A program made the translations under genes and the position numbers. This document shows, piece by piece, positions 1 through 64,000 of a DNA stretch of 64,000 nucleotides (position 1 is the stretch's first letter; every line of letters begins with the position of its first letter). The DNA is taken from contig OZ243916.1 of assembly GCA_965213675.1 (NCBI GenBank), forward strand, positions 1,184,001 through 1,248,000. Direction: 5' to 3'. This DNA is from an uncultured Candidatus Binatia bacterium. Lineage in GTDB: Bacteria; Desulfobacterota; Binatia; UBA9968; JAJDTQ01. Below the pieces are notes generated by a model. It was not told where the DNA came from and did not search any database. It saw only the letters and a program-made list of their open reading frames with translations.

Positions 1-4
1 CGCC

Positions 5-1330
5 ATGAGCGGCGCCCGGGACGCCGGGACGCTGGAGCTGGGCGAGTTCCCGGTGCGGGATCTCCGGTTCGGCGGGGCGCTGGGGTACGACGGCGGCACG
101 CTGCAGGTGGCGGAGCCGGAGCTGGCGGAGGCGGCGTCGCGGGACCCGCGCATCCTCGAGGTCGGACTCGACATCGTCCGTCCGGGGGAGCGGGTGCGGG
201 TCACCGGCATCCGCGACGTCGTGGAGCCCAGGGTCAAGGTCGGCGGCGACGCGCAGGTATTCCCCGGCATCACCGGTCCCGTGTTTCCCGTGGGCCGGGG
301 CCGCACCCACCGGCTATCCGGCATGACCCTCATCACCACCGCCGCCTACGACGGCACCATCCGCACCGGCACCACCGCCCAGCGGAGCGCCATCCTCGAC
401 ATGTGGGGGCCGGGGGCCGACCTCTCGGGCTTCAGCCGGGTTCCGGGCCTGGTGCTGAACCTGCGGCTGCCGCCGGACTTGATCGAGGCCGAGGCGCACC
501 AGGTGATCCAGGCCGCCGAATACCGGGTGGCTCAGAGGCTCGCCGAGACCACGGCCGCGGCCGAACCCGCGGCCGTCGAGACCTTCGGCTCGGCCCGCGG
601 GAACGCGAATCTGCCGAAGGCGGTGGTGATCGTGGGCTGCATCACCGAGTCGGAGCATCTCCCCTCCGGCCTGGGATACTACGGGCTGCCGGTGCGCGAG
701 TCCCTGGCCACCGTGGTGCACCCCAACGAGCTGATGGACGGCGCGGTCACCGGCAACACGCTCAAGACCATCGCCTACTACCCCACCACCTGGGACTGGC
801 AGAACCAGCCGCTGGCCATGCGCTTGGCCCGGGAGCATGGTAAGCGAGTCGATTTCGCCGGAGTGATCCTGCAACGCATCCGCTTCGAGGCCTTCCGCGA
901 CAAGGAAGTGGCGGCGCACAGCGCCTCGCAGGTAGCGCGGGCACTGGGAGCGGAAGCCGCCCTCATCACCTGGCTCGGCTCGGGCAACGCCTTCCTGGAG
1001 GTCATGCTGACGGTGCGCGCGTGCGAGGAGAAAGGCATCCGGACCGTGCTGGTCACCTACGAGTACGGCGGCCAGGAAGGAACGGACTCACCGCTGCTGT
1101 TCTACGACCCCCGCGCCGACGCGGTGGTGAGCACCGGCAGCCGCGACCGCATCGTGGAGCTGCCCCCTGCCGACCGGGCGGCCGGCGCCTACCAGGAACT
1201 CCAGGTGCTCAACTATCCCGGCGCCCCCGTGGTGTCGGCCCGGGACGCCCTCACCCTGGACGCCACCGACGCCATCATCGGCGGCGCCGACCTGTGGGGC
1301 GGCCGCGACTGGACGTGCCGAGCGCACTGA
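5..1330 (+). CDS. Glycine/sarcosine/betaine reductase component B proprotein-like (GrdE/PrdA family)
   Basis: Family motifs DVVEPRVKV, G-x-GRTHRLSG, HPNELMDGAV, QNQPL, ADAVVSTG. Confidence 0.8.
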   Translation: MSGARDAGTLELGEFPVRDLRFGGALGYDGGTLQVAEPELAEAASRDPRILEVGLDIVRPGERVRVTGIRDVVEPRVKVGGDAQVFPGITGPVFPVGRGRTHRLSGMTLITTAAYDGTIRTGTTAQRSAILDMWGPGADLSGFSRVPGLVLNLRLPPDLIEAEAHQVIQAAEYRVAQRLAETTAAAEPAAVETFGSARGNANLPKAVVIVGCITESEHLPSGLGYYGLPVRESLATVVHPNELMDGAVTGNTLKTIAYYPTTWDWQNQPLAMRLAREHGKRVDFAGVILQRIRFEAFRDKEVAAHSASQVARALGAEAALITWLGSGNAFLEVMLTVRACEEKGIRTVLVTYEYGGQEGTDSPLLFYDPRADAVVSTGSRDRIVELPPADRAAGAYQELQVLNYPGAPVVSARDALTLDATDAIIGGADLWGGRDWTCRAH

Positions 1331-1509
1331 GCGCCGGCCATCGGAAACGACATTTCAGCGAGACAGGCTCTGTCCAGGCTCGTGTGGCAAGGACCCTGCG
1401 AGCCGTCCTTCCCGCTCTCGCGGGAACGACACATCCGTGACGTATCTACCTGGTGCCTTGACACGGCCTGTTCCGCGGCACGGACGGAAGGGTGCGGAAG
1501 GGAGAACCC

Positions 1510-1962
1510 ATGCCCGTTGAAGTCATCTGCATCGACCACATTTTCATCCCGGTCCAGAACCTCCCCAAATCGGAGACGTTCTACGACACGGTCATGCCGA
1601 TCCTGGGTTTTCGCAAGGGTCCGGTGTCCGACAAGGCGTCGCCCCGTGCGCGCTATGACAACCGGCACCTCACCTGCTGGATCGTTGCGCGCGAAAACGC
1701 TCCGGCGGAGCCCGGAGCAGGTGGGAGCGCACCGTCGCACTTGTGCTTCCGCGTAGTGGACGAAGAGGCCGTGGACCGGGCCTGCCGGGAGCTGCGGACC
1801 GCGGGCATCGACGCCTCCGAGCCGCGAGCCTACGCGCAGTACTCGCCCGACTACTACGCCACCTTCTTCTCCGACCCCGACGGCCTTTTGCTCGAGGTCA
1901 TCAACTTCAACCAGCGCCGGCGCCGGCGCATGTTCGATTGGAATGGCGAAACCGGCCGGTAA
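1510..1962 (+). CDS. VOC/glyoxalase family protein
   Basis: IDHIFIPV, HLCFRV, YYATFFSDPDGLLLEV; GGAGA upstream of ATG 1510. Confidence 0.85.
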   Translation: MPVEVICIDHIFIPVQNLPKSETFYDTVMPILGFRKGPVSDKASPRARYDNRHLTCWIVARENAPAEPGAGGSAPSHLCFRVVDEEAVDRACRELRTAGIDASEPRAYAQYSPDYYATFFSDPDGLLLEVINFNQRRRRRMFDWNGETGR

Positions 1963-2147
1963 ATCGGACACGCCCTTCCCGGAAACCCACCACGCGGATG
2001 CCCGGTCCGCGTGGGACCGCCGTCGCCCTTGCGCAAGGGGGATTCCTGATGCATGGTCGCATCGGTGAAACTCAACTGGCGCAAACCGATACTAGTGTGG
2101 TGTCCGGTCCTGCGAAGTCGTGCGACCACAGTCAAGGGAGGGAAGTC

Positions 2148-2951
2148 ATGGCGACGAAGATCAAGCATCTGGCCATCGTGAGTGAGAACTACGCCATCGA
2201 GGAGAAGTTCTATCAGGCGGTGTTCGGCATGAAGACCGCCGCGCGCGCCCGCATCGAGAGCGCCTCGGTGGTGAGCGACGGCTACGTGGGCATCAACATC
2301 AATCCGCGCCGGCCCGGACGCCAGGGCGGCCTCGACCACTTCGGCTTCGAGGTGGACGACGTCGAAGGGGTGGCCGCGCGCATGAACGAGAAGTACCCGG
2401 AGGTGCACATCCTCAAGCGGCCGAGCAACCGCCCGTTCGCCGGACTGAGCACACACGACCCCGCGGGCAACGTGTTCGACCTTTCCCAGGAGGGCATGGA
2501 GAACCGCACCGACGTGTACGTGGACGGGAATCGTGACGCTGAGCGCTACGTCAATCACTTCGTGCTGCGCGCGGTGGAGCCGGAACGGGTGGCCCAGTTC
2601 TACCGGGACGTCTTCGACCTGTTGGAAACCGAGAAGCCCGCGGACGACCCCAACTGCTACCTGACGGACGGACGGGTCACGCTGATCATTTCGCCGTGGA
2701 AGATCTCCGACTACGCCGGCACCGGCATCGAGCGTCCCGCGCTGGAGCATATCGGCTTCAAGGTGGAGAGCGTGCAGGCGGTCACGGACCGGCTCGAAGA
2801 GCTGTCCAAGCGCAATCCCTACCTGAGTCCCGGCCCCGTGGGCGCGGGACCGGAGGGGGAGGCGCGGCTCGCGCTGTTCGCCAAGTGCAAGTTCGGCGAG
2901 TACCAGCTCTCGGATCCCGACGGGGTGATGATCGACATCAGCGAGCACTGA
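2148..2951 (+). CDS. Two-domain VOC family protein
   Basis: IKHLAI, LDHFGFEV, DPAGNVFDL, LEHIGFKV, DPDGVMIDI; GGGAGG RBS. Confidence 0.85.
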   Translation: MATKIKHLAIVSENYAIEEKFYQAVFGMKTAARARIESASVVSDGYVGININPRRPGRQGGLDHFGFEVDDVEGVAARMNEKYPEVHILKRPSNRPFAGLSTHDPAGNVFDLSQEGMENRTDVYVDGNRDAERYVNHFVLRAVEPERVAQFYRDVFDLLETEKPADDPNCYLTDGRVTLIISPWKISDYAGTGIERPALEHIGFKVESVQAVTDRLEELSKRNPYLSPGPVGAGPEGEARLALFAKCKFGEYQLSDPDGVMIDISEH

Positions 2952-3187
2952 CACGCCTCACCGGGGAGGCGCTTCTCTGGATCGTGGCGCTGGTGGGAGG
3001 CGTTCTTCTCATCGGCTTTCACGTGACCCTGCCGCTCTTCACCGCGGGCTACGCCTTCGCCTACGGCGCCCGTTGGCGCACCGCCCTGCTTCTGGGCGCG
3101 TTGGCCGAAGGCTACCTCTATCTGGTATTCGATAAGTTGTTGCACGTGTTGTGGCCCGAGCCTCTGCTGCTATCGGGTTGGAACTGA
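2952..3187 (+). pseudogene. Probable C-terminal fragment of a TctB-like membrane protein
   Basis: Hydrophobic frame ...LLIGFHVTLPLF...YLVFDKLLHVLWPEPLL resembles the TctB-like tail ending at 49848 (IGVHVALP...FYDFALHIVWPESPF); no start codon or RBS. Confidence 0.55.
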
Positions 3188-3301
3188 CGGGCGCACGCAC
3201 CGTGCTCGCACGGATGATCGCAGGCACGAGTGGAAGGGCAGGCGCTCGTGTTTCACGATCACGGACCGACAGGGCGCCGACACAGGAGGAATGTCCGCCG
3301 G

Positions 3302-3565
3302 ATGGCCAAGGCGAGCAGGAAACGACCGTACGCGCGGACAAGGAAGTCACGGGGACGGCGCGGATGTCTGTGGATCCCGTTGATCGTCCTCGCGATGATG
3401 CTGGGTTGGCTCTACCGTTACGAAATCGCGAATCTCGTGGGGTTCGAATTCGGGGCGAGCGACTTCTCGCGCCGGTCGGAGGAGAAGTCCCGGATCGGTC
3501 GGAGCGGCAACGGCATCACCGAAGAGGAGCGCAAGGAGCTGGAGAAACTTCTGCGGAATCAGTGA
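3302..3565 (+). CDS. Small single-pass membrane protein, unknown function
   Basis: Basic N-terminus, one hydrophobic helix (CLWIPLIVLAMMLGWLY), charged tail ITEEERKELEKLL. Confidence 0.6.
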   Translation: MAKASRKRPYARTRKSRGRRGCLWIPLIVLAMMLGWLYRYEIANLVGFEFGASDFSRRSEEKSRIGRSGNGITEEERKELEKLLRNQ

Positions 3566-3660
3566 ATCGGGATGGGATTCACGCGGAGGACCCGGTCCTC
3601 CGCGTGCGACGGCTTGGGAAAGGTCTGAACAAACAGGAATCGGGCGGGTGTTCGACGGAA

Positions 3661-4740
3661 CTACAGCCCCGCCGGCAGCTTGTAGAAGCGTTCCGCATTG
3701 CGTGACAGCACCGCGGCCTTGTCCTCCTCGGTCAACTCATCACTCTCCATGACCTCGCCCAACTCTTCCTTGCAGAACTCGTTGTTGACCTCGTGGGGGA
3801 AGTCCGAGGAGTAGACCCACGGCTTGTTGCCCACCGTGCGGATGGCGTGCGCCAGGTCCGGCTCGTGTCCCTCGCAGCCCACGAAGACGCGGCCCTCCTC
3901 GATGTGCCGTTTCACGTAATCGCTCACCGCCTCGCCGTCGCGGAGCTGCAGGAACTCGCTCCGGGGATCGTGCTGGATGTGGGTCTCGTACGAACGGTCG
4001 AAGCGTTCCAGGCACATCAGCAGCCACGCCACGCCGCCTTCCAGGAAACCGATGCGCACGTTGGGGTAGCGGTCGAAAATGCCGTTGAAGACGATGCCGC
4101 CCATGGAGATCATCTGCCCGAAGGGATGGCCCAGGGCGTGCACCGGCGCGTAGGGATGCAGGTCGTCCATGCCCAGGTTCTCGTGCGCACCGCCGTGGAT
4201 TCCGATGCAGCAGCCCAGCCGGTCCGCCTCTTCATAGATGGGCCAGTAATACTTGTGGCCCAGGTGCAACTGGATGCCCGTGGACGGCAGCATGGCGCCA
4301 CACATGCCCAACTCCTCCACCGCCCGGCGCAGCTCCTTCACCGCCTCCGCCGGCTCCTGCAACGGGATCAGCGCCACTGCCTGGAAGCGCGGGCTCTTGT
4401 GCACGTAGTTCTCGGCGATCCAGTCATTGTAGGCGCGCGCCAGATCGATGGCCCAGTCCTGGCTCACCACCTTGCCGTAGGACAGGCCCACGGTGGGATA
4501 GAGGACGGTCCGGTTGATGCCCACGTCCTCCAGGAACTCCACCCAGCCGTCGTAACCCACCTGCTGGAACGAGCCCTCGGGGAGCTTGTGCGCATTGGCC
4601 GAGTGCAGGTGATCCAGCGGCGGAAACGGATTCGACCAGCGCATCTGCTGCCGCACCGCTTCGGGGAAGCGGCTGGTGATGGCCTCCATGTCCTCCACCA
4701 CGTGCCCGTCGCCGTCGATGATCTGGTACTTGTTCGCCAT
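3661..4740 (-). CDS. Amidohydrolase_2 family protein
   Basis: IIDGDGHVVE, IGIHGG, FLEGGVAW, SSDFPHE; AGGAGG RBS. Confidence 0.9.
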   Translation of the reverse strand: MANKYQIIDGDGHVVEDMEAITSRFPEAVRQQMRWSNPFPPLDHLHSANAHKLPEGSFQQVGYDGWVEFLEDVGINRTVLYPTVGLSYGKVVSQDWAIDLARAYNDWIAENYVHKSPRFQAVALIPLQEPAEAVKELRRAVEELGMCGAMLPSTGIQLHLGHKYYWPIYEEADRLGCCIGIHGGAHENLGMDDLHPYAPVHALGHPFGQMISMGGIVFNGIFDRYPNVRIGFLEGGVAWLLMCLERFDRSYETHIQHDPRSEFLQLRDGEAVSDYVKRHIEEGRVFVGCEGHEPDLAHAIRTVGNKPWVYSSDFPHEVNNEFCKEELGEVMESDELTEEDKAAVLSRNAERFYKLPAGL

Positions 4741-5131
4741 GGTAACCTCCTGGTCGGTCCGGTCCTTGTCGCGTTTGTCGCGGGGTGGTCGCTCAAGGAA
4801 ACTCTGATTCTTCAAGGAAACTTTGATTCGTTGCCAACGGGGAAGCGTCGTTCGACTTCGCGTCCCCCGGGCCAACGGCCGGCTTGGGCGCCGGTCATGA
4901 CCCATGCATGCCGCGCCGGTTGTCCGGGTATTAGCCCGCCCCATGAGCCTTGTCAAGAAATGCCCGCCGGTCGGACGGGACCAAAGCAGACGAAGTCTCG
5001 CAATCTTGCGCCCCACGACGCATCGCGATACAAAGACTCTGATCCATCGGGCTGGCCGAATCGGGCGCGCCGTCCGTGATGCCTCCATGTCCTTCTCGAG
5101 GTGTTCATTTCTTCCCGGAACGATTCAAACG

Positions 5132-6436
5132 ATGAGTTGGCTCAACCTTGGTTCCCTCGGCGGATTGGCGGTCCTGGCATTTCTCGCCTGGGCCGCGGGG
5201 GGCTTCCGCAGGCCTGTTCCCTGGCGCACCGTGCTCGCGGCCGGAGGGCTCATGCTGCTCCTGGGCGCCATGGTGTTCTGGGTGCCGTGGACGCGCACGG
5301 CTCTGATATGGATCAACGACACCGTGATCACCATCCTCCGGTCCGGCAACGAGGGCGCGCGCTTCCTGTTCGGACCGCTGGCCCTCAGTCCGGGCGAGAC
5401 CTCCGGGGACGGGTCGCAGTCCATCGGCTTCATCCTCGCCGCCCAAGTCTTCCCGGCGGTGATCTTCTTTGCCTCACTCATGGCCGCGCTCTATCATTTG
5501 CGCATCCTGCAGCCCGTGGTGAAGCTCTTCGCAATCCTGTTTCACCGCACCATGGGCCTCTCGGGCGCGGAGTCGCTGGCGGGCTCATCCAACATCTTCA
5601 TCGGCATCGAATCGGCCATGACCGTGCGGCCGTATCTGGACCGCATGACCCGATCCGAGCTGCTGACGCTCATCACATGCGGCATGGCCACGGTGGCGTC
5701 CACCACCCTGGCGCTCTACGTGCTCTTCCTCAAGGACAGCTTCCCGCTCATCGCCGGACACTTGGTCTCTGCCTCGCTCATGTCCATCCCGGCCGCCGCG
5801 CTGGTCTCCAAACTGATCCTGCCCGAGACCGAAACGCCCGACACCCTGGGAGGCGTGCCGCCCATGGCCGACAGCGAACGCAAGCAGAACACCATGGCGG
5901 CGCTGATGGAGGGCTCTTGGGAAGGACTCAAGTTGGCCGCGGGCATCGGTACCCTGCTCGTGGCCATCCTCGGATTCGTTGCGCTCATCGACTGGGGGCT
6001 ATTGAAGGCAACCGCGCCGTTAAGCGACGCCCTCGCCGGTCCCGTGGACCTGCGGCGCATCCTAGGCTGGATCTTCACGCCGCTGGCGTGGCTGCTGGGG
6101 CTGCCTGGAACCGACCTCGCGGACGCCGGCCGCCTGCTGGGGGGACGCGCCATCCTCACCGAGGTGGTCGCCTACCAGGAGTTGGGCCGCCTCGCGGCCG
6201 AAGGCGCGATCTCGCCCCGCGGCATCCTCGTCCTGTCCTACACCCTGTGCGGCTTCGCTCACGTCGCCTCGGTGGGCATCTTCATCGGCGGCATCGGCGC
6301 CCTGGCCCCGGCGCGCCGCGGCGACCTGTCCGCGCTCGGCATCCGCGCCTTGGCGGGCGCCACCCTGGCAACCTTCATGACCGGCGCGGTGGCGGGTTTC
6401 TACTACTACGGGCAGCAGGGCCTGCTGGGCGTCTGA
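5132..6436 (+). CDS. Concentrative nucleoside transporter (NupC/CNT family)
   Basis: FLFGPL, VFPAVIFFASL, SGAESL, MTRSEL, GMATVA, LCGFAH. Confidence 0.9.
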   Translation: MSWLNLGSLGGLAVLAFLAWAAGGFRRPVPWRTVLAAGGLMLLLGAMVFWVPWTRTALIWINDTVITILRSGNEGARFLFGPLALSPGETSGDGSQSIGFILAAQVFPAVIFFASLMAALYHLRILQPVVKLFAILFHRTMGLSGAESLAGSSNIFIGIESAMTVRPYLDRMTRSELLTLITCGMATVASTTLALYVLFLKDSFPLIAGHLVSASLMSIPAAALVSKLILPETETPDTLGGVPPMADSERKQNTMAALMEGSWEGLKLAAGIGTLLVAILGFVALIDWGLLKATAPLSDALAGPVDLRRILGWIFTPLAWLLGLPGTDLADAGRLLGGRAILTEVVAYQELGRLAAEGAISPRGILVLSYTLCGFAHVASVGIFIGGIGALAPARRGDLSALGIRALAGATLATFMTGAVAGFYYYGQQGLLGV

Positions 6437-6456
6437 GACCCGCGGCTTGAGCCTGG

Positions 6457-6615
6457 GAGCCTGTCGGGTTTATCAAGAATCTACTGCGAGGCAGCGAAAT
6501 GGGTCCATTTCCGGTTGGATTTTCGTCCAATATTACCAATATTCTCCTCAAATCCGCCCGAAACTGGCCTCCATTTCTCTGCCTCTCGCTACGATTCGAT
6601 AATCCCGACAGGCTC
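6457..6615. mobile_element. MITE-like element, copy 1 (~160 bp)
   Basis: Terminal inverted repeats GAGCCTGTCGGG...CCCGACAGGCTC; close inverted copy at 18935-19089. Confidence 0.8.
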
Positions 6616-6713
6616 CCAGGGAACCGGACAACGGTAATCCTGCAGGCGCGACCGGGCGGGCGCCCGTGCATGCAACGTCGCAGCGAATCAACACAGAACC
6701 AGGAGGCCAACGA

Positions 6714-8000
6714 ATGAGTTCAGGCTACGCGCCCCCCGACGCCATCTCGCGGCCCGAAGTGGTGCAACTGTCCCGTGAAACCCTCGACCGGCCGGACATA
6801 CCCGTGGAGAACCGCGAGGATATCTTCCGCATCCAGGCCCTCGAAATGGACTGGGACATCGGCACCATGACCTATGCGCCGGAAGATCCCGCGCGCATCC
6901 CCAAGGCCCCCGACGGCAGGCGCGCCGGCATCTTCCTGCTTCACGGCGGCACCTCGGACTACAAGTCGCTGGAACCGGTGGCGCGCATGTTGTCCACCAA
7001 GTTCGGCTTCAAGGTCACGCTCATGACCTTTCCCGGGCGGCTGTACCTGCTGGACCCTTCCAGGGACTGGCCTGGCGACACCCTGGAGCCCGACGGCACC
7101 GGCCGGACGCCACTGTGGACCAGGGAGACGCGCATCACCCGTGACCAATACGAGGTGGCGCGGGACGACGCCCGCCGCGAGAGTTACGGCACTGTCATTT
7201 CGCTCGTGGCGCGGGAAGGCACGGAGTTCTACCACCGCATGGCGGCGTGGCCCGTGGCTTTCGAGGAGGCGCTACGCGAAAGCTGCCGGCGCGAGTTCGA
7301 CCCTTCAGAGTACGCCCTCTATGTCCACGGCCATTCCACCGGCGGGCCGTTCGCCATGATCGCCGCCCAACGGGTCGCCAACGTCGAGGGCGTGCTCGGC
7401 TACGGTTCCTCCACCTTCGCCTACATCTACACGGCTACCACCGGCGACCGCTGGGAGTTTCCCTTCAACCACCTGCGCCTGCGCACCTGGCGCGACACCG
7501 CGCGCTACCTTTACGAAGGGCTCAAGGACAAGGGCTATGGCCTGCCCATGCTGATGGAACTCACCATGGACAAATGGGAGGCGTCGAAGAAACGCACCAA
7601 CTTCAAGGCTGAAGACTTCGTCCACAAGAACGGCGCCGGCGCGCTGGAACAGGCCGCCAGGGTCAGCGCCCGGCGGCTCAGGATGAGCGGCGCGGACGAA
7701 GAGCGCCTGGTCACCCGCTATCTCGGCTATCTGCGGGAGCTGTCCGGCGCCGATGCCAAGCCCGTGCCGCCCATGCTCTCGCTCCACGGACTGGACGACG
7801 ACACCGTCACCCTCCGGCGCTGCCGTGACGCCCTGCCGCTCTACGCCGCCATGGACCCCGCGCCCAAGGTGGCCGGCGTTTCCCTGGGCGCCGGCATCCA
7901 TACCTGGGGCCTCACCTACGACGACCTACCCCACGGCATCATCCCCCCGGTGTGCCGCCTGTGGCACGACGCCATTGTGGGCGGGTTCTTCGCGCCCTGA
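6714..8000 (+). CDS. Alpha/beta-hydrolase-fold protein, unknown substrate
   Basis: LLHGG, nucleophile elbow GHSTGG, HGLDD, C-terminal His (GIHTW); AGGAGG RBS. Confidence 0.7.
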   Translation: MSSGYAPPDAISRPEVVQLSRETLDRPDIPVENREDIFRIQALEMDWDIGTMTYAPEDPARIPKAPDGRRAGIFLLHGGTSDYKSLEPVARMLSTKFGFKVTLMTFPGRLYLLDPSRDWPGDTLEPDGTGRTPLWTRETRITRDQYEVARDDARRESYGTVISLVAREGTEFYHRMAAWPVAFEEALRESCRREFDPSEYALYVHGHSTGGPFAMIAAQRVANVEGVLGYGSSTFAYIYTATTGDRWEFPFNHLRLRTWRDTARYLYEGLKDKGYGLPMLMELTMDKWEASKKRTNFKAEDFVHKNGAGALEQAARVSARRLRMSGADEERLVTRYLGYLRELSGADAKPVPPMLSLHGLDDDTVTLRRCRDALPLYAAMDPAPKVAGVSLGAGIHTWGLTYDDLPHGIIPPVCRLWHDAIVGGFFAP

Positions 8001-8072
8001 AGGCGCGAGCGCCACGCGCCGTGTCTCAAGGAGCCTGCCGGTATCGCCGCCGTCCAGCCGACACACGAGGGG

Positions 8073-8978
8073 ATGACAAACACGATGATCGACGCACCTT
8101 CACAGGCCCGGCGCAAACCTTCGTGGCTCAAGGTGCGGCTGCCCGCCGGTTCGGACTACAACCGCCTCAAGGACAACTTCCGCGGGCTCAAGCTGCACAC
8201 GGTGTGCGAGGAGGCGCGCTGTCCCAATCTGGCCGAGTGCTGGAGCGCCGGAACCGCCACCATCATGATCCTTGGCGATGTATGCACGCGCGGGTGCCGG
8301 TTTTGCGCGGTGAAGACCGCCCGGACGGGGACGCCCGTGGACCCGGACGAACCCAGGCGGGTGGCGGAGGCATTGGCGCGCCTGGACCTTCGCTACGTGG
8401 TCCTCACCTCCGTGGACCGGGACGACCTGGACGATGGGGGCGCGGGGGTCTTCGCCCACACCATCCGCGAGACCCGGCGGCGCTGCCCGGAACTGATCAT
8501 CGAGGCGTTGATCCCGGATTTTCGCGGCGACATCCGCGCCCTCGGGAAGGTCGTGGACGCCGCGCCCCAAGTGATCGGGCAGAACCTCGAAACCGTCCAA
8601 CGCCTCACTCGCCAGGCCCGGGACCGGCGCTGCGGCTACGAACAGACCCTGGACGTGCTCGCGAACGTCAAGACGCTGAACCCGCGCATCTACACCAAGA
8701 GCGCCCTCCTCCTCGGCATGGGCGAGACCCGCGAAGAGGTGCTCGCCACCATGCGCGACCTGCGCGCCCGCGGCGTCGACATCCTCACCCTGGGCCAGTA
8801 CCTCCAGCCCACCCGCAAGCACCTGCCCGTGGCGGAGTTCGTGCACCCGGACCGTTTCCGGGACTACGAAGAGCAGGGATCGGCGCTGGGCTTTCGCTAC
8901 GTCGCCGCCGGCCCCATGGTGCGCAGTTCCTACAGGGCCGCCGAGTTTTTCGTTGAGAAGCTGCTCAAGCCGCATTGA
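8073..8978 (+). CDS. lipA: Lipoyl synthase
   Basis: [31 protein letters not shown] motifs. Confidence 0.97.
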
Positions 8979-9197
8979 CTCATTCAACGGGCCCCATGTG
9001 AGAGTGGAGGGCCGGAAAAGTCACGCAACCCAGGAGCTTGCGCCGCAGGAATTCACGGCTGCAAATCCGCTCTTGATTCACAAAGTCACGTTTTTCGAAC
9101 ATGCCGGTCCGAGGCGTGGCCTCGCGATGCCACACGGCGGCATTCGGCTTGTCAGGCACGGAACGCTGTGAGAAAAGGAGGGCCGGAGGAAATGATC

Positions 9198-10328
9198 ATG
9201 AGCGACCGTATCATCTCGGCCGACGGCCACATGGACCTTTTCTATCTCGACGAGGATACGTTCCGGTCGCGCGCCCCGGCCGGCATGAAGGACCGGGTGC
9301 CCAACGTGCGCATGGTGGAGGGCAAGCCCTCGTGGATCGGCGACGGCGTCAACATGGGCGGCCACCGGGCGTGGATGGGGCGCCAGCCCATGACCAACCA
9401 CCGGGGGCGGAGAATGCGCGAGGCGGGGTGGGAACCCACGCACCCGTCGGATCCGAAGCTGCGCGCCCGGGACCTGGACATGGACGGGATTGCGGCGGAG
9501 GTCATCTACGGCATCCGCTTCGTGGAGGACAGCATCAAGGACCCCGACGTCATCAGCGCCACCTACCGCGCCTACAACGACTTCATCGCCGAGTTCTGCG
9601 AATACGACTCGAACCGCTTCATCGGCATCGCCGACATCCCGGCCCACTCGCCCGATGCCGCGGCCGCGGAAATCCGCCGCGTCGGCCGGAACGGCCTGGG
9701 CCTCAAGGGCGCGCTGTTCGATTTCTTCAACGGCCCCGCGCCCATCTGGCACGAGATGTGGGAGCCCATGTGGGCCGCTGCCGAGGAGGAGGAAGTCGCC
9801 CTCTCCTTTCACATCGGCGCGGGCCACGGCACCACCACGGTAGGGCCACGGAACGCCGAGGAGAAGCTCAGACGCAACATCCCCAAGGTGTCCTACGAGG
9901 CGCACATCGCGGTGGTGGCCATGCAGGCGGACGAATGTCTCGTGTCCATCCTGCTGTGCGGCGCGCTGGAACGTCATCCCGCCCTCAAGGTGGTGATGGC
10001 GGAGAGCCACATCGGCTGGATCCCGTACGTGCTGGAACGGCTCGACACCAAGTTCCGGGAGGGCGAGTACGAAGGCATGATTCACACGCCGCCGAGCGCG
10101 CTGTTCCGGCGCCAGATGTGGGCCACGTTTCAGGACGACCGGGTCGGCGCGCACCTGGCAGAGGAATACGCCCCGGACAATTTCTGCTGGGCTTCGGACT
10201 ATCCGCACCGGGACGGCGTGTGGCCCGACTCCCAGGAGTTCATCCAGCAGACCATGGGCGGATTGAGCGACAAGATGCGTCAACGCCTCACCGCCGACAA
10301 CGTCACGCGGCTTTACCATATCCAGTAG
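9198..10328 (+). CDS. Amidohydrolase_2 family protein
   Basis: ISADGH, DLDMDGIAAEVIY, SFHIG, WASDYPH; start may be 9192. Confidence 0.9.
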   Translation: MSDRIISADGHMDLFYLDEDTFRSRAPAGMKDRVPNVRMVEGKPSWIGDGVNMGGHRAWMGRQPMTNHRGRRMREAGWEPTHPSDPKLRARDLDMDGIAAEVIYGIRFVEDSIKDPDVISATYRAYNDFIAEFCEYDSNRFIGIADIPAHSPDAAAAEIRRVGRNGLGLKGALFDFFNGPAPIWHEMWEPMWAAAEEEEVALSFHIGAGHGTTTVGPRNAEEKLRRNIPKVSYEAHIAVVAMQADECLVSILLCGALERHPALKVVMAESHIGWIPYVLERLDTKFREGEYEGMIHTPPSALFRRQMWATFQDDRVGAHLAEEYAPDNFCWASDYPHRDGVWPDSQEFIQQTMGGLSDKMRQRLTADNVTRLYHIQ

Positions 10329-10456
10329 GCGCCGTTCCGTAGACGCTGGCGGCCGTGTTTGCGCGCCCATGACCGCGTGTGGCGGCACACGACGTGGCGC
10401 CCGCAAAGCCCGCGACCGCGGGGACGATTTCCGCGATGGGCGCCGCGGGCGCCCGA

Positions 10457-11083
10457 TCAAAGAATCCTGATCTTGCCGCGGTTGTAGACGGCCACGGACG
10501 CGCTGGCCGCAACGCTGTCGCGGTACTCCTCCGCATCCAGGCTCCACACCATGGTGTCCCGCGGGCGCCCCTCGGCGTCGATCTTGTTGCGGTAGAGCGT
10601 GCGGCGGTGGATGTAGCCGAGCTTCTCGGCCACGCGCGCGCTGGGCCGGTTGCGAGGATCGCAGCGGATCTCCAGCCGCTCCACGCCGTGGACCTCGAAG
10701 GCCACGCGCGTGAGCGCGGCCGTGGACTCGGTGGCCAGCCCCTTGTTGGCGTGGGAGCGGCCGACCCAGTAGCCGATCTCACGCGCATCCTTGCTGTCGC
10801 GGGTGTGCAGACCGGTCCCGCCGATGATGCGCAGGCCGTCCGGGGCGAAGATGCCGTAGACGAACTCCCGCCGCAAAAGGAAGTCGTCCCGGAAGCGCCG
10901 CAGCCGTTCCGTCTTCATCTCCAGGGACTCCGGCTCCTGCTGCGCCCAGTCCATCCACGGACGCAGGTATTCCAGGTTGTCGTTGATCTCTCGTTGCAAC
11001 AGGTTGGCGTCGGTGGGATGCCAGCAACGGAGGATCAACCGCGACGTGTGGATGCTGTAGGCCAGTCCCGGAGATTGAGCCAT
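10457..11083 (-). CDS. RimJ/RimL-type GNAT N-acetyltransferase
   Basis: TSRLILR, EIGYWV, KGLATE, NRPSARVAEKLGY. Confidence 0.9.
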   Translation of the reverse strand: MAQSPGLAYSIHTSRLILRCWHPTDANLLQREINDNLEYLRPWMDWAQQEPESLEMKTERLRRFRDDFLLRREFVYGIFAPDGLRIIGGTGLHTRDSKDAREIGYWVGRSHANKGLATESTAALTRVAFEVHGVERLEIRCDPRNRPSARVAEKLGYIHRRTLYRNKIDAEGRPRDTMVWSLDAEEYRDSVAASASVAVYNRGKIRIL

Positions 11084-11152
11084 GTCGTGAAGATTCGGCA
11101 AGCGCGGAAAGGCACGGTCGCGGCAGGTTCGGGTTGGACGTGAACCGCGACG

Positions 11153-12253
11153 CTACACCCGCGCGGCCACCCAGTCGTGCATGAACGGGAAGATCTCGGC
11201 GTGGTTGTCGTAGGAGCAATGGACGGCGCCGGGCTCGCCGGCGCGGAGAAAGCGCAGTTCCTTCTCGCACCTGGCCTCGCTGTAGGTCTGGTGGGCGCAA
11301 CGTGGGTCGGTGATGATGTCGTCCTCCCCGTGGAGGATGAGGAGCGGGCACTCGACCTTCTCGATGCTGCCGGCCAGGGTGAACTCGCTCAGGCGGCGGC
11401 GCACTTCTTCCTCGGTGCTCGATCCCGTGATCCAGCGGAACTGTCCTCGGAGCGGCTCGTAGTACTCGTAAATGTCACGGAAGCAGTCGTAGGGGCCGAA
11501 GTGGGAAACGCAGCACCGCACGCGCTTCTCGTAGGCGGCGGCGCGGGTGACGTAGTAACCGCCCATGCTCATGCCCATGAGCGCCACGCGGTTCATATCG
11601 ACGTCGCCACGGGCTTCGAGGTAGTCCACCATGGCCGTGACCGGGCGCTCGAAGTCGGGGATGGCCAGGCTGTTGCGCAGCCGGAGCATTCCGCCGCGTC
11701 CGGGACCGTCGACGATGAGCAGAGCGAGACCGCGCTGGGCGGCCTCGGGGCCACCGACGAAGTAGACCTCCTCGGCGGTGGAGTCGGCGCCGCCGGTGTA
11801 GATCAGCACGGGCGGCTTGGGTCCGGCCGAGGGCGGGGCGTGAAAGAAATAGCCGGGCATGGCGGTGTCCTCGTAGGGCACCTCCACGCGCTCAATGCCG
11901 GGCGAGAGCGCCGCGGCGGCCTGGAAGCTCTTGGCGGACTTGCGGTAGGTGGGAACCTTGCGGTGGTCGGTGAAGGGCAGCAGGAACTCGGCCACCCGGT
12001 AGTAGTTGGAGGCGCGGAAGAAGGCCTTGATGGCGCTTTGCCCGTGGCCGGCAAGCTCTTGCTCGTGGCCGAAGGCGGCCACCCGTTCCGCGGTTGCGAG
12101 CCACTCGGCGTGCCAGCTCTCGATGTCGCCGGACTGGATGCGTTGCGCGGTGCGGTGGATCTCGTTGAAATCGCCGCCGCCGTAGTAGCTCTCGGCCAGC
12201 AGCCGGATGCACGCGAAGGACCAGCTTCGGTTCCCCGGGAAGAATTCGAACAT
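11153..12253 (-). CDS. Alpha/beta hydrolase (2,6-dihydropseudooxynicotine hydrolase/FrsA-like)
   Basis: RASNYYR, GGADSTAEE, DGPGRG, GMSMGG, HGEDD, C-terminal HC. Confidence 0.85.
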   Translation of the reverse strand: MFEFFPGNRSWSFACIRLLAESYYGGGDFNEIHRTAQRIQSGDIESWHAEWLATAERVAAFGHEQELAGHGQSAIKAFFRASNYYRVAEFLLPFTDHRKVPTYRKSAKSFQAAAALSPGIERVEVPYEDTAMPGYFFHAPPSAGPKPPVLIYTGGADSTAEEVYFVGGPEAAQRGLALLIVDGPGRGGMLRLRNSLAIPDFERPVTAMVDYLEARGDVDMNRVALMGMSMGGYYVTRAAAYEKRVRCCVSHFGPYDCFRDIYEYYEPLRGQFRWITGSSTEEEVRRRLSEFTLAGSIEKVECPLLILHGEDDIITDPRCAHQTYSEARCEKELRFLRAGEPGAVHCSYDNHAEIFPFMHDWVAARV

Positions 12254-12304
12254 GGCCCCTCGCGTCGTTCCGGCGCCGCCCGTTCAAACTACGGGTGTGG
12301 CTTC

Positions 12305-13345
12305 CTATTGATACAGCTTCTGAATGCGCGCCTTCCACTTGTCGCCGTTCTGGCTCACCTCGCGCGCGATGACCTGCGGCGTCGGGTCGAAGAACTTGAC
12401 CCCCGTCAGCTCCTTCTTCAGGGCATCCAGGGGATCCACGGTCTTGTCAGCCACAAGCAGACCTTCGTCCCTGAAGATAGACTGGCCCTCGGTGCTTACC
12501 AGGAAATCGACGAACAACTTGGCCGCGTTGGGATGGGGCGCGTGCTTGTGGATGGCCGCCATGTTGGGCCACCAGATCGCCGGTTCCCGGAAGGTGGAGT
12601 AGCCGAGGTCCGGATAGCTCCGCCCGAACGTGTAAGGCGTGTACGGCAGCGTGAAGATGCCCAGCGAGAACTCCTTGAGTCCCACCGCCGCGTGGAGTTG
12701 GCCCCACTTGGGCTCGTAGCGCCCGACGTTGGCCTTGAATTTCGTCCAGTAATCGGCCCACTTCTCCTCGTTCTCGCCGAACCACGCGTAGAAGGAAGCG
12801 ATATGCACGAGGTAATTGGAGCCCAGCCACGGCGTACGGGAAATGATCTTCCCCTTGTACTCGGGCTTGATCAAATCCTGGATGCTCCGGGGCGCCTTGT
12901 CCGGAGGCACCAGCTTCTTGTTGTAGGACGCCCCCACCACATGATTGAAGAGCGGGATCTGGTTCCACTCCTTGGGGAGCGGCTCCATGACGTGCGCCAC
13001 GCGCTCGTAACCGGCGGGCTTGTAAGGTTGGGTCCAGTGGTTGAGCCCGCTCAACGGTCCCGGCGAGGTGGCGAAAACGTCGATGGCGTGGATGCCCGCC
13101 TGGGTCTCCTGACTCACCTTGCGGAGAATGTCAGGCGCCCCCACATAGGTGCCCTCCACCCGGATGCCGTACTTCTTCTCAAAGGACTCGGCCGCCTTCT
13201 TGTAGCTGGAGAAGATGATGACCCGCAGCTTGCCTTCCTTTTTGGCCGCGGCCACCAGGTCCGCGCTTGAAGCCAGCGCCATGCCGGAAAAGCACAGTGC
13301 TGCGCCCAACGAGAATGCCAACGCCTTTGCAACCAAGCTTCGCAT
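12305..13345 (-). CDS. ABC transporter substrate-binding protein (Fe3+/thiamine-like)
   Basis: Signal peptide, AAKKEGKL, YNKKLV, APHPNAAKLFVDFLVSTEGQ. Confidence 0.85.
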   Translation of the reverse strand: MRSLVAKALAFSLGAALCFSGMALASSADLVAAAKKEGKLRVIIFSSYKKAAESFEKKYGIRVEGTYVGAPDILRKVSQETQAGIHAIDVFATSPGPLSGLNHWTQPYKPAGYERVAHVMEPLPKEWNQIPLFNHVVGASYNKKLVPPDKAPRSIQDLIKPEYKGKIISRTPWLGSNYLVHIASFYAWFGENEEKWADYWTKFKANVGRYEPKWGQLHAAVGLKEFSLGIFTLPYTPYTFGRSYPDLGYSTFREPAIWWPNMAAIHKHAPHPNAAKLFVDFLVSTEGQSIFRDEGLLVADKTVDPLDALKKELTGVKFFDPTPQVIAREVSQNGDKWKARIQKLYQ

Positions 13346-13688
13346 GAGAACCTCCCTTGATGGGTTGGAGAACGTGATGTGTGGCTATGAGAAGCTGCCT
13401 GTAGTTGAAACTTTCGGTTATGGTTCAAGCTTCTGGTTATACGCCACCCGTCAGTCGCGCCACCGACCAGTCGCCGAGACCGTGACTTGCCGCCACACTA
13501 TAGCGGCACGAGACAAGCGTCAAGGGCCGGAGGCGCGACGCCTCCCCTGGGTTCACTGGAGTTGGCGCCAGCAGGGACGTGGGTTGGCGCCCGCTGCGCG
13601 TCTGTGCGGTGGCGCCCACCGCGCGACGCCTGTACTGTTGCCCATGGACTTCAATGGCTACCGCGCCCATGAGTGAGGAGATGAATCG

Positions 13689-14714
13689 ATGCTACCAGAT
13701 GTAACCCCGGACGCTTGCCTGGCCAGTTTCCGTAAAATGCTCGTGATCCGGCGCCTGGAGGAAGCCTGTATCGTCGCCGCCCACGAAGGCAAGGTGCCCG
13801 GCCATTTCCACGTCTACATCGGCCAGGAAGCCACCGGCGTGGCGGTGATGGGCAATCTGAACGAGGACGATTACGTCTACAGCACGCACCGCAATCACGG
13901 GCATCTCGTCGCGCGGGGCGCCGATCCGAAAAAGGTCCTGGCCGAAATCATGACCCGGGAAACCGGCTATGCCGGCGGCAAGGCGGGCACGCTGCACGGC
14001 TGCGCGCCGGACCTCAACTTCCCGCTGAGTTCGGGCATCGTCGGCGGCATTCTGCCGATTGCGGTGGGCACGGCCTATGCGCTGCAGCACCGCAGGCAAC
14101 CCAACGTGGCCGCGGTCCTGTTCGGCGAGGGTGCGCTGGAGGAAGGGGCGGCCTTCGAAGCCATCAACCTCGCGTCGCTGTGGAAGCTGCCGGTCCTTTT
14201 CGTATGCGAGAACAACACCGCGGAGGTATCCCGCGTACCAGGCGGGTCCCAGTACCACGCGCCCAATCTGTGTGTCGAAAGCCTGACCGGCTACGCCGAG
14301 ACCATGGGTTTGCGTGCGGTTGCGGTCGATGGCGTGGACCTCGGTGCGGTATGGGCGGCCGCCAGGGCCGCCAGGGAACGCGCCGTCAACGGCGAAGGCG
14401 CCACCTTCATCGAGGTGCGCACCGTCACCTGGCCGGGCGGACAGTGGCCAACCCTGGCGACGGGCATCACCGATATCCGCCACGTCTGGAACGACGAGAT
14501 TCCGGCGGAGTTCGCCCATCGCGAAGCCTGGTTCAAGCGCAACGACCCGGTCTTGGGCATCGGCCGCGCACTCATGGCCGGCGGCGTGATCGATCGGGCC
14601 GGCCTGGAAAAGCTCGATGCCGAGATACGGGAGGAAATGGCGCAGGTGGTGGCCTTCTGCAACCAGAGCCCGTTCCCCTCGGTGGAGACCGCCACGACCC
14701 ATGTCTGGCCCTGA
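13689..14714 (+). CDS. TPP-dependent dehydrogenase E1 alpha-like subunit
   Basis: HVYIGQEA, STHRNHGH, FGEGA...NLASLWKLPVLFVCENN. Confidence 0.9.
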   Translation: MLPDVTPDACLASFRKMLVIRRLEEACIVAAHEGKVPGHFHVYIGQEATGVAVMGNLNEDDYVYSTHRNHGHLVARGADPKKVLAEIMTRETGYAGGKAGTLHGCAPDLNFPLSSGIVGGILPIAVGTAYALQHRRQPNVAAVLFGEGALEEGAAFEAINLASLWKLPVLFVCENNTAEVSRVPGGSQYHAPNLCVESLTGYAETMGLRAVAVDGVDLGAVWAAARAARERAVNGEGATFIEVRTVTWPGGQWPTLATGITDIRHVWNDEIPAEFAHREAWFKRNDPVLGIGRALMAGGVIDRAGLEKLDAEIREEMAQVVAFCNQSPFPSVETATTHVWP

Positions 14715-14745
14715 TCAGAAGGAACCTCACCGAAGGAACATTACG

Positions 14746-15711
14746 ATGGCGGAAATCACATTTGGCGAAGCGAAGGTCAAGGCGGTCGGCGACATCATGC
14801 GCGCGGACGAGCGTGTGGTGGTGATCGGCGGAGCCGGGTTCGGCGGATTGGAACATGCCGCCAAGGTCAAACCGCTGATCGACGAGTTCGATGCGCGAAT
14901 CCTGCGCACGCCCATCGCCGAGCTGGGCTATTGCGGCATGGGTGTGGGCGCGGCCATCGCGGGCCTCTATCCCATCGTCACCATCGGCACCGGCAGCTTC
15001 GCCTTCGAGGCCTGGCCGCAGATCGTCAACGAAGCGCCCAACATCTTCTATATGAGCGACGGCAAAGTGAAGGCGCCCGTGATGTTCCATGCCGTCGGCG
15101 GCATACGCATTTCCGGCGCTGCGCAGCATTCGGCGCGCCCGCAGGCCATGCTCATGCAGGCCGCCGGCCTGCAGATCATCGCGCCGTCGGTGGCCTCCGA
15201 CGTGAAAGGACTGCTCACGGCGGCCAAGGAAAGCGAACGCCCCACCTTCTGGATCGACCACGCCCAGCTGTTCGAGGAAACCTGGCCCGAAGCAGGCGAC
15301 TCGCCGCCCCTGGGCAAGGCGGCGGTGTTGCGCAGCGGAAAAGACGTGACCCTGGTGGGCTATTCCATCGACCTCGTCCGTTGCGTCAAGGCGGCGCGGG
15401 AACTGGCCGTCGCGGGCATCGAGGCGGAGGTCATCGATCTCAGGACGCTGGCGCCGCTGGACCGGGAAACCATTCTGGAGTCGGTGGGCCGCACCGGACG
15501 GCTGGTGGTCGCCGACGAATGCTATCCCGCCGCCAGCGTCGCGTCCGAGGTCGCCAGCATCTTTGCCGACGAGGGGCTGGGCCTGCTCAGGAAGCCGGTC
15601 AAGCGGCTCAACTTCCCACCCGTCCCGGTCCCCGCCAGCCCACCCCTCGAAGCGCATCTGATTCCAGGCGTGGACAAGATCGTCGCCGCGGCCAAGGCGC
15701 TGGTCGCATAA
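14746..15711 (+). CDS. TPP-dependent dehydrogenase E1 beta-like subunit
   Basis: [29 protein letters not shown]. Confidence 0.9.
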
Positions 15712-15714
15712 CGC

Positions 15715-15820
15715 CCTGTTTGGCGATAACGAGGGGAACACGGTTGGCCAGCATGACACCGCCGGCGCCGACCCGGATGGTTGCGGTTGCCTGGGCGACC
15801 TGGCCAAACACCACCTCTCC
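15715..15820 (-). pseudogene. Short remnant of an LLM/luciferase-like monooxygenase gene
   Basis: [33 protein letters not shown] closely matches the intact gene at 27292-28332 ([33 protein letters not shown]). Confidence 0.75.
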
Positions 15821-16008
15821 TTGGCGGTATTCCCGGCCAGCCACATGTACGCGAGAGTCCTGACACGGTCGTCCTTGACCTCGTGACCTCCATGATAGCG
15901 ATGGCGGCAATCATTCTGAACTGGACGAGGAGCCCAACCGCGATGTTCGCCGGGACGGTCACCGGCAGCGTCATCAGGCCGCCATGAACCGGCGCTCTTG
16001 CCGGTCCG

Positions 16009-16893
16009 TTACGACACGAAAGCCGTCGACAGGTCCACCCTGCCCTCCAGGCGGCCGGTTTCGATGAGCATCTCCATGGTGGCTTCCGCTTCCCGGCGCT
16101 CGGTGTCGGTGAAGGTGAACTCGATCCTGGGGTAGCCGGCGGAGGCGAGGATGTCGTGCTTTTCGCCGCCGTATTTCGCGATGAACTGGTCGGCGACTTC
16201 TTCGAGGTGGGCGTCGCTGTAGGCGATGGACTTGCGGCAGGCATCGAGGATCTGGCCGGCGAACTCGGGGTGTTCCTGCAGCAGGTCCTCGCGGGTGGCG
16301 AGCATGTGCTTGATGATCTCGGGGAGGCCGTGGAGGCCGCGCCAGGCGTCGCCGTCGGTGTAGAGGCAGCGCACATCCGGGTCCTTCTCGCCATGCCAGA
16401 AGACCTGGTCGATGAGGGTCACGGCGTCGGCCTTGCGCTCCTTGAGGATGGCCAGAAGCTCTTCCTGGGGATGGGACTCCCAGCGGATGGTGGCGTCGTC
16501 CACCTTGTAGTGCTTGCGCAGGAGGTAGCAGTGCATGGCGTGGGGGTCGGAATGGTGGCTGGCGATGAGCCGACCTTCCAGGTCCTTGGGCGTTTGCACC
16601 GGGCCGTCCTTGAGCACGAAGACGCCGTTGCCCTTGGCGGTGGATTTCCACTCGGTGGACAGGCCGACGATGGGCGCGCCGCCGAGCTTGCGCTTGAGAA
16701 AGTTGGGCAAATAGACGTTGGCGAACGCCACCTCGCCCCGGATGAGCACCTCTTCCAGCTCGTGGCTGGGCGGATCGGCCACCTCGATGACCTTCAGGTC
16801 GAAGCCTTCGGGCTTCACGATGCCGGCGGCCAGGGCGTAGTAGGTGCGGAACATGCAGAAACGGTTGCGATAGTGTGCGAGTGTCAGCTCCAT
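16009..16893 (-). CDS. NMT1/SsuA/MqnA-like substrate-binding protein
   Basis: Periplasmic-binding-fold pattern (PVQTPKDLEG, ADAVTLID, DLLQEHPE); AGGAG RBS. Confidence 0.7.
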   Translation of the reverse strand: MELTLAHYRNRFCMFRTYYALAAGIVKPEGFDLKVIEVADPPSHELEEVLIRGEVAFANVYLPNFLKRKLGGAPIVGLSTEWKSTAKGNGVFVLKDGPVQTPKDLEGRLIASHHSDPHAMHCYLLRKHYKVDDATIRWESHPQEELLAILKERKADAVTLIDQVFWHGEKDPDVRCLYTDGDAWRGLHGLPEIIKHMLATREDLLQEHPEFAGQILDACRKSIAYSDAHLEEVADQFIAKYGGEKHDILASAGYPRIEFTFTDTERREAEATMEMLIETGRLEGRVDLSTAFVS

Positions 16894-16995
16894 GAGAACT
16901 CCTGGCGGCGGCGCCTCGGCGCGCCGCCGTCTCCAACGGAAACGGGCGGCCCGTGCGTCACGCCCGGCCGCCCGCTTCTACCTTGTCAATGGGAA

Positions 16996-18234
16996 TCAGT
17001 CCAAACCGAGTTCCGCGCGCGTCCTGCTGCAAATGTCCAGGGCCGCGAGCGCGTACACGCTGCTGCAGCGGATCATGTTGTTGATGCCCACGCCCCGGCG
17101 GGTGCCGGACGGCCGGTCCCACTCGGCGCCGGTCTCCTGTTCGTCCGGATCCACCAAGTGGGTGCCGAAGCCCGCACCGTAGGTGATGACGGACACGCCG
17201 TACTGATTGATGCGCGAGCCGTCGCTGGTGATGCCGTAGCGCACCGGTTCCGAGAACTGCATGTCGCTGCCGTTGACCTCCTTGTGGGCCGCGCCCATGG
17301 CCTGGACCACGTAGTCGGTCTCGGGGATTTCGTAGCCGCCGGTGGTGAGGTACAGCTTCACGCGGGTATCGATGTCCCCTTCCCTGGCCGCGACGGCGGC
17401 GGCGACCTTCTCCAGCTCCCGCTGGATCTTCATGGTGGGCACGTCGGGCAGCGTCTTGACGATGACGTAGATCTTGCACACCGGATTGGTGCCGGGCTTG
17501 AACGGGTTGCCGCCGTCGATGGCGCCGATCTGCACGGTGGGCAGCATGAACGGGTGCGGGAACAGCTTCTGGTAATCGGCCTCCCACGCCTGGATCGCCT
17601 TGCACACCTCGAACGCCTTCATGACGAAGGTCTTGGCCGGCCCCTCCACGGTCACCTCGGCCCACACCAGGCCGGCGTTGCCGATCTGCATGCGCAGGCC
17701 GGTGGGCTCGCCGATGATGCACATATCGGCGGTGACGCCGTGGTCCATGAGATAGCGCGCGCCCACGCCCGCGCCCCGGTAGCTCTTGCCGTAAAAGCGG
17801 TTGACCTGGGCCTTCTCGATCTCGCCCACCACGCCCGAGATGACGACGTCACCCTTGAGCTCCACCCCCGCCTTGACGAGCATGTCCACCGCGGTGACGT
17901 AGCAGGGGAATGCGCACTTCATGTTGACCAAGCCGCGCCCGTAGACCCGGTCCTCGGTCACGCGGGTGGGCTCGGGGTTGTCGAAATGGTCCATGTGGCC
18001 GTTGAACATCAGTGTCGGCCCGCCACCCGACCCGCGCAGCGTGCCGATGACGTTCTTCCGTCCCTCTTCCACCTCCTGGTACTCCACTTCCATGCCCAGA
18101 CGCTCGAACTCGCGCCCCAGGTATTCCGCCACCGGGACTTCCTCGCCGGTGATGGTGACGATGTCCGCGAGGTCCCGCGTCATCTCCACCAGGTGCGCGC
18201 GGTCAAGTTGTGCCAAAACGTGCTTGCTATCCAT
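16996..18234 (-). CDS. M20/ArgE-DapE family metallo-hydrolase (divergent)
   Basis: TGEE, LMFNGHMD, YGRGLVNMK, GEIE, IIGEPT. Confidence 0.85.
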   Translation of the reverse strand: MDSKHVLAQLDRAHLVEMTRDLADIVTITGEEVPVAEYLGREFERLGMEVEYQEVEEGRKNVIGTLRGSGGGPTLMFNGHMDHFDNPEPTRVTEDRVYGRGLVNMKCAFPCYVTAVDMLVKAGVELKGDVVISGVVGEIEKAQVNRFYGKSYRGAGVGARYLMDHGVTADMCIIGEPTGLRMQIGNAGLVWAEVTVEGPAKTFVMKAFEVCKAIQAWEADYQKLFPHPFMLPTVQIGAIDGGNPFKPGTNPVCKIYVIVKTLPDVPTMKIQRELEKVAAAVAAREGDIDTRVKLYLTTGGYEIPETDYVVQAMGAAHKEVNGSDMQFSEPVRYGITSDGSRINQYGVSVITYGAGFGTHLVDPDEQETGAEWDRPSGTRRGVGINNMIRCSSVYALAALDICSRTRAELGLD

Positions 18235-18277
18235 CTGATTGAACCTCCTCCATGCATGACGCGGCGCAACGCGCGCG

Positions 18278-18673
18278 TCAGTCCTTTTCGTGCTTCAGGG
18301 ACACCGAGTTGATGCAGTATCTCAGATACGTCGGTGCCGGCCCGTCATCGAAAACATGCCCGAGATGGGCATCACATACGCTGCACAGGACCTCCACCCG
18401 GCGCATGCCGAAGGTGTAGTCCTCCTCGGTGGCAACGTTCGCTTCATTCACCGGCGCCCAGAAGCTCGGCCAACCGGTGCCGGATTCGAATTTGGCGGCG
18501 GCATCGAAAAGGTCCGTGCCGCAGCACACGCAACGGTACACGCCGGGATCCTTGCTGGCGTGGTACCTGCCGGTGAACGGCCTCTCCGTGGCCCCCCTGC
18601 GCGTCACCTGGAATTCCTCGCGGGTGAGCTGCTGGCGCCACTCCTCGTCGGTCTTGACGACTTTCTCGCTCAT
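18278..18673 (-). CDS. msrB: Peptide-methionine (R)-S-oxide reductase
   Basis: TERPF, CVCC, KFESGTGWPSF, HLGHVFDDGP, RYCINS. Confidence 0.97.
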   Translation of the reverse strand: MSEKVVKTDEEWRQQLTREEFQVTRRGATERPFTGRYHASKDPGVYRCVCCGTDLFDAAAKFESGTGWPSFWAPVNEANVATEEDYTFGMRRVEVLCSVCDAHLGHVFDDGPAPTYLRYCINSVSLKHEKD

Positions 18674-18934
18674 GGAACGGCTTCCTCCCGGAACCCTGCG
18701 CCCGCGGTCCGTGTTCAGGCCTCATCGGCGTTCATGATTTCAACCATAACGCGAAACACCGATCATTTGTACCGGAAGGCTTCGCCCCGGCCGGGGCTTC
18801 CACGGACCCGAGCCTTCCGGTCGTCTGCGCCATGAAAAGCTGCCGCGTTACAGGCGGACATCTCTGGTGGCATCCTTCGGGTTCGCAGGGCCAGGTCGAA
18901 TGATGCCAGCCATATCCGCGGCGCAGGCTACTGG

Positions 18935-19089
18935 GAGCCTGTCGGGATTATCGAATCGTAGCGAGAGGCCGAGAAAGGCCAGTTTCGGGCGGATTTGAGG
19001 AGAATATTGGTAATATCGGACGAAAATCCAACCGGGAATGGACCCATTTCCCTGCCTCGCAGCAGATTCCTGATAAACCCGACAGGCTC
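18935..19089. mobile_element. MITE-like element, copy 2 (inverted relative to copy 1)
   Basis: Same TIRs; flanked on both sides by CTGG (18931-18934 and 19090-19093), a candidate 4-bp target duplication. Confidence 0.8.
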
Positions 19090-19107
19090 CTGGGAATCGG
19101 CCCGTCT

Positions 19108-20013
19108 TCAGCGCAGGAACAGCAGCGCCGTGCCCATGACAACGGCTGCCGCCCCCGCCGCGAGCTTCCAGTTGACCGACTCGTGGGCCTGGAGGAAGAG
19201 CCACGAGATCAGCAACACGAAGAGCGGCCGCGTTTGCGCGATGGGCTGCACCACCACCACCGGCGCGTGCCTGAGGGCGAAATAGCCGCAGGTGGTGCCG
19301 ATGGCGGAGACCAGTCCCACCAGCCAGAGGTAGCCCCAGTGCCGGGGCGTCCAGTCCGTCACGCTGCGCAGGGGCCGGCTCGCGACGGCGGGCAGAAAGC
19401 TCGGCAGTGCGATCAGGCTGGCATAGAAGTTAGCCCCCAGCGGCGAAGAGAACTCGTGCACCACGAGCCGGGTGAGGGCCGCGGACAGCGCCATGGCGAA
19501 GGCGCTGCCCAAGGCGAGCCCCATGCCCGCGGCGTACCGGGCCCAGGTCTGAGCCGCCGCCCCCCGGTCCCGGCTCATGGCCACCAGCACGCAGCCGCCC
19601 ACCACCAGCACGGCACCGGCCGTGAGCAGGGCCGTCAACTCCTCCGCCAGGATAACCACGCCCAGAAACATGGCGAAAAACACGTTGGTGGCGCTGAAGC
19701 TGCTGGAGCGCGCCACGCCGATGTACTTGATGGCCGTGAACAGCGTGGTGCGGCCCACGGTGATGCGCAGGATGCCGGCCGCGCCGATCACAAACAACGG
19801 CCAGCCCCACCCCGGAAAGCCCGCGTGCAGGTCGCCGTTCAGCAACGCCGCGCACGTCAACACCACGAGCCCGGTGAAAGCGGTGGCCGCGGTGCCCAGC
19901 ACCGGATCGATGTCGTGGGTCGCCATGCGCCCGAAGATGTCACGCAACGCCAGGAAAAACGCCGTGCCCATGGCATAGACGAGGGCGATGTCCATGGACG
20001 TGAGATGTAACAC
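19108..20013 (-). CDS. DMT/EamA family transporter
   Basis: About 10 TM segments in two EamA repeats (GVVILAEEL, SWLFLQAHE). Confidence 0.9.
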   Translation of the reverse strand: MLHLTSMDIALVYAMGTAFFLALRDIFGRMATHDIDPVLGTAATAFTGLVVLTCAALLNGDLHAGFPGWGWPLFVIGAAGILRITVGRTTLFTAIKYIGVARSSSFSATNVFFAMFLGVVILAEELTALLTAGAVLVVGGCVLVAMSRDRGAAAQTWARYAAGMGLALGSAFAMALSAALTRLVVHEFSSPLGANFYASLIALPSFLPAVASRPLRSVTDWTPRHWGYLWLVGLVSAIGTTCGYFALRHAPVVVVQPIAQTRPLFVLLISWLFLQAHESVNWKLAAGAAAVVMGTALLFLR

Positions 20014-20063
20014 GCCTGATGAGATTCGTAACCAACCGGGCCAACCACAGTGTCGCCTGGCGT

Positions 20064-20160
20064 TGTCATTCCGGTCCCCTTCCCGTCATTCCCGTCCCCA
20101 CTGTCCCGTCATTCCCGCAAAAGCTTGCCCTCGACACCGATCGGGGGCGGGAATCCAGGG
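20064..20160. repeat. REP-like palindrome family A (GTCATTCCCGC...GCGGGAATCCAG)
   Basis: Related units at 47471, 49647-49803 and 55857-55972. Confidence 0.75.
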
Positions 20161-20391
20161 ATGGAGAGGCGCCAATCGGACAGGGTATGACGCCACGGGA
20201 AATGCAAGTTTGTCACGCCCCCCTGAATTACCGGGCCGAAATTTCATTCTCACATCAATGACGGGACGGAGAGGACGGGAACGGTTCCGAGGTCGGTCCG
20301 GAGGCCCAAATGAGATTTGCCGGTGTCGAAGCTCCGTTGATAGTGTGCTATACCGCACCCAATTCAACGCGGCGGCAGGACGGGAGCGTAC

Positions 20392-20853
20392 ATGAACTTC
20401 GAAGGTACGATTACGGTAGAACACGGCAGGGATGCGGTGTGGGACTTCGTGCTGGACATCGACAAATTCTCGGCGTGCATGCCGGGGCTGGATTCCATCC
20501 ACCGCATCGACGACACCACCTTCGAAGGCGTCATCAGCGCCAAGGTGGGACCCATGGCGGGGAAGTTCAGTTTCCGCTCCACCATCACGGACCAGAACCC
20601 CAAGGAATCCCTCACCGTGCGCATCGACGGCAACGACTCCGTGACCAAAAGCTCGGTCGTGGCCGGCGTGGACGCGCGCATGGAGGCGCCACGGGGAAAT
20701 TGCACGGAGCTCCATTACAAGGCGCACGTGGAAATCAAGGGGCGCCTGGCCATTGTCGGCGACATGATCCTGCGCGCCACCACATCGCTCATCCTGGAAG
20801 AGTTCCGCAAGCGCCTTGGCAAGGCGCTGGACGAAGAGGCCGCCAAGGCCTGA
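20392..20853 (+). CDS. CoxG/SRPBCC family protein
   Basis: VWDFVLD...ACMPG, AKVGP, GRLAIVG. Confidence 0.85.
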   Translation: MNFEGTITVEHGRDAVWDFVLDIDKFSACMPGLDSIHRIDDTTFEGVISAKVGPMAGKFSFRSTITDQNPKESLTVRIDGNDSVTKSSVVAGVDARMEAPRGNCTELHYKAHVEIKGRLAIVGDMILRATTSLILEEFRKRLGKALDEEAAKA

Positions 20854-20895
20854 AGCGCGACCCGCGCGACGAACAGGCAGGAAAGGATCGTATTC

Positions 20896-22413
20896 ATGGC
20901 CGAACATTATGACGTCATCATCATCGGCGGGGGCTCGGCGGGCTGCGCCGCGGCCAGTCGTCTTTCCGAGGACTCCGGGCGCAAGGTGCTGCTGCTGGAG
21001 GCGGGGCCGGACCCGCGACCCATCCCCGAGATGGTGGCGGAAGCCAGGAACCAGGTGCGGCTGTTGATGGAGACGGACTACCTCGCCATGTACCCGAGCC
21101 CGCGGGACGTGGACGGCAGCGTGTGCTACAAGCTCGCCGGGCGGATCATGGGCGGGGGCTCCTCGGTCAACGTCATGGCCGCGCCCCGGCCCCTCAAGGC
21201 CGACATGGACAACTGGGTGGCCGCGGGCAACCCGGACTGGTCCTGGGAAAGTGTGTTGCCGGTGTTGAAGCGGCTGGAATCGGACCAGGACTTCCCGGAT
21301 AGCCCGATTCACGGGAACTCCGGCCCGCTGTACGTCAAGCGCCCCTTTACCTTCGGCACGCCGGACGCCGCCGATCCGGTGCAGGCGTTCATCGAGGCCG
21401 GCCAGCAGAAGGGGCTGGCGCGCCTGGAAGACACCAACATCCCCGATCCCGAGGGCATCGGCCATCCGCCGTTCAGCATCAAGGACGGCAAACGGCAGTC
21501 CACGGTGGTGGCCTACCTCGACCCGGCGCGCGACCGCGCCAACCTCACCGTCCAGGCCGAGGCCGAGGTGACGGGCCTGGAAATTTCCGGCAACCGGGTC
21601 ACGGGGGTGCGCTACGAAAAGGACGGGGAGCAGGCGACCGCCACCGGCAACCACGTGGTGCTGAGCGCCGGGGTCTACCACTCGGCGCCGCTGTTGATGC
21701 TGTCGGGTATCGGAGCCGCGGCCGACCTGCGGAAGCTGGGCATCGGCGTGGTCCAGGACCTGCCCGGGGTGGGCCGGAACTACCAGGACCACGCGGTGGT
21801 CTACATGACCTTCGCGTGCAAGGACAACTTCGACGCCGACTGGATCATCCCGCGCATCCGCTACATCTACAAGAGCCACGCGGACCGCGACTGCGCCAAC
21901 TTCCATATCGCGCTGCGGCCGCCCACGCAGGTGGAAGGCATCCAGACCACCATCCCGCTTTCGGCGGCGTTGCTGGAGCAGATGAACCGTGGCCGGATGT
22001 ATCTACAGAGCGCCGATCCCAAGGACCTGCCGGTGATCGAGTCCAGGATGCTGGAGGACCCGCGCGACATCGACGCCATGACCACGGCCATGGAGTTCAT
22101 CAAGGCCATTTCCGAGACCCCGGCCATGCGCGAGATCTACGGCGACCTGGTGACGCCCACCCCCGACGAGGACTGGGCACGCTTCGCCCGCACCACCTAC
22201 GACAGCTACCACCACGGCGTCGGCACCTGCCTCATGGGTCCGGCCTCCAACCCCGAGACGGTGGTGGGTCAGAACCTCCAGGTTCACGGCATGGACAACC
22301 TGTGGGTGGCCGACGCCTCCATCATGCCCACCGTGGTGCACGCCAACACCAACGTCACCTCCATCATGATCGGCGAGCGGCTATCGGATTTCGTGAAGAC
22401 GGCCGGCGGATAG
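20896..22413 (+). CDS. GMC family FAD oxidoreductase
   Basis: YDVIIIGGGSAG, VLLLEAG, GGGSSVN, GRNYQDH, HGVGTC, VADASIMP, NTN. Confidence 0.93.
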   Translation: MAEHYDVIIIGGGSAGCAAASRLSEDSGRKVLLLEAGPDPRPIPEMVAEARNQVRLLMETDYLAMYPSPRDVDGSVCYKLAGRIMGGGSSVNVMAAPRPLKADMDNWVAAGNPDWSWESVLPVLKRLESDQDFPDSPIHGNSGPLYVKRPFTFGTPDAADPVQAFIEAGQQKGLARLEDTNIPDPEGIGHPPFSIKDGKRQSTVVAYLDPARDRANLTVQAEAEVTGLEISGNRVTGVRYEKDGEQATATGNHVVLSAGVYHSAPLLMLSGIGAAADLRKLGIGVVQDLPGVGRNYQDHAVVYMTFACKDNFDADWIIPRIRYIYKSHADRDCANFHIALRPPTQVEGIQTTIPLSAALLEQMNRGRMYLQSADPKDLPVIESRMLEDPRDIDAMTTAMEFIKAISETPAMREIYGDLVTPTPDEDWARFARTTYDSYHHGVGTCLMGPASNPETVVGQNLQVHGMDNLWVADASIMPTVVHANTNVTSIMIGERLSDFVKTAGG

Positions 22414-22427
22414 GGGCCGCCCGCGTG

Positions 22428-22455
22428 GCAGGGGCGACCGGCCAGTCGCCCCTGC
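22428..22455. repeat. REP-like palindrome family B (GGGGCGACCGGCCRGTCGCCCC)
   Basis: Hairpin between convergent genes; related copies at 52138, ~54577, 63352 and 63484. Confidence 0.7.
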
Positions 22456-22491
22456 GGGACGCCACCGCAATCCGGCCATCGCAATCCGGCC

Positions 22492-24177
<1,686 letters not shown>

Positions 24178-24499
24178 GAGCCCTCCCGTTGCCGGATTCG
24201 TAAACCGCTTCCGGCCACCCTACTATACAAACCGTCCCCGCGGGCTGGAACCCTCGTGGCTTTGCCCCAACTTTGCCCCAAACTCGCGGAACCTGGAAGC
24301 AAGGCCGCACCCGGCATTGCCGCTCGCGATGCGAATCGTTGGCCAGCTTCCGCGGGGAAACCGAAGGCGCAACGGCCGGTTGAACGGCGCTGCGGACGCC
24401 GGGTTCGCAATTGACACCCATGGGGCGACTTGGTAGTTTCGCGGCCAAGCCAGACGCGTCTTGCGTGTGCGCATTCCCGCCCGAAGAAGGGAGCCCTCC

Positions 24500-25450
24500 A
24501 TGATCCAGGCCAGCGACATCCACGGCGTCATGGCCATGATGCCCGCCTTCGCCACGGACGACGCCAACGCGCCGCGGGCGAAGGACACGGTCAACGTGCC
24601 CGAACTGGAACGCAGCGTCGATCAGGCGGTGCGGGACGGCATCGGCGTGCTCACCTCCACCGGCACCTTCGGCGAGTGCCACACGCTCTTGTGGGACGAG
24701 TTCGCCACCCTCACGGACGCCACCGTGGCCACGGTGAACAAGCGCATTCCCGTGGTCATCGGCTGCACGAGCCTGAACACGCGCGAAGTACTGCTCAAGA
24801 TGGACTACGCCGCCAAGGCCGGCGCCGACGCCGTGCTCGTGGGCGTGCCGTTCTACTTCAAATCGAGCGTGCCCAACGCCGTGCAGTTCTACTTCGACCT
24901 CGCGGACGAGCACCCGGAGCTGGGCATCTTCATCTACCACAACCCGCGCAATCACCACATTCACATTCCAGTGTCCGCATTCAAGGAACTGGTCAGCCGG
25001 CCCAACATCGTGGGCATGAAGGACAGCCACCGCACGCCCATGCAGTTCATGCAGCTCATGGACATCGTGCGCGGCAAAATCAGCGTCATGACCAACCAGA
25101 ACCAGATGTATCCCTACATGATGATGGGAGCCGCCGGCTGCTGGTCCATCAACGCCTGGATGGGACCGTCGCCGGTGGTCCGGGCCTACCGGGCAGGGCG
25201 CGAGGGACGCTGGGACGAGGTCCGGGAAATATGCATGGCCATGGCGCGGGTGGGCGGAAAGGATCCGAGCCTCACCGATCCGGTGGAAAGCAAGATATCC
25301 ATCAACGAGGCCGGCTACTGCTACGCCGGTCCGGGCAGGCCGCCGTTCCGGGTGACCACGGACGAGACCCGGGCCGAGGCCAGGGCCATCGCCCAGCGCT
25401 GGCGCAAGCTGTGCGAAACCTACCCGCTGCCGGAGGAGGCCGCGGCCTGA
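24500..25450 (+). CDS. DHDPS-family hydratase-aldolase (NahE/PhdJ-like)
   Basis: TGTFGECHTL, YHNP, GMKDS (Schiff-base Lys), GCWSI. Confidence 0.8.
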   Translation: MIQASDIHGVMAMMPAFATDDANAPRAKDTVNVPELERSVDQAVRDGIGVLTSTGTFGECHTLLWDEFATLTDATVATVNKRIPVVIGCTSLNTREVLLKMDYAAKAGADAVLVGVPFYFKSSVPNAVQFYFDLADEHPELGIFIYHNPRNHHIHIPVSAFKELVSRPNIVGMKDSHRTPMQFMQLMDIVRGKISVMTNQNQMYPYMMMGAAGCWSINAWMGPSPVVRAYRAGREGRWDEVREICMAMARVGGKDPSLTDPVESKISINEAGYCYAGPGRPPFRVTTDETRAEARAIAQRWRKLCETYPLPEEAAA

Positions 25451-25541
25451 AGCGCGGCGTGGATCGACGGGGTCGCGGGCGCACTCGACGCTTCCCGAGT
25501 CCACACGCCCCACGACGAGCGGACCGGAGAGGAGCACGAAC

Positions 25542-26561
25542 ATGGCCAAGGTCGCACCCGATCACCAACAGAGGCGGGACGAGCTGCACGAGAGGTTCGC
25601 CGCCCTCGGGCTGGTGGGCTACTGGCAGCGCCAGCGGGAGCACCACAGCGTGGAGCCACGCCTGTGGCGCTGGGACGAGGTCCAGCCGGCGCTGATGCAG
25701 GCCGCCGACGTAATCACCATCGGGCAGGAGGCCTTCCGCCGCAACGTCGAGCTCGAGACCGAAAGCCGCACCATCATCATGGGCTATCAGATCGTGATGC
25801 CCGGCGAGGCCGCGCCCGCCCACCGGCATACCAACACGGCCCTGCGCTTCGTGGTCCAGGGCGGCGGCGCCTACACCACCTCCAACGGCGAGCCCATGAC
25901 CATGCAGCCGGGAGACCTGCTGATCCAGCCCAACTGGATCTGGCACGACCACGTCAACGATTCGAAGGAACCCATCATCTGGATCGACGCCCTCGACGTC
26001 GGCGTGGTCAATTTTCTCGGCGCCTCCCGGTTCCGGGAAGAGTGGTCGGAGGGCATGCAGCAGCCGCTGACCCGGAAGTCCGGCGCGTCACGCCGGCTCT
26101 ACGGCCCCATCCGGGAGCCCGAGGTTCAGTTCGAAGGCGCCGGCGTCCCTTACCATTACAAGTGGGACGAAACGCTGGAAGCCTTGCACGAGGTGGCCGA
26201 TGCGGGCGGCGGCGACCCCCACGACGGCATCCTGCTCGAATACAAGAACCCCGTCACCGGCGGCCACACCTTCCTCACCATGACCTGCCACATCCAGATG
26301 CTGCTGCCCGGCCATGCCACCCTGCCCCACCGCCACATGGGCACCACCCACTACCACGTGGTGCAGGGACAGGGCGCCACCGTCGTCGATCGGGACGAGC
26401 CCAGGGAACTCGAGTGGGAAGTCAACGACGCCTTCACCCTGCCGCCCTGGCGCTGGCACCACTTCCGGAACGCATCCGAGACCGAGCCCGCCATCCTGTT
26501 CTCGGTGACGGACCGGCCGCTGCTGGAAATGACCGGGCTGGATCGGGAAGAACGGGCATAG
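25542..26561 (+). CDS. Bicupin ring-cleaving dioxygenase (gentisate 1,2-/1-hydroxy-2-naphthoate dioxygenase-like)
   Basis: PGEAAPAHRHT...ALRF, WIWHDH, WIDALD, YKNPVTGG, PHRH. Confidence 0.88.
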   Translation: MAKVAPDHQQRRDELHERFAALGLVGYWQRQREHHSVEPRLWRWDEVQPALMQAADVITIGQEAFRRNVELETESRTIIMGYQIVMPGEAAPAHRHTNTALRFVVQGGGAYTTSNGEPMTMQPGDLLIQPNWIWHDHVNDSKEPIIWIDALDVGVVNFLGASRFREEWSEGMQQPLTRKSGASRRLYGPIREPEVQFEGAGVPYHYKWDETLEALHEVADAGGGDPHDGILLEYKNPVTGGHTFLTMTCHIQMLLPGHATLPHRHMGTTHYHVVQGQGATVVDRDEPRELEWEVNDAFTLPPWRWHHFRNASETEPAILFSVTDRPLLEMTGLDREERA

Positions 26562-26591
26562 GCCCGCTACGTCACGGACCGCGTTCTCGAT

Positions 26592-26965
26592 TCAGAAGGC
26601 GATCCGGCTGACGCCTTCGACGGCGTCGAGATGTCTGTCATTACTCAATACCGGGAGCAGGTGCTGGCGGGCGACGGCGGCTATCCAGACGTCGTTCGGC
26701 GGGATGGGAGTGCCTAACCGTCTCAGTTCCAGCCGGACGTCGGCGTAAACATCCGCCGTAGCCGAACGGTCGCGATTTCGGTCAGCGGCAGATACCGGGT
26801 GAGCCACTCCTCGTAGCGCCTGCGATGACGTGACTGGCGGATGCCAAAGAAGTATTCCCCTAGAACGACGCTGGGTACGACCAAGCGCTCGGCCGAGCGA
26901 AGCGGGGCCATGATTCCCGGGCGTCCCTCTGCCCAAGCGGACAGGGCGTTGGTGTCGAGGATCAT
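26592..26965 (-). pseudogene. vapC: VapC PIN-domain toxin, frameshifted near 26765
   Basis: MILDTNALS...VVLGEY in one frame; YADVRLELRRLGTPIPPNDVWIAA...SNDRH in another. Confidence 0.85.
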
Positions 26966-27228
26966 GCGAGGTCTTCGGGGGAGAATGCCTCGAACTCTTC
27001 TTCGATGGCACTGAGGACGCGACGGGTCTCGTTGGAAAGATCGGATAGCGCGCCGAAGCCGGCCATCCATGGAGGCTCGGCCGTGCCGGCGCGATGCTCG
27101 CTTGTGCAGTGCCGGAGTTGTTCCTCAAGCGCTTCGGTGAAGAAACGCTTCAGGGTAACCCCGCGGGCGGCGGCAAGCGCCTTGGCGTGCCGGAACATGA
27201 CGTCGGGAATCTCGATGGTCGTCTTCAT
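26962..27228 (-). CDS. VapB-type ribbon-helix-helix antitoxin
   Basis: MKTTIEIPD...AKALAA...TLKRFFTEAL; ATGA overlap with vapC. Confidence 0.8.
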   Translation of the reverse strand: MKTTIEIPDVMFRHAKALAAARGVTLKRFFTEALEEQLRHCTSEHRAGTAEPPWMAGFGALSDLSNETRRVLSAIEEEFEAFSPEDLA

Positions 27229-27291
27229 GAAGCCATATTCCCACAAAAAACGGAGCCTCCTCAACAGCGCCCTGTCGCTACGCGCCCGTGA

Positions 27292-28332
27292 CTAGCGCGC
27301 GGCGCTTCGCCGAAGCTCCGGAGTGGAGCCCATCATCCCGGCCACCAGTTCGAACGACCGCAGCCGCTTGGCGTGATCGTGGATGTTCGCGGTGATCATG
27401 ATCTCGTCGGCGCCGGTTCGATCGACGAAGGCCGCGATCTCGTGTTCCACCGTGTCGGGGGCGCCGACGGCGGTGCAGGACTGGGCCTCGTTCAGCATCG
27501 CGCGCTCGTACGGAGTCAACTGATCTTCAAAATCGGCGACCGGCGGCGGCAGCTCGCCCCGCATGCCCCGGCGCCGGTTGACGAAGGACTGCTGGATGGA
27601 GGTTCTGAGAAAGCGCGCCTCCTCTTCGGTATCCGCGGCGACGACGGTCATGCCCACCATGACATGGGGCTTGTCGAGTTGCGGCGACGGTTCGAAGCGG
27701 TCGCGGTAGACGGCGATGGCCTGCATCAAGGCCGCCGGCGCAAAGTGGGAGGCAAAAGCGTAGGGGAGCCCAAGGGCGGCGGCAAGCTGGGCGCCGTAGA
27801 GGCTGGAGCCCAGTATCCAGATCGGAACATTCAGGCCGGCGCCCGGCACCGCGCGCACGAACTGGTCCGGCGCCGGCTCCTTGAAGTAGTGTTGCAGTTC
27901 CAGCACGTCCTGCGGGAAATCATCTATGTCACCGATCAAGGTGCGGCGCAGGGCACGGACTGTGTGCTGGTCGGTGCCAGGTGCGCGCCCTAGACCCAGA
28001 TCGATCCGGCCCGGATGGAGGGCCGCGAGGGTGCCGAACTGCTCGGCGATGACGAGCGGGGCATGGTTGGACAGCATGACGCCGCCGGCGCCGACCCGGA
28101 TCGTCTTGGTTGCCTGGGCGACCTGGCCGATCACCACCGCCGTCGCCGCGCTGGCGATGCCGGCCATGTTGTGATGCTCGGCCAGCCAGTAGCGCGTGTA
28201 GCCCCACGAGTCGGCATGGCGGGCCAGGTCGATGGTATTGAGCAGCGCCTGGCGGGCGTCGCCGCCCTCGACGATCGGCGAGAGGTCAAGAACGGAGAGC
28301 GGTGTCTCTATCATCGGATCACTATAGGCCAT
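27292..28332 (-). CDS. LLM class flavin-dependent oxidoreductase (luciferase-like)
   Basis: [37 protein letters not shown]. Confidence 0.93.
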
Positions 28333-28345
28333 CGGCGGCCGGTTT

Positions 28346-29908
28346 TCAGTCCCGGCGCTCGCCCTTTCCGAAAGCCTCGCGGTAGGCCGCCTCGACCCGC
28401 TCCACCTCTTCGTCGCTCAGCGCGGCGAACTCGTCCTCCCGGCGACGGCGGGACAGCGCTCCTCCGTTCTGTTGCAGGAGGTGGAAGAGGAAATCGGCGA
28501 GACGGTCCGGCATATCGAACATGATGGCCAACCTGGACCGGAACGCATCGTACCGCTTCAGGAAGGCCGCCTCTTCCGGCAGGTCCTGCTCGACGGTCCT
28601 CCGCACGCACCCGTACAGAAACTCCGTCTGAGGCGTGGCATCGAAGAACCGGTAGAAATCGGCGGTGTCGTTGAGCACGCGGACATTGCCGTCGCCGGTG
28701 GGCTCCCAGTCCACGGCGGGCAATAGTCTCCGGGAATAGTCTTCGAGCGCCGCGCGGTAACCGTCCATCCGGTCCAGGATCACCGCCGAGACCGGGAAGA
28801 CGACGCCGGGCGGGTTGAATCCACGCTCGGCCAGGACATGGTGAATCAGGTACCGATGCAGCCTGCCGTTGCCGTCCTCGAAGGGCTGCACGAAGACGAA
28901 CCCGAAGGCGAGCGCGGACGCGGCCACCACCGGATCGAGCTGCGGCGCGGCCTCCCTGTCGAACGCGATCATGCCGTCCACGAACCGCGCCAGATCGCCG
29001 GCCCGGGCGCTGATGTGGTCCGGTATCGGCATGCGCGTGTCACGATCGTGCGCGCCGACGAAGCCGCCCTCGGTCCTGAGGCCGGGACGCAGGAACCGGA
29101 AATCGCCGATGACGATCCGCTGAAGGCGCAGCAGCTCGTCGAGATCGATGGGCTGCCTGCCGGCCTGGGCGATGGCCCGGCCCCACCGCTGAAGGCGGTC
29201 CCGGCGCGGGCGCTCGCCTTCGATGGCAAAGCTGGACCTGGAGTCCTTCAGCAAGAGGAAAGCGGCGGTCCGTGTCAGCAGATCGCGGGGTACGGCCGCT
29301 GCCGCTTGCCGGGCGCAGGCCTGCAGGTCCATGCCTACGAATGCTTCCAGCGCCTCGGTCCGAAACACCAGCGGACAGAAATCCGGAGTTCCCGGCAGAT
29401 TGTTCTTCACCCGGTGCCGGGAAGAGATTTCGCCCCGTCCCGCGTATTGTTGGGCCGGATTGACGACGTGGGGATAGGCCCCACGATCGGCGTCCGGCAA
29501 AGCCAACCGTTCTCCTGTGAGCCATTCATAGAGGAACCAGACGCGCCGCGCGTAGGACCCCGTGGGCGTTGCCCTGACCAATGCCTGGACCGGGCCGGGA
29601 CCGGTCGCGACGAACAGGCGCTTGAGGACGGCCAGGTCGAGCCCTTCGTATTTGAGGGCGAAGGTCAGGTGGTCTTCCAGGGTGGCATCGGGAGCGTAGC
29701 GCGGTGGGAAAATGCGCCATCCGCGTTCTTCCATGCGAATCGACCGGTCCGCCACGGCGCTCAGGGTGCGAGGAAGCGGCACACGCAGACCGTAACCCCT
29801 GATCAAAGCCGCGTAGCCGGCCGGGGTGGCGGAAACGGGAAGCCGCCGTTCCTGAAATATGCTAACAGGACCGGTAAAACTATTCTGAAGAGTCACATCC
29901 GATACCAA
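28346..29908 (-). CDS. Fic family protein (long form)
   Basis: Fic motif as [12 protein letters not shown]; true start uncertain. Confidence 0.85.
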
Positions 29909-30209
29909 ACTGTTACGTTTTTGTTACGTTTTCCCTGGAAATTGTTACGTTGTCCCCGGAAATCCCTGTTGAATCAGAACCGTTCCGTCCACCAGGACAC
30001 AACCGCAACGGACAACGAGCCTTGAAGCGACCCCGCACATCCCTCTCGAGCACCAAAAGGAGGGGCGTAGCTCGCTGTTCAAGTCACGACGACAATCAAA
30101 TCGATTACTGTGGAAGCATACCGCGTAGAATGATAACAAAGGATTGGAATATACGCAAAACGATATCGGATGCAAGGGCGGCGGCAGCGATTCGGCGACC
30201 GGCGGGGCG

Positions 30210-30461
30210 TCAGCCCGACGCCTCCACGATCTCCGAATCGAGCAGGGTCCTGCAGGAGGGACAGAATAGTTGCTCCAGGAGGAACTGGCCTTCCAGGTCC
30301 TTCATGAGCGGACCGGCCGCGGTGGGGGGCGACAGCTTCCGGCGGCTGCGCCGCTTCCAGTCGGCCTCTCCGCCGAACACGAAGCCGCACCGAGCGCACA
30401 GGACCCGCGGCGGCGCCGAATCCAGGTCCAACTCGAGGTTCTCTCTGAACGGTCGCTTCAT
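30210..30461 (-). CDS. Acetone carboxylase gamma-subunit-like zinc-ribbon protein
   Basis: CARCG and FCPSCRTLLDSE pairs; directly downstream of hydantoinase remnants; AGGAGG RBS. Confidence 0.65.
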   Translation of the reverse strand: MKRPFRENLELDLDSAPPRVLCARCGFVFGGEADWKRRSRRKLSPPTAAGPLMKDLEGQFLLEQLFCPSCRTLLDSEIVEASG

Positions 30462-31205
30462 CGGACTGTCATCCTCCTCGCTAACGCTGCTGCCGGATCC
30501 GGGCGCGGAGCGCTTCGAACCCCGCGTTGAGGCGGTCCGAGTCCAGCGGCGCCACCACGTGGTCGGAAATGCCGTACTCGTAGGTCACGTCCACGGAGAT
30601 CAGGCCGGTGGCCGCGTGGACCGATGCCGTCACAGGGACCACCACCTTGTGCACGCCGAGCTGGGCGACAAGAGGCACACCGCCACCGACTCGACCCCCG
30701 TGGCCACCAGCCTGCCCGCCTCCTCCTCGATCTGCCGGTCATCGGCCTCGATCAGCACCGACGCCTTGTGGTCGATACGTCCCTGCACCTCCTCGGTCAG
30801 GCTTCGCGGCGCCAACGGCTCGGGTTTCTCCAGCGCCGCAATGTGCGAGCCATCCGCCTCCGTGAGACCGGGGGTCACATCGCCCCGCATCATCAAGAAG
30901 GTGTCCGGAAAACCGCGCGTCACCACCAGCCCGGTACGCGCCCCGCTCCGAATGATGAGGGTATTGTCGGCCACCGTGCAGGCGTGGAAGAAACGGCGGG
31001 TGGAGTGCAGCAGGTCGTCCACGGACAGAAGGCCGAGATTGGCGGCCCCGCCCTGGAGGGAGTCCACGACGTCCCGGGAGAAGTCGTCGGGCGTCGACAG
31101 CACCTTGCCGATGGTCAGCTTACCGTTGCTGTCCAGGATGACGCAGTCGGTGAAGGTGCCGCCGATGTCCACGCCGACAAGGTATCGACCTCGGGGATCA
31201 CTTAT
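30458..31205 (-). pseudogene. Hydantoinase/oxoprolinase A(+B) remnant with internal deletions
   Basis: VGVDIGGTFTDC, KVLSTP, VESVAVCLL, then an out-of-frame jump to LGVHKVVVP..ASVHAATGL; start codon appears lost. Confidence 0.85.
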
Positions 31206-31226
31206 AACTACTTGATATAAGTAGTT
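31205..31226. promoter_or_regulatory. IHF-consensus-like site within a palindrome at the left edge of the low-GC island
   Basis: Minus strand TATCAAGTAGTTA fits WATCAANNNNTTR; AACTACTT-N5-AAGTAGTT inverted repeat. Confidence 0.4.
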
Positions 31227-31558
31227 GTTTCCATCAATCGAGCCTGTGGATCGCCGGGCAGGTCCGATCCTCGGCGTGAGCATACCGTAAGCGGATTCAT
31301 TCCAGTTTGTGTGCATCCTAGCGCGGCTCTGTCGCTCTGTCCCGCTAATCCTCCAACATCATCTGACGTCAAAGGCTTGTACCACGCCCTTCCGCGCCGA
31401 AGATAGTCTCCCACCCGCAGGCAACCGGTTCCCACAGCTTGCGACAAACGGTCCAGATCCACAAATGGTGGTTTCCTCGACGGACCACCTCACATCCAGA
31501 CGGCCGATAGTATCCCAAAAGTATGTTATGGAGCCCGTCCATCCCCAGCGCATGAGGT

Positions 31559-32500
31559 TCAGTAGCCACCATTCTCCCTGAAATCAGCGATCTGGAGCGC
31601 GGTAGGCGAGACCAACGTTCCCCACGGCACGACATCGAGATGTGCGAGGTCATTGCGAACCCTATGGAGCCAGTCTATGCGTTTCAACTCGCCCTCGAGA
31701 CTCCTGATCCTTCTCGCTTGGGCGGCCATGTCCCCAATTTCGAGCTTTTCCAGATCCTGAATTTGCTGCCCGTCCTTTCGGAGGTGCGGCAGTTGCCAAG
31801 TGTCCCGATGCTCATCCAGAAGACGACGGCGTTCACGTTCGACCAGTGGGAACAGAACGGCAACCTCCGCTGCCCAGATACGCTCGCGGGAGTGGTCTCC
31901 ATCAGCAAGTATCCGACTGACGGATTGCTCGGCGAGGCTCGCGGCGCGGAGCAAGTCAGCGCCGGCAAGTTCGGCGATGAGCGCACTCTTGAGCGTGACG
32001 TGTGCAGGATTGTGCCCGGAACGGCGACTGCGGCGCTCGAGGAGTACACGACTGTCTGACGCAGTTATGAAATCTTGCCATAGGCGTCGTCGAAGCCGCT
32101 TTTCTTCGCCGTATCCTTCGGCACAAGCTGTCTGCGACGCGATACAAATACGGGGCATTTCCGTGAGCTCGGCACACTCGTGGACATGGCGAATCCATTT
32201 TGCCACCGTTTCTTCGTCCGTGGCTTCCACCCACAGAACGAGCGCCCCAGTATCATGCTCTCTGGAGCGCTTCGCCATGGACTGTATGGGAGTCAGTATG
32301 CCCGCTTCTGCAGATCTCACGGCAGACCAACGCCCGATACCCTTACGTTTAAGTAGGTCGGCGAGTTCCACCGCGAACAAATCTCTCGCATCATCCGGGA
32401 GCCCTGCGAGGACGGCGCTACGGTTGACGAGATCTTCAACCATAGTCCACAGGAAGTCCACTGGGCCCGGCAAGTTGGCCCAACCACGTGGGAGACTCAT
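31559..32500 (-). CDS. Hypothetical protein with C-terminal RxxxxH (HEPN-like) motif
   Basis: 313-aa ORF, ATGA-coupled to the upstream ATPase; WLHRVRNDLAHL. Confidence 0.7.
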   Translation of the reverse strand: MSLPRGWANLPGPVDFLWTMVEDLVNRSAVLAGLPDDARDLFAVELADLLKRKGIGRWSAVRSAEAGILTPIQSMAKRSREHDTGALVLWVEATDEETVAKWIRHVHECAELTEMPRICIASQTACAEGYGEEKRLRRRLWQDFITASDSRVLLERRSRRSGHNPAHVTLKSALIAELAGADLLRAASLAEQSVSRILADGDHSRERIWAAEVAVLFPLVERERRRLLDEHRDTWQLPHLRKDGQQIQDLEKLEIGDMAAQARRIRSLEGELKRIDWLHRVRNDLAHLDVVPWGTLVSPTALQIADFRENGGY

Positions 32501-35500
32501 TCGCTGAAGTAGGCAGTGAGGCCCTTCGCATAAGCCGCATCGAGACGGTAGCCGTCACCATGCCTGCACACGATGCCGAGACGATCGGCCCATCGGACAA
32601 TCTTGACCACGTCTGTTACGGAGACCGGCCTGTCCACAGCTCCAGACATTTCCGACAATTCATCGACGCTCATCGTTTCCTGAGCATCGTAAAACTCGGA
32701 CAAGACGTGAAGCACAGGTTCTGCCTCCCGAACGTCGAGAACGTCGGATACTATGTTCTCCTCCTGAAGGGCAATATCGGCCGCTTCCGCCACTGAGGAT
32801 TGGCATTCCGATTCGGCGGCCAGCTCAACCACGACGGGCCACAAGGAGTCGACCGGGTTTTCCAGGTCGGCAAAAGCCTGCGCCTCCAGGTCTCTCAACC
32901 ATGAGTATGCAAAGCCCCTGGCACAAGGTCCGAGCCACACTTCCCAAACAGTCGCCCTTCCCTTGCGCCTTGACCGTCCCCGGTTCATCCACTCCCAGGC
33001 TTCGGCGGGACCACCGAGGAGCACAGGCCGGACGATTCGTTTACTGGAACTAAGTGCTCCAATGAATCCAAGCACCGTATCCAGCAAGTGAGAATTCCAT
33101 CCGCTACGTATATCCACGAGAACGAAATGAACACCGGCCTCGCGCCTTCGTGACGCAACTTGAAGTTGCGACCTGACAGACTCCACGTCCGGTATCTCCT
33201 TCACGACGAGGGGCTCTACCGATCGCCCCTTTCCCTCGGCCGCCTGAATAAGGGAATCCTGCACCCGATCGAGGTTAAGGCCAGCGAGTCGTGTGCCGAA
33301 TAACAGCGCTACCCACGGCTTGGGGGAGAGTAGTTGGTCTTCCTGTTCGGCCGTGAGCACAGACAATCGCGGTCCGTGGACATCAATCGTGCGGCGGAAC
33401 TGGGATGGATCGAAGACCAGGTGCGGCTCCCGATCCTTGGCATCATTGAACCGCCGCTCAATCTCGTCCTCGTTACCGAGTAACATACGCAAGTTGCGTG
33501 TACGAATGGCGAACCCTTCATCACCCACTTTTCGAAGTATACCGAGGCCAACCATCTCTTCGAGAAGAACTTCAAAAGCCAAATGAGTCCGATCGGAATC
33601 GAACGCTTGAGGCCATTCACTCAATGCTGTTTCTCGGATCGCATCGATCGACATGTCACCTAGTCCCATGCGGTCGTCATGGAAACTATTCCATGCAATG
33701 AGATAAGCGAGGAATTCGTACCGGGAATCGAGATGTATCGTCCACGAGAACAAATTCCGGATCCGATCGCGCGTTTCCTTGGAGTGGAATGCGTGGTCAA
33801 TCTGTTCCGGTAAGACTATGAAGGGGGGACCGAGCGCGTCATCGTTCTCACGCAGAACCAGTAACAGATCCTTGCAGAATTGCTGAGCGAGAGCTGGATA
33901 GTAATTCGTCTCCGCGGCGATCCGTATAACCGAATCCCTCGATTGGAAGCGATGACCGAGCGCCTCAAACGGCGCACGTATCAGATTCTCGATCTCGGCA
34001 CCATCGGTCTCGGGCAGCATTGGTCCGATGCGGACCGGAGCGCCCAAATGCGCCAACGGTGTATTAGGATCTCGAGCCGCTCGTTGAACGTTGTGGAGCC
34101 CGGCGAACACGACCTTGAATCGCCTGTCCGTGTCTTCCATCAACTGCTTGATCTGCTCAAGCACATGGTAGGGCGGTTTTTGCAGCCGATCTGCATCTAG
34201 AAAGTCGTCGGCTTCGTCCACCAGAAACAATATCCGACGAACCGGGTCGCCTTTGAGCCACTGCTGCACGCTCGCTTGGAACCTGTCATAGCGAACCGTT
34301 CCGTCCGCGACGACTTCATGCTCTGCGAGTTGCTTGGTGAACAAGCGCCATAGCTCATCGGTCGGTAGCCTCTGTCCGATGCCCGACGCCTTAAGATTGA
34401 GAACAAGTACCAACTGATCTGGTGCCCGAGACTCGTACTCGCGCGCAATGTGTCTGAAGAGAGCAGTCTTGCCGAGTCTCCGCCCGCCATAGACGAAATG
34501 AGTCATGTCTCCGCCGGACACGGCAAGGATCTTGTCGCGCTCCTCCTTGCGCCCGAAGAACATTTCGGGCGGAACCTCGACCGCGTCCGGATCAAACGGT
34601 TGAGTGAATGTAAAAGCCGAAGCGCAATCGAAAAAGGCGCCTTGTCGCCGGCCGGGCAGCGCGGAAAGAAAGGCAACGAGCGCCTCGTCGAGCACTAACG
34701 TCGGTTGGCTGTCGCCGACCCTGAACTCGCGCGCGAGCTCGCGGCGCGTGGCAACATCCAGGACACTCAAAAAAAGAACTATATTGGGCCGGTGTTCGTC
34801 CGCGGTCCATGCCCCCGCTTCCCGAACGATCGCCTCGTGGGAGTCGCGGCCGCGGATCGTGAAAAGCCGGTACCGTCCTCCGGCGCGTGAACCGAAAACC
34901 GGAAGTTGTGCGATGTTGCGGTCCGTAATTGAAGAGCTACGTAGATCAAATACTGCTTCTCCGTCATTCGTCCGGGCATCGGTCAAGTCCACACGTGCTC
35001 TCGCGAAACCGAGCGCATTCACAACTTCGCCCAACTTCTCGTTGGTCGTCGCGCCCGTGTAAAGTGCCTTCCATGCTTCAAGAAGTCGGACGCCATCGCG
35101 GGCCGAATCGGGCGAAAGAGTCGTCGCGTCGATACATTCCACGCGGTTGCGGTCATTGACCGCCTGACGGACATCCCCAAGCGCGTCTGGCCTGTCGGCC
35201 CGGAACGCACCATATGCTTCAACAAATTCCGGGAAAAACCGATCAAGGGGACGATCTGCCTCCACATCGGATCTTGGCAGCGAATCGCCCCCAGCTATCC
35301 GGTTGATGAAATCATCTGCGACTTGAAAACGGTCGGCGTTGATGAGACCTTCGATTCGTACCCTGTTCTCCTGAGACGTATCAAGATCCTCCAGCCGTGT
35401 CTGAATCTTTGTGCGAAAGCGTTCGTGACTGCTGTCGATCTCCCTCTCGATTGCGTCAAGGTCATCAAACAACGTCCTAAACTCGCCAATCTCCGATGAA

Positions 35501-38250
35501 TCTGGAGGGGTCAGCCGGTCGCCGAGCCGGTCATGGTCCTCTGCGGACAGGATACCTAAAGCATAGGATACGTCGAGCCGGTTTCTCGTCTTGTCATGCC
35601 TGCTCTTGAGACGCTCCGAGGTAACCGAGCGCTCTTTCTCGACTCTGGTTTTGACACGGGCGATATCCCTTTCATCGAGAAGATTGCCTCGTTCTACGTA
35701 TTCCAGGACAAACTCGGCTGCCCGAAAGTCGCCATACTGAACCCGTTCGACAATGCCACGCTCGAAGTCAAGACGATCCTGCTCGGCAAAACGTAGCAGG
35801 ACGCTGGTCGAAGGCAGCGTTTCGTGAATAAGCCCGCTTACACCGTCCGATCGAACGCTGGAGTCGGCGAACAGATCGCCATTCAGTAAATCCTGCAATC
35901 GGAGACGCGTGGAGGGTGCCTCGCTTCCCGCGTTTTCGAACATTTCGACGTAGCGCTCCACCAACCTTCTAGCTTGAAGTGCCGCCCGGGTGTTGAGCGA
36001 GGCGATCTCCTGAATCGCACCTTGGCCTTGGTCATGCACCGCCGAACGTAGTTTTTCCGCCACGGCTATGCTGGATTCTTGCCTTCCGTCTGGCCGCGTT
36101 TGAAGCAGATTGTCCCAACGATCAATGAAACCAACGGCCTCACGGATTTTTTCACGCAAGCGCAATCGTGCATTCCCGGTGATTTGTTTTGTCCGCGGAG
36201 TGCCCCGTAGGGAGCGATCTACCCTATCTATTTCGTCTTCGCCGTACCGCCGCCAATGTTCAGCAATAGCCTTGACGCCCGCGATATCGATCTTTTTGGC
36301 TGGCGTCGCCAGCAACTTGAACATGCCGCCGATAGAACAGCGTTTCTTCTCTGTCCATTCATCAAGTATCCGGTGCCAGACCTTGGTCGCAGCCCCGAAC
36401 TGTATCTTCGATTGGCGCTCCGCGTCGATCCAGTGCGTCCCTTCCTTCTGAAGGAACTCGGCCCTTTCGGTCCAATCCGCCTCCGGGGAGGCCTCGCCGC
36501 GAAGTAGTTTTGCAGGAAGATGGACACCAACCTGGGAGACTTCCGCCGCGACCTTCACCAATTCCCGCAGGGCCGGCATCCCATCGAAGCCAGTTTCCAG
36601 CGACAACAGCAACTGGGCGATCGGCCAACCCGGAGCGATTTGCGCAGGTATCAACGCCGCACCGGCGGCAAGAGCCAAATAATCTACCCGATCGGCCTTC
36701 GGCCTTCGAACCGACCCAGAGCAATTCATCAGGTTAGCGACAAGCGAATCCCGCTCATCGGTCACATGGCTACTCGCAATGAAGGTGATTGTTTCTGGTC
36801 CCGGTAGCGCGTCTGGGGCAGAGAGAGCAAGATGGTAGGCTACCCCAAAGCGATCGTGCTCGAGTGCTGTCACTATCGCCGCCTCGATTTCCCCGGGCGA
36901 AACAACTCCGTCGCCGCGGGAGGTCGTCGTTCGATTACTTTCTCCTTTAAGATGTGCCGAGATCGCATCGCCCGAAGACGCAACGTGCGCGCCATCGATC
37001 GTTGCAGCCTCGTCGAGAACGTCCATTTCCTCGTCCGTAGCCGGTTCCAGTTCGGCGTCATCAACTGGCGATACGACATCGGTTTGTAGTTCTGATGCGA
37101 CCTCGTTCGCATCAAGGAAGGCGCCTTCCGATGCCTCCTCGCTCCTCACCTCCGGCCCTACTTCCAAGGTGTGTCTCGGCGCATGGCCCTTACGTTGCAA
37201 TTCGAAAAGGGTCGAGTTGATGACCGCGTGTGCCCTTTCCCGCTCATCATTAAGCGACGCGAGAGCAGTACCAAGGGAACCCACCAAGAGGTAGTCCTCG
37301 TCCTCGCGTGCCTGATCCAGGGCTTCACGTTTCTCATTGAAAGTAACGTCGGTAACGAGCGCGGCCTCGAAGAGATGGAGAATTTCTTCTAAGTGCTGTT
37401 GATCGATGTTACAGGTGTCAGCCCAAGCTTCGAGCCTTCCAAAAGTGGTCGCCAGTTCTTGGGCGTCGGCGAGCACCTCCGAATAGGATTCCCGCCAAGC
37501 CGAAATCCGCGATTTCTGTTGCTGGATGTTACGGCGCTGAGCCTCACGGGACTCAGCGATCTTGATCAATTGGCCGACGTGTTGGCCAAGGGTCTGGAGC
37601 AAATCCGGTTCCAGGCGTCCAGCGCTCAAGGTCGCCGCTCTCGCCTGAATCTTCTCGATAAGTGCCGTGGCTTCAATGCGTTCGTTATCGTCTGTTGGGT
37701 GCTGCTCTTCAGATCGGTCGCTGTCGAAATGAAGGCCCGCACGGACATCTTTCAGAAAGGTCTCTGCGTCCGGGTGTCTTTCGAGTGCGTCGAGAAGGTA
37801 GTCTGCAGAATCGAACAGGACGCTTTGCGCCCAGACGAATTCGGCGAATCGGTCCCATTTACCTGTTTGGGCAAGCGCACTCCCGTAGTCATCGGCATTC
37901 GGCCTCGAGATCAAGTGGTCGACGCCCAACTCGGTGGAATTCTGCGCATTTCCCAGGCAGGCCTTTCTCAGGCGACGAGGAAGATCCGCCCGCCCATGCC
38001 GTTTGCGCTTCCCTCTTTCGAAGACTTCCTTTGCGCTCTCGTAGTTGGTTCGACCTTCCGCCGTACTGAGCAGGACATGCAAGCGTGTGTAGAAATCGCC
38101 AGTCGACACGGTCTTCTTCCAAGTGGAAGATGACACGTGTTCCAACGCCTCTGCAAAGGCTCGCTCCTGAGTCTTGGCAAACTGCAGAACCTCTTTGAGC
38201 CGTCCGGGCGTCAAGGTGGACGGAAGTCCGTCGCCTAGAAGATACGACAT
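32497..38250 (-). CDS. Giant (1917 aa) P-loop NTPase, STAND-like, probably defence-related
   Basis: MFFGRKEE, Walker A GGRRLGKT, Walker B LFLVDEAD, VVFAGLHNVQR; long helical-looking N-terminus; lower GC. Confidence 0.8.
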   Translation of the reverse strand: MSYLLGDGLPSTLTPGRLKEVLQFAKTQERAFAEALEHVSSSTWKKTVSTGDFYTRLHVLLSTAEGRTNYESAKEVFERGKRKRHGRADLPRRLRKACLGNAQNSTELGVDHLISRPNADDYGSALAQTGKWDRFAEFVWAQSVLFDSADYLLDALERHPDAETFLKDVRAGLHFDSDRSEEQHPTDDNERIEATALIEKIQARAATLSAGRLEPDLLQTLGQHVGQLIKIAESREAQRRNIQQQKSRISAWRESYSEVLADAQELATTFGRLEAWADTCNIDQQHLEEILHLFEAALVTDVTFNEKREALDQAREDEDYLLVGSLGTALASLNDERERAHAVINSTLFELQRKGHAPRHTLEVGPEVRSEEASEGAFLDANEVASELQTDVVSPVDDAELEPATDEEMDVLDEAATIDGAHVASSGDAISAHLKGESNRTTTSRGDGVVSPGEIEAAIVTALEHDRFGVAYHLALSAPDALPGPETITFIASSHVTDERDSLVANLMNCSGSVRRPKADRVDYLALAAGAALIPAQIAPGWPIAQLLLSLETGFDGMPALRELVKVAAEVSQVGVHLPAKLLRGEASPEADWTERAEFLQKEGTHWIDAERQSKIQFGAATKVWHRILDEWTEKKRCSIGGMFKLLATPAKKIDIAGVKAIAEHWRRYGEDEIDRVDRSLRGTPRTKQITGNARLRLREKIREAVGFIDRWDNLLQTRPDGRQESSIAVAEKLRSAVHDQGQGAIQEIASLNTRAALQARRLVERYVEMFENAGSEAPSTRLRLQDLLNGDLFADSSVRSDGVSGLIHETLPSTSVLLRFAEQDRLDFERGIVERVQYGDFRAAEFVLEYVERGNLLDERDIARVKTRVEKERSVTSERLKSRHDKTRNRLDVSYALGILSAEDHDRLGDRLTPPDSSEIGEFRTLFDDLDAIEREIDSSHERFRTKIQTRLEDLDTSQENRVRIEGLINADRFQVADDFINRIAGGDSLPRSDVEADRPLDRFFPEFVEAYGAFRADRPDALGDVRQAVNDRNRVECIDATTLSPDSARDGVRLLEAWKALYTGATTNEKLGEVVNALGFARARVDLTDARTNDGEAVFDLRSSSITDRNIAQLPVFGSRAGGRYRLFTIRGRDSHEAIVREAGAWTADEHRPNIVLFLSVLDVATRRELAREFRVGDSQPTLVLDEALVAFLSALPGRRQGAFFDCASAFTFTQPFDPDAVEVPPEMFFGRKEERDKILAVSGGDMTHFVYGGRRLGKTALFRHIAREYESRAPDQLVLVLNLKASGIGQRLPTDELWRLFTKQLAEHEVVADGTVRYDRFQASVQQWLKGDPVRRILFLVDEADDFLDADRLQKPPYHVLEQIKQLMEDTDRRFKVVFAGLHNVQRAARDPNTPLAHLGAPVRIGPMLPETDGAEIENLIRAPFEALGHRFQSRDSVIRIAAETNYYPALAQQFCKDLLLVLRENDDALGPPFIVLPEQIDHAFHSKETRDRIRNLFSWTIHLDSRYEFLAYLIAWNSFHDDRMGLGDMSIDAIRETALSEWPQAFDSDRTHLAFEVLLEEMVGLGILRKVGDEGFAIRTRNLRMLLGNEDEIERRFNDAKDREPHLVFDPSQFRRTIDVHGPRLSVLTAEQEDQLLSPKPWVALLFGTRLAGLNLDRVQDSLIQAAEGKGRSVEPLVVKEIPDVESVRSQLQVASRRREAGVHFVLVDIRSGWNSHLLDTVLGFIGALSSSKRIVRPVLLGGPAEAWEWMNRGRSRRKGRATVWEVWLGPCARGFAYSWLRDLEAQAFADLENPVDSLWPVVVELAAESECQSSVAEAADIALQEENIVSDVLDVREAEPVLHVLSEFYDAQETMSVDELSEMSGAVDRPVSVTDVVKIVRWADRLGIVCRHGDGYRLDAAYAKGLTAYFSE

Positions 38251-38390
38251 TGTAATGACACTAGCGATAATTTCTCTTTTGGGTTGGTCTACATGTAGAT
38301 GTTCCTTTATGTCAAATGGTTGACACTTGGTCTTCCCCGGGTTTGGCGGACATCTGATAAGGGGCGATGATGGCCTTGGAGGTGAGGACC

Positions 38391-38678
38391 ATGACTCGGA
38401 CGAGACGGAGGTATTCGAAGGAGTTGAAGCTCGAAACGGTCAAACTGTTCAAGGAAGGACCGCGCTTGGTCGGAGAGGTCGCCCGTGATCTGGACTTGAC
38501 GGAATCGGCGGTTCGCAATTGGGTGCGGCAGTTCGACGTGGACGCTGGTGTGCGCGAGGGGGTGAGCACGGGCGAGCTCGAGGAGGTACGCCAGTTGCGG
38601 TCGGAGAACCGGCAGCTACGGATGGAGCGCGACATCCTAAAAAAAGCGACGGCCTTCTTCGCCAAGGAATCGATGTGA
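38391..38678 (+). CDS. IS3 family transposase OrfA
   Basis: RRRYSKELKLETVKL...VARDLDL..SAVRNWV...ERDILKKATAFFAKE. Confidence 0.9.
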   Translation: MTRTRRRYSKELKLETVKLFKEGPRLVGEVARDLDLTESAVRNWVRQFDVDAGVREGVSTGELEEVRQLRSENRQLRMERDILKKATAFFAKESM

Positions 38679-38883
38679 GGTCCGCGTTCATCGAGGCGGA
38701 GAAGGCCAGATTTCCCGTGACCATGATGTGCCGGCTGCTTGAGGTCTCTCGAAGCGGCTTCTACGCCTCGCGTGCTCTCACGACGCCCACGCGAAGCGTA
38801 GAAGCCGCTTCGAGAAACCTCAAGCAGCCGGCACATCATGGTCACGGGAAATCTGGCCTTCTCCGCCTCGATGAACGCGAACC

Positions 38884-39171
38884 TCACATCGATTCCTTGG
38901 CGAAGAAGGCCCTCGCTTTTTTTAGGATGTCGCGCTCCATCCGTAGCTGCCGGTTCTCCGTCCGCAGCCGGCGTAGCTCATCGAGTTCCCTCGTGCTCAC
39001 GCCCTCACGCACACCAGCGTCCACGTCGAACTGGCGCACCCAATTGCGAACCGCCGATTCCGTCAAGTCCAGACCACGCGCGACCTCTCCGATCGAGCGC
39101 GGTCCTTCCTTGACCAGCTTCACCGTTTCCTGCTTGAACTCCTTCGAAAACTTCCGTCTCTTCCCTGTCAT
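38884..39171 (-). CDS. IS3 family transposase OrfA (second, diverged copy)
   Basis: KRRKFSKEFKQETVKL...ERDILKKARAFFAKE. Confidence 0.9.
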   Translation of the reverse strand: MTGKRRKFSKEFKQETVKLVKEGPRSIGEVARGLDLTESAVRNWVRQFDVDAGVREGVSTRELDELRRLRTENRQLRMERDILKKARAFFAKESM

Positions 39172-39334
39172 GGTCGTCACATCCGAGGCCATCATCGCCT
39201 CTTATCAGATGTCCGCCAAACCCCGGTAAGACCACTCTGTAAGGGCACGTTGGACGTCTCTTGCGAAGCTCGGTTGCGCGAGTCGCGAATCTCGCGCGGA
39301 CAACCGTACGGCGTGTGAGATCACCGGAAGCAGA

Positions 39335-39772
39335 TCACGCGGCCTCGCCGACTGTCACGCTCACACGCTTCCCCAACCGGCGCAATGCGCGGTCGATGGT
39401 GGCTGCCTTCGTGACATGATCCGGATTCAGCATGCGCTGCACCTCGCTCTCGGCAACATTGAGGTCGTGGGCGAGACGGCTTTGCGACATGCCAGCCTTA
39501 CGGAACGCCTCGTAGAGGGCCGCCTTCAGCGCAATCGGCACCGGGGGAACAACAATCGGCCGACGCCTAGTCGCGCGCGATGGCTTCGGCAGGTCCCTAC
39601 CCTCACGCATCGTAGCCGCGATCAACTCTCGAAGCAGGTCACGGGCTTCGACCAGCGCCTCGTCGCGAGTCGCGCCGTCCGTTGCGCCCCACCCGAAATC
39701 CGGAAACGCGACGATATAACGGCCGTCCTGGTCGCGCTCGATCTCGGCGGGAAAGTTGTAGGTGTCCGACAT
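39335..39772 (-). CDS. hicB: HicB antitoxin with C-terminal HTH
   Basis: YIVAFPDF..GATDG.TRDEAL, DLPKPS, SQSRLAHDL. Confidence 0.88.
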   Translation of the reverse strand: MSDTYNFPAEIERDQDGRYIVAFPDFGWGATDGATRDEALVEARDLLRELIAATMREGRDLPKPSRATRRRPIVVPPVPIALKAALYEAFRKAGMSQSRLAHDLNVAESEVQRMLNPDHVTKAATIDRALRRLGKRVSVTVGEAA

Positions 39773-39814
39773 CGGTTCAGTTCTCCATATTCGGGCAGCT
39801 CCAGTACTCACCCA

Positions 39815-40027
39815 CTAGAATTCGTCCCTGTCGATCCCGAGGTCGGCAAGCATCTTGGCGAGCAGTCCCTTGCCGATGTCCTTCTTTCGATCCTTGACGC
39901 CAGTCTTCCGATCTCCCGCGTAGAGCGTTCCGTGCGATCCCAGCCCTTCCGACACCACGAAGCGAATCTCCAAATTCCGGGCCCTTGCCCATTGGCGGAC
40001 CCTGGTGATGAACTGCCGCCCGTTCAT
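39815..40027 (-). CDS. hicA: HicA mRNA interferase toxin
   Basis: 70 aa with GLGSHG and KDIGKGLLAKMLADLGI; AGGAG RBS; upstream of hicB. Confidence 0.85.
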   Translation of the reverse strand: MNGRQFITRVRQWARARNLEIRFVVSEGLGSHGTLYAGDRKTGVKDRKKDIGKGLLAKMLADLGIDRDEF

Positions 40028-40059
40028 CTACTCCTAGTGTAAGCCGCCGCCCGCGACTG

Positions 40060-40363
40060 TCAAGAATGGCTGATGAGCCCGCCTCAGTGGCCAGGCTCCA
40101 TGCAATACTCCTCCTCGATGTCGCCGAGCCCAATGGACCAAGTCCGACTTCATGCGGATGGCGAACGAGCCGATGGTATGGCTGGCTCCATGGTGTCCAA
40201 CGTTGATGGTCATCCGGCCGCTCGCACGGTAGCCACACCCACGGCCGGAGCCGACAAACGGCGTCGTTGTGCGCGAAGTCCCCAGAATCCATCTCCAGCG
40301 CGCCTTGAGACGAACCATTATGTCGGTCTGCTCTTCGACTTCCTGGTTGTTGATGAGCAGCAT
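40060..40363 (-). pseudogene. Degraded 5' part of an ornithine cyclodeaminase/mu-crystallin-like gene
   Basis: Pieces in different frames: MLLINNQEVEE, DFAHNDAV..R..VWLPCERPDD..RW, FAIRMKSDLVHW, EEEYCMEPG; family recognised from memory. Confidence 0.5.
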
Positions 40364-40451
40364 GCAGCGTATCTTCCAGTGAAGGATTGGTAAAGCAAGG
40401 CCCGGGACCGGGTAAGACCAGACTACCACGGATGACAAGGAGGAGGACCGC

Positions 40452-40844
40452 ATGTTCATGAGAGCTGTCCATCCCGGCGAGGTCTTGAAAGGCGAGTTGG
40501 AAGAGTTGAGGATCACTCCGACGGAATTCGCGCGGCAGATCGACGTCCCCCCAAACCGGGTTAGCCAGATTGTCGCCGGGAAGCGTTCGGTCGCGGGCGA
40601 CACCGCGCTACGCTTCGGTCACTGGTTCGGCAGCGATCCCCAGTTCTGGCTCAACCTTCAGACCCAGTACGACTTGCTTCAGGCCGACAGGGAGACCGGC
40701 GCCGAGATACGTCATCTGCCGACCAAGGCGAGCGTTCCAGGAAAGGGTGTCGGTCCAGGGATCGCATGCCCAGAGAAGGAGCGCGAGCGCGGATTGGCGG
40801 AAGCTGAGGGGCGGTGTTTCGGACAGACACGTCCAGGCGGCTGA
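40452..40844 (+). CDS. higA: HigA-family antitoxin (orphan)
   Basis: VHPGEVLKGEL, EFARQIDVPPNRVSQIVAGKR, TALRF, FWLNLQTQYDL; AGGAGG RBS. Confidence 0.88.
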   Translation: MFMRAVHPGEVLKGELEELRITPTEFARQIDVPPNRVSQIVAGKRSVAGDTALRFGHWFGSDPQFWLNLQTQYDLLQADRETGAEIRHLPTKASVPGKGVGPGIACPEKERERGLAEAEGRCFGQTRPGG

Positions 40845-41296
40845 ACGGCGAGCAAAGAAAAGCCGTCTCAGGCAAGCCTCTTGCCGAGGATTTTCTTCGT
40901 TGTTCCATCATCGGTTTGGCCGACTGGCGGGATATCGACTACGTGACGCTTCCTGGCGTCGAGCCTGCGCAGCCCCCGAAACAAAGAAAACAACCGAGGA
41001 GAACCGCGACGGGAACACGCCGGCCAAGTGTCCGAGGCCATCTCCTGGACCAGGGCGGAATTCAGGGCTTCAAGCTGGGCATTTTGGGCATCGGGTCTCT
41101 CACGCACTGCGCCAAGTCACTAGAGCAATCGACCCCAATACCGTCATCCCGTCCGACGACGAGCCCCGTACCACGCGGATAACTCGGTAGGACGCAAAGC
41201 AACTCCGCGGCGCTGTCTCGTAGTTGACTCCCAGTAGGACAGGTGGGTATGAATCCAGACTTGATCGAAACGAAGTCAACTTGAGGTACTCTTCGA

Positions 41297-41325
41297 TTGA
41301 CATGCGGTGGCGGCAAAGGTAAAGT
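41297..41325 (+). promoter_or_regulatory. Sigma70-type promoter upstream of the NYN gene
   Basis: TTGACA (41297-41302), 17-bp spacer, TAAAGT (41320-41325). Confidence 0.75.
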
Positions 41326-41331
41326 CCGCCC

Positions 41332-41390
41332 GACTAGCTTGCTAACCCCCCCCGGGATCGAGCCGGAAACGGCCCCCGGGGGTTTTTTTT
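41332..41390 (+). ncRNA. Putative short structured leader RNA ending in a terminator-like hairpin and U8
   Basis: Outer stem CCCCCGGG/CCCGGGGG enclosing a GCCG-GAAA-CGGC tetraloop hairpin via an asymmetric loop, then T8, 9 nt before the ATG. Confidence 0.55.
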
Positions 41391-41399
41391 GAGTTCCTT

Positions 41400-42026
41400 A
41401 TGGCGCCAGAACGCGCGGTCCTCTTCATCGACGGAAGCAACTTTTACCATGCCGCCAAGAACATCGGAATCGCCACGGGAGAACTCGACTATCAGAAATT
41501 GGCCGAAAAACTCGTTATGAATCGGCAACTGGCCGGTATCCGATACTATGTCGGACAGGTTTCCGGCAATCTCTCCCGACGCTCGTCTCAAGAAAAGTTT
41601 CTGAGCAGGATCCAGCGCCAAGGCGTAGAGGTTTTCAAGGGCCGAATCGAGCGCAGGATAGTCCCCCCGAACGACAATCCATTGATTGGGAGGCTAAAGG
41701 ACGTAGTCGCGACCCATAAGTCCGATCTCCGTGGGCCAATTCTCGTCGAACTTGAAGCCTTGTGCAAAATGTCCGTCCCTCAGTACACCGAGAAGCGGGT
41801 CGATGTTTCAATCGCCGTGGACATGGTTACAATGGCGCACGGCGGACAATACGATATAGCGTATCTTCTCTCGGCAGATGGGGATTTCGTACCGGCAGTC
41901 GAAACCGTCAAGAAATCGGACAAAAGGGTATTCGCGGCTTCTCCGGCCTCCGGGTACGAGCTTGGAAGAGCCGTCGATAACTTCATTCCACTCAGACGGG
42001 ACTGGTTTTTTGGCTTGTCCGTATAA
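41400..42026 (+). CDS. NYN/LabA-DUF88 (PIN-fold) ribonuclease
   Basis: LFIDGSNFY, IRYY, EKRVDVSIAVDM, LLSADGDFVPAV, VDNFI. Confidence 0.92.
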   Translation: MAPERAVLFIDGSNFYHAAKNIGIATGELDYQKLAEKLVMNRQLAGIRYYVGQVSGNLSRRSSQEKFLSRIQRQGVEVFKGRIERRIVPPNDNPLIGRLKDVVATHKSDLRGPILVELEALCKMSVPQYTEKRVDVSIAVDMVTMAHGGQYDIAYLLSADGDFVPAVETVKKSDKRVFAASPASGYELGRAVDNFIPLRRDWFFGLSV

Positions 42027-42318
42027 GCGCCCGCAACCACCGCACCACCGGCCGTTGCGATCAACTGTGGATTGTCCGGGGAACTGAAACAGGCGCCCTG
42101 GGGTACGCATAGCCCAGCAAAGGGTGCCTAGAGGTCGCGCATACAAGCTTCCCGTTGCCTCTACTTGCCGTGCGTTTGACCGGCGTGCCGATCTACTGGC
42201 TCAACGGGCGTCGCGCTCGTAGGCGCCGGCCGCAGAGATGCCGGCGCCGTTCCCTCGCCCTGCCCGCGTGTAGATCACACCGCCACAGCCTTCGCAGACG
42301 ACGCGGCAGAGGTTCCGT

Positions 42319-43239
42319 TCAATCGACGCCCCAGTCAAGCATCTTCTCGTGGCGCCAGGATGACGTTCTGCCATCCGGATACATCGTTGGAATTTCGGCC
42401 TGGTATCTTGATTTTCGGCCTGTCGGATCTTCTTCGGCAAAGACCGCGACCACGCGGGCTTCGACAGAACGCCGCCTTGGCGCATCCTCCCGTGTCGTTG
42501 GATCGTTGAAGGCGGTGTGAAAGGTGACCCGGGAGGCCAGATCCTTGATGCGGGAATCGTATTGCCTGAAGATCATCGCCTCGTTCGGCTCCATTCGTGG
42601 AAAGTAATGCCAGCTCTGGGCCATGTCATGAACAAGGCGGTACAATACCACGCGGGTGCCCGGCTCGGTCAGACGCCATCCCTCGGAACTGACCATGTCA
42701 TCGGCCGAGATGGTCGTATGGTCGCACAAGGCAAGGGGTTTTGACTCGATTGCCTGCAGGGGGTCTATGCTGCGCCAGACAGTGTAGACGCCGAAGTGGT
42801 GGCCATCAGGTATGTCGAGCACATCCTCGACATAGGGAGTCAGATCCGCGTGGGGCGTCTCCGCATAGGTTCCGGCGCCGTTGGGCGAAATTGGCACACC
42901 GGTGCGAAACTCGTGCTGCATGGTCCGTGCACAAAGGCATCCGGTTGCCGCCATGACCAGTTCCGCGCACTGGTCGTAGAATCGGGAAACGACATCGTCA
43001 TGATTGCCGTAATCCATATCAATCGGCGCATGTACCAGCTCGAACCCCATGCGCCCGATGGTGGCGGCCGGTTCGAGGGCACGCGCATCGTGAACGCGGA
43101 TCGGCTTGACAACGAGCATTTCCGAATGATCGGCCCCATCACCGTGGCATGGCAGCCGGAACCCCCGGTATCTCGGATTCACGAAGGCACTTTCCGAAAC
43201 AACAAACGGCGTATCGGGAAACAATGGCAGAGTTCTCAT
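42319..43239 (-). CDS. CmcJ/NvfI/AsaB-family non-heme iron oxygenase-like protein
   Basis: DARAL..GFELV, HAD, VWRSI, PLALCD, WHYFPRM, TFHTAF.DP, RRSVEAR. Confidence 0.8.
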   Translation of the reverse strand: MRTLPLFPDTPFVVSESAFVNPRYRGFRLPCHGDGADHSEMLVVKPIRVHDARALEPAATIGRMGFELVHAPIDMDYGNHDDVVSRFYDQCAELVMAATGCLCARTMQHEFRTGVPISPNGAGTYAETPHADLTPYVEDVLDIPDGHHFGVYTVWRSIDPLQAIESKPLALCDHTTISADDMVSSEGWRLTEPGTRVVLYRLVHDMAQSWHYFPRMEPNEAMIFRQYDSRIKDLASRVTFHTAFNDPTTREDAPRRRSVEARVVAVFAEEDPTGRKSRYQAEIPTMYPDGRTSSWRHEKMLDWGVD

Positions 43240-43391
43240 GGCGCTGACCCTGTCAAACTGTCTGGCGCAAGGCCAAGTCACGAAACTGGCCTTCTGCCGC
43301 CAGCAATTCGTCGTAGCTTCCGGTCTGCACAGATGTCAGATCCGGGCCAATGATGCCACGGTGCAATCCGGCGGCAAATCCCGCTGCCACA

Positions 43392-44906
43392 TCATGACGT
43401 CGGCAGGTCCTGGAATTCGGGCGGTTGTGCCTTGCAGTAATCGTCAATGAATTGCTGGTGGTCCGGAAACTCGTTCACCTGCTTGTCGACATTTTCGTGG
43501 ATGTCGGCCAGGTATTGCCCCAGTTCCTCGTCGCTCATCGCATTGGCAATCGGGTGATACTGTTCCGGAATCAGACCCTGACCCAGCATGACCTGTGCCC
43601 ATGACGTGGTGCCGAATAGTTCCGCCTGGTTCCACGCTATCCGGCCCGTTTGACGAAACAACTTGATCCGGTGTTCGAGGGAGTCGGGAATGTTCATGGT
43701 CCGGCACTGCCGCCAGAACAGCGTATCCGAGCGGTTGGTCACATGGTAGTGCAGGATGATGAAATCCCGGATATTGTCGATTTCAAGCTGCATGTGGGAA
43801 TTGAACTCTGCGATCCCGGCTTCGCGAATTCCGTTATCGGGGAACATCTGGACCAAGCGGGTGATGCCACGCTGAATGAGGTGGATGCTGGTCGATTCGA
43901 GCGGTTCGATGAAACCGGATGCCAGTCCCACGGCAACGCAGTTCTTGTGCCAGTACCTGTGCCTCTGGCCGGCTCTGAAACGGATCAGCCGCGGCTCTCC
44001 AAGCACCCGACCCTGCACATTGTCGAGCAGCCGCGCCCTTGCCTCGTCGTCGGACCAGTGCCGGGAGGAGAACACCATGCCGTTCCCGACCCGGTGCTGC
44101 AGCGGAATGCGCCATTGCCACCCCGCTTCATGGGCTATCGAGCGGGTATATGGTTGCGCGGCTCCCGACGATTCGGTTGGCACCGCGATTGCGCGGTCAC
44201 AGGGCAACCAGTCGCCATAATCATCGAAGCCGACGTCGAGGGTTTGCCCGATCAGGAGCCCGCGAAAGCCAGTGCAGTCGATGAACAGGTCCCCGGTGAC
44301 GAGTTGCCCGGATTGCAGGCGCAGACCGGTTATGAATCCACTGGCCGGATCCTGTTCCACCTGCTCAATGCGTCCTTCATGCCGGACAACGCCAAGCTCC
44401 TCGGCAATACCTCGCAGGAATTGTCCGTACAGTCCGGCATCAATATGATAGGCGTAGTTCAGAACGTTGTGCAGGCTGATTGCAAACCGGTTGCGCAGCG
44501 ACGCCGTTGTTTCCGGACAATAGTCGCCATAATCCCGGGCCAAGCCCAGCAAATGGCCCCTCAGCCAGTAATGCTGAAAGCCGGCGGTCCAGCGCTCCCT
44601 GCCGACCCACCCGAAGGAATGGAAATAGTCTTCGCCCAGGTCCCGCCAGTTCTCGAACGAAATTCCAAGCTTGAAGGTGCCCTGTACAGCCCGCAGGAAA
44701 TCAGTCTCCCTGACATCCATGTATTCGTGAAAAAGTCGCAGCGGTGGAATCGTTGCTTCACCCACGCCGACAGTACCGATCTCGTCGGATTCGACCAGGG
44801 CAATGTCCAGGGTTTCGCGGAGCTGCCGGGCAAACATTGCCGCAGCCATCCATCCGGCAGTCCCACCGCCGGCGATCACGAGTTTCCTGATTTTCCTATT
44901 GTGCAT
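43392..44906 (-). CDS. Flavin-dependent tryptophan-halogenase-family enzyme
   Basis: GGGTAG, GVGEATIP, catalytic Lys in TFKLGI, YAYH, WQWRIP, FIEPLESTS. Confidence 0.93.
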   Translation of the reverse strand: MHNRKIRKLVIAGGGTAGWMAAAMFARQLRETLDIALVESDEIGTVGVGEATIPPLRLFHEYMDVRETDFLRAVQGTFKLGISFENWRDLGEDYFHSFGWVGRERWTAGFQHYWLRGHLLGLARDYGDYCPETTASLRNRFAISLHNVLNYAYHIDAGLYGQFLRGIAEELGVVRHEGRIEQVEQDPASGFITGLRLQSGQLVTGDLFIDCTGFRGLLIGQTLDVGFDDYGDWLPCDRAIAVPTESSGAAQPYTRSIAHEAGWQWRIPLQHRVGNGMVFSSRHWSDDEARARLLDNVQGRVLGEPRLIRFRAGQRHRYWHKNCVAVGLASGFIEPLESTSIHLIQRGITRLVQMFPDNGIREAGIAEFNSHMQLEIDNIRDFIILHYHVTNRSDTLFWRQCRTMNIPDSLEHRIKLFRQTGRIAWNQAELFGTTSWAQVMLGQGLIPEQYHPIANAMSDEELGQYLADIHENVDKQVNEFPDHQQFIDDYCKAQPPEFQDLPTS

Positions 44907-45325
44907 AACCTGCCTCTGGACGGTCGAGTTGGCGCATTCGCGCCATTGCCGGACCTGGTACAGGGCGGTTCAGTGTGGACAAAATCTGCAGTCTGACATA
45001 CGAGGCATCGACCAGACCCGGAAGTCTGGGACCGGGCAGCATGGGAATGCCGACACATGTGATGCTCAAAATGTCGATTCCGATCTCGAGTTCGGCATCC
45101 GGAGCATGTCAATGCCGATTTCGGCTCTGACGACAAATCAGGGATGACCGGCGGCCCAACGGATCGCCGCAGCCTGACACAAAATTGGCGCGCACCCATG
45201 ACCGGCAGCGCTGGCGGATGGAAGTCCCGCTGGAAGAGACGGCAACTCACCCGAAAGGAATGGTGCAGACTCCAGGCCGGTCTGACCCGGTCGGCATGGA
45301 CAGAGTATCGCGTGCAATGCCCGGT

Positions 45326-45516
45326 TCAACTCAGTCGCGACAATTCGGGAATGGCACCGCTGTCTTCAAGGACATGGATGGCGATGCCGTCCCGAACCGA
45401 AAGCCCGGTTGCGTCCTTGATGGCTGCCTTCGGGTCATTCAGAGCCGGGTGCGGAATTCTCCGTCCTCGTCGGCCCTGGCAAGCGCCTGTGCCTAGATCT
45501 GTGACGGTGAGTTCAT
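45326..45516 (-). pseudogene. Second, inactivated NHLP precursor copy
   Basis: MNSPSQI*AQALARADEDGEFRTRL, 1-nt deletion, NDPKAAIKDATGLSVRDGIAIHVLED, then truncated; upstream TGTTCAGAGAA also duplicated. Confidence 0.85.
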
Positions 45517-45620
45517 GTCCGTTCGCCCTGTTCTCTGAACATTGGCACGACGGCATTGCTTGGCAGGAAGAATGCCTCCGGCAGAAAATCAGCAGATCAC
45601 TGCCGGAGACCCGACAATAC

Positions 45621-45881
45621 TCACCAAGTGTTGATGTCACCAATCCCGCCGGCAACGCCCCTGATTTCCTCATCCGACAGGTTGCGGCCCGCCGGTGGCA
45701 GGACGAGGTGATAGTCGGTGGCGTTGTCTTCAACGACATGAATATTGATGCCGTCCGGAACCGAAAGCCCGGTTGCCTCCTTGATGGCTGCCTTCGGGTC
45801 ATTCAGGAGCCGGGTGCGGAATTCTCCGTCCTCGTCAGCCCTGGCAAGTACCTGCGCCTCGACTTGTGATTGTGTGCTCAT
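45621..45881 (-). CDS. NHLP (nitrile-hydratase-like leader) proteusin precursor; predicted core IGDINTW
   Basis: RADEDGEFRTRLLNDPKAAI, IHVVED, HLVLP, LSDEEIRGVAGG double-glycine leader end; AGGGGG RBS. Confidence 0.92.
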   Translation of the reverse strand: MSTQSQVEAQVLARADEDGEFRTRLLNDPKAAIKEATGLSVPDGINIHVVEDNATDYHLVLPPAGRNLSDEEIRGVAGGIGDINTW

Positions 45882-45954
45882 GTCTGTTCCCCCTATTCTC
45901 TGAACATCGCCATAGCGACGTTACGTCCTGCCGTTTTCCACGCCCATTGAACTT

Positions 45955-45983
45955 AATTTACTTTAAGTCATTGTTCGAGTCAA
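45955..45983 (-). promoter_or_regulatory. Sigma70-type promoter upstream of the NHLP precursor
   Basis: Minus strand TTGACT, 17-bp spacer, TAAATT. Confidence 0.6.
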
Positions 45984-46113
45984 AGTCTTTCCAAAGACAA
46001 ATGAGTCTGAAGGAGGAGGTGGACTCCAAGGAGCGGTGAGCCTGAAGACTGGGGATGGGGCAAGATGGGAGTGCGCAAATACTTGGGCTACGGGGGAACT
46101 CCTCACGGGCCTT

Positions 46114-47430
46114 CTAATCCGCCGGCCCTTCCGGCCTCAACTCCCGCACCCCCTGGTTGGCGACCGCGGTGATCCCCACCACCGCGAGCATCGAGACTCC
46201 GCTCAGGATCACGGCGGACGGGGCGCCGGCGAGGCCGCCGAGGAACGCGCCCAGGTGGTCCCGGGACAGGCCGGCCACGGCGCCCATCTGCAGTTGCCCC
46301 AGCGGGAGGACGACGCTGTAGTTCATGCCCCAGATGGCCATGACCCGGCCGCGGTACTGGTCGGGCACGCGGGTCTGAACCGAGGTCTGGGTGCTCACCA
46401 TGAAGAAGGAGAGGCCGACGCCGGCCATCAACAGCATGCCCAATGCCAGCGGAAAGGCGCCGGAAAAACCGAACAGCGTGAGGAAGAAGGCATGGATTCC
46501 GGCGCCCAGAAGAATCAGCCATCCGCGCTTCGGGAAGTAACCGAGGTTGGCGGCCACCAGGGCGCCGAGCAGGGCGCCGATGCCGCTGACCACGTACAGG
46601 GTACCCAGGGTGGAGCCGTCGCCGCGGAACACGACGTCGGCGAAGACCGGCAGGAGCGCAGTGTGGGACGCCAGAAAGAAGATGTCCAGGTAGTTCAGTC
46701 CGATGAGGGAGCGGAAGAGCTTGCGGGTCCAGACGAACGAGAGCCCCCCCAGGAGAGTGCGGATGAAATTGCCGCCGCGGGTGCGTTCGATGAACGGCAC
46801 CCGTACAGGAAGGAGCAACAGGCCGAACGCCAGGTAGGTCGCCGCGGCTACGTAGTAGGCGGCGCCGGCGCCGGACAGGGGGGCGCCGGTGTAGTCCGCC
46901 ACGTAGTCGATGGTGAACCCCGCCAGCGCGGGTCCGAAGATGCGCGTCCCCGGCCAGATCATGGAATTGAGGCTCACCGCGTTCATCAGGTGGGAGCGAT
47001 CCAGGAGGTGCGGGAAGAGCGCCTGGCGGGCGGGATGGTCGAAGGCCTGTATGCCGCCGTGGATGGCGGCAACGGCGAACACGTGCCAGACCTGCACCAG
47101 TCCGGTGGTTACCAGCGTGGCCAGCACCAGCAGCAGGAGCGCGGTGACGTACTGGAGCAGCATGAGGAAGCGCCGGAGCTCCAGCTTGTCGGCGGCGGCG
47201 CCGCCGAAGAGCGTCAGGGCTATCGCCGGGGCGGCGGCCACCAGACCCAGGGCGCCCAGCACATACTCGGACCCCGTCAACTCCCAGGCCAGCCACCCGT
47301 GCGCGAGGATCAGCATCTGGTGGCCGGCCACCGCGGTGAGGTGCCCGAACCAGTAGAGCCGGAAGCTGCGGTACCGGAGGACGCGGAAGACGTGCAGCTT
47401 GTCGCCGATGCGTGTGAGGAGGTGGTTCAT
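46114..47430 (-). CDS. MFS transporter (EntS/MFS_3-like)
   Basis: FRLYWFG, WELTGS, FDHPARQA, NAVSLNS, RIFGPALAG, VPDQYRGRVM. Confidence 0.9.
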   Translation of the reverse strand: MNHLLTRIGDKLHVFRVLRYRSFRLYWFGHLTAVAGHQMLILAHGWLAWELTGSEYVLGALGLVAAAPAIALTLFGGAAADKLELRRFLMLLQYVTALLLLVLATLVTTGLVQVWHVFAVAAIHGGIQAFDHPARQALFPHLLDRSHLMNAVSLNSMIWPGTRIFGPALAGFTIDYVADYTGAPLSGAGAAYYVAAATYLAFGLLLLPVRVPFIERTRGGNFIRTLLGGLSFVWTRKLFRSLIGLNYLDIFFLASHTALLPVFADVVFRGDGSTLGTLYVVSGIGALLGALVAANLGYFPKRGWLILLGAGIHAFFLTLFGFSGAFPLALGMLLMAGVGLSFFMVSTQTSVQTRVPDQYRGRVMAIWGMNYSVVLPLGQLQMGAVAGLSRDHLGAFLGGLAGAPSAVILSGVSMLAVVGITAVANQGVRELRPEGPAD

Positions 47431-47470
47431 GGGGACCAGTGAGCGGGTGCCGGGGACCCCTCTCCGGCCC

Positions 47471-47498
47471 CTGGATTCCCGCTTTCGCGGGAATGACG
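47471..47498. repeat. REP-like palindrome family A, minimal unit
   Basis: CTGGATTCCCGCTTTCGCGGGAATGACG. Confidence 0.75.
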
Positions 47499-47618
47499 AA
47501 TTCAGGGCTGCGGCACGTAACTCACGGCATGGCGATGACGGCTACGCGGCGCTCACCTCAAAAAGAAGGCCCCTCATCTACATGAGGAGCCTTCCCGGAT
47601 TTCGGCCTTTGATGACAG

Positions 47619-48485
47619 CTACAGCTTGACCAGATCCGAGTAGCTGGCCTGGGAGTCGGGCTTGAGGCCGTACCCGGCCATCCAGTTACGGGCCCGGTCG
47701 AACTCCTCCTCGGTGTAGTCTTCCGGATAGACGTAGTCGAGCCGGTTGAGGTTCAGGTCCTCGAACTTGAAATCGCCGATCAGGTCCTCGGGGATGTCGC
47801 GCAACAGGAGCGCGGCGTGTTTCTTGAGGTCCGAGTTGATCTCGTCCACGGAACGGCGGAGTGCGCGGAAGATCGCCTCCCGGGTGTCCTCGGCGTCGTC
47901 GCTGTTGACGAACAGCAGCCCCCAGTACTTGGACTCGGCCAGCACGCGGCAACCGCGTTTCTCGGCCAGACTGATGAAGGGCTCCATGAGGGTCGCAGCC
48001 TCGACTTCGCCGTTGAGCAGCATGCGGGTGCGGATGGCGGGTCCGCCGTCGTGCCGAAGCCGCACCCGGTCCTTGTCGCAGTGGCCTTCGAGCATCTTGT
48101 AGGTCATGTAGTGGGAGCCGGTCTGATCCTGAATCGATAGGGGCACGTCGGCGAGGTCGTCGAGCCGGTGATAGTTGGAATCGCCCCTGACGACGATGGC
48201 CATGGTGGCCACGCTCTCGCGGCGTCCGAGGATCCAGCCGTCGCGCTCGCCGTCGGCGGCGCGCTTGATGACGCCCCATTCGCACTTGTTGTAGCCTTCG
48301 AGGTCGCCGCACTCGTAGTCCGAGGCGATGGGACGCTCGAACACGCCGGCGGGCTGGAGCTGCGAGTCGGGTGTCATCACCTCGGCGTCGATGCCTTCGG
48401 CGGCCATGAATCCCTTTTCCACGCCCACGTCCCAAGGCAGGGTCCACACGGTTCCTTCACTGGTAACTCTGATCTTGCGAGACAT
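47619..48485 (-). CDS. NMT1-like ABC substrate-binding protein
   Basis: LPWDVGVEKGFMAAEGID, LDDLADVP, GEVEAATLMEP; GGAGG RBS. Confidence 0.75.
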   Translation of the reverse strand: MSRKIRVTSEGTVWTLPWDVGVEKGFMAAEGIDAEVMTPDSQLQPAGVFERPIASDYECGDLEGYNKCEWGVIKRAADGERDGWILGRRESVATMAIVVRGDSNYHRLDDLADVPLSIQDQTGSHYMTYKMLEGHCDKDRVRLRHDGGPAIRTRMLLNGEVEAATLMEPFISLAEKRGCRVLAESKYWGLLFVNSDDAEDTREAIFRALRRSVDEINSDLKKHAALLLRDIPEDLIGDFKFEDLNLNRLDYVYPEDYTEEEFDRARNWMAGYGLKPDSQASYSDLVKL

Positions 48486-48594
48486 AATGACCTGACCTCC
48501 GAGTGTACTTGATGATGTCAGGAGACTAGCATACCGGCTCCGATGATGGAACAATTCCAGGTCGAACCCACATCCCAGTCAAGGAGACTTCTGC

Positions 48595-49593
48595 ATGCAT
48601 ACCTGTGCCATCGACATTCACCACCACTACATGCCTCCGGGCCTGATCGAGGAGTTGAAGGCCCACGGCGACGCCGTGGGCACGGAAGTGGGTCGGACGC
48701 CGCAGGGGCTCCACACCGTCACCATCGGCGGCGGGCCGAGCTTCGTGGTGCCGCCGCCGCTCATGGACGTGGAAAAGCGGCTGGAGAATATGGACAAGGG
48801 CAGGATCGCCCTGGCGACGCTGGAGCCGCACACCGCATGTCTCGGCTACCGGCTGAACCCGGAGCAGGGAGAAACCTGGTGCAATCTCTACAACGAGGGC
48901 CTGATGGAGCTGAGGACGCGCCACCCGGACCGCTTCACCGCGCTGGCGGCGGTGCCGTTGCAGGACCCCGAGCGGGCCGCCCGGGTGCTGGAGCGCGGCA
49001 TCCTCGAGCATAAGCTGGCGGGGGCCTACATCGGCACCAACGTCAACGGCGAGTACTACCGGAGCCGCGAATTCGATGCCTTCTGGGGCAAGGCGCAGGA
49101 ACTGGACGCCCTCATCGTCATGCACCCTGAGGACATCGCCGGGCTCGAGCGCATGGGCGCCTACGGCCTGTTCCTGATCTGCGGCAACCCCGCTGATACC
49201 GCCCTGTCGTTGGGGTTCATGACCTACAGCGGCGTGTTCGACCGGTTTCCCGACCTGAAGCTCTGCACGCTGCACGGCGGCGGGTTCTTCCCGTACCACC
49301 TGGGACGTTTCGACCAGGGCTTTGGGGTGCGGCCCGGGGCGGCGGACGCCGAGGCCCTGGAAAAGCCCAGCGCGTACCTGAAGAATCTCTACTCCGACGC
49401 GCTGGTGTACCGGGTCGACACCCTGGAGTACCTCAAAAGCCTGCTTGGGTGGGAGCACCTGATGGTCGGCACCGACTACCCCTATCCGCTGGGGGACTGG
49501 AGCGCGGTGGAGAAGGTCGAGGCGCTGGACTGCCCGGAGGAGGAGAAGCTGGCGATCCTGGAGGGGAATGCGCGGAGGCTGCTGAAGCTGTAG
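48595..49593 (+). CDS. Amidohydrolase_2 (ACMSD-like decarboxylase/hydratase)
   Basis: IDIHHH, VPLQDP, VMHP, HGGG.FPY, GTDYPY. Confidence 0.9.
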   Translation: MHTCAIDIHHHYMPPGLIEELKAHGDAVGTEVGRTPQGLHTVTIGGGPSFVVPPPLMDVEKRLENMDKGRIALATLEPHTACLGYRLNPEQGETWCNLYNEGLMELRTRHPDRFTALAAVPLQDPERAARVLERGILEHKLAGAYIGTNVNGEYYRSREFDAFWGKAQELDALIVMHPEDIAGLERMGAYGLFLICGNPADTALSLGFMTYSGVFDRFPDLKLCTLHGGGFFPYHLGRFDQGFGVRPGAADAEALEKPSAYLKNLYSDALVYRVDTLEYLKSLLGWEHLMVGTDYPYPLGDWSAVEKVEALDCPEEEKLAILEGNARRLLKL

Positions 49594-49646
49594 GAGTTCG
49601 GCGCCTTCGAAGCGGTGGCGCCTCGAATCCCGTCATTCCTGCGCTG

Positions 49647-49803
49647 CCTCCGTCATTGCCGCGAAAGCTTGCCCTCGACCCCGATCGGGGGCGGGAATCC
49701 AGGAGTGGCGAGGTGGGGAAACGCCGCTGGGCGCCGCTCCACCGCCCCTGGATTCCCGCCCCCGATCGGGGTCGAGGGCAAGCTTTCGCGGGAATGACGG
49801 AGG
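49647..49803. repeat. Inverted pair of extended family-A REP units between convergent genes
   Basis: About 56-bp arms CCTCCGTCATT...GGAATCCAGG / CCTGGATTCC...AATGACGGAGG. Confidence 0.8.
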
Positions 49804-49847
49804 GTGGACCGAATGACGGTGACTAGGCGGGTTTGTCCAGGTCGTTC

Positions 49848-52061
49848 CTACCCCGTCGGCCAGAGGCCGAAGGGCGACTCGGGCCAGACGATGTGGAGGG
49901 CGAAGTCGTAGAAGCCGACGATCAGCGCCAGGAATGCGAGGGCGATCCCTGCGGAAACCAGCCAGCCGGCCTTGCCATAGTACATCAGGTAGAGGAAGAG
50001 CATTCCCGGCAGGGCCACGTGCACGCCGATGAGCCAGATGGCCACGTACATGAGCGCAGTGAAGCCGAAGATGCGCGCGAACCGCCAGCCTTCGGTCTTG
50101 GGGTCTTCCCCGAGAATGAAGCCCGTGTCCATGATGTCGCCTTCCTCGATGCGCCTCTCCGGGGTGCCCCTCAACAGGGTCCACACCCGGATCAGCCAGA
50201 ACGGCGTCCCCACCAGCACCGCGAGCCTCGGCATCAGGTCGGCGCCTTCCGGATAACTGAACGAATCGATGAACATGTAGAGGAAGAACGCGCCCACCGC
50301 GAGCAGGAGGACGGCCTCTCCGGCGGCCTCGAGGGTAAAGCGGCGCCTGGGCGGAGTGTCCCCATCCCTGTCGCCGGCTGCCGGTGATTCCGCCGCGGCA
50401 TCCCGGGCTGCCGCATCGTCCAGACCCTCCCGGGCGCCGGCGGCGGCATCTCCCGCAACCGCCGCGCTTCCCTGCCCCGGTGCGCCGCCCTCCGCCGTCA
50501 CGTCTCCCTGCCCCCGCCTGCCACCTGCCGCCGCCACCCGCACGGACTCCTCCCCATCGGTCATGGACATCATGGCCCGCCGCGCTCCGCGCTGGGCGCG
50601 CAGGCTGAACACCGTCACCGCGACCATGAATGCGAGGATGACCAGGAACTGCGGCCGCAGGAGCATTCCCCAGCCGTAGTTGCTCACCGAGATCCACAGG
50701 AACCGCTCCAGGATGTCCGCCAGGGCCACGGCGATGAGAATGGGCGGCCTGGGCCAGCCGTAGCGCTTCATGAAGACGCCCAGCAGGCCGAAGGCCAGCA
50801 CGGCCCCCAGGTCGCCCAGGGAGCTACTGGCCGCCAGCGCCGCCAGGGAGACGATGCCCACCACCACGGGCGCAAGGATGTTGGGCGGGATCACCGCGAT
50901 GCGGCACAGGGTCGGCGCGAAGGCCAACATGATGGGCACGACGATGAGGTTGGCGAAGGCGATGGTGTAGACCATGCTCACGGTGAGGTCGAGGTGCCGC
51001 GTGAGCATGAGCGGTCCCGGGGTGATACCGGTGAGGATGAGGATGGCAAGGACAATGGCCATGCCGCCGCTGCCCGGTATGCCGAACACCACCGTGGGGA
51101 TGAGCACGCCCCCGTCCACCGAGTTGTTGGCGGCGTCGGAGGCGATGACGCCCCGTACGTCGCCCTTGCCGAAGGTCTCGGTGCCGCCGGGCTCGGTCTG
51201 GCGCGCCTGGGCGTAGGCAATCCAATGGGCGGCGCTGCCGCCCACCCCGGGCATGATGCCCACGAACACGCCGATGAGCGACGAGCGCGCCATCAGCCAC
51301 TTGTGGTTCCAGGCCTCCCGCATGCCGCGCCACACGTCCGACTTGGCCTCCCGCAAAAGCGTGTCCAGCCGGGCCCGGGCGATGGTGGTGTCCCCCACCA
51401 CCAGGGCGATGGCCTCGGGCAACGCGAACAGGCCGACTACCACCGGCACCAGCCCGAACCCGTCCCACAGGTAGAAGTCGAACCCCATGGCGGCGCGCAC
51501 GTTGCCGCCCAGGTCCGCGTAGCCCACCATGGCGATGGCGATGCCGAAAGCCGCGGTGAGGATGCCCTTGACGAAGGCGCCGGCGCTCACCACGGCCACC
51601 GCCAGCACGCCCATGAGGGTCAGCAGGAAGAACTCCGCCGAGCCGAACCACTCCAGCAACTGCCGGCTCACCGGCAGCGCCAGCAGCAGCGCCACGGCGC
51701 CGATGACGCCGCCCACGATGGTGGTGGTGTAGCTCGCGCCCAAGGCCACTCCGGCCAGGCCTTGCTGGGCCATGGGATAGCCGTCCAGCACCGTGGCCTG
51801 GGCCGAGCGGGCGCCGGGAACGCCGAACAGGATGGCGGGGATGGGCTCGGTGATGTCGCTGGCCGCCATGTGGAACACCACGATGGTGATGGCGACCCAG
51901 GGGTCGAGGTGGACCGCTAGACTCAGGACCACCACGGACACCGGCAGTCCGCCTCCGGGCATGAGCCCGGAGAACAGCGCTACCGGCAGCACCAGGAGCA
52001 TCGCCAGAAGCGGTCCCGGCGAGAACAGATGAAAGAAGGCGTCAACCGAAGCTTCGAGCAT
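49848..52061 (-). CDS. Tripartite tricarboxylate transporter permease TctA with fused TctB-like C-terminus
   Basis: ILFGVPG, ATVLDGYPMAQQG, VGIMPGVG, ANNS, FGIPGS; Gly/Ala linker followed by a 4-TM TctB-like domain. Confidence 0.9.
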   Translation of the reverse strand: MLEASVDAFFHLFSPGPLLAMLLVLPVALFSGLMPGGGLPVSVVVLSLAVHLDPWVAITIVVFHMAASDITEPIPAILFGVPGARSAQATVLDGYPMAQQGLAGVALGASYTTTIVGGVIGAVALLLALPVSRQLLEWFGSAEFFLLTLMGVLAVAVVSAGAFVKGILTAAFGIAIAMVGYADLGGNVRAAMGFDFYLWDGFGLVPVVVGLFALPEAIALVVGDTTIARARLDTLLREAKSDVWRGMREAWNHKWLMARSSLIGVFVGIMPGVGGSAAHWIAYAQARQTEPGGTETFGKGDVRGVIASDAANNSVDGGVLIPTVVFGIPGSGGMAIVLAILILTGITPGPLMLTRHLDLTVSMVYTIAFANLIVVPIMLAFAPTLCRIAVIPPNILAPVVVGIVSLAALAASSSLGDLGAVLAFGLLGVFMKRYGWPRPPILIAVALADILERFLWISVSNYGWGMLLRPQFLVILAFMVAVTVFSLRAQRGARRAMMSMTDGEESVRVAAAGGRRGQGDVTAEGGAPGQGSAAVAGDAAAGAREGLDDAAARDAAAESPAAGDRDGDTPPRRRFTLEAAGEAVLLLAVGAFFLYMFIDSFSYPEGADLMPRLAVLVGTPFWLIRVWTLLRGTPERRIEEGDIMDTGFILGEDPKTEGWRFARIFGFTALMYVAIWLIGVHVALPGMLFLYLMYYGKAGWLVSAGIALAFLALIVGFYDFALHIVWPESPFGLWPTG

Positions 52062-52137
52062 CAAGCCTCCCGGCGACGGACCCGTGTTCCGGAATTCGGT
52101 TCAGGAACGCCGGCCGCCTGCGCTACGGTGGACCCCT

Positions 52138-52165
52138 GCGGGGGCGACCGGCCGATCGCCCCCGC
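52138..52165. repeat. REP-like palindrome family B
   Basis: GCGGGGGCGACCGGCCGATCGCCCCCGC. Confidence 0.7.
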
Positions 52166-52196
52166 GTCGCTACAACCAAGTCACCCGGACGGGCTC

Positions 52197-53252
52197 CTAG
52201 CGCTTCTCGCCCATCAGCTTCTGGAAGAACAGCGCGCCGTCAGGAGGCAGATCCTTGATGGTGGCGAGCTGTTTCTCGTAATGCTCCGGAGATCCGTAGC
52301 CCACGTCGTAGCCGGCGACCGTGGCGATCTTCACGAACTCCGGGTCCTCGATGGTGGCCTTGAACGCCTTGCGCCAGACATCCACGATGGGCTGGGGCGT
52401 ATTCGGCGGAAGCATGAAGGCCCTCAGGGACTGATGAATGTTCACGGCCGTGTTGAAGGCCAGCTTCTGGGACTCGCTGATCTTGAGACCCGGCAGCTCG
52501 AGGATGTTGCGCGGCGCCTCGGCTTCCAGCCGCTTCAGCCATCCCTCGCTCGGCGGCGCATTCCACCAGAAGATCGGCACCAGCCGCTTCTTCTCCACCA
52601 GCTCGGGGTACATGCGCGGCAAGCGCCGCTCGAGGCATGTCGTCACCTCGGTCTCGCCCCGGGCGAAAGCCGCCAGTTCCTCGGCGGTGGACTTGTAGCC
52701 GTAGATGAGCTTCATGGGGCCGCCCACGAGTTGCACGAACTCGCCGCCCATGGGAACACGACCGATTCCGGGCCGCTGGGACGCCATCCGCAGGGGCCGC
52801 CCCATCTTGAGCATGTCCTCCCACGACTTGGCGACGTTGCGGTCGACGCAGATGGTGTAGTTGTCGTCCACCAGCGTGGGCGCGCCCAGGATGATGAGCT
52901 CCTTGACGTCGAAGCCCGGCACGTCCACCCCTGCCAACTCCTTCATGACCAGGCTGGTGAAGTGCGGACCCACCGTGAGGCCGTTGGGCTTTTGGCGGTT
53001 GATGTACTGAGTTCCCTTGAGGCCGGCGCCGCCGGGAACATTGCGTACAATGAACCGGGGACTGCCCGGCAAGTGCTTGGGGGCCACCTTGGCGAACAGC
53101 CGGGCGACAATGTCGTAACCGCCGCCGGCGCCAGTGCCGACGACGAGATTGACGGTTTTGCCCTTGAAGTTCACGTCCTGCGCGACCCCCTGGCCGGCAA
53201 GCAGAACGACGAACAGAACGGCGATGGCGATGGCGAAGCGTACCTGTCTCAT
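52197..53252 (-). CDS. TctC/Bug substrate-binding protein
   Basis: Signal peptide, GKTVNLVVG..AGGGYD, HLPGSP, NVPGGAG, GYKST, DPEF. Confidence 0.9.
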   Translation of the reverse strand: MRQVRFAIAIAVLFVVLLAGQGVAQDVNFKGKTVNLVVGTGAGGGYDIVARLFAKVAPKHLPGSPRFIVRNVPGGAGLKGTQYINRQKPNGLTVGPHFTSLVMKELAGVDVPGFDVKELIILGAPTLVDDNYTICVDRNVAKSWEDMLKMGRPLRMASQRPGIGRVPMGGEFVQLVGGPMKLIYGYKSTAEELAAFARGETEVTTCLERRLPRMYPELVEKKRLVPIFWWNAPPSEGWLKRLEAEAPRNILELPGLKISESQKLAFNTAVNIHQSLRAFMLPPNTPQPIVDVWRKAFKATIEDPEFVKIATVAGYDVGYGSPEHYEKQLATIKDLPPDGALFFQKLMGEKR

Positions 53253-53370
53253 GGCGGATTCCTTTCTCCGTGCGTCTGACGGATTGACCCGATACCGATG
53301 AACCCGGTATTCACCTGCTTCTTCCCGCTGCTCAACCCGGGCGGGTCCGAAGCCCGCCCCTCGAAACTCC

Positions 53371-54492
53371 TTACGCGTTTGGATAGAGGGCGTCGACCAT
53401 CCGGCGCTTGTGATAGTCCGGCGTGCCCAGATACTGGTACAGCGTGTGCGCCAGAACGCTGTGCACCATGAGCGGGTGCAGGTAGTCCGTCCCCGGGCCG
53501 GCGTGGACCATGTGGGAGTAGCTGCACGCCTGGTGGTAGCCCTCGCTGGCCGCGGCCTTGGATTCGTGGATGCCGGCCTCGGCGGGCAGGCCCTCGTCGA
53601 GCAGCCACAGGGTCTCATAAGTAGCCATGCGCGCCCGGTCCATGTGGATGGACAGCTCCACGCAGTGGTCCTGCACTCGCTGGAAACGGCCGATGATCTG
53701 GCCAAAGGCGCGGCGCTCGTTGGTATAGGCGACGGTGAACTCGTAGATCTCCTGGCACGCCCCCACCTTGTAGGCGCACAGGATGGGAATGGCCTTCTCC
53801 GCGGCCTTGTCCAGAAGATCCCAGCCCGCGCCGGGCGCCCCGATGAGGTTGGCAGCCGGCACCTGGACGCCATCGAAGGCGACCTCGCTAACCGACACCA
53901 TGAAACCGTTGTGGGGCGTCACCGTCACGCCTGGCGCGTTGCGGTCCACCAGCACCACCGACACACCGCCGCCGGCGCCACGGACCGCGCACAGGAAGGC
54001 CGTGGCGCCCTCGGCGTCGTAGACGTGGCGCTTGGTGCCGTTGAGGGTCAGGGTGTCGCCGGACTGCGAGCACGTGGTGGCCACCGTCTCCGGCCCCCAG
54101 TGGGCGCCGTGGTCGCCGATGGCCGGCACGATGATGGCGTCGCCGCCGCAGATGGCCGGCAGCAACTCCTGCTTCTGCGCGTCGGAGCCGCCGTCGAGCA
54201 CGATCTGCGCCGCCAGCACGCCGGACGCGAACACCGGACCCGGCACCGGCGCGCGCCCGAGTTCCTCGAACACCACGCCGCAGTCCAGGTACGACAGTCC
54301 GGCGCCGCCGTACGGCTCGGGCACCAGCATGCCCAGCCACCCCAGCTCGGCGATCTTGGCGTAGAGGTCGGGCAGAAAGGTGTCCTTCTTCAGGAACTGT
54401 TGGGTCAGCATCGTGGTGGGGGCCTCCGCCTGAACGAAGTCCGCGGCCACCTTCTTGAACATCTCCTGGTCTTCGCTGAGTCTCAAATCCAT
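53371..54492 (-). CDS. Acyl-CoA dehydrogenase (short subunit of a heteromeric pair)
   Basis: LSEDQEM, AELGWLG, EELGR, NGTKRHV, RRAFGQIIGRFQRVQ. Confidence 0.9.
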   Translation of the reverse strand: MDLRLSEDQEMFKKVAADFVQAEAPTTMLTQQFLKKDTFLPDLYAKIAELGWLGMLVPEPYGGAGLSYLDCGVVFEELGRAPVPGPVFASGVLAAQIVLDGGSDAQKQELLPAICGGDAIIVPAIGDHGAHWGPETVATTCSQSGDTLTLNGTKRHVYDAEGATAFLCAVRGAGGGVSVVLVDRNAPGVTVTPHNGFMVSVSEVAFDGVQVPAANLIGAPGAGWDLLDKAAEKAIPILCAYKVGACQEIYEFTVAYTNERRAFGQIIGRFQRVQDHCVELSIHMDRARMATYETLWLLDEGLPAEAGIHESKAAASEGYHQACSYSHMVHAGPGTDYLHPLMVHSVLAHTLYQYLGTPDYHKRRMVDALYPNA

Positions 54493-54612
54493 GATGGCTC
54501 CATATCGATTCTACTTTTAATTCGCGCAGTTCATGTGGAAAATTAATGACGATTCTAGTGTAGTGTCCCGCAAGAACGACCCGCCGGTCGCCCCTGCCCT
54601 GGGCTTACGGGC

Positions 54613-55827
54613 TTACACCGTATCCGGCGCTTGCTCCTTGGTTGCCCGGCCGATGCCGGCGCGGCGGGCGAAGATGAGCCGGTCGGTGTCCAGGGTGCCG
54701 CCACCGTGAAGCTGTCCGGGGCCGCTGCGGATGACGTACTCGAAATCCACCACCTCGTGGACGCCGTGGTCCGGGATCAGTGCGTCGGCGCCCATGATCT
54801 TCTGCAACCGCTCGCCGTTCCTGAGCCGGGCCATGCGCTGATAATACCGAAACTGGGCGCCGCCGTAGGCATGCGGCTCCTTGACGAAGCGGTGCCAGAA
54901 GATGCGCCGGTTCATGCGGTTGACCGTATTGATCTCCAGGATCATGTCCGCGATGGTGTCGCGCACATGCGGGTCTTCGATGAGCGGCTTGCCGCCCACC
55001 TCGTGGTTCCGGCAGTACTCCACCACCCGGTCCACGACGGGGTCGGTGCCCACCCGGCCGTCGCCGCCGTGCTCCAGCTCCAGGTGCGTGTGGGCCACCT
55101 TCCAGCCGTTGTTCTCACCGCCGACGAGGTACTTGGCGGGCACCCGCACACCGTCGAAGAACACGGCATTCTTGATGCCCATCATCAGGTGCATGTGCTG
55201 GATGGTGACTCCCGGCAGGTTGGCCGGGATGTGCAGCCAGCTCAGGTTCTCGTGGCGCTTGCCGTCGGGATCTGTGCATACCAGCGTCCACAACGCGTCC
55301 GGCGGCAGGTGGTGACCCACCATGACCTTCTGGCCGGTGACGATGTAGTCGTCGCCGTCGCGGATGGCGCGGGTCTGGCAATTGGCCACGTCGCTGCCGC
55401 TCTGGGGCTCGGTGAGTACCTGCCACACCACGATCTCACCGCGGGTGATGGGCGGCAGGAACTCGCGCTTCTGCTCCTCGCTGCCCCAGTGAAGCAGCAC
55501 CGGCGCCACGATTCGCGCCAGGGTGTAGAAGATGTGGGTGAGGTTCAGGCTGTAACGGGCCAGCTCGGTCTCCAGCACGAACTGGTGATCCACGGTGAGG
55601 CCGGCGCCGCCGTACTCCTCCGGGAACATGGGGAACAGCCAACCCTTCTTGCCCAGCTTCTCCCCCAGCCCGCGGCGGAAGCCGTATTCCTCTTCATCCT
55701 CCCGCGTGGACCACGAGGCCGACCAGCGCAGATGCTCCGACCCCTTCATGTTCTCTTCCATCCAGGCCCGGACTTCCTTGCGGAACTCGCTCATCTCCGG
55801 TGAATCTTGTTGCAGGTTGAAATCCAT
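54613..55827 (-). CDS. Acyl-CoA dehydrogenase (long subunit)
   Basis: FRKEVRAW, PEEYGG, LTEPQSGSD, GQKV, VFFDGVRVP, GGENNGW. Confidence 0.92.
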   Translation of the reverse strand: MDFNLQQDSPEMSEFRKEVRAWMEENMKGSEHLRWSASWSTREDEEEYGFRRGLGEKLGKKGWLFPMFPEEYGGAGLTVDHQFVLETELARYSLNLTHIFYTLARIVAPVLLHWGSEEQKREFLPPITRGEIVVWQVLTEPQSGSDVANCQTRAIRDGDDYIVTGQKVMVGHHLPPDALWTLVCTDPDGKRHENLSWLHIPANLPGVTIQHMHLMMGIKNAVFFDGVRVPAKYLVGGENNGWKVAHTHLELEHGGDGRVGTDPVVDRVVEYCRNHEVGGKPLIEDPHVRDTIADMILEINTVNRMNRRIFWHRFVKEPHAYGGAQFRYYQRMARLRNGERLQKIMGADALIPDHGVHEVVDFEYVIRSGPGQLHGGGTLDTDRLIFARRAGIGRATKEQAPDTV

Positions 55828-55856
55828 AAATGCTCCTTGCTCGCTAAACGCCCCCT

Positions 55857-55972
55857 CCGTCATTCCCGCAAGAGCATGCCCTCGACCCTGATCGGGGGCG
55901 GGAATCCAGGGGTGGCAACCCGGCGCTTCGTGGCCCCACCCCGCCTGGATTCCCGCTTCCGCGGGAATGACG
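55857..55972. repeat. Inverted pair of family-A REP units
   Basis: CCGTCATTCCCGC...GGAATCCAGG and CCTGGATTCCCGCTTCCGCGGGAATGACGG. Confidence 0.75.
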
Positions 55973-56157
55973 GCAATGGGTGTAGGTGCCTTTGCGTATC
56001 CAACCGGAGTCTTTCACGAACGACCGGCGTCTTTCGCAAACGGCGTCTTTCACAAACGCTTTCGCGAAAATGACGGAGGGGGAATCATACTCTCATGCCG
56101 TCCGAATCGCGGTCGGCGCCATCCGATTCGCATGATTCCGATTGATGCATCACGCTC

Positions 56158-57249
56158 TCATGCCGTCCGAATCGGCTTGGTCACGGCCAGGGTGTTCCGG
56201 CCGGTCCACATGGGCAGCAGCACGCAGTGGCGGTGCTTGCCGCCGGTGACGATGACCATGATGTCGTCGGGCCGCGTCGCCAGGTGCACGATGCCGTCGG
56301 CCGTGACGTTGGGCGACTCCCGCAGCAGTTCCTCATCGCTCTTGGTCCCCTTGCGCCGGTCCGGGATGCTGGCAAAGGTGATGGTGGAATGCTCCCAGAG
56401 ATACCCGCGCACGTCCGCCCGGGTGATGCCGTCCCGCGCCATGATCTCGGCGTCCTCGCTGCACAGGGCCACCAGCGGCGTGCCGCCGCCGAAGCTGCCC
56501 ACGTCCAGGTGACTGCCGCCGTGGTGCATGGCGATGACCTCGGCCAGCGACGACAGCGCCTCGGCTCCGGTGCTGCCCGCGGTGTGCATGGGAATGAAGC
56601 CGTTGATGCCGCACACGGTGACGGTGCTCTGATCGGGCTTGTAGCCCCGGCTCACATGGTAGGGCTCCCAAGGGCTGTTTTCCTCGTTCTCGCCGAAGCA
56701 GAAGCTGTACTTCCCCGGCCAGCCGAAGGTGGCGCGGTCGGTGTCGCCGGGATAGCCGCCGCCGATGGTGATGAGGATCAGGCGGATGGCGCGGCCGATG
56801 GTGGCGTTGGCGCGGTGCCCGGGGCCGAACGCGCCCGCGTCGCAATTGATGCCCAGATCGTTCCGCACCGGGCCGTTCACCAGCAGCGCCGGACCCGCGT
56901 ATCCGGTGGTGGCCTGAACGCCGTAGAGGTTGAAGCGGGGCTCCATGATGCCCTCCACCGCGGCCAGGACCACCGGCAGGTACTCCGGCAGGCACCCCGC
57001 CATCACGCTGCTGACGGCGATCTTCTCGACCGTGGCGGGCGCCCACTTGGGCGGCACCTGCCCGATGATCTCCTGGGGGTCGCGGTGGGTGCCCGCAAGC
57101 ATGCGCTCCACGCGCTCCCGGGTGGGCGGCACGATGGGCAGGCCGTCGCTGAGTTGGCGGTTCAGGAACCAGTCGTTGGCCGCCTCCAGCGAGTCCTCCA
57201 CCTCGATAACTTCAGAGACGAGCTTCACCTGTGGGGTATCGGTAGCCAT
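56158..57249 (-). CDS. Conserved hypothetical protein of the type found next to UGSC selenoproteins
   Basis: SDGLPIVPPT.ERV, ATVEKIA, VMAGC.PEY, VNGP, RANATIGRA, ENEENSPW. Confidence 0.8.
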   Translation of the reverse strand: MATDTPQVKLVSEVIEVEDSLEAANDWFLNRQLSDGLPIVPPTRERVERMLAGTHRDPQEIIGQVPPKWAPATVEKIAVSSVMAGCLPEYLPVVLAAVEGIMEPRFNLYGVQATTGYAGPALLVNGPVRNDLGINCDAGAFGPGHRANATIGRAIRLILITIGGGYPGDTDRATFGWPGKYSFCFGENEENSPWEPYHVSRGYKPDQSTVTVCGINGFIPMHTAGSTGAEALSSLAEVIAMHHGGSHLDVGSFGGGTPLVALCSEDAEIMARDGITRADVRGYLWEHSTITFASIPDRRKGTKSDEELLRESPNVTADGIVHLATRPDDIMVIVTGGKHRHCVLLPMWTGRNTLAVTKPIRTA

Positions 57250-57289
57250 GCGTGAAGGGTGCGCGTGGTGTCGGATGTCCGCCGATGCA

Positions 57290-57880
57290 CTATTTGGCCG
57301 CCTGGGCTTCAACTCCCGCGGCGCCGGCCGGCTCAGACTCGGCCGCATCGGCGTCCGTCAGGGTCTCGCGCACCGGACCGATGGCGATTCTCGCATCCTC
57401 GGCGTGTTCACCCGGCCGGGCGCCGCCGCTCGGATGGTGCGGGATCTGCACCAGCGGCAGTTGCGGCATGCCGAAGAACACCGCTTCCTTCCGGCCCAGC
57501 TCCATGAAAATGGTCTGGCACAGGGTCACCGTAGGGGTGCCGCGCTTCTGAATCTCGATGGCGTCGTGGACACTCCACGACGTGCAGGACCCTCAAGCAC
57601 CGAGGCCGGTGACGACCGCGTCGCACCGGCTCAGCATCTCCTCGATCAGTTCCCCCGGCGCCGCATTCATGTGGCTCGGTTTCTTCCGCAGCAGCACTTC
57701 CGCCGCGCCGGTCTGCTCCTCGATCAACCGTGCCAGTTCCTCGAACATCGGGCTCGAGTTGGCCTGGCCGTTGTCGATGATCCCAACTACCTTCCCGGCC
57801 AGATCGTCCAACCCCGGCACAGGCGGATGGTTCTCCAGCAGGACATCGGCCCGCGGATCGAGCATCTGTAGCTTTCCCAT
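57290..57880 (-). CDS. UGSC-family selenoprotein (in-frame TGA at 57595-57593 read as Sec)
   Basis: DAVVTGLGA-TGA-GSCTSWSVHD continues in frame to 57290; GGAGG RBS; hairpin after the UGA. Confidence 0.88.
57562..57582 (-). promoter_or_regulatory. Candidate bacterial SECIS hairpin
   Basis: CGUCGUGGA-GUG-UCCACGACG, a 9-bp perfect stem starting 10 nt after the UGA. Confidence 0.65.
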
Positions 57881-57959
57881 GAGGCCCTCCATCGTACGCG
57901 TGAGCTATCTGCCAGACACTACCGAAGGGGCGTTCGTGTTGTCAACGGCGTTGCCAACG

Positions 57960-59168
57960 TTACAGGAGCTGAGACAGGAAGGTCTTGGCCGGCACGACCA
58001 GCGGCGGCCCGGGCCTTGCGAAGCAGTCGGCGTCGACATGGTCGGCATAGACCATGACCTGGAACGCAAACGGTGCTCCGAGGTGGTCCTGGTAGTACTT
58101 GAGCGTCCGGCTCATGGACTCGTCGCGGTGCTTGACCTCGACGAGGAACCAAGGCTTCCCCTCTCGGGTAACCAGAAAATCCACTTCCCGCTTTTCCCGG
58201 TCCCGCAGATAGCCGAGCTCGAACCGGCCGAGGCCCATGTCGTTCCAGCCGTCCACCGCCTTGAGGAGGTGGCACGCGACGAAAGTCTCCGCCTTCTGCC
58301 CCGCATCCGCGATGTCCGCCCAGTCTCTCAGGTACCACTTGGGCTCCTTGCGCAACGATCGCGAGACGTTCCGGAACCACGGCCTGACCAGGAAGCCCAG
58401 GTGGAAATCACACAACGCGGCCACCCATCGGCGGATGGTATCCGCCGACACGCGTACCTCCCTGGCGAGGTTGCCGTACACGAGCTGACGCCCGGACTGC
58501 CGGCTCAATCGTTGGACCAGCACCTCCAACTGGTCGATCTGCTGAACCTGGGTGAGGTCGCGGATGTCTTCCCGGACCAGTTGCGCGAGGCGCAGCGAAC
58601 GCCACCTGCGGCTGAAACGCATGTCGCGCCTGAGGAACGGCTCCGGATATCCTCCGTGACGCCACAGCGCTTCGAAATCGGCCGCGTCGATCCGGCCCGG
58701 AGCCCGGACGATCCGCTCCGCGTCGGGAAGCTCCCTGCTTACCATCTCGGCCACGGAGAACGGATGCATCCGATAGGCGAAGTACCGCCCCATCAGGCTG
58801 TCGCCGCCCCGGCGGTAGACGTCCAGTCGGCTGCTGCCGGTGACGATGACGCGAAGCCGGTCTCCGTAGGTGTCGAACAACCCTTTCAGGAACGGCTTCC
58901 AGGAAGGGAACTTGTGAAGCTCATCGAAGAGCGCCACCGGCGTTGTGCTGGAGAGCCGGTTCGCTCCCATGGCGGCGGTGAGATCGGCCGGACCCGCCAG
59001 CACCAGCTCCCGGTCATCGAGATTGTCCCAGTTGCAGTAGCTGTCGGCGTGACGCCGGCACGTCGTGGTCTTGCCTACCTGCCGTGGACCGCTGACGAAC
59101 GCCATCTGCCGGTTGCCGGACAAGTGCTCGGCGAGCAGGGCGTCGTAGACGCGCGATTCCGTATCCAT
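57960..59168 (-). CDS. AAA_14 ATPase with DUF4143 C-terminus
   Basis: GPRQVGKTT, LFDELHK, VTGSS, SLMGR, GGYPE, PKWYLRD, EVDF, VEVK. Confidence 0.9.
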   Translation of the reverse strand: MDTESRVYDALLAEHLSGNRQMAFVSGPRQVGKTTTCRRHADSYCNWDNLDDRELVLAGPADLTAAMGANRLSSTTPVALFDELHKFPSWKPFLKGLFDTYGDRLRVIVTGSSRLDVYRRGGDSLMGRYFAYRMHPFSVAEMVSRELPDAERIVRAPGRIDAADFEALWRHGGYPEPFLRRDMRFSRRWRSLRLAQLVREDIRDLTQVQQIDQLEVLVQRLSRQSGRQLVYGNLAREVRVSADTIRRWVAALCDFHLGFLVRPWFRNVSRSLRKEPKWYLRDWADIADAGQKAETFVACHLLKAVDGWNDMGLGRFELGYLRDREKREVDFLVTREGKPWFLVEVKHRDESMSRTLKYYQDHLGAPFAFQVMVYADHVDADCFARPGPPLVVPAKTFLSQLL

Positions 59169-59334
59169 GTCCGATCATTATCCCTAGCATCGTGTTTTAG
59201 TCAAGATAAATCTACGATATATCGTATTTTGGTCAGGTATTGGCGCGCCCTTCCCGTCTCTTCACAGAAGCACCTCCCAACCACGCTTCGTGTAGCCAGC
59301 GTCCATCCAGGGGAGGAACGACGCGTGGCAAAGC

Positions 59335-60507
59335 TCAACGGCCCCACAGCCGCTCGCTCGCCAGTCGCGCTCCCTCGGACATGGCCTGGAACTTGGCCCA
59401 GACGATGGCAGGATGGATTTCCGGGACCTCCAGGGCCTGGGTGCCGAAGCCGCAGTCGCTGCCGGCGATGACGTTTTCGCGGCCGACGACGCTGGCGAAG
59501 CGTTCGAGGCGCTGGGCGATGATCTCCGGGTGCTCCACCACTACCGACGACTGGGTGATGACGCCGGGGATGACGAGCTTGCCGTCGGGCAGCCTCACAT
59601 CCCGCCAGATGGTCCACTCGTGCTCGTGACGAGGGTTGGATGCCTCGAAGGAGAGGGCGCCGGCGCGGATCTTCAGCACGATGTCGATGTAGTCCTTCAT
59701 CTCCATGTCGTGCACCCGCGGCCCCATGTTGATGCCGTAGCAGGTGTGGTAGCGCACCCGGTCCTCGGGGATGCCGCGCAGGGCGTGGTTGATGCCTTCC
59801 ACTTGGCCTTCCGCCCAGACGCGGCACTGCGCGAGGCTCAGGTCCGGGCTTTTGACGTAGTAGTTGATGAGACGCGGGTCGTCGATCTGCAGCAGGAATC
59901 CGGCGTCGACGATGGCCTGGTATTCCACGCGCAGGGCGTCGGCAATGGCGAACAGGAACTCCTCGTCGGACTTGTAGTACTCGTTCTCCACGTTGCCGGC
60001 CACGTCGCACGGTGAGATGGCGGGCACGAAGGCTTCCACCACGCCGGCCTCGGCCACCGCGGCCTTGAGGTTGGCCAGGTCCGTCGCCAGCCGTTCCTGG
60101 GCCTTGTAGGCCAGAGGGCCGGTACACGCCATCTGCATGTTGCTCGGGTTGGGAGTGCTTCCCGGAATCGTGTTGGAGCCTGCATAGAACTCCGGAAAAG
60201 CCTGCGACTCGCGCGAGTTGTCCCAAGGCGACACTCGTACCCGGCCGGTGGGCGAAAGGCCGTCGAGCCGCGTATGCGCGTACACCGCAAAGCCACGCTT
60301 ACTGAGTTCGCCGTCGTCGACGATGTCCACGCCGAGTTCCTGCTGGCGGCGCACGATGGCGTGGACCGCGCCCCGGAGCTTTTCCTCGTAGTCGGCCGGG
60401 TCCACCGCCCTGCCCTCGTTCTCTGCCAGGATCGCCTCGATGAGTTCCTGCGGGCGCGGCAGACTACCGGTATGGGTGACTAGAATGCGTTCGGTGCTGT
60501 GCAGCAT
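59335..60507 (-). CDS. Cobalamin-independent methionine synthase II family protein
   Basis: HTGSLPRP, DDGE, LQIDDP, HTCYG, EASNPRHEHEW, PGVI, DCGFG. Confidence 0.92.
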   Translation of the reverse strand: MLHSTERILVTHTGSLPRPQELIEAILAENEGRAVDPADYEEKLRGAVHAIVRRQQELGVDIVDDGELSKRGFAVYAHTRLDGLSPTGRVRVSPWDNSRESQAFPEFYAGSNTIPGSTPNPSNMQMACTGPLAYKAQERLATDLANLKAAVAEAGVVEAFVPAISPCDVAGNVENEYYKSDEEFLFAIADALRVEYQAIVDAGFLLQIDDPRLINYYVKSPDLSLAQCRVWAEGQVEGINHALRGIPEDRVRYHTCYGINMGPRVHDMEMKDYIDIVLKIRAGALSFEASNPRHEHEWTIWRDVRLPDGKLVIPGVITQSSVVVEHPEIIAQRLERFASVVGRENVIAGSDCGFGTQALEVPEIHPAIVWAKFQAMSEGARLASERLWGR

Positions 60508-60667
60508 GGCGACCTCCGTCCAGGGGAACTCCGATCCATCGGCAGCTTTCGACTTCGCTCCGCCACGCCTGTCCTGAGCGCGTCCAAGGGCTCGGGATGA
60601 ACAGTGGCGGAATATCGGCCGTTCGTCCCGAGCGGAGCGCAGTGGCAGGACTGCCGGCCGTGCGCGA

Positions 60668-61087
60668 TCAGAATGCGTTGTTCACCGGTTTGAACTTGTA
60701 CAGCGTCCGGTCCTCGGTGACGTCGTCGAACACCACCTCCACCGGCATGTCGCAACTCAGGGCGTCGGGCTGGCACCCCACCACGTTGGTGGTGAGGCGC
60801 GGGCCCTCGTCCAGTTCCACCACCACCAGGGCGTAGGGCAGGTCCTCGGCGAAGCCCTTGTGGTAGGCCCGGTGGTACACGCCGAAGGAGTAGATCTTCC
60901 CCTTGCCGCTCACCCGGGTCCAGGTCCAGTCGGTGCTCCAGCACGCGGGGCAGGTGGCGGCGGGGGGGAACCAGTGGTGCGCGCACCGTTCGCAGCGCGG
61001 CACCCGCAGTTCGTGGCGCTTGCAGCCCTCCCAGAAGGGCTCGGACTCCACCGACGGCGGCGGCAGCGGCTTGTTGTAGTCGCTCAT
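60668..61087 (-). CDS. Zn-ribbon/OB-fold DUF35 protein
   Basis: PFWEG, CERC..PP...CPAC, SGKGKIYS, VELDEGPRL; overlaps the thiolase stop. Confidence 0.9.
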   Translation of the reverse strand: MSDYNKPLPPPSVESEPFWEGCKRHELRVPRCERCAHHWFPPAATCPACWSTDWTWTRVSGKGKIYSFGVYHRAYHKGFAEDLPYALVVVELDEGPRLTTNVVGCQPDALSCDMPVEVVFDDVTEDRTLYKFKPVNNAF

Positions 61088-62256
61088 CCCGCTTCCCTCC
61101 CCAGGATCAGCGCCGACTGGCACACGGTGTTGCCGCCGTGGCCGCTGACCAGGGCGATGTCGCAGTCCTTCACCTGCCGATCGGGTGTGTGCTCGCGGCG
61201 GACTTGGCGCGCGCCCTCCAGCACCTGGAGCATGCCTTCGATATGCCCTTCCGAAAGCTGCCCGCCCGACGTGTTGGTGGGCAGCACGCCGTCGGCTTCC
61301 AGTGCCCCGGAGCCGACGAACGGGCCGCCCTCGCCCTTGGCGCAGAAGCCGTAGTCCTCAAGCTGGAGCAATACCATGTGGGTGAAGCAGTCGTAGATCT
61401 GAGCGGTGTCCACATCCCTGGGGCCGATGCCCGCCATCTGGTACGCGGCCTCCCCCGCCTCCTTGGCGCCGGTGGTGATCATGTTGTCGTCAAGGTGCCA
61501 GCCGCTCAGACGGTTGCCGAAGCCGAAACCCAGGACATAGGCCGGCGGCTGCCGGAGGTCCCGGGCGCGCTCCGCGCTGGTTACCACCACCGCGCCGGCG
61601 CCATCGATGAACACGCTGCAGTCGTACAGGCACAGCGGGTCCACGATGAGCCGGGCGCTCAGGTACTCGTCCAGCGTCAGCGGCTTCTGCATGAAGGCAA
61701 GCGGATTCTTGCGGGCGTGGTTGCGGAACGCCACGGCGATGGCGCCGAGCTGCGCCTTGGTGGTGCCGAAACGCTCCATGTGGCGGCGCGCCGCGAGCGC
61801 GTAGTTCACCGGCGCGCCGAACTGGCCGAACTCGGAGCCGAACTCCGAATAGGTCCGGGGCCGGGAGGCCACGGCCTGCTTTGCCTCGGCGGTGCGGTGC
61901 GTGCGCGACCAGGTGTCGCGGCCGTAGCCCACCACCACGGTATTGCAGACGCCGGCCTCGATGGCCATGCACGCCATGGCCACGGCCATGGTCTGGCTGG
62001 CGCCACCGTTGGCCGTGGACGTGCTGAAGGTCACGTTGAGGCCGAGTGCCTCGCCCACCTTCTGGTGATGGCAATAAACGTCGTCCGGGCCGCGGGTAAT
62101 GAGGCCGTCCACGTCCTCCTTCTTCAAGCCCGCGTCCTCGATGGCGTTCCTGGCCGCCACCGCGAAAAGCCCGATGGGGCCCATCTCCGGCACCTTGCCG
62201 AGGGGGCTCTGCCCCACCCCGGCGATGGCGTACTTGCCGCTCAGATTCGTGCTCAT
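61084..62256 (-). CDS. Thiolase-superfamily protein (SCP-x/Ltp2-like)
   Basis: AIAGVG, GGAS (no Cys), NPLA, LYDC...DGA, YDCFT, NTSGGQLSEGH. Confidence 0.9.
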   Translation of the reverse strand: MSTNLSGKYAIAGVGQSPLGKVPEMGPIGLFAVAARNAIEDAGLKKEDVDGLITRGPDDVYCHHQKVGEALGLNVTFSTSTANGGASQTMAVAMACMAIEAGVCNTVVVGYGRDTWSRTHRTAEAKQAVASRPRTYSEFGSEFGQFGAPVNYALAARRHMERFGTTKAQLGAIAVAFRNHARKNPLAFMQKPLTLDEYLSARLIVDPLCLYDCSVFIDGAGAVVVTSAERARDLRQPPAYVLGFGFGNRLSGWHLDDNMITTGAKEAGEAAYQMAGIGPRDVDTAQIYDCFTHMVLLQLEDYGFCAKGEGGPFVGSGALEADGVLPTNTSGGQLSEGHIEGMLQVLEGARQVRREHTPDRQVKDCDIALVSGHGGNTVCQSALILGREAG

Positions 62257-62294
62257 GGTTCCTCCCGTGTGCCCCTTCGGGTCATCGAATTCAG

Positions 62295-62463
62295 GAGCCT
62301 GACCGGTTTGTCAAGCATCCACCGCGAGGCAGGGAAAGGGTCCACTGGGGTCCAGTTCCGGTTGGAGCTTCGTCCAGGTTCCCCAATGTTTCCCTCCAAA
62401 TCCATCCGAACCCGGCCTCCATCTCCCTGCCTCTCGCCACGAATCGATAAACCCCACAGGCTC
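62295..62463. mobile_element. MITE-like element, diverged copy 3
   Basis: GAGCCTGACCGGTTTGTCAAG...GATAAACCCCACAGGCTC; interior alignable by eye to copy 1. Confidence 0.7.
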
Positions 62464-63264
62464 CTATCGGGCCTTCCACACCGCCGGGCGCTTCTCGGCA
62501 AAGGCGCGGGACCCCTCTTTCTGGTCCTCGGTGGTGGAAAGCGCCAGGCCCAGCTCGCTCTCGAGCCGGAGGCCCTGCTCCAGCGGAAGCTGCATGCCCT
62601 TGGTGATGGCTTCCTTGATGGCGATGACCGACAGCGGCGCGCCCAGGCAGATCTTGCGGGCGATCTCCCGGGCCGCGTCCATGTAGCTGTCCACCGGCGC
62701 CACCTGGTTCACCAGCCCGATGCGCAGCGCTTCGTGTGCGTCCACCGCCTCTCCGGTGAGGGACAGCTCCAGCGCCTTGGCCATGCCGATGAGGCGCGGC
62801 AAACGCTGGGTGCCGCCGCCGCCCCCGAGCCGGCCGCGGCGCACTTCGAACATGCCCAGCTTGGCGTCCTCCGCGGCCACGCGGATGTCGCAGGCCAGCG
62901 CCAGTTCCAGCCCGCCGCCCACGGCGTAACCGCGGATCGCGGCGATGGTGGGCTTCTCCATGGCGGCCACCCACAGGTTCTGCCCTTGTTGGCCCGCCCG
63001 CTGGCGCGCCCGGCGCTTGTCGAAGAACGTGGAGTCGTCCACCTCCCGCGCCCGCTCTTTGAGGTCAAGCCCCGTCGAGAACGCGCGCTCCCCCGCGCCC
63101 GTGATGATGCACGCCCGCACGTCCGGATCCGCGGACACCCGCGCGCACGCGTCGTGCAACTCATCCCGCGCCTTGTAGCTGATGGCGTTCATGGATTCGG
63201 GGCGGTTGAGGGTGATGGTGGCCACATGGCCGGTCACGTCGTAGAGAATGTTGTCGTAGGTCAT
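62464..63264 (-). CDS. Enoyl-CoA hydratase/isomerase
   Basis: ITLNRPE, AFSTGLDL, KPTIAAI.G.AVGGG.ELALACD, GGTQRLPR. Confidence 0.95.
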   Translation of the reverse strand: MTYDNILYDVTGHVATITLNRPESMNAISYKARDELHDACARVSADPDVRACIITGAGERAFSTGLDLKERAREVDDSTFFDKRRARQRAGQQGQNLWVAAMEKPTIAAIRGYAVGGGLELALACDIRVAAEDAKLGMFEVRRGRLGGGGGTQRLPRLIGMAKALELSLTGEAVDAHEALRIGLVNQVAPVDSYMDAAREIARKICLGAPLSVIAIKEAITKGMQLPLEQGLRLESELGLALSTTEDQKEGSRAFAEKRPAVWKAR

Positions 63265-63351
63265 GGATAGGCTGTTCCCTGGGCGCCCGCCGCTCGCCCC
63301 TGTCCGGATTTGCCAGAGATACGCGAAAGCGCCCTGGATGGCCCCTCGCGC

Positions 63352-63503
63352 GTGGGCGACCGCCGGTCGCCCCTACATGGAACTGTCAAGGTGAAAGCCT
63401 GTCGCGCCTGCCTGATGTTGCGTCTCACCGAAACGTTGACGAGCATGCGCAGCAATTCTGGTTGCCGGCAGGGCGCCCGTGAAGGGGCGACCGGCAGTCG
63501 CCC
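63352..63503. repeat. Two family-B REP-like palindromes
   Basis: GGGCGACCGCCGGTCGCCCCTAC (63354-63376) and GGGGCGACCGGCAGTCGCCC (63484-63503). Confidence 0.65.
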
Positions 63504-63529
63504 GCCGGTACGGGGGCCGATATCCCCCT

Positions 63530-63596
63530 CAACTCCGCCCAAAACCAGCCTCCATTCCCATTCCTCTCGCTACGATTGGATAAAGCCCACAGGCTC
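63530..63596. mobile_element. Right-end remnant of the MITE family
   Basis: CCTCTCGCTACGATT.GATAA..CC.ACAGGCTC matches the right end of copy 1. Confidence 0.65.
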
Positions 63597-64000
63597 CTGA
63601 TCCGTTTTGTCGGACACGGTGATCAGGGCGTCCGCCACGGCCACGCCGTTCCCCTGCGGGCGCACCATCACGGGGTTCATTTCCACGGCGGTGAAGCGCC
63701 CGGCATTTTGGGAAACGAAGTCGCCGAAGCGAACCACGCAGTCCACCAGCGCGTCCACGTCCCGCGGCTTGCCGCCGCGTACGCCGCGAAACAGCGCCGC
63801 GCCGCGCAGCTCCTGGAGCATCTCGCGCACGTCCACGTCGTCCACCGGCGCCAGGCGGAAGGCGGCGTCCTTGAACACCTCGACGTAGACGCCGCCAAGG
63901 CCCAGCATGACCAGCGGACCGAATTGCGCGTCGTGCACCATGCCGACGATGACCTCCAGGCCATCGGCCACCATTTCCTGCACCAACACTCCGTCGATGC
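63570..64000 (-). CDS. Acetate/acyl-CoA ligase (ADP-forming) ATP-grasp C-terminus, partial at the window edge
   Basis: VLVQEM, EVIVG, DAQFGPLVMLGLGG..VEVFKD, EMNP, ADAL. Confidence 0.9.
   Translation of the reverse strand, partial: IDGVLVQEMVADGLEVIVGMVHDAQFGPLVMLGLGGVYVEVFKDAAFRLAPVDDVDVREMLQELRGAALFRGVRGGKPRDVDALVDCVVRFGDFVSQNAGRFTAVEMNPVMVRPQGNGVAVADALITVSDKTDQEPVGFIQS

Follow-up and report, generated by a model that had tools for sequence, protein, structure and literature searches.

A conserved hairpin RNA encoded ahead of bacterial NYN nuclease genes, with a possible antitoxin-like role

RNA-restrained nucleases and the layout of the NYN locus

In toxin-antitoxin (TA) systems of type III, for example ToxIN, CptIN and TenpIN, the RNA is present in excess and restrains the toxin nuclease, and a tandem repeat array is the defining feature of the RNA antitoxin. 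A different relationship between a structured RNA and a ribonuclease is exemplified by the E. coli genes rne and rnc, which are autoregulated by way of structured 5' leaders. In AbiF, the upstream ncRNA RCd22 is reported to neutralize a toxic RNA-targeting protein in cis as well as in trans, by direct binding (bioRxiv 10.1101/2025.04.15.648962). Stand-alone NYN proteins of ~205 aa, encoded inside defence islands, were described by Payne et al. as HEC-09, a single-gene candidate; in that text the terms 'ncRNA' and 'non-coding' occur 0 times, and the one representative assayed in E. coli with its native promoter region is reported there to give no protection against the phages tried (bioRxiv 10.1101/2024.01.29.577857). 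Finally, the CRISPR-associated NYN protein of Bacteroides fragilis has been reported to be an active, sequence-nonspecific, Mn-dependent ssRNA endonuclease (bioRxiv 10.1101/2024.04.08.588522).

The window, by which we mean the whole stretch of 64,000 nucleotides analysed here, contains on its forward (+) strand an NYN-domain ORF of 208 aa (41400..42026). A consensus scan of the same strand finds a -35 hexamer TTGACA (41297..41302) and, after a 17-nt spacer, a -10 hexamer TAAAGT (41320..41325), which together match 10 of 12 consensus positions and form the putative promoter of both the RNA and the NYN gene. A small RNA of ~58 nt is predicted at 41332..41390 (+), its 5' end being placed from the -10 hexamer and its 3' end corresponding to the U-run. 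It comprises a single-stranded UAA (41343..41345) ahead of a run of C residues, the first three of which (41346-41348), likewise conserved, lie 5' of the outer stem; the 5' arm of that stem, CCCCCGGG (41349..41356), forms 8 bp with the 3' arm, CCCGGGGG (41375..41382). Enclosed between the arms are an asymmetric internal loop of 5 nt, AUCGA (41357..41361), and an inner hairpin GCCG-GAAA-CGGC with a 4-bp stem (41362..41373). The minimum-energy fold and the centroid fold calculated by RNAfold are identical and correspond to this hairpin. It is GC-rich and is directly adjoined on the transcribed strand by a U8 tract (41383..41390), which is the anatomy of an intrinsic terminator, and it is thus predicted to terminate transcription. 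A 9-nt spacer, GAGTTCCTT, separates U8 from the ATG at 41400, and the sole stretch resembling a ribosome-binding site (RBS) is GAG at -9 to -7. The initial annotation had described the promoter, both stems, the loop, U8 and the 9-nt gap, every one of which was found in place, and its remark that the gene has no clear RBS is a fair description.

With type III TA systems this locus shares the order of promoter, structured RNA, intrinsic terminator and read-through endoribonuclease gene, as well as the lack of a protein antitoxin, the occurrence on islands or plasmids, and RNA tandem arrays in relatives (118-nt units in locus L025, 33-nt units in an E. coli plasmid carrying a member of a sister family). 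On the other hand, the nuclease in the window is NYN/PIN-like and not a member of the ToxN/AbiQ, CptN or TenpN groups, its RNA consists of one hairpin, which doubles as the terminator, and forms no repeat array, and in L025 every repeat has its own promoter and terminator. The rne and rnc leaders resemble the element in that a structured leader precedes a ribonuclease gene and could be bound or cut by the gene's own product, but they are not terminator-ended small RNAs with extra copies and do not travel with the gene from one phylum to another. AbiF likewise has a conserved structured RNA just 5' of the gene of an RNA-targeting protein, which in AbiF is toxic; its protein, however, contains Abi_2 and not NYN, and its RNA is also different, the abiF motif having no match here. 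HEC-09 differs in that the window gene lies outside any Hma system and its product matches the HEC-09 profile only partly. The B. fragilis protein is similar as a bacterial NYN with a dedicated RNA (crRNA intermediates), but it belongs to a type III CRISPR locus, where it trims crRNA, and does not have a promoter-hairpin-terminator unit of its own (bioRxiv 10.1101/2024.04.08.588522).

Searches against Rfam 15 returned no match for the window stretch at E <= 1, the abiF motif included, none for seven family-1 loci and the class-2 RNA at E <= 0.1, and none for seven loci of the sister family at E <= 1. In full-text literature searches we did not find NYN linked to an ncRNA as its partner or antitoxin, or to a structured motif upstream of the gene. 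The conserved small RNA coupled to the NYN nuclease is thus apparently undescribed, as the initial annotation had supposed. The pairing itself and the type-III-like layout that it had suggested are also supported, as promoter, hairpin and U-run stay with NYN across phyla and additional promoter-RNA units occur.

Taken by itself, the window does not distinguish the element from chance. The stability of the hairpin is unremarkable in comparison with dinucleotide shuffles (z -1.39; 20 of 200 shuffles are equally stable), and the consensus scan, for which 1.0 +/- 0.9 promoter-like sites would be expected in 3 kb, finds 3. The proof that the element is more than chance is comparative, since the unit precedes 50 of 51 homologous genes.

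Conservation and specificity of the hairpin RNA

The comparison is based on a scan of one genome per prokaryotic species, which yielded 61 loci. Fifty-one of them (L004-L053 and L058) were kept as clear homologues with 36-88% identity, hereafter family 1; L054-L057, which belong to another NYN branch (23-26% identity), and L059-L064, which are short partial matches, were left out. The element was located by inspection of the 160 nt 5' of each gene, together with pattern search, RNAfold and a covariance model, R1, which at E <= 1 recovers 47 of these loci by itself; pattern and fold identify the hairpin in L035, L048 and L058. The sole locus without the hairpin, L050, contains a 5'-truncated NYN copy from which the first 67 codons are missing. 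Hosts of family 1 include Binatia, Thermodesulfobacteriota, Gammaproteobacteria, Nitrospirales, Dehalococcoidia, Acidobacteria, Myxococcota, Gemmatimonadota, Eisenbacteria and Fermentibacteria, and many of their genomes are, according to the sequence records, sponge-associated MAGs.

At almost every locus the order is the same: a TTGACA-type promoter, the hairpin, a U-rich tail on the NYN-sense strand and the start codon, with the hairpin and NYN on the same strand throughout family 1. Under a strict definition (TTGACA with at most one mismatch, a 16-18 nt spacer and TAnnnT, no more than 100 nt upstream of the hairpin) a promoter-like site is present in 24 of 51 loci, compared with 28 of 5000 control windows. 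By eye, several further loci have TTGACA with an imperfect -10. The distance from the end of the hairpin to the position aligned with residue 1 of the protein is 8-52 nt in 46 of 50 loci (median 25.5, range 8-371 nt), so that there appears to be no room for a separate NYN promoter and in most loci the gene would be transcribed by read-through only. The genes 5' of the element, on the other hand, vary: HigA is found in the window, a folate-reductase-like ORF in L003 (by eye) and an integrase in L028, and relatives 87% and 82% identical to the window protein keep the promoter despite different upstream genes. Because of this variation the hairpin can be assigned to the NYN gene and not to the gene that precedes it.

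It is in this light that a more trivial explanation has to be weighed, namely that the hairpin ends transcription of the preceding gene as an ordinary intrinsic terminator, or serves as an insulator, and that the promoter match arose by chance. Such an origin would suit the single-sequence fold and the number of promoter-like sites described above, neither of which stands out. However, the upstream genes change from locus to locus while promoter and hairpin remain with NYN, and the stems exhibit compensatory changes (below); the comparative data already contradict this explanation, which we regard as highly improbable, and the terminator of an upstream gene was accordingly dropped from the candidates. 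On comparative grounds, the hairpin is not an ordinary terminator. The initial annotation had proposed a search for conserved structure upstream of NYN homologues, and that search, the outcome of which is in its favour, now reveals, beyond the presence of the hairpin, both a conserved sequence and compensatory changes.

The RNAs fall into two groups, of which group 1 comprises 26 distinct sequences (proteins 45-88% identical). They share a motif consisting of UAA, 7-8 C, GGG, a variable internal loop with the inner hairpin, CCCC-GGGGG and U residues, and 19 alignment columns are invariant. The UAA (columns T10, A11 and A12 of alignment A2) is present in 26 of 26 sequences. All 8 pairs of the outer stem are formed in 100% of the 26 sequences and 7 of them never vary, so that this nearly invariant stem yields no covariation; its variants are compensatory, with a C-G to U-A exchange in L022, L026 and L027 and an inserted G-C pair in L019. 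In the inner stem, compensatory changes are found in 3 of 4 pairs. Group 2 comprises 22 RNA sequences with a related terminator hairpin, from loci whose proteins are 36-47% identical to that of the window. Here compensatory changes affect 6 of 11 pairs, and 97.9% of the cells are paired as compared with 89.8 +/- 1.0% in shuffles, of which 0 of 500 reach the observed value; if the partner columns are slid by 1-3 positions, the paired cells drop to 24-55%. RNAfold predicts an additional first hairpin, P1, in 22 of 22 group-2 sequences; its sequence is variable and MAFFT leaves it unaligned, and the covariation counts exclude it. Judged from these alignments, selection acts on both the sequence and the structure of the hairpin RNA family. 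A CsrA-type GGA motif in the loops was also considered and ruled out, as the loops are not conserved (by eye).

The specificity of the motif was assessed with model R1. The 4.5-Mb genome from which the window derives has one match at E <= 1 (72.4 bits, E 2.3e-13) among the 150 of 6515 first-look candidates that were scored, and in five other family-1 genomes every one of the 14 matches (E <= 0.01) falls at an NYN locus. Among 100 relatives, matches occur in 21 of 27 genomes of the window's own genus versus 0 of 73 from other genera. Within the genus, five of the matching places are NYN loci, with at least 71 bits (in one of them, L068, the NYN gene is frameshifted), while 20 others, scoring 32-60 bits, have no NYN within 1.5 kb. 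These 20 places belong to a different conserved RNA, located after etfA, in which a hairpin of striking similarity is present. The motif is therefore not confined to NYN, as a nearly identical hairpin forms part of the etfA-linked RNA in 20 loci; outside the window's genus, in the genomes searched, the motif is specific to NYN loci. The window's own genome also has a diverged copy of the etfA-linked RNA.

These data bear on two further explanations. One is that the element acts at the level of DNA, as a palindromic insertion of the MITE or REP type or as a recombination site. It can be argued from the CCCGGG palindromes in both arms and from L028, where an integrase adjoins an NYN gene flanked by two copies of the hairpin. 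Nevertheless, each of the genomes searched has no more than one to five copies, all at NYN loci, and neither target duplications nor dispersed copies were observed, which makes an element of this kind exceedingly improbable; a MITE-like element in particular was ruled out by copy number and linkage to NYN. Moreover, the G-U pairs and the U-run are confined to the NYN-sense strand, and this strand-specificity, shared by the promoters, points to an RNA rather than a DNA element.

The other explanation is that the RNA does not inhibit the nuclease but serves it as substrate or cofactor, or is made by it as a product, in the sense that NYN matures it for other targets, or that the RNA recruits or guides NYN. 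Joint inheritance and conservation of sequence would suit any specific relationship between an RNA and a protein, and the etfA-linked RNA of the genus, with its related hairpin and no NYN, could be another client. However, the sequences of the 5' tail and P1 are variable and form hairpins in their own right, which is not guide-like and led us to discard a guide RNA as a candidate, and the patchy distribution over islands and plasmids is more in keeping with a selfish or defence module than with housekeeping RNA metabolism. We therefore consider a role as substrate, cofactor or product decidedly unlikely.

The NYN protein and its gene neighbourhood

The window protein matches PF01936 over residues 5-198 with 79.9 bits (cut-off 24.2; E 3.5e-22), and among Pfam families NYN is its only match, with no Abi_2. 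Its AF2 model has a pLDDT of 90.3 and contains a helical insert at about residues 85-125; the best matching PDB folds are 2qip (E 1.4e-8) and the NYN domains of MARF1 (5yaa and 6fdl). A search of ~5.8 billion proteins identified 158 relatives at E <= 1e-5, 30 of which were aligned (alignment A1). In these 30 sequences D135, D141, D152, D160 and D162 are invariant and D11 is nearly so, which bears out the earlier statement that the acidic residues of the NYN are intact. According to the model and the alignment, the NYN fold is intact and the acidic residues of the putative active site are conserved. The match to the PADLOC profile HEC-09 (E 8.8e-24) is partial and consists of two stretches, the best of which covers residues 122-184. 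Searches of plasmids (E <= 1e-10) and phages (E <= 1e-6) with family-1 NYN gave zero matches.

A conserved protein partner was sought by all-against-all BLAST of the ORFs in the 51 loci, which returned only NYN and its shadow frames; the largest cluster of other proteins that does not overlap NYN is present in 3 of 51 loci. The claim of the initial annotation that there is no adjacent protein antitoxin can consequently be extended from the window to the whole family. Transposase, integrase, restriction-modification, Abi or TA-type neighbours are found in about 13 of 46 loci, and the others have housekeeping genes nearby. In the window, the upstream region encodes a Fic protein, a 1917-aa AAA_22 protein, inverted IS3-like fragments, a weak HicB-like ORF and HigA, and the downstream region a halogenase/RiPP-like cluster; a CmcJ-like oxidoreductase is also among the neighbours of NYN. 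PADLOC gave only weak matches (E >= 1.7e-4) for 4 other nearby ORFs (32497-40844), and neither Hma nor another multi-gene defence system was recognised around the window NYN. The description of the surroundings as a defence-rich island is thus moderately supported: the weak HicB-like ORF, HigA, Fic, the IS remnants and AAA_22 speak for it, and the lack of a recognised defence system speaks against it.

Stand-alone RNA copies, the sister family and the role of the RNA

More than one copy of the hairpin is found in 7 of 50 loci. In L025, from Nitrospirales, a 118-nt unit is repeated 4.6 times in tandem, each unit consisting of TTGACA-17-TACAAC, the hairpin and U8. In L028 and L036, both from Acidobacteria, a second copy of the hairpin lies downstream of NYN, and in the alignment of these two loci the only stretch still conserved beyond the NYN stop is a TTGACA-17-TAGAAT promoter together with the hairpin. 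Three copies are present in L022, four in L031 and two each in L027 (where one follows NYN) and L045; a promoter-like site precedes most of the copies in L022, L027 and L031, and neither of those in L045.

Such copies are hard to reconcile with a role of the element as a leader only. In that alternative the hairpin-terminator would throttle NYN exclusively in cis, perhaps with feedback from NYN, which would bind or cleave its own leader much as in the autoregulation of rne and rnc, and the short RNA released would arise as a side product. The tight spacing between the hairpin and the start codon suits a cis-acting leader equally well, as do the anatomy of a terminator and the common strand of hairpin and gene in all family-1 loci. 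On the other hand, some of the extra copies (in L028, L036, the L025 array and L022) have promoters of their own and do not stand before NYN, the RNA of the sister family can be convergent with, divergent from or downstream of NYN (below), and the strength of a terminator requires neither an invariant stem sequence nor an invariant UAA. A purely cis-acting leader or attenuator is, in our view, an unlikely but still serious alternative.

In the interpretation that we prefer, the locus would be a complete module of two parts, in which a strong sigma-70-type promoter would drive a small structured RNA with an intrinsic terminator of its own at the end, and the NYN gene, 9 nt past the U-run, would be transcribed solely on terminator read-through, so that the RNA would be in large excess over the nuclease mRNA. 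The RNA would be the cognate ligand of NYN and keep the nuclease in check, acting in trans when free and in cis where it forms the 5' end of the mRNA made by read-through. By analogy with type III TA systems and AbiF, we give about an even chance to this combination of an RNA in excess, NYN expression by read-through and restraint of NYN by the RNA. It presupposes that the RNA would bind the protein and that the nuclease would be toxic, and the module may serve plasmid or island maintenance or phage defence. Several points speak against it: a hairpin of 8+4 bp composed of GC pairs only should be long-lived, whereas classical antitoxins are labile; the window has neither a repeat array nor a ToxN-type fold; and the HEC-09 representative assayed in E. 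coli gave no protection against the phages tried.

Further evidence comes from a sister family of NYN genes. The genome of the window contains another NYN gene (L002), which is frameshifted and likewise comes after a promoter, two hairpins and a U-run; at least 422 relatives of it are found among the species genomes. Sister-family members L114, L149, L180 and L194 match the HEC-09 profile over positions 3-202 of 203 (E 1e-38 to 1e-45). A two-hairpin RNA, represented by covariance model R2, is present in 75 of 81 sources; compensatory changes are found in 11 of its 17 pairs, and 94.4% of the cells are paired as against 80.5% in shuffles. In the window's genome, 3 of 3 R2 matches are directly upstream of NYN paralogues. 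Elsewhere the arrangement is more varied: ten loci have the RNA on the strand opposite to NYN, convergent and abutting the NYN stop in nine of them and divergent in one (L192), and in L157 it lies downstream of NYN on the same strand. This variety of positions beside NYN argues for a partner acting in trans.

It is tempting to speculate that stand-alone bacterial NYNs, HEC-09 included, constitute a large undescribed class of RNA-protein TA or defence modules in which each subfamily is silenced by a cognate RNA, the RNA of the window being the minimal, one-hairpin form and a new type III-like branch with a PIN-like fold. We hold this generalization tentatively, at somewhat below even chances. 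Should the RNA indeed control the nuclease, the NYN/PIN-like fold and at least two new RNA families would join the very short list of RNA antitoxins, and there would be a concrete lead on HEC-09, a candidate without a phenotype in its one test. The RNA motifs, being short, strongly conserved and absent from Rfam 15, are ready markers for annotating such modules.

Control of the nuclease by the RNA, if real, would also account for the presence of NYN genes on genomic islands and on enterobacterial plasmids of 3.5-4.6 kb. Plasmid records with the sister family number 407, and among them are E. coli plasmids of 3.5 and 4.6 kb with hardly any other content. In the 4.6-kb plasmid, an array of 33-nt repeats (2.6 copies by TRF, with additional degenerate units; z -5.9) is followed by a terminator and then by NYN. 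By eye, two further plasmids, from Klebsiella and Xanthomonas, also have a terminator-ended structured stretch ahead of NYN.

Further NYN/RNA loci and placement of the RNA

The window's own genome contains three more NYN genes, which belong to the HEC-09-like family (a sister NYN family, PADLOC candidate HEC-09), and immediately 5' of each of them lies a conserved two-hairpin, terminator-ended RNA. These loci were found at G000:C1:2975957-2976042 (L002/L193, in which the NYN gene is frameshifted), at G000:C1:2645681-2645765 (L194) and, on the minus strand, at G000:C1:550163-550251 (L195). Elsewhere in the family, in a group of loci from Actinobacteria/Chloroflexi-type MAGs (L169, L170, L176, L179, L180, L184, L187, L188 and L191), NYN and the RNA gene are convergently oriented, with the terminator of the RNA adjoining the NYN stop codon; the RNA occupies roughly positions 2100-2230 of the minus strand in these loci, or 1695-1782 in the case of L179. 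In L192 the RNA is divergent from NYN, and in L157 it is found downstream of NYN on the same strand.

The family is also represented on a mobilisable, ColE1-like E. coli plasmid (CP057030.1, 4612 bp), where a tandem hairpin repeat (L197 577-693) is located upstream of the NYN gene. The array comprises 2.6 copies of a 33-nt unit according to TRF, as well as additional degenerate units, and together with a terminator it directly precedes NYN on the 5' side, in a layout strongly resembling that of the ToxI-type array, the RNA antitoxin of the type III system ToxIN.

In L068 (G012:C6), the NYN gene has been split by a frameshift, with the promoter and the hairpin still intact. Locus L135 exhibits three copies of the RNA (629-1496), and downstream of each copy lies either the full NYN gene or a 5' fragment of it, a pattern suggestive of partial duplications in tandem.

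An RNA-like element 3' of etfA

A second conserved RNA-like element was identified in the window's genus on the 3' side of etfA, at 20 loci (L072 1446-1680 and 19 others within L071-L090); in the window's own genome it is found at about 2263050-2263300 of G000:C1 (L091 1394-1628). There, etfA is followed by a TTGACA-17-TAGTAA promoter and a stretch of ~190 nt that holds several hairpins, one of them nearly identical to that preceding the window's NYN gene, including the AUCGA loop. None of the 20 loci has a NYN gene within 1.5 kb of the element, for which no Rfam match was found.

Genes flanking NYN in the window

Upstream of NYN, a 1917-aa protein (32497-38250, minus strand) displays a weak match to AAA_22 (residues 1252-1389, E 7.6e-6), its only reported domain match, and no match to a defence family; it is a large uncharacterised NTPase beside toxin-antitoxin-type genes. 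The latter comprise a HicB-like ORF (39335-39811), whose Pfam match of E 7.6e-5 does not reach the cut-off and which is preceded upstream by a 70-aa ORF (39815-40027) that is HicA-like by eye only, and HigA (40452-40844; TIGR02607, E 9.8e-26), in front of which no intact HigB was found. The interval that separates the HicB-like ORF from the 1917-aa gene contains two near-identical 103-aa ORFs resembling IS3-family orfA fragments (38367-38678, plus strand; 38884-39195, minus strand); they are inverted relative to each other, which suggests a rearranged insertion-sequence remnant.

Directly 3' of NYN, the minus strand (42319-45881) encodes a CmcJ/NvfI-type oxidoreductase at 42319-43281 and a tryptophan halogenase at 43392-44906, as well as at least one ORF of 86 aa, at 45621-45881. 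On visual inspection, this ORF resembles nitrile-hydratase-type leader peptides and ends with a short Trp-containing core; the region may represent a RiPP cluster with halogenation.

Follow-up and report, generated by a model that had tools for sequence, protein, structure and literature searches.

The window, i.e. the whole analysed stretch of 64,000 nucleotides from an uncultured Candidatus Binatia bacterium, quite probably carries, in truncated form, one of a family of proteusin RiPP clusters that has spread horizontally; the window's sub-type would combine Trp halogenation with oxidation near the C-terminus. The family signature shown by gene content consists of predicted NHLP precursors with short, Cys-free cores ending in W or Y, the exporter genes ABC1 (C39) and ABC2, and a CmcJ/NvfI-type oxygenase. 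This family of peptide clusters is apparently undescribed so far. The features of the window locus, with the halogenase designated HalA and the oxygenase CmcJ1, are listed in Table 1.

Table 1. Features of the peptide locus, with positions in the window.
Feature	Position	Strand	Basis
Peptide locus (precursor, dead precursor copy, halogenase, oxygenase)	42319..45983	-	ORFs and profile searches
CmcJ1, predicted CmcJ/NvfI-type Fe(II)/2-oxoglutarate oxygenase	42319-43281 (ORF)	-	NF041278 CmcJ_NvfI_EfuI, 153.9 bits (cut-off 80)
3' remnant of NHLP exporter gene ABC2 (TIGR03797 type)	43253..43330 (78 bp)	-	About 24 codons and stop
HalA, predicted flavin-dependent halogenase, 504 aa	43392..44906	-	PF04820, 626.7 bits
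Dead precursor copy	about 45340..45516	-	Direct repeat of the intact gene
Weak terminator-like hairpin, predicted	45590..45605	-	Pattern scan; just 3' of the precursor stop
NHLP (proteusin) precursor, 86 aa	45621..45881	-	TIGR03793 leader_NHLP, 75.7 bits (cut-off 50.9)
Promoter-like site TTGACT-17-TAAATT, predicted	45955..45983	-	Sigma-70-like consensus, 9/12 positions

Profile searches and translations recovered the gene-level features of the original prediction, all on the same strand: an intact NHLP precursor, a dead duplicate of it, a gene of the Trp-halogenase family and an oxygenase-like gene with an HxD...H...R pattern, preceded by a promoter-like site. The lower-GC tract in which they had been placed was also found, with a GC content of 0.54-0.62 at 31 to 46 kb vs 0.62-0.72 in the rest of the window. 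IS3 orfA fragments and toxin-antitoxin genes share this island, and the peptide locus lies at its edge. The window had further been said to lack YcaO and radical SAM genes. This is correct for YcaO, the single one of the genome being located outside the window at C1:66085-67095, and incorrect for radical SAM, as the plus strand encodes one such domain (about 8265-8762), at a distance of 34 kb from the peptide locus.

The leader of the precursor comprises residues 1-79 with the C-terminal end GVAGG and is followed by the core IGDINTW, which is Cys-free and Trp-ended as predicted. The best solved relative found with phmmer is the NHLP leader 8tb1 (E 9.6e-15). The G78-G79 pair and the motif L68-x-D70-x-E72-[ILM], with [ILM] at position 73, are invariant in 17 precursors. 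Upstream of the double-glycine boundary the window precursor keeps L(-12)xxxxI(-7), the same position as that of the LXXXXL leader motif in the available text of PMC10858898, according to which SrpI depends on the motif at -12 to -7 and the LahT protease binds to it. The intact gene and the dead copy form a repeat pair (45722-45912 and 45358-45547) with 85-91% identity. The dead copy has an in-frame TAG at codon 8 and a 1-nt deletion, and its homology is lost past about codon 55, including the core. Its 5' end resembles a 'third precursor' type in the relatives, and the copy is, as far as its sequence tells, the ortholog of this type. The consensus scan gave five sigma-70-like matches in the region against 1.4 expected. 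The -35 block TTGACTCGAACAATGAC upstream of the first precursor is conserved in four of the seven aligned loci (the window, G001, G003a and G003b) and partly kept in G004 and G005, the surrounding upstream DNA being otherwise unalignable. The hairpin 3' of the precursor may be an attenuator; the scan that detected it gave 4 sites vs 3.4 expected, which is not above chance.

HalA matches the solved structures PDB 6y1w (631.6 bits) and 6frl (481) over the full length, and 5uao with 191 bits. PF04820 proteins are characterized by a GxGxxG FAD motif, WxWxIP and a catalytic Lys and Glu; HalA shares the FAD and catalytic motifs with 6y1w and 6frl, with GGGTAG, K79 within TFKLG, GWQWRIP and EPLES intact in the translation. 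Homologs with 66-71% identity are found by the thousands in marine Gammaproteobacteria, and relatives with 78-99% identity in six clusters only. The original prediction drew a parallel with SrpI. The comparison was made via the genome's own SrpI ortholog and via the residues named for SrpI in the available text of PMC10286304 and PMC10858898, which are K84, Y102, the P105-Q-Q-V-S109 loop and Y110. The genome's 423-aa halogenase matches eight of these eight residues in register. HalA shares 26% identity with this ortholog and has at the named positions K79, with S and R in place of both Tyr; a SrpI-type identity was rejected on these grounds. On profile and structure matches HalA is instead a member of the 6y1w/6frl group, which is another PF04820 branch than SrpI. 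The two structures are those of Xcc4156 (6y1w) and BrvH (6frl), which brominate free indole in vitro and for which no natural substrate is known. The PDB table names them 'putative tryptophan halogenase' and 'tryptophan halogenase superfamily' only. That these closest solved halogenases brominate free indole in vitro counts against the explanation given at the outset.

The true start of CmcJ1 is likely the ATG at 43239 (MRTLPLF, as in the relatives), giving a protein of 306 aa encoded at 42319..43239. A Foldseek search with its AF2 model (pLDDT 89.7) identified NvfI (E 3e-21) and CTB9 (E 7e-18), the matches to 7emz/7de2 having E values of 3e-21 to 9e-20 and TM of 0.67-0.77. The residues H130, D132, H241, R256, E260 and R262 do not vary among 37 sequences, and CmcJ1 keeps H130-x-D132...H241 and R256-x-S258 as a putative His-x-Asp...His iron triad and 2OG-binding Arg. 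With phmmer, H241 and R256-x-S258 align with His250 and the R-E-S motif of NvfI as given in the available text of PMC8292354, and NvfI His135-x-Asp137 is placed six columns off the invariant HAD of CmcJ1, so that the placement of the proximal ligands depends on their invariance across the family and on the model. CmcJ1 resembles the CmcJ/NvfI/CTB9 enzymes (NF041278; PDB 7de2, 7eus) by exceeding the HMM cut-off, by the same fold (a double-stranded beta-helix) and by the aligned distal His and RxS, but the sequence identity is 18-24% and the gene is found in a RiPP cluster. The characterised members all act, to our knowledge, on small molecules (beta-lactam, meroterpenoid, perylenequinone). A CmcJ/NvfI-type enzyme in a RiPP cluster appears to be new: in the literature searched there is neither a link of this family to RiPPs nor an earlier role in RiPP tailoring, which agrees with the original prediction. 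Fe/2OG hydroxylases of other RiPP pathways are PoyI (polytheonamide) and CinX (cinnamycin), which belong to other 2OG oxygenase families than CmcJ/NvfI; the likeness is that of a 2OG oxygenase hydroxylating residues of ribosomal peptides, proteusins included.

A three-gene linkage confined to this genome had been named as part of what would refute the original prediction. The linkage of precursor, halogenase and oxygenase was found at nine other loci in eight genomes (G001, G002, G003 twice, G004, G005, G454, G510 and G538). Gene context was examined for 22 oxygenase genes of the clade. In a tree of 95 oxygenase-family sequences these genes group together with a support of 0.997, the only extra tip inside the clade being L041, a 1.7-kb contig with no context. 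An NHLP precursor is present in the stretch for 19 of the 22; of the three others, the contig of L040 begins inside ABC2, that of L159 ends inside ABC1, and none was seen at L163. ABC1 and/or ABC2 are present in the stretch for 20 of the 22, the window and G003b being the exceptions; L040 shows ABC2 alone, and the CmcJ1 of G003a is counted with the ABC pair of its neighbour. The other metagenome loci, L041-L119, gave no NHLP match (0/79). Clade oxygenases occur in one of 27 other genomes of the source genus. In the family of G002, HalA-type genes are found in three of the seven genomes with a clade oxygenase and in none of the 62 without, these genomes being kin. The loci should not be counted as independent events, since the related genomes are either kin or have transferred DNA in common. 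The clusters are probably spread horizontally, with sponge-associated bacteria as probable hosts.

Twelve distinct cores were found, none with Cys and all ending in W or Y; the eight distinct HalA-linked cores all have W as their last residue. The oxygenase sub-clades track the core type. No halogenase was found in the stretch at the IAPTDDSY loci (L164, L165), where the precursor adjoins the oxygenase, or at the FAPGGDSW loci L157, L158 and L161. A SAM methyltransferase gene lies directly after the oxygenase gene in all four FAPGGDSW loci. At L157, L158, L161 and L164, a search with Pfam of 27 out of 59 flanking ORFs, chosen without most of the short ones and without the genes already assigned to the family, gave no other RiPP enzyme, the methyltransferase gene being the only addition at L157, L158 and L161. 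The oxygenase would be the sole or main tailoring gene at the IAPTDDSY and FAPGGDSW loci. By predicted gene content the sub-types add one enzyme each, which is a 6y1w/6frl-type halogenase (as in the window), a SrpI-type halogenase or a SAM methyltransferase.

The view of the cluster as minimal did not hold. The cognate ABC1 (C39 peptidase) and ABC2 genes are absent from the window locus except for the ABC2 remnant, which sits between halogenase and oxygenase, where the homology breakpoints were mapped. The tail VQTGSYDELLAAEGQFRDLALRQTV of the remnant ORF is identical to the C-terminus of the ABC2 protein (995 aa) encoded ahead of the oxygenase in the relatives, and blastp aligns the remnant to ABC2 residues 965-995. 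The intact order precursors–HalA–ABC1–ABC2–CmcJ1 is found in G001, G002, G004, G005 and G454; ABC1 of the relatives scores 829 bits with TIGR03796 and has a Peptidase_C39 domain, and ABC2 scores 649 bits with TIGR03797. Because the remnant is in place and the order is intact in these five related loci, the alignments show the window locus to be a deletion derivative from which about 5.4 kb with ABC1 and ABC2 was removed. The suspected partial erosion is seen in this loss and in the dead precursor copy. The lost peptidase and exporter, the dead second precursor and the IS fragments in the island are points against the explanation given at the outset. In the intact loci the oxygenase ORF begins about 14 bp past the ABC2 stop. 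The genus shows three nested junction states, i.e. the 78-bp remnant, a shorter remnant and a stop abutting the ATG, and halogenase and oxygenase stay tightly coupled in all three. In G003, of the same genus, the three-gene module is found directly downstream of a precursor–ABC1–ABC2–CmcJ2 cluster, with the oxygenase ATG abutting the halogenase stop codon. The source genome encodes two further ABC1/ABC2 sets in trans (G000:C1 1154-1159 kb and 71-76 kb), with an own-genome ABC1 at 854 bits for TIGR03796 (cut-off 853).

Both enzymes stay below a dN/dS of 0.45 in each of the 21 pairs, those within the deletion lineage included, with 0.11-0.27 for HalA and 0.16-0.42 for CmcJ1. In one pair of this lineage, the window and G003b, there are 7 synonymous and 3 non-synonymous changes in HalA, and 13 and 7 in CmcJ1. 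From these values (0.11-0.42) both genes look maintained by purifying selection. The remaining precursor–halogenase–oxygenase module is on balance probably still functional, using one of the two ABC1/ABC2 sets in trans. It is rather unlikely that the window copy is an inert relic, its precursor, halogenase and oxygenase decaying without any product. The deletion of ABC1 and ABC2 down to the remnant, the dead second precursor, the position at an island edge with IS3 orfA fragments and toxin-antitoxin genes, and the rarity of clade oxygenases in the genus would all suit a relic, but the three ORFs are full length with catalytic motifs kept, the pairs within the deletion lineage have a dN/dS of 0.13-0.42 (based on few substitutions), and the coupling across the three junction states and the exporter sets in trans also argue for function.

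The srp clusters, which encode a sponge-derived RiPP proteusin, contain the precursor SrpE, the YcaO SrpC and the brominase SrpI according to the available text of PMC10286304, PMC10858898, PMC12615548 and 10.1101/2023.06.09.544420. As far as described there, the likeness to srp comprises an NHLP precursor with a very short Trp-ended core, an adjoining flavin-dependent halogenase gene, an LxxxxL-type leader motif at -12 to -7, NHLP ABC exporters, and near-identical clusters across bacteria of different classes and phyla. Unlike srp, the cores of the window family are Cys-free, that of the window not being of the LCCCW type, and the window locus has a CmcJ/NvfI oxygenase, no YcaO and a halogenase of another PF04820 branch, with the low identity to the SrpI ortholog given above. 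Elsewhere in the genome, outside the window, lies a canonical srp cluster with an LCCCW core, a YcaO and the SrpI ortholog, its LCCCW precursor being at about 68.5 kb of G000:C1; a third NHLP cluster, also outside the window, has a second CmcJ-type gene. The NHLP or 'NHLM' microcin systems, reportedly described by Haft et al. in 2010, are represented in NCBIfam by the models TIGR03793 (precursor), TIGR03796 (ABC1) and TIGR03797 (ABC2). The window family agrees with these systems in a precursor above the TIGR03793 cut-off and in the ABC1/ABC2 pair of the relatives, but the window is without both ABC genes, and its tailoring enzymes are not of the YcaO, LanM and radical-SAM sets that have been reported with NHLP peptides.

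Read from the genes, the chemistry would be as follows, for substrate and halide as well as for where and how the oxidation takes place. HalA with reduced flavin would halogenate a core Trp on the leader-bearing precursor, most likely the C-terminal one, with bromine as the most likely halogen. CmcJ1 would oxidise the core at or near the C-terminal [D/N/H]-[S/T]-[W/Y] tail. ABC1 would then cleave after GG, and ABC1/ABC2 would export a peptide of about 7 residues. For IGDINTW the calculated [M+H]+ is 896.31 with 79Br and 912.31 with 79Br plus O. A more speculative and doubtful proposal is that the clade oxygenases are leader-guided and act on the C-terminal aromatic residue, which together with HalA would give an oxidised bromo-Trp or bromo-tryptamine-like cap; the reaction could be a beta-hydroxylation, a desaturation or an oxidative decarboxylation to an enamide.

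It is very unlikely that halogenase and/or oxygenase act on free small molecules (indole, Trp or Trp-derived), with the NHLP proximity due to co-transfer or co-regulation. In favour of it, the closest relatives with a solved structure, 6y1w (632 bits) and 6frl (481), are indole-brominating enzymes, the 66-71% identical homologs are abundant in marine Gammaproteobacteria, and the known CmcJ/NvfI/CTB9 enzymes use small molecules. Unlike the 6y1w/6frl genes, HalA lies within an NHLP peptide cluster, both in the window and in nine related loci, which points to peptidyl Trp as the natural substrate of the HalA sub-clade. The NHLP-linked oxygenase clade is moreover monophyletic with sub-clades that track core type, the oxygenase closely follows ABC2 in the intact loci and adjoins the precursor in L164 and L165, and the distribution of HalA-type genes in G002's family (kin, not independent) also speaks for a peptide substrate. 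Slightly less probable again is another role for the CmcJ-type protein, such as producer immunity, leader or peptide degradation or transporter modification, since, although the gene mostly comes after ABC2, where the transport genes end, away from the precursor, and a peptide substrate is supposed rather than observed, the predicted Fe/2OG ligand set is invariant, the oxygenase diversifies along with core type, and the methyltransferase gene directly 3' of it in the FAPGGDSW loci fits a hydroxylate-then-methylate logic.

If the doubtful proposal of leader-guided oxygenases acting on the C-terminal aromatic residue is true, the small brominated peptide alkaloids of sponges, which derive from Trp and have long been known without assigned genes, would gain a ribosomal route. 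The peptidyl C-terminal Trp would then be the first natural substrate class for a halogenase branch without known physiological role.

The locus runs on the minus strand, its six features lying in series between 45,983 and 42,319. The gene-level reading made from the sequence (precursor, dead duplicate, halogenase and oxygenase in a low-GC tract) was confirmed by profile scores, by the repeat match and by GC content, which is 54-62% in the 31-46 kb tract and 62-72% in the rest of the window. The dead copy repeats the live precursor in direct orientation (45358-45547 against 45722-45912, 85-91% identity), with a TAG at codon 8, a one-base deletion and no homology beyond about codon 55. Its 5' end matches a third precursor type in related loci; this type has a frameshift of its own in G005, and GR instead of the GG cleavage pair in G001. 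Five promoter-like sites were found in the scanned region against 1.4 expected, and the one listed is a candidate. No Rfam match was obtained for 41-47 kb of the window. Next upstream from the promoter region of the precursor comes an MFS_3/EntS-like transporter gene of normal GC, which lies just outside the low-GC tract and is not kept beside the cluster in relatives. YcaO is absent from the window, as had been stated; the sole YcaO of the genome lies outside it. The claim that the window has no radical SAM gene did not hold, as a PF04055 domain is found about 34 kb from the locus, to which it is presumably unrelated.

Features of the locus, its surroundings and associated clusters (window coordinates unless a contig or locus is named; G000 is the genome of the window)
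Feature	Position	Strand	Details
Promoter-like site	45983-45955	-	TTGACT-17-TAAATT, 9/12 consensus positions; candidate
Precursor ORF	45621-45881	-	86 aa; TIGR03793 75.7 bits, cut-off 50.9; end GVAGG|IGDINTW
Dead precursor copy		-	between live precursor and halogenase
Halogenase HalA	43392-44906	-	504 aa; PF04820 626.7 bits
Gene remnant, 78 bp		-	between HalA and oxygenase; from ABC2
CmcJ/NvfI-family ORF	42319-43281	-	NF041278 153.9 bits, cut-off 80
NYN-domain protein	41400-42026
HTH_3 protein	40452-40844
Partner of HicB-like antitoxin	39815-40027		70 aa
HicB-like antitoxin	39335-39811
Inverted repeat	38328-39234		447-nt arms, 92% complementary, 13 nt between
ORF of 1917 aa	32497-38250	-	sole Pfam signal weak AAA_22
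MFS_3/EntS-like transporter	46114-47430	-	TIGR00900 172 bits
Radical-SAM domain	8265-8762	+	PF04055 72 bits; open frame 325 aa
Second NHLP cluster (L038)	G000:C1:1153390-1161472
srp-type cluster (L039, L166)	G000:C1:about 61000-80600
423-aa halogenase	G000:C1:79324-80592		ABC1 of the YcaO/LCCCW cluster about 3 kb away
G003 module on short contig	C6:1-4400		precursor, halogenase, oxygenase
G003 module on C1	C1:232001-250000		precursor, halogenase, oxygenase
GADLNF repeats	L162:16698-17120	+	G538; seven tandem hexapeptides, 18-nt repeat

The cluster had been described as minimal, a reading that is ruled out by an exporter remnant in the window and by the intact order in relatives. The stretch from the halogenase stop to the oxygenase start holds an ORF tail, ...VQTGSYDELLAAEGQFRDLALRQTV, which is the C-terminal end of a 995-aa gene found directly 5' of the oxygenase in related loci. 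In the related genome G002 this gene is TIGR03797 NHLM_micro_ABC2 (649 bits), and the preceding 739-aa gene is TIGR03796 NHLM_micro_ABC1 (829 bits) with a Peptidase_C39 domain; the two are here called ABC2 and ABC1. The order precursors, halogenase, ABC1, ABC2, oxygenase is intact in G001, G002, G004, G005 and G454, with an additional insert of about 5.5 kb without Pfam match in G001. DNA homology to the intact loci breaks off where the halogenase ends (stop codon, window 43393) and picks up again at 43330; therefore about 5.4 kb has been lost. Judged by these alignments, the window locus is a deletion derivative of the intact cluster.

Three states of the junction were found in the window's genus. 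In the window the 78-bp remnant is still present, on contig C6 of G003 (genome G362, assigned to this genus by the class scan) about 89 bp more have gone in a nested deletion, and on contig C1 of G003 the halogenase TGA directly abuts the oxygenase ATG. The deletion junction is supported because the copy on C6, with a halogenase protein 99% identical to that of the window, has a nested junction. C6 is a 17-kb contig with similar downstream ORFs and may represent a genuine second copy, or else binning carry-over from a window-like strain, while the C1 module is chromosomal.

The oxygenase family recurs in distant taxa. A protein search gave five loci in species-representative genomes (88-94% identity), from Rhodospirillales, Candidatus Poriferihabitaceae, Candidatus Binatia and two Alphaproteobacteria. 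Family scans around four genomes, with clade oxygenases taken at E up to 1e-70 and the centre genome counted, found the clade in 2/39 genomes for the family of G001, 7/69 for G002, 2/33 for G004 and 4/37 for G005. The scans added 12 loci. The oxygenase has ABC1 and ABC2 next to it in all of them, and an NHLP precursor was seen in ten; the other two are L159, where the contig ends inside ABC1, and L163, where no precursor was seen. Counting the window, the second locus of its own genome, G001, G002, G004, G005, the two on G003 C1, the one on G003 C6, the metagenome locus L040 and the 12 new loci, 19 of the 22 clade oxygenase genes with context are accompanied by an NHLP precursor within the stretch. 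The 22 genes formed one clade (support 0.997) in a FastTree analysis of the 95 CmcJ-family sequences present in the fetched loci, the sole additional tip being a 1.7-kb contig without context. The conserved synteny called for by the original prediction, an NHLP precursor with a halogenase and a CmcJ-type gene, is present in relatives.

Beyond these 22 genes the linkage was not seen in the metagenome loci scanned. A metagenome scan with the oxygenase alignment (80 loci) gave RiPP context only at L040 (90% identity, contig start inside ABC2), and an NHLP match in none of the other 79, many of them on short contigs. The marine oxygenase group L043-L058 (35-43% identity) had no NHLP match. In a class-level scan of 401 genomes, oxygenases above 500 bits were found only in G000 and G362 (within the window's genus, in one of 27 other genomes), and 39 more genomes had generic matches of about 141-166 bits; the latter include the unpublished G213 and G377, which are not used for claims on the RiPP family. 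The synonymous divergence between copies across classes or phyla is only 0.06-0.40 (dS), and this, together with the patchy distribution, points to recent horizontal transfer as the way in which the family spread. The family is probably sponge associated, to go by the name Poriferihabitaceae, the presence of the srp cluster (a sponge proteusin type) and the origin of some of the MAG names.

Five sub-types can be separated by their tailoring genes and cores. Sub-type (i), in the window and relatives, combines the oxygenase form CmcJ1 with the 504-aa HalA and has the cores IGDINTW, IGDIHTW, SISDIDTW, ISDMDTW, TNNYGPWGW, TTNDYNPWGW, IGVDGVRNATGTPTW and TGVDDVRNAIDTQTW, the last taken from a truncated gene. 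The others have the form CmcJ2: with a 424-aa halogenase and the core SWSALW in sub-type (ii) (G000 and G003); followed directly by a SAM methyltransferase (Methyltransf_11/25), with the core FAPGGDSW, in all four loci of sub-type (iii) (L157, L158, L160, L161); adjoining the precursor, with the core IAPTDDSY, in sub-type (iv) (the near-identical L164 and L165); and with a methyltransferase and, on the opposite strand, a HalA homolog (69% identity), with the core WAPTDDSY, in sub-type (v) (L154). Cys is absent from all 12 distinct cores, each of which has Trp or Tyr as its last residue, and the majority terminate in [D/N/H]-[S/T]-[W/Y]; the C-terminal aromatic residue is the sole feature common to all. 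Sub-clades of the oxygenase tree track core type, a match that is suggestive only, as related sequences share labels. Upstream of the ISDMDTW precursor of G538, the GADLNF repeats are in frame and sit just 5' of a probable GTG start.

The methyltransferase of sub-type (iii) has about 260 aa, is CMAS-like, and adjoins CmcJ2 in the WAPTDDSY cluster also; distant homologs (25-31% identity) occur in the YcaO clusters L150-L152. In cephamycin synthesis CmcJ and CmcI follow a hydroxylate-then-methylate logic, which the order of CmcJ2 and methyltransferase in sub-type (iii) would fit by analogy, although by Pfam this methyltransferase is not a CmcI homolog. An AlphaFold2 model of the oxygenase from 37 homologs (mean pLDDT 89.7) matched NvfI (E 3e-21, TM 0.67-0.77) and CTB9 (E 7e-18) in Foldseek. 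H130, D132, H241, R256, E260 and R262 (numbered from MRTLPLF) are invariant in 37 sequences. H241 and R256-x-S258 align to His250 and the R-E-S motif of NvfI, with ligands as given in the part of PMC8292354 that was used, and the proximal HxD is six columns out of register in the pairwise alignment, so that at residue level the iron triad is putative.

The genome has three PF04820 halogenase genes. According to excerpts of PMC10286304 and PMC10858898, SrpI has the catalytic K84, the self-brominated Y102 and Y110 and a leader-binding loop, P105-Q-Q-V-S109. All eight of these named residues are in register in the 423-aa halogenase, and five in the 424-aa gene beside the SWSALW precursor, which is 74% identical to it. 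The window halogenase, with K79, has neither of the two Tyr residues nor the loop; it is only 26% identical to the in-genome SrpI ortholog (the 423-aa gene), with 20% gaps in the alignment. An SrpI-like reading of this halogenase was therefore rejected. Placement by bit scores to PDB entries and to this ortholog gave 6y1w (632 bits), 9luq (522) and 6frl (481) as the best solved relatives of HalA, and just 191 for 5uao. The last entry we take to be MibH. MibH served as a hook in the discovery of SrpI, as stated in an excerpt of PMC12615548. Since SrpI-type and 6y1w/6frl-type enzymes both occur in NHLP clusters, halogenases have been recruited to these at least twice. HalA homologs at 78-99% identity fall in six clusters, one of them with 77 members named from Rhodobacteraceae, Gammaproteobacteria and Acidimicrobiaceae MAGs, and the next tier (66-71% identity) has thousands of proteins. 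HalA-type genes are found in 3/69 genomes of the family of G002, all three with the oxygenase clade.

Two further NHLP clusters are found in G000. The second cluster comprises the divergent 424-aa SrpI-type halogenase, the SWSALW precursor, ABC1 (854 bits, G000:C1:1157243-1159384), ABC2 and a CmcJ2 that is 57% identical to the window oxygenase, with caprolactamase/hydantoinase-like and TRAP transporter genes in the flanks. It had been taken to lack a halogenase, which was wrong, the divergent PF04820 gene being upstream. The canonical srp-type cluster has a 433-aa protein with an NHLP-like N-terminus, an FA_desaturase/GlnE fusion, YcaO, a precursor ending ...ITEEQLEAISAGLCCCW, an MMPL protein, ABC2, ABC1 and the 423-aa halogenase. 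A role of the window halogenase on the LCCCW precursor as well was considered, and dropped when the SrpI ortholog was found beside that cluster. Cores of the YcaO clusters in relatives are LCCCGV (G001), LCCCGI (G003 and G005) and LSCCG (G004), without terminal Trp. The three clusters of G000 probably share exporters.

The window module would work as in the srp/NHLP proteusin pathway, by leader-guided tailoring of a very short core, GG cleavage and ABC export. Compared with the srp family, the locus lacks all three defining features: the Cys-rich core, YcaO and an SrpI-type halogenase. That the precursor, halogenase and oxygenase still function, with exporters in trans, is given a slightly better than even chance. 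All three ORFs are intact, the 21 pairs give dN/dS values of 0.11-0.27 (halogenase) and 0.16-0.42 (oxygenase), the -35 block 5' of the precursor is conserved, two ABC1/ABC2 sets are present in the genome, one of them 66 kb off in the SWSALW cluster, and on G003 C1 the same module lies directly behind an SWSALW-type cluster. For the window against G003 C6, which is among these pairs, the halogenase shows 7 synonymous and 3 non-synonymous changes, the oxygenase 13 and 7. Against function are the loss of the own exporter, one dead precursor, and the position in an island that carries toxin-antitoxin genes and two IS3 orfA fragments in inverted arrangement.

Each arm of the inverted repeat in this island codes for a fragment of an IS3-type orfA (HTH_Tnp_1); these two genes face each other, and no catalytic orfB was found with them. 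Much of the island is filled by the 1917-aa ORF, whose AAA_22 signal (residues 1252-1389, 26.7 bits) is below the cut-off of 27. Small mobile-island genes at 39335-42026 (HicB-like antitoxin and its partner, HTH_3, NYN) separate the IS fragments from the RiPP module, and they also flank the module on G003 C6.

It had been stated that no CmcJ/NvfI-type enzyme is known in RiPP tailoring, and the literature searches agree for the matches listed. A full-text search for CmcJ with RiPP gave unrelated papers only, although a 2021 JACS paper and the supplements of the SrpI papers may show related clusters. CmcJ was in none of the matches listed in a wider search, neither AsaB nor NvfI was named among those listed with proteusin/NHLP terms, and five core strings were absent from the literature in full-text search. 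Halogenases, oxidoreductases and cupin-4 enzymes of sponge NHLP clusters are mentioned, in general terms only, in the part of Loureiro et al. 2022 (PMC9426513) that was used.

If the reading is true, CmcJ/NvfI-type Fe/2OG oxygenases are a new enzyme family in RiPP tailoring chemistry, and the FAPGGDSW and IAPTDDSY clusters, with the oxygenase as the sole tailoring gene or one of two, are very simple test systems. SrpI has already been put to use in peptide labelling, according to an excerpt of PMC10286304, and the HalA-type enzymes may be new leader-guided Trp halogenases for that use. The linkage of HalA points to a possible natural substrate of a very large group of halogenases whose role is unknown, and the three clusters in one genome show shuffling, duplication and pruning of tailoring modules.
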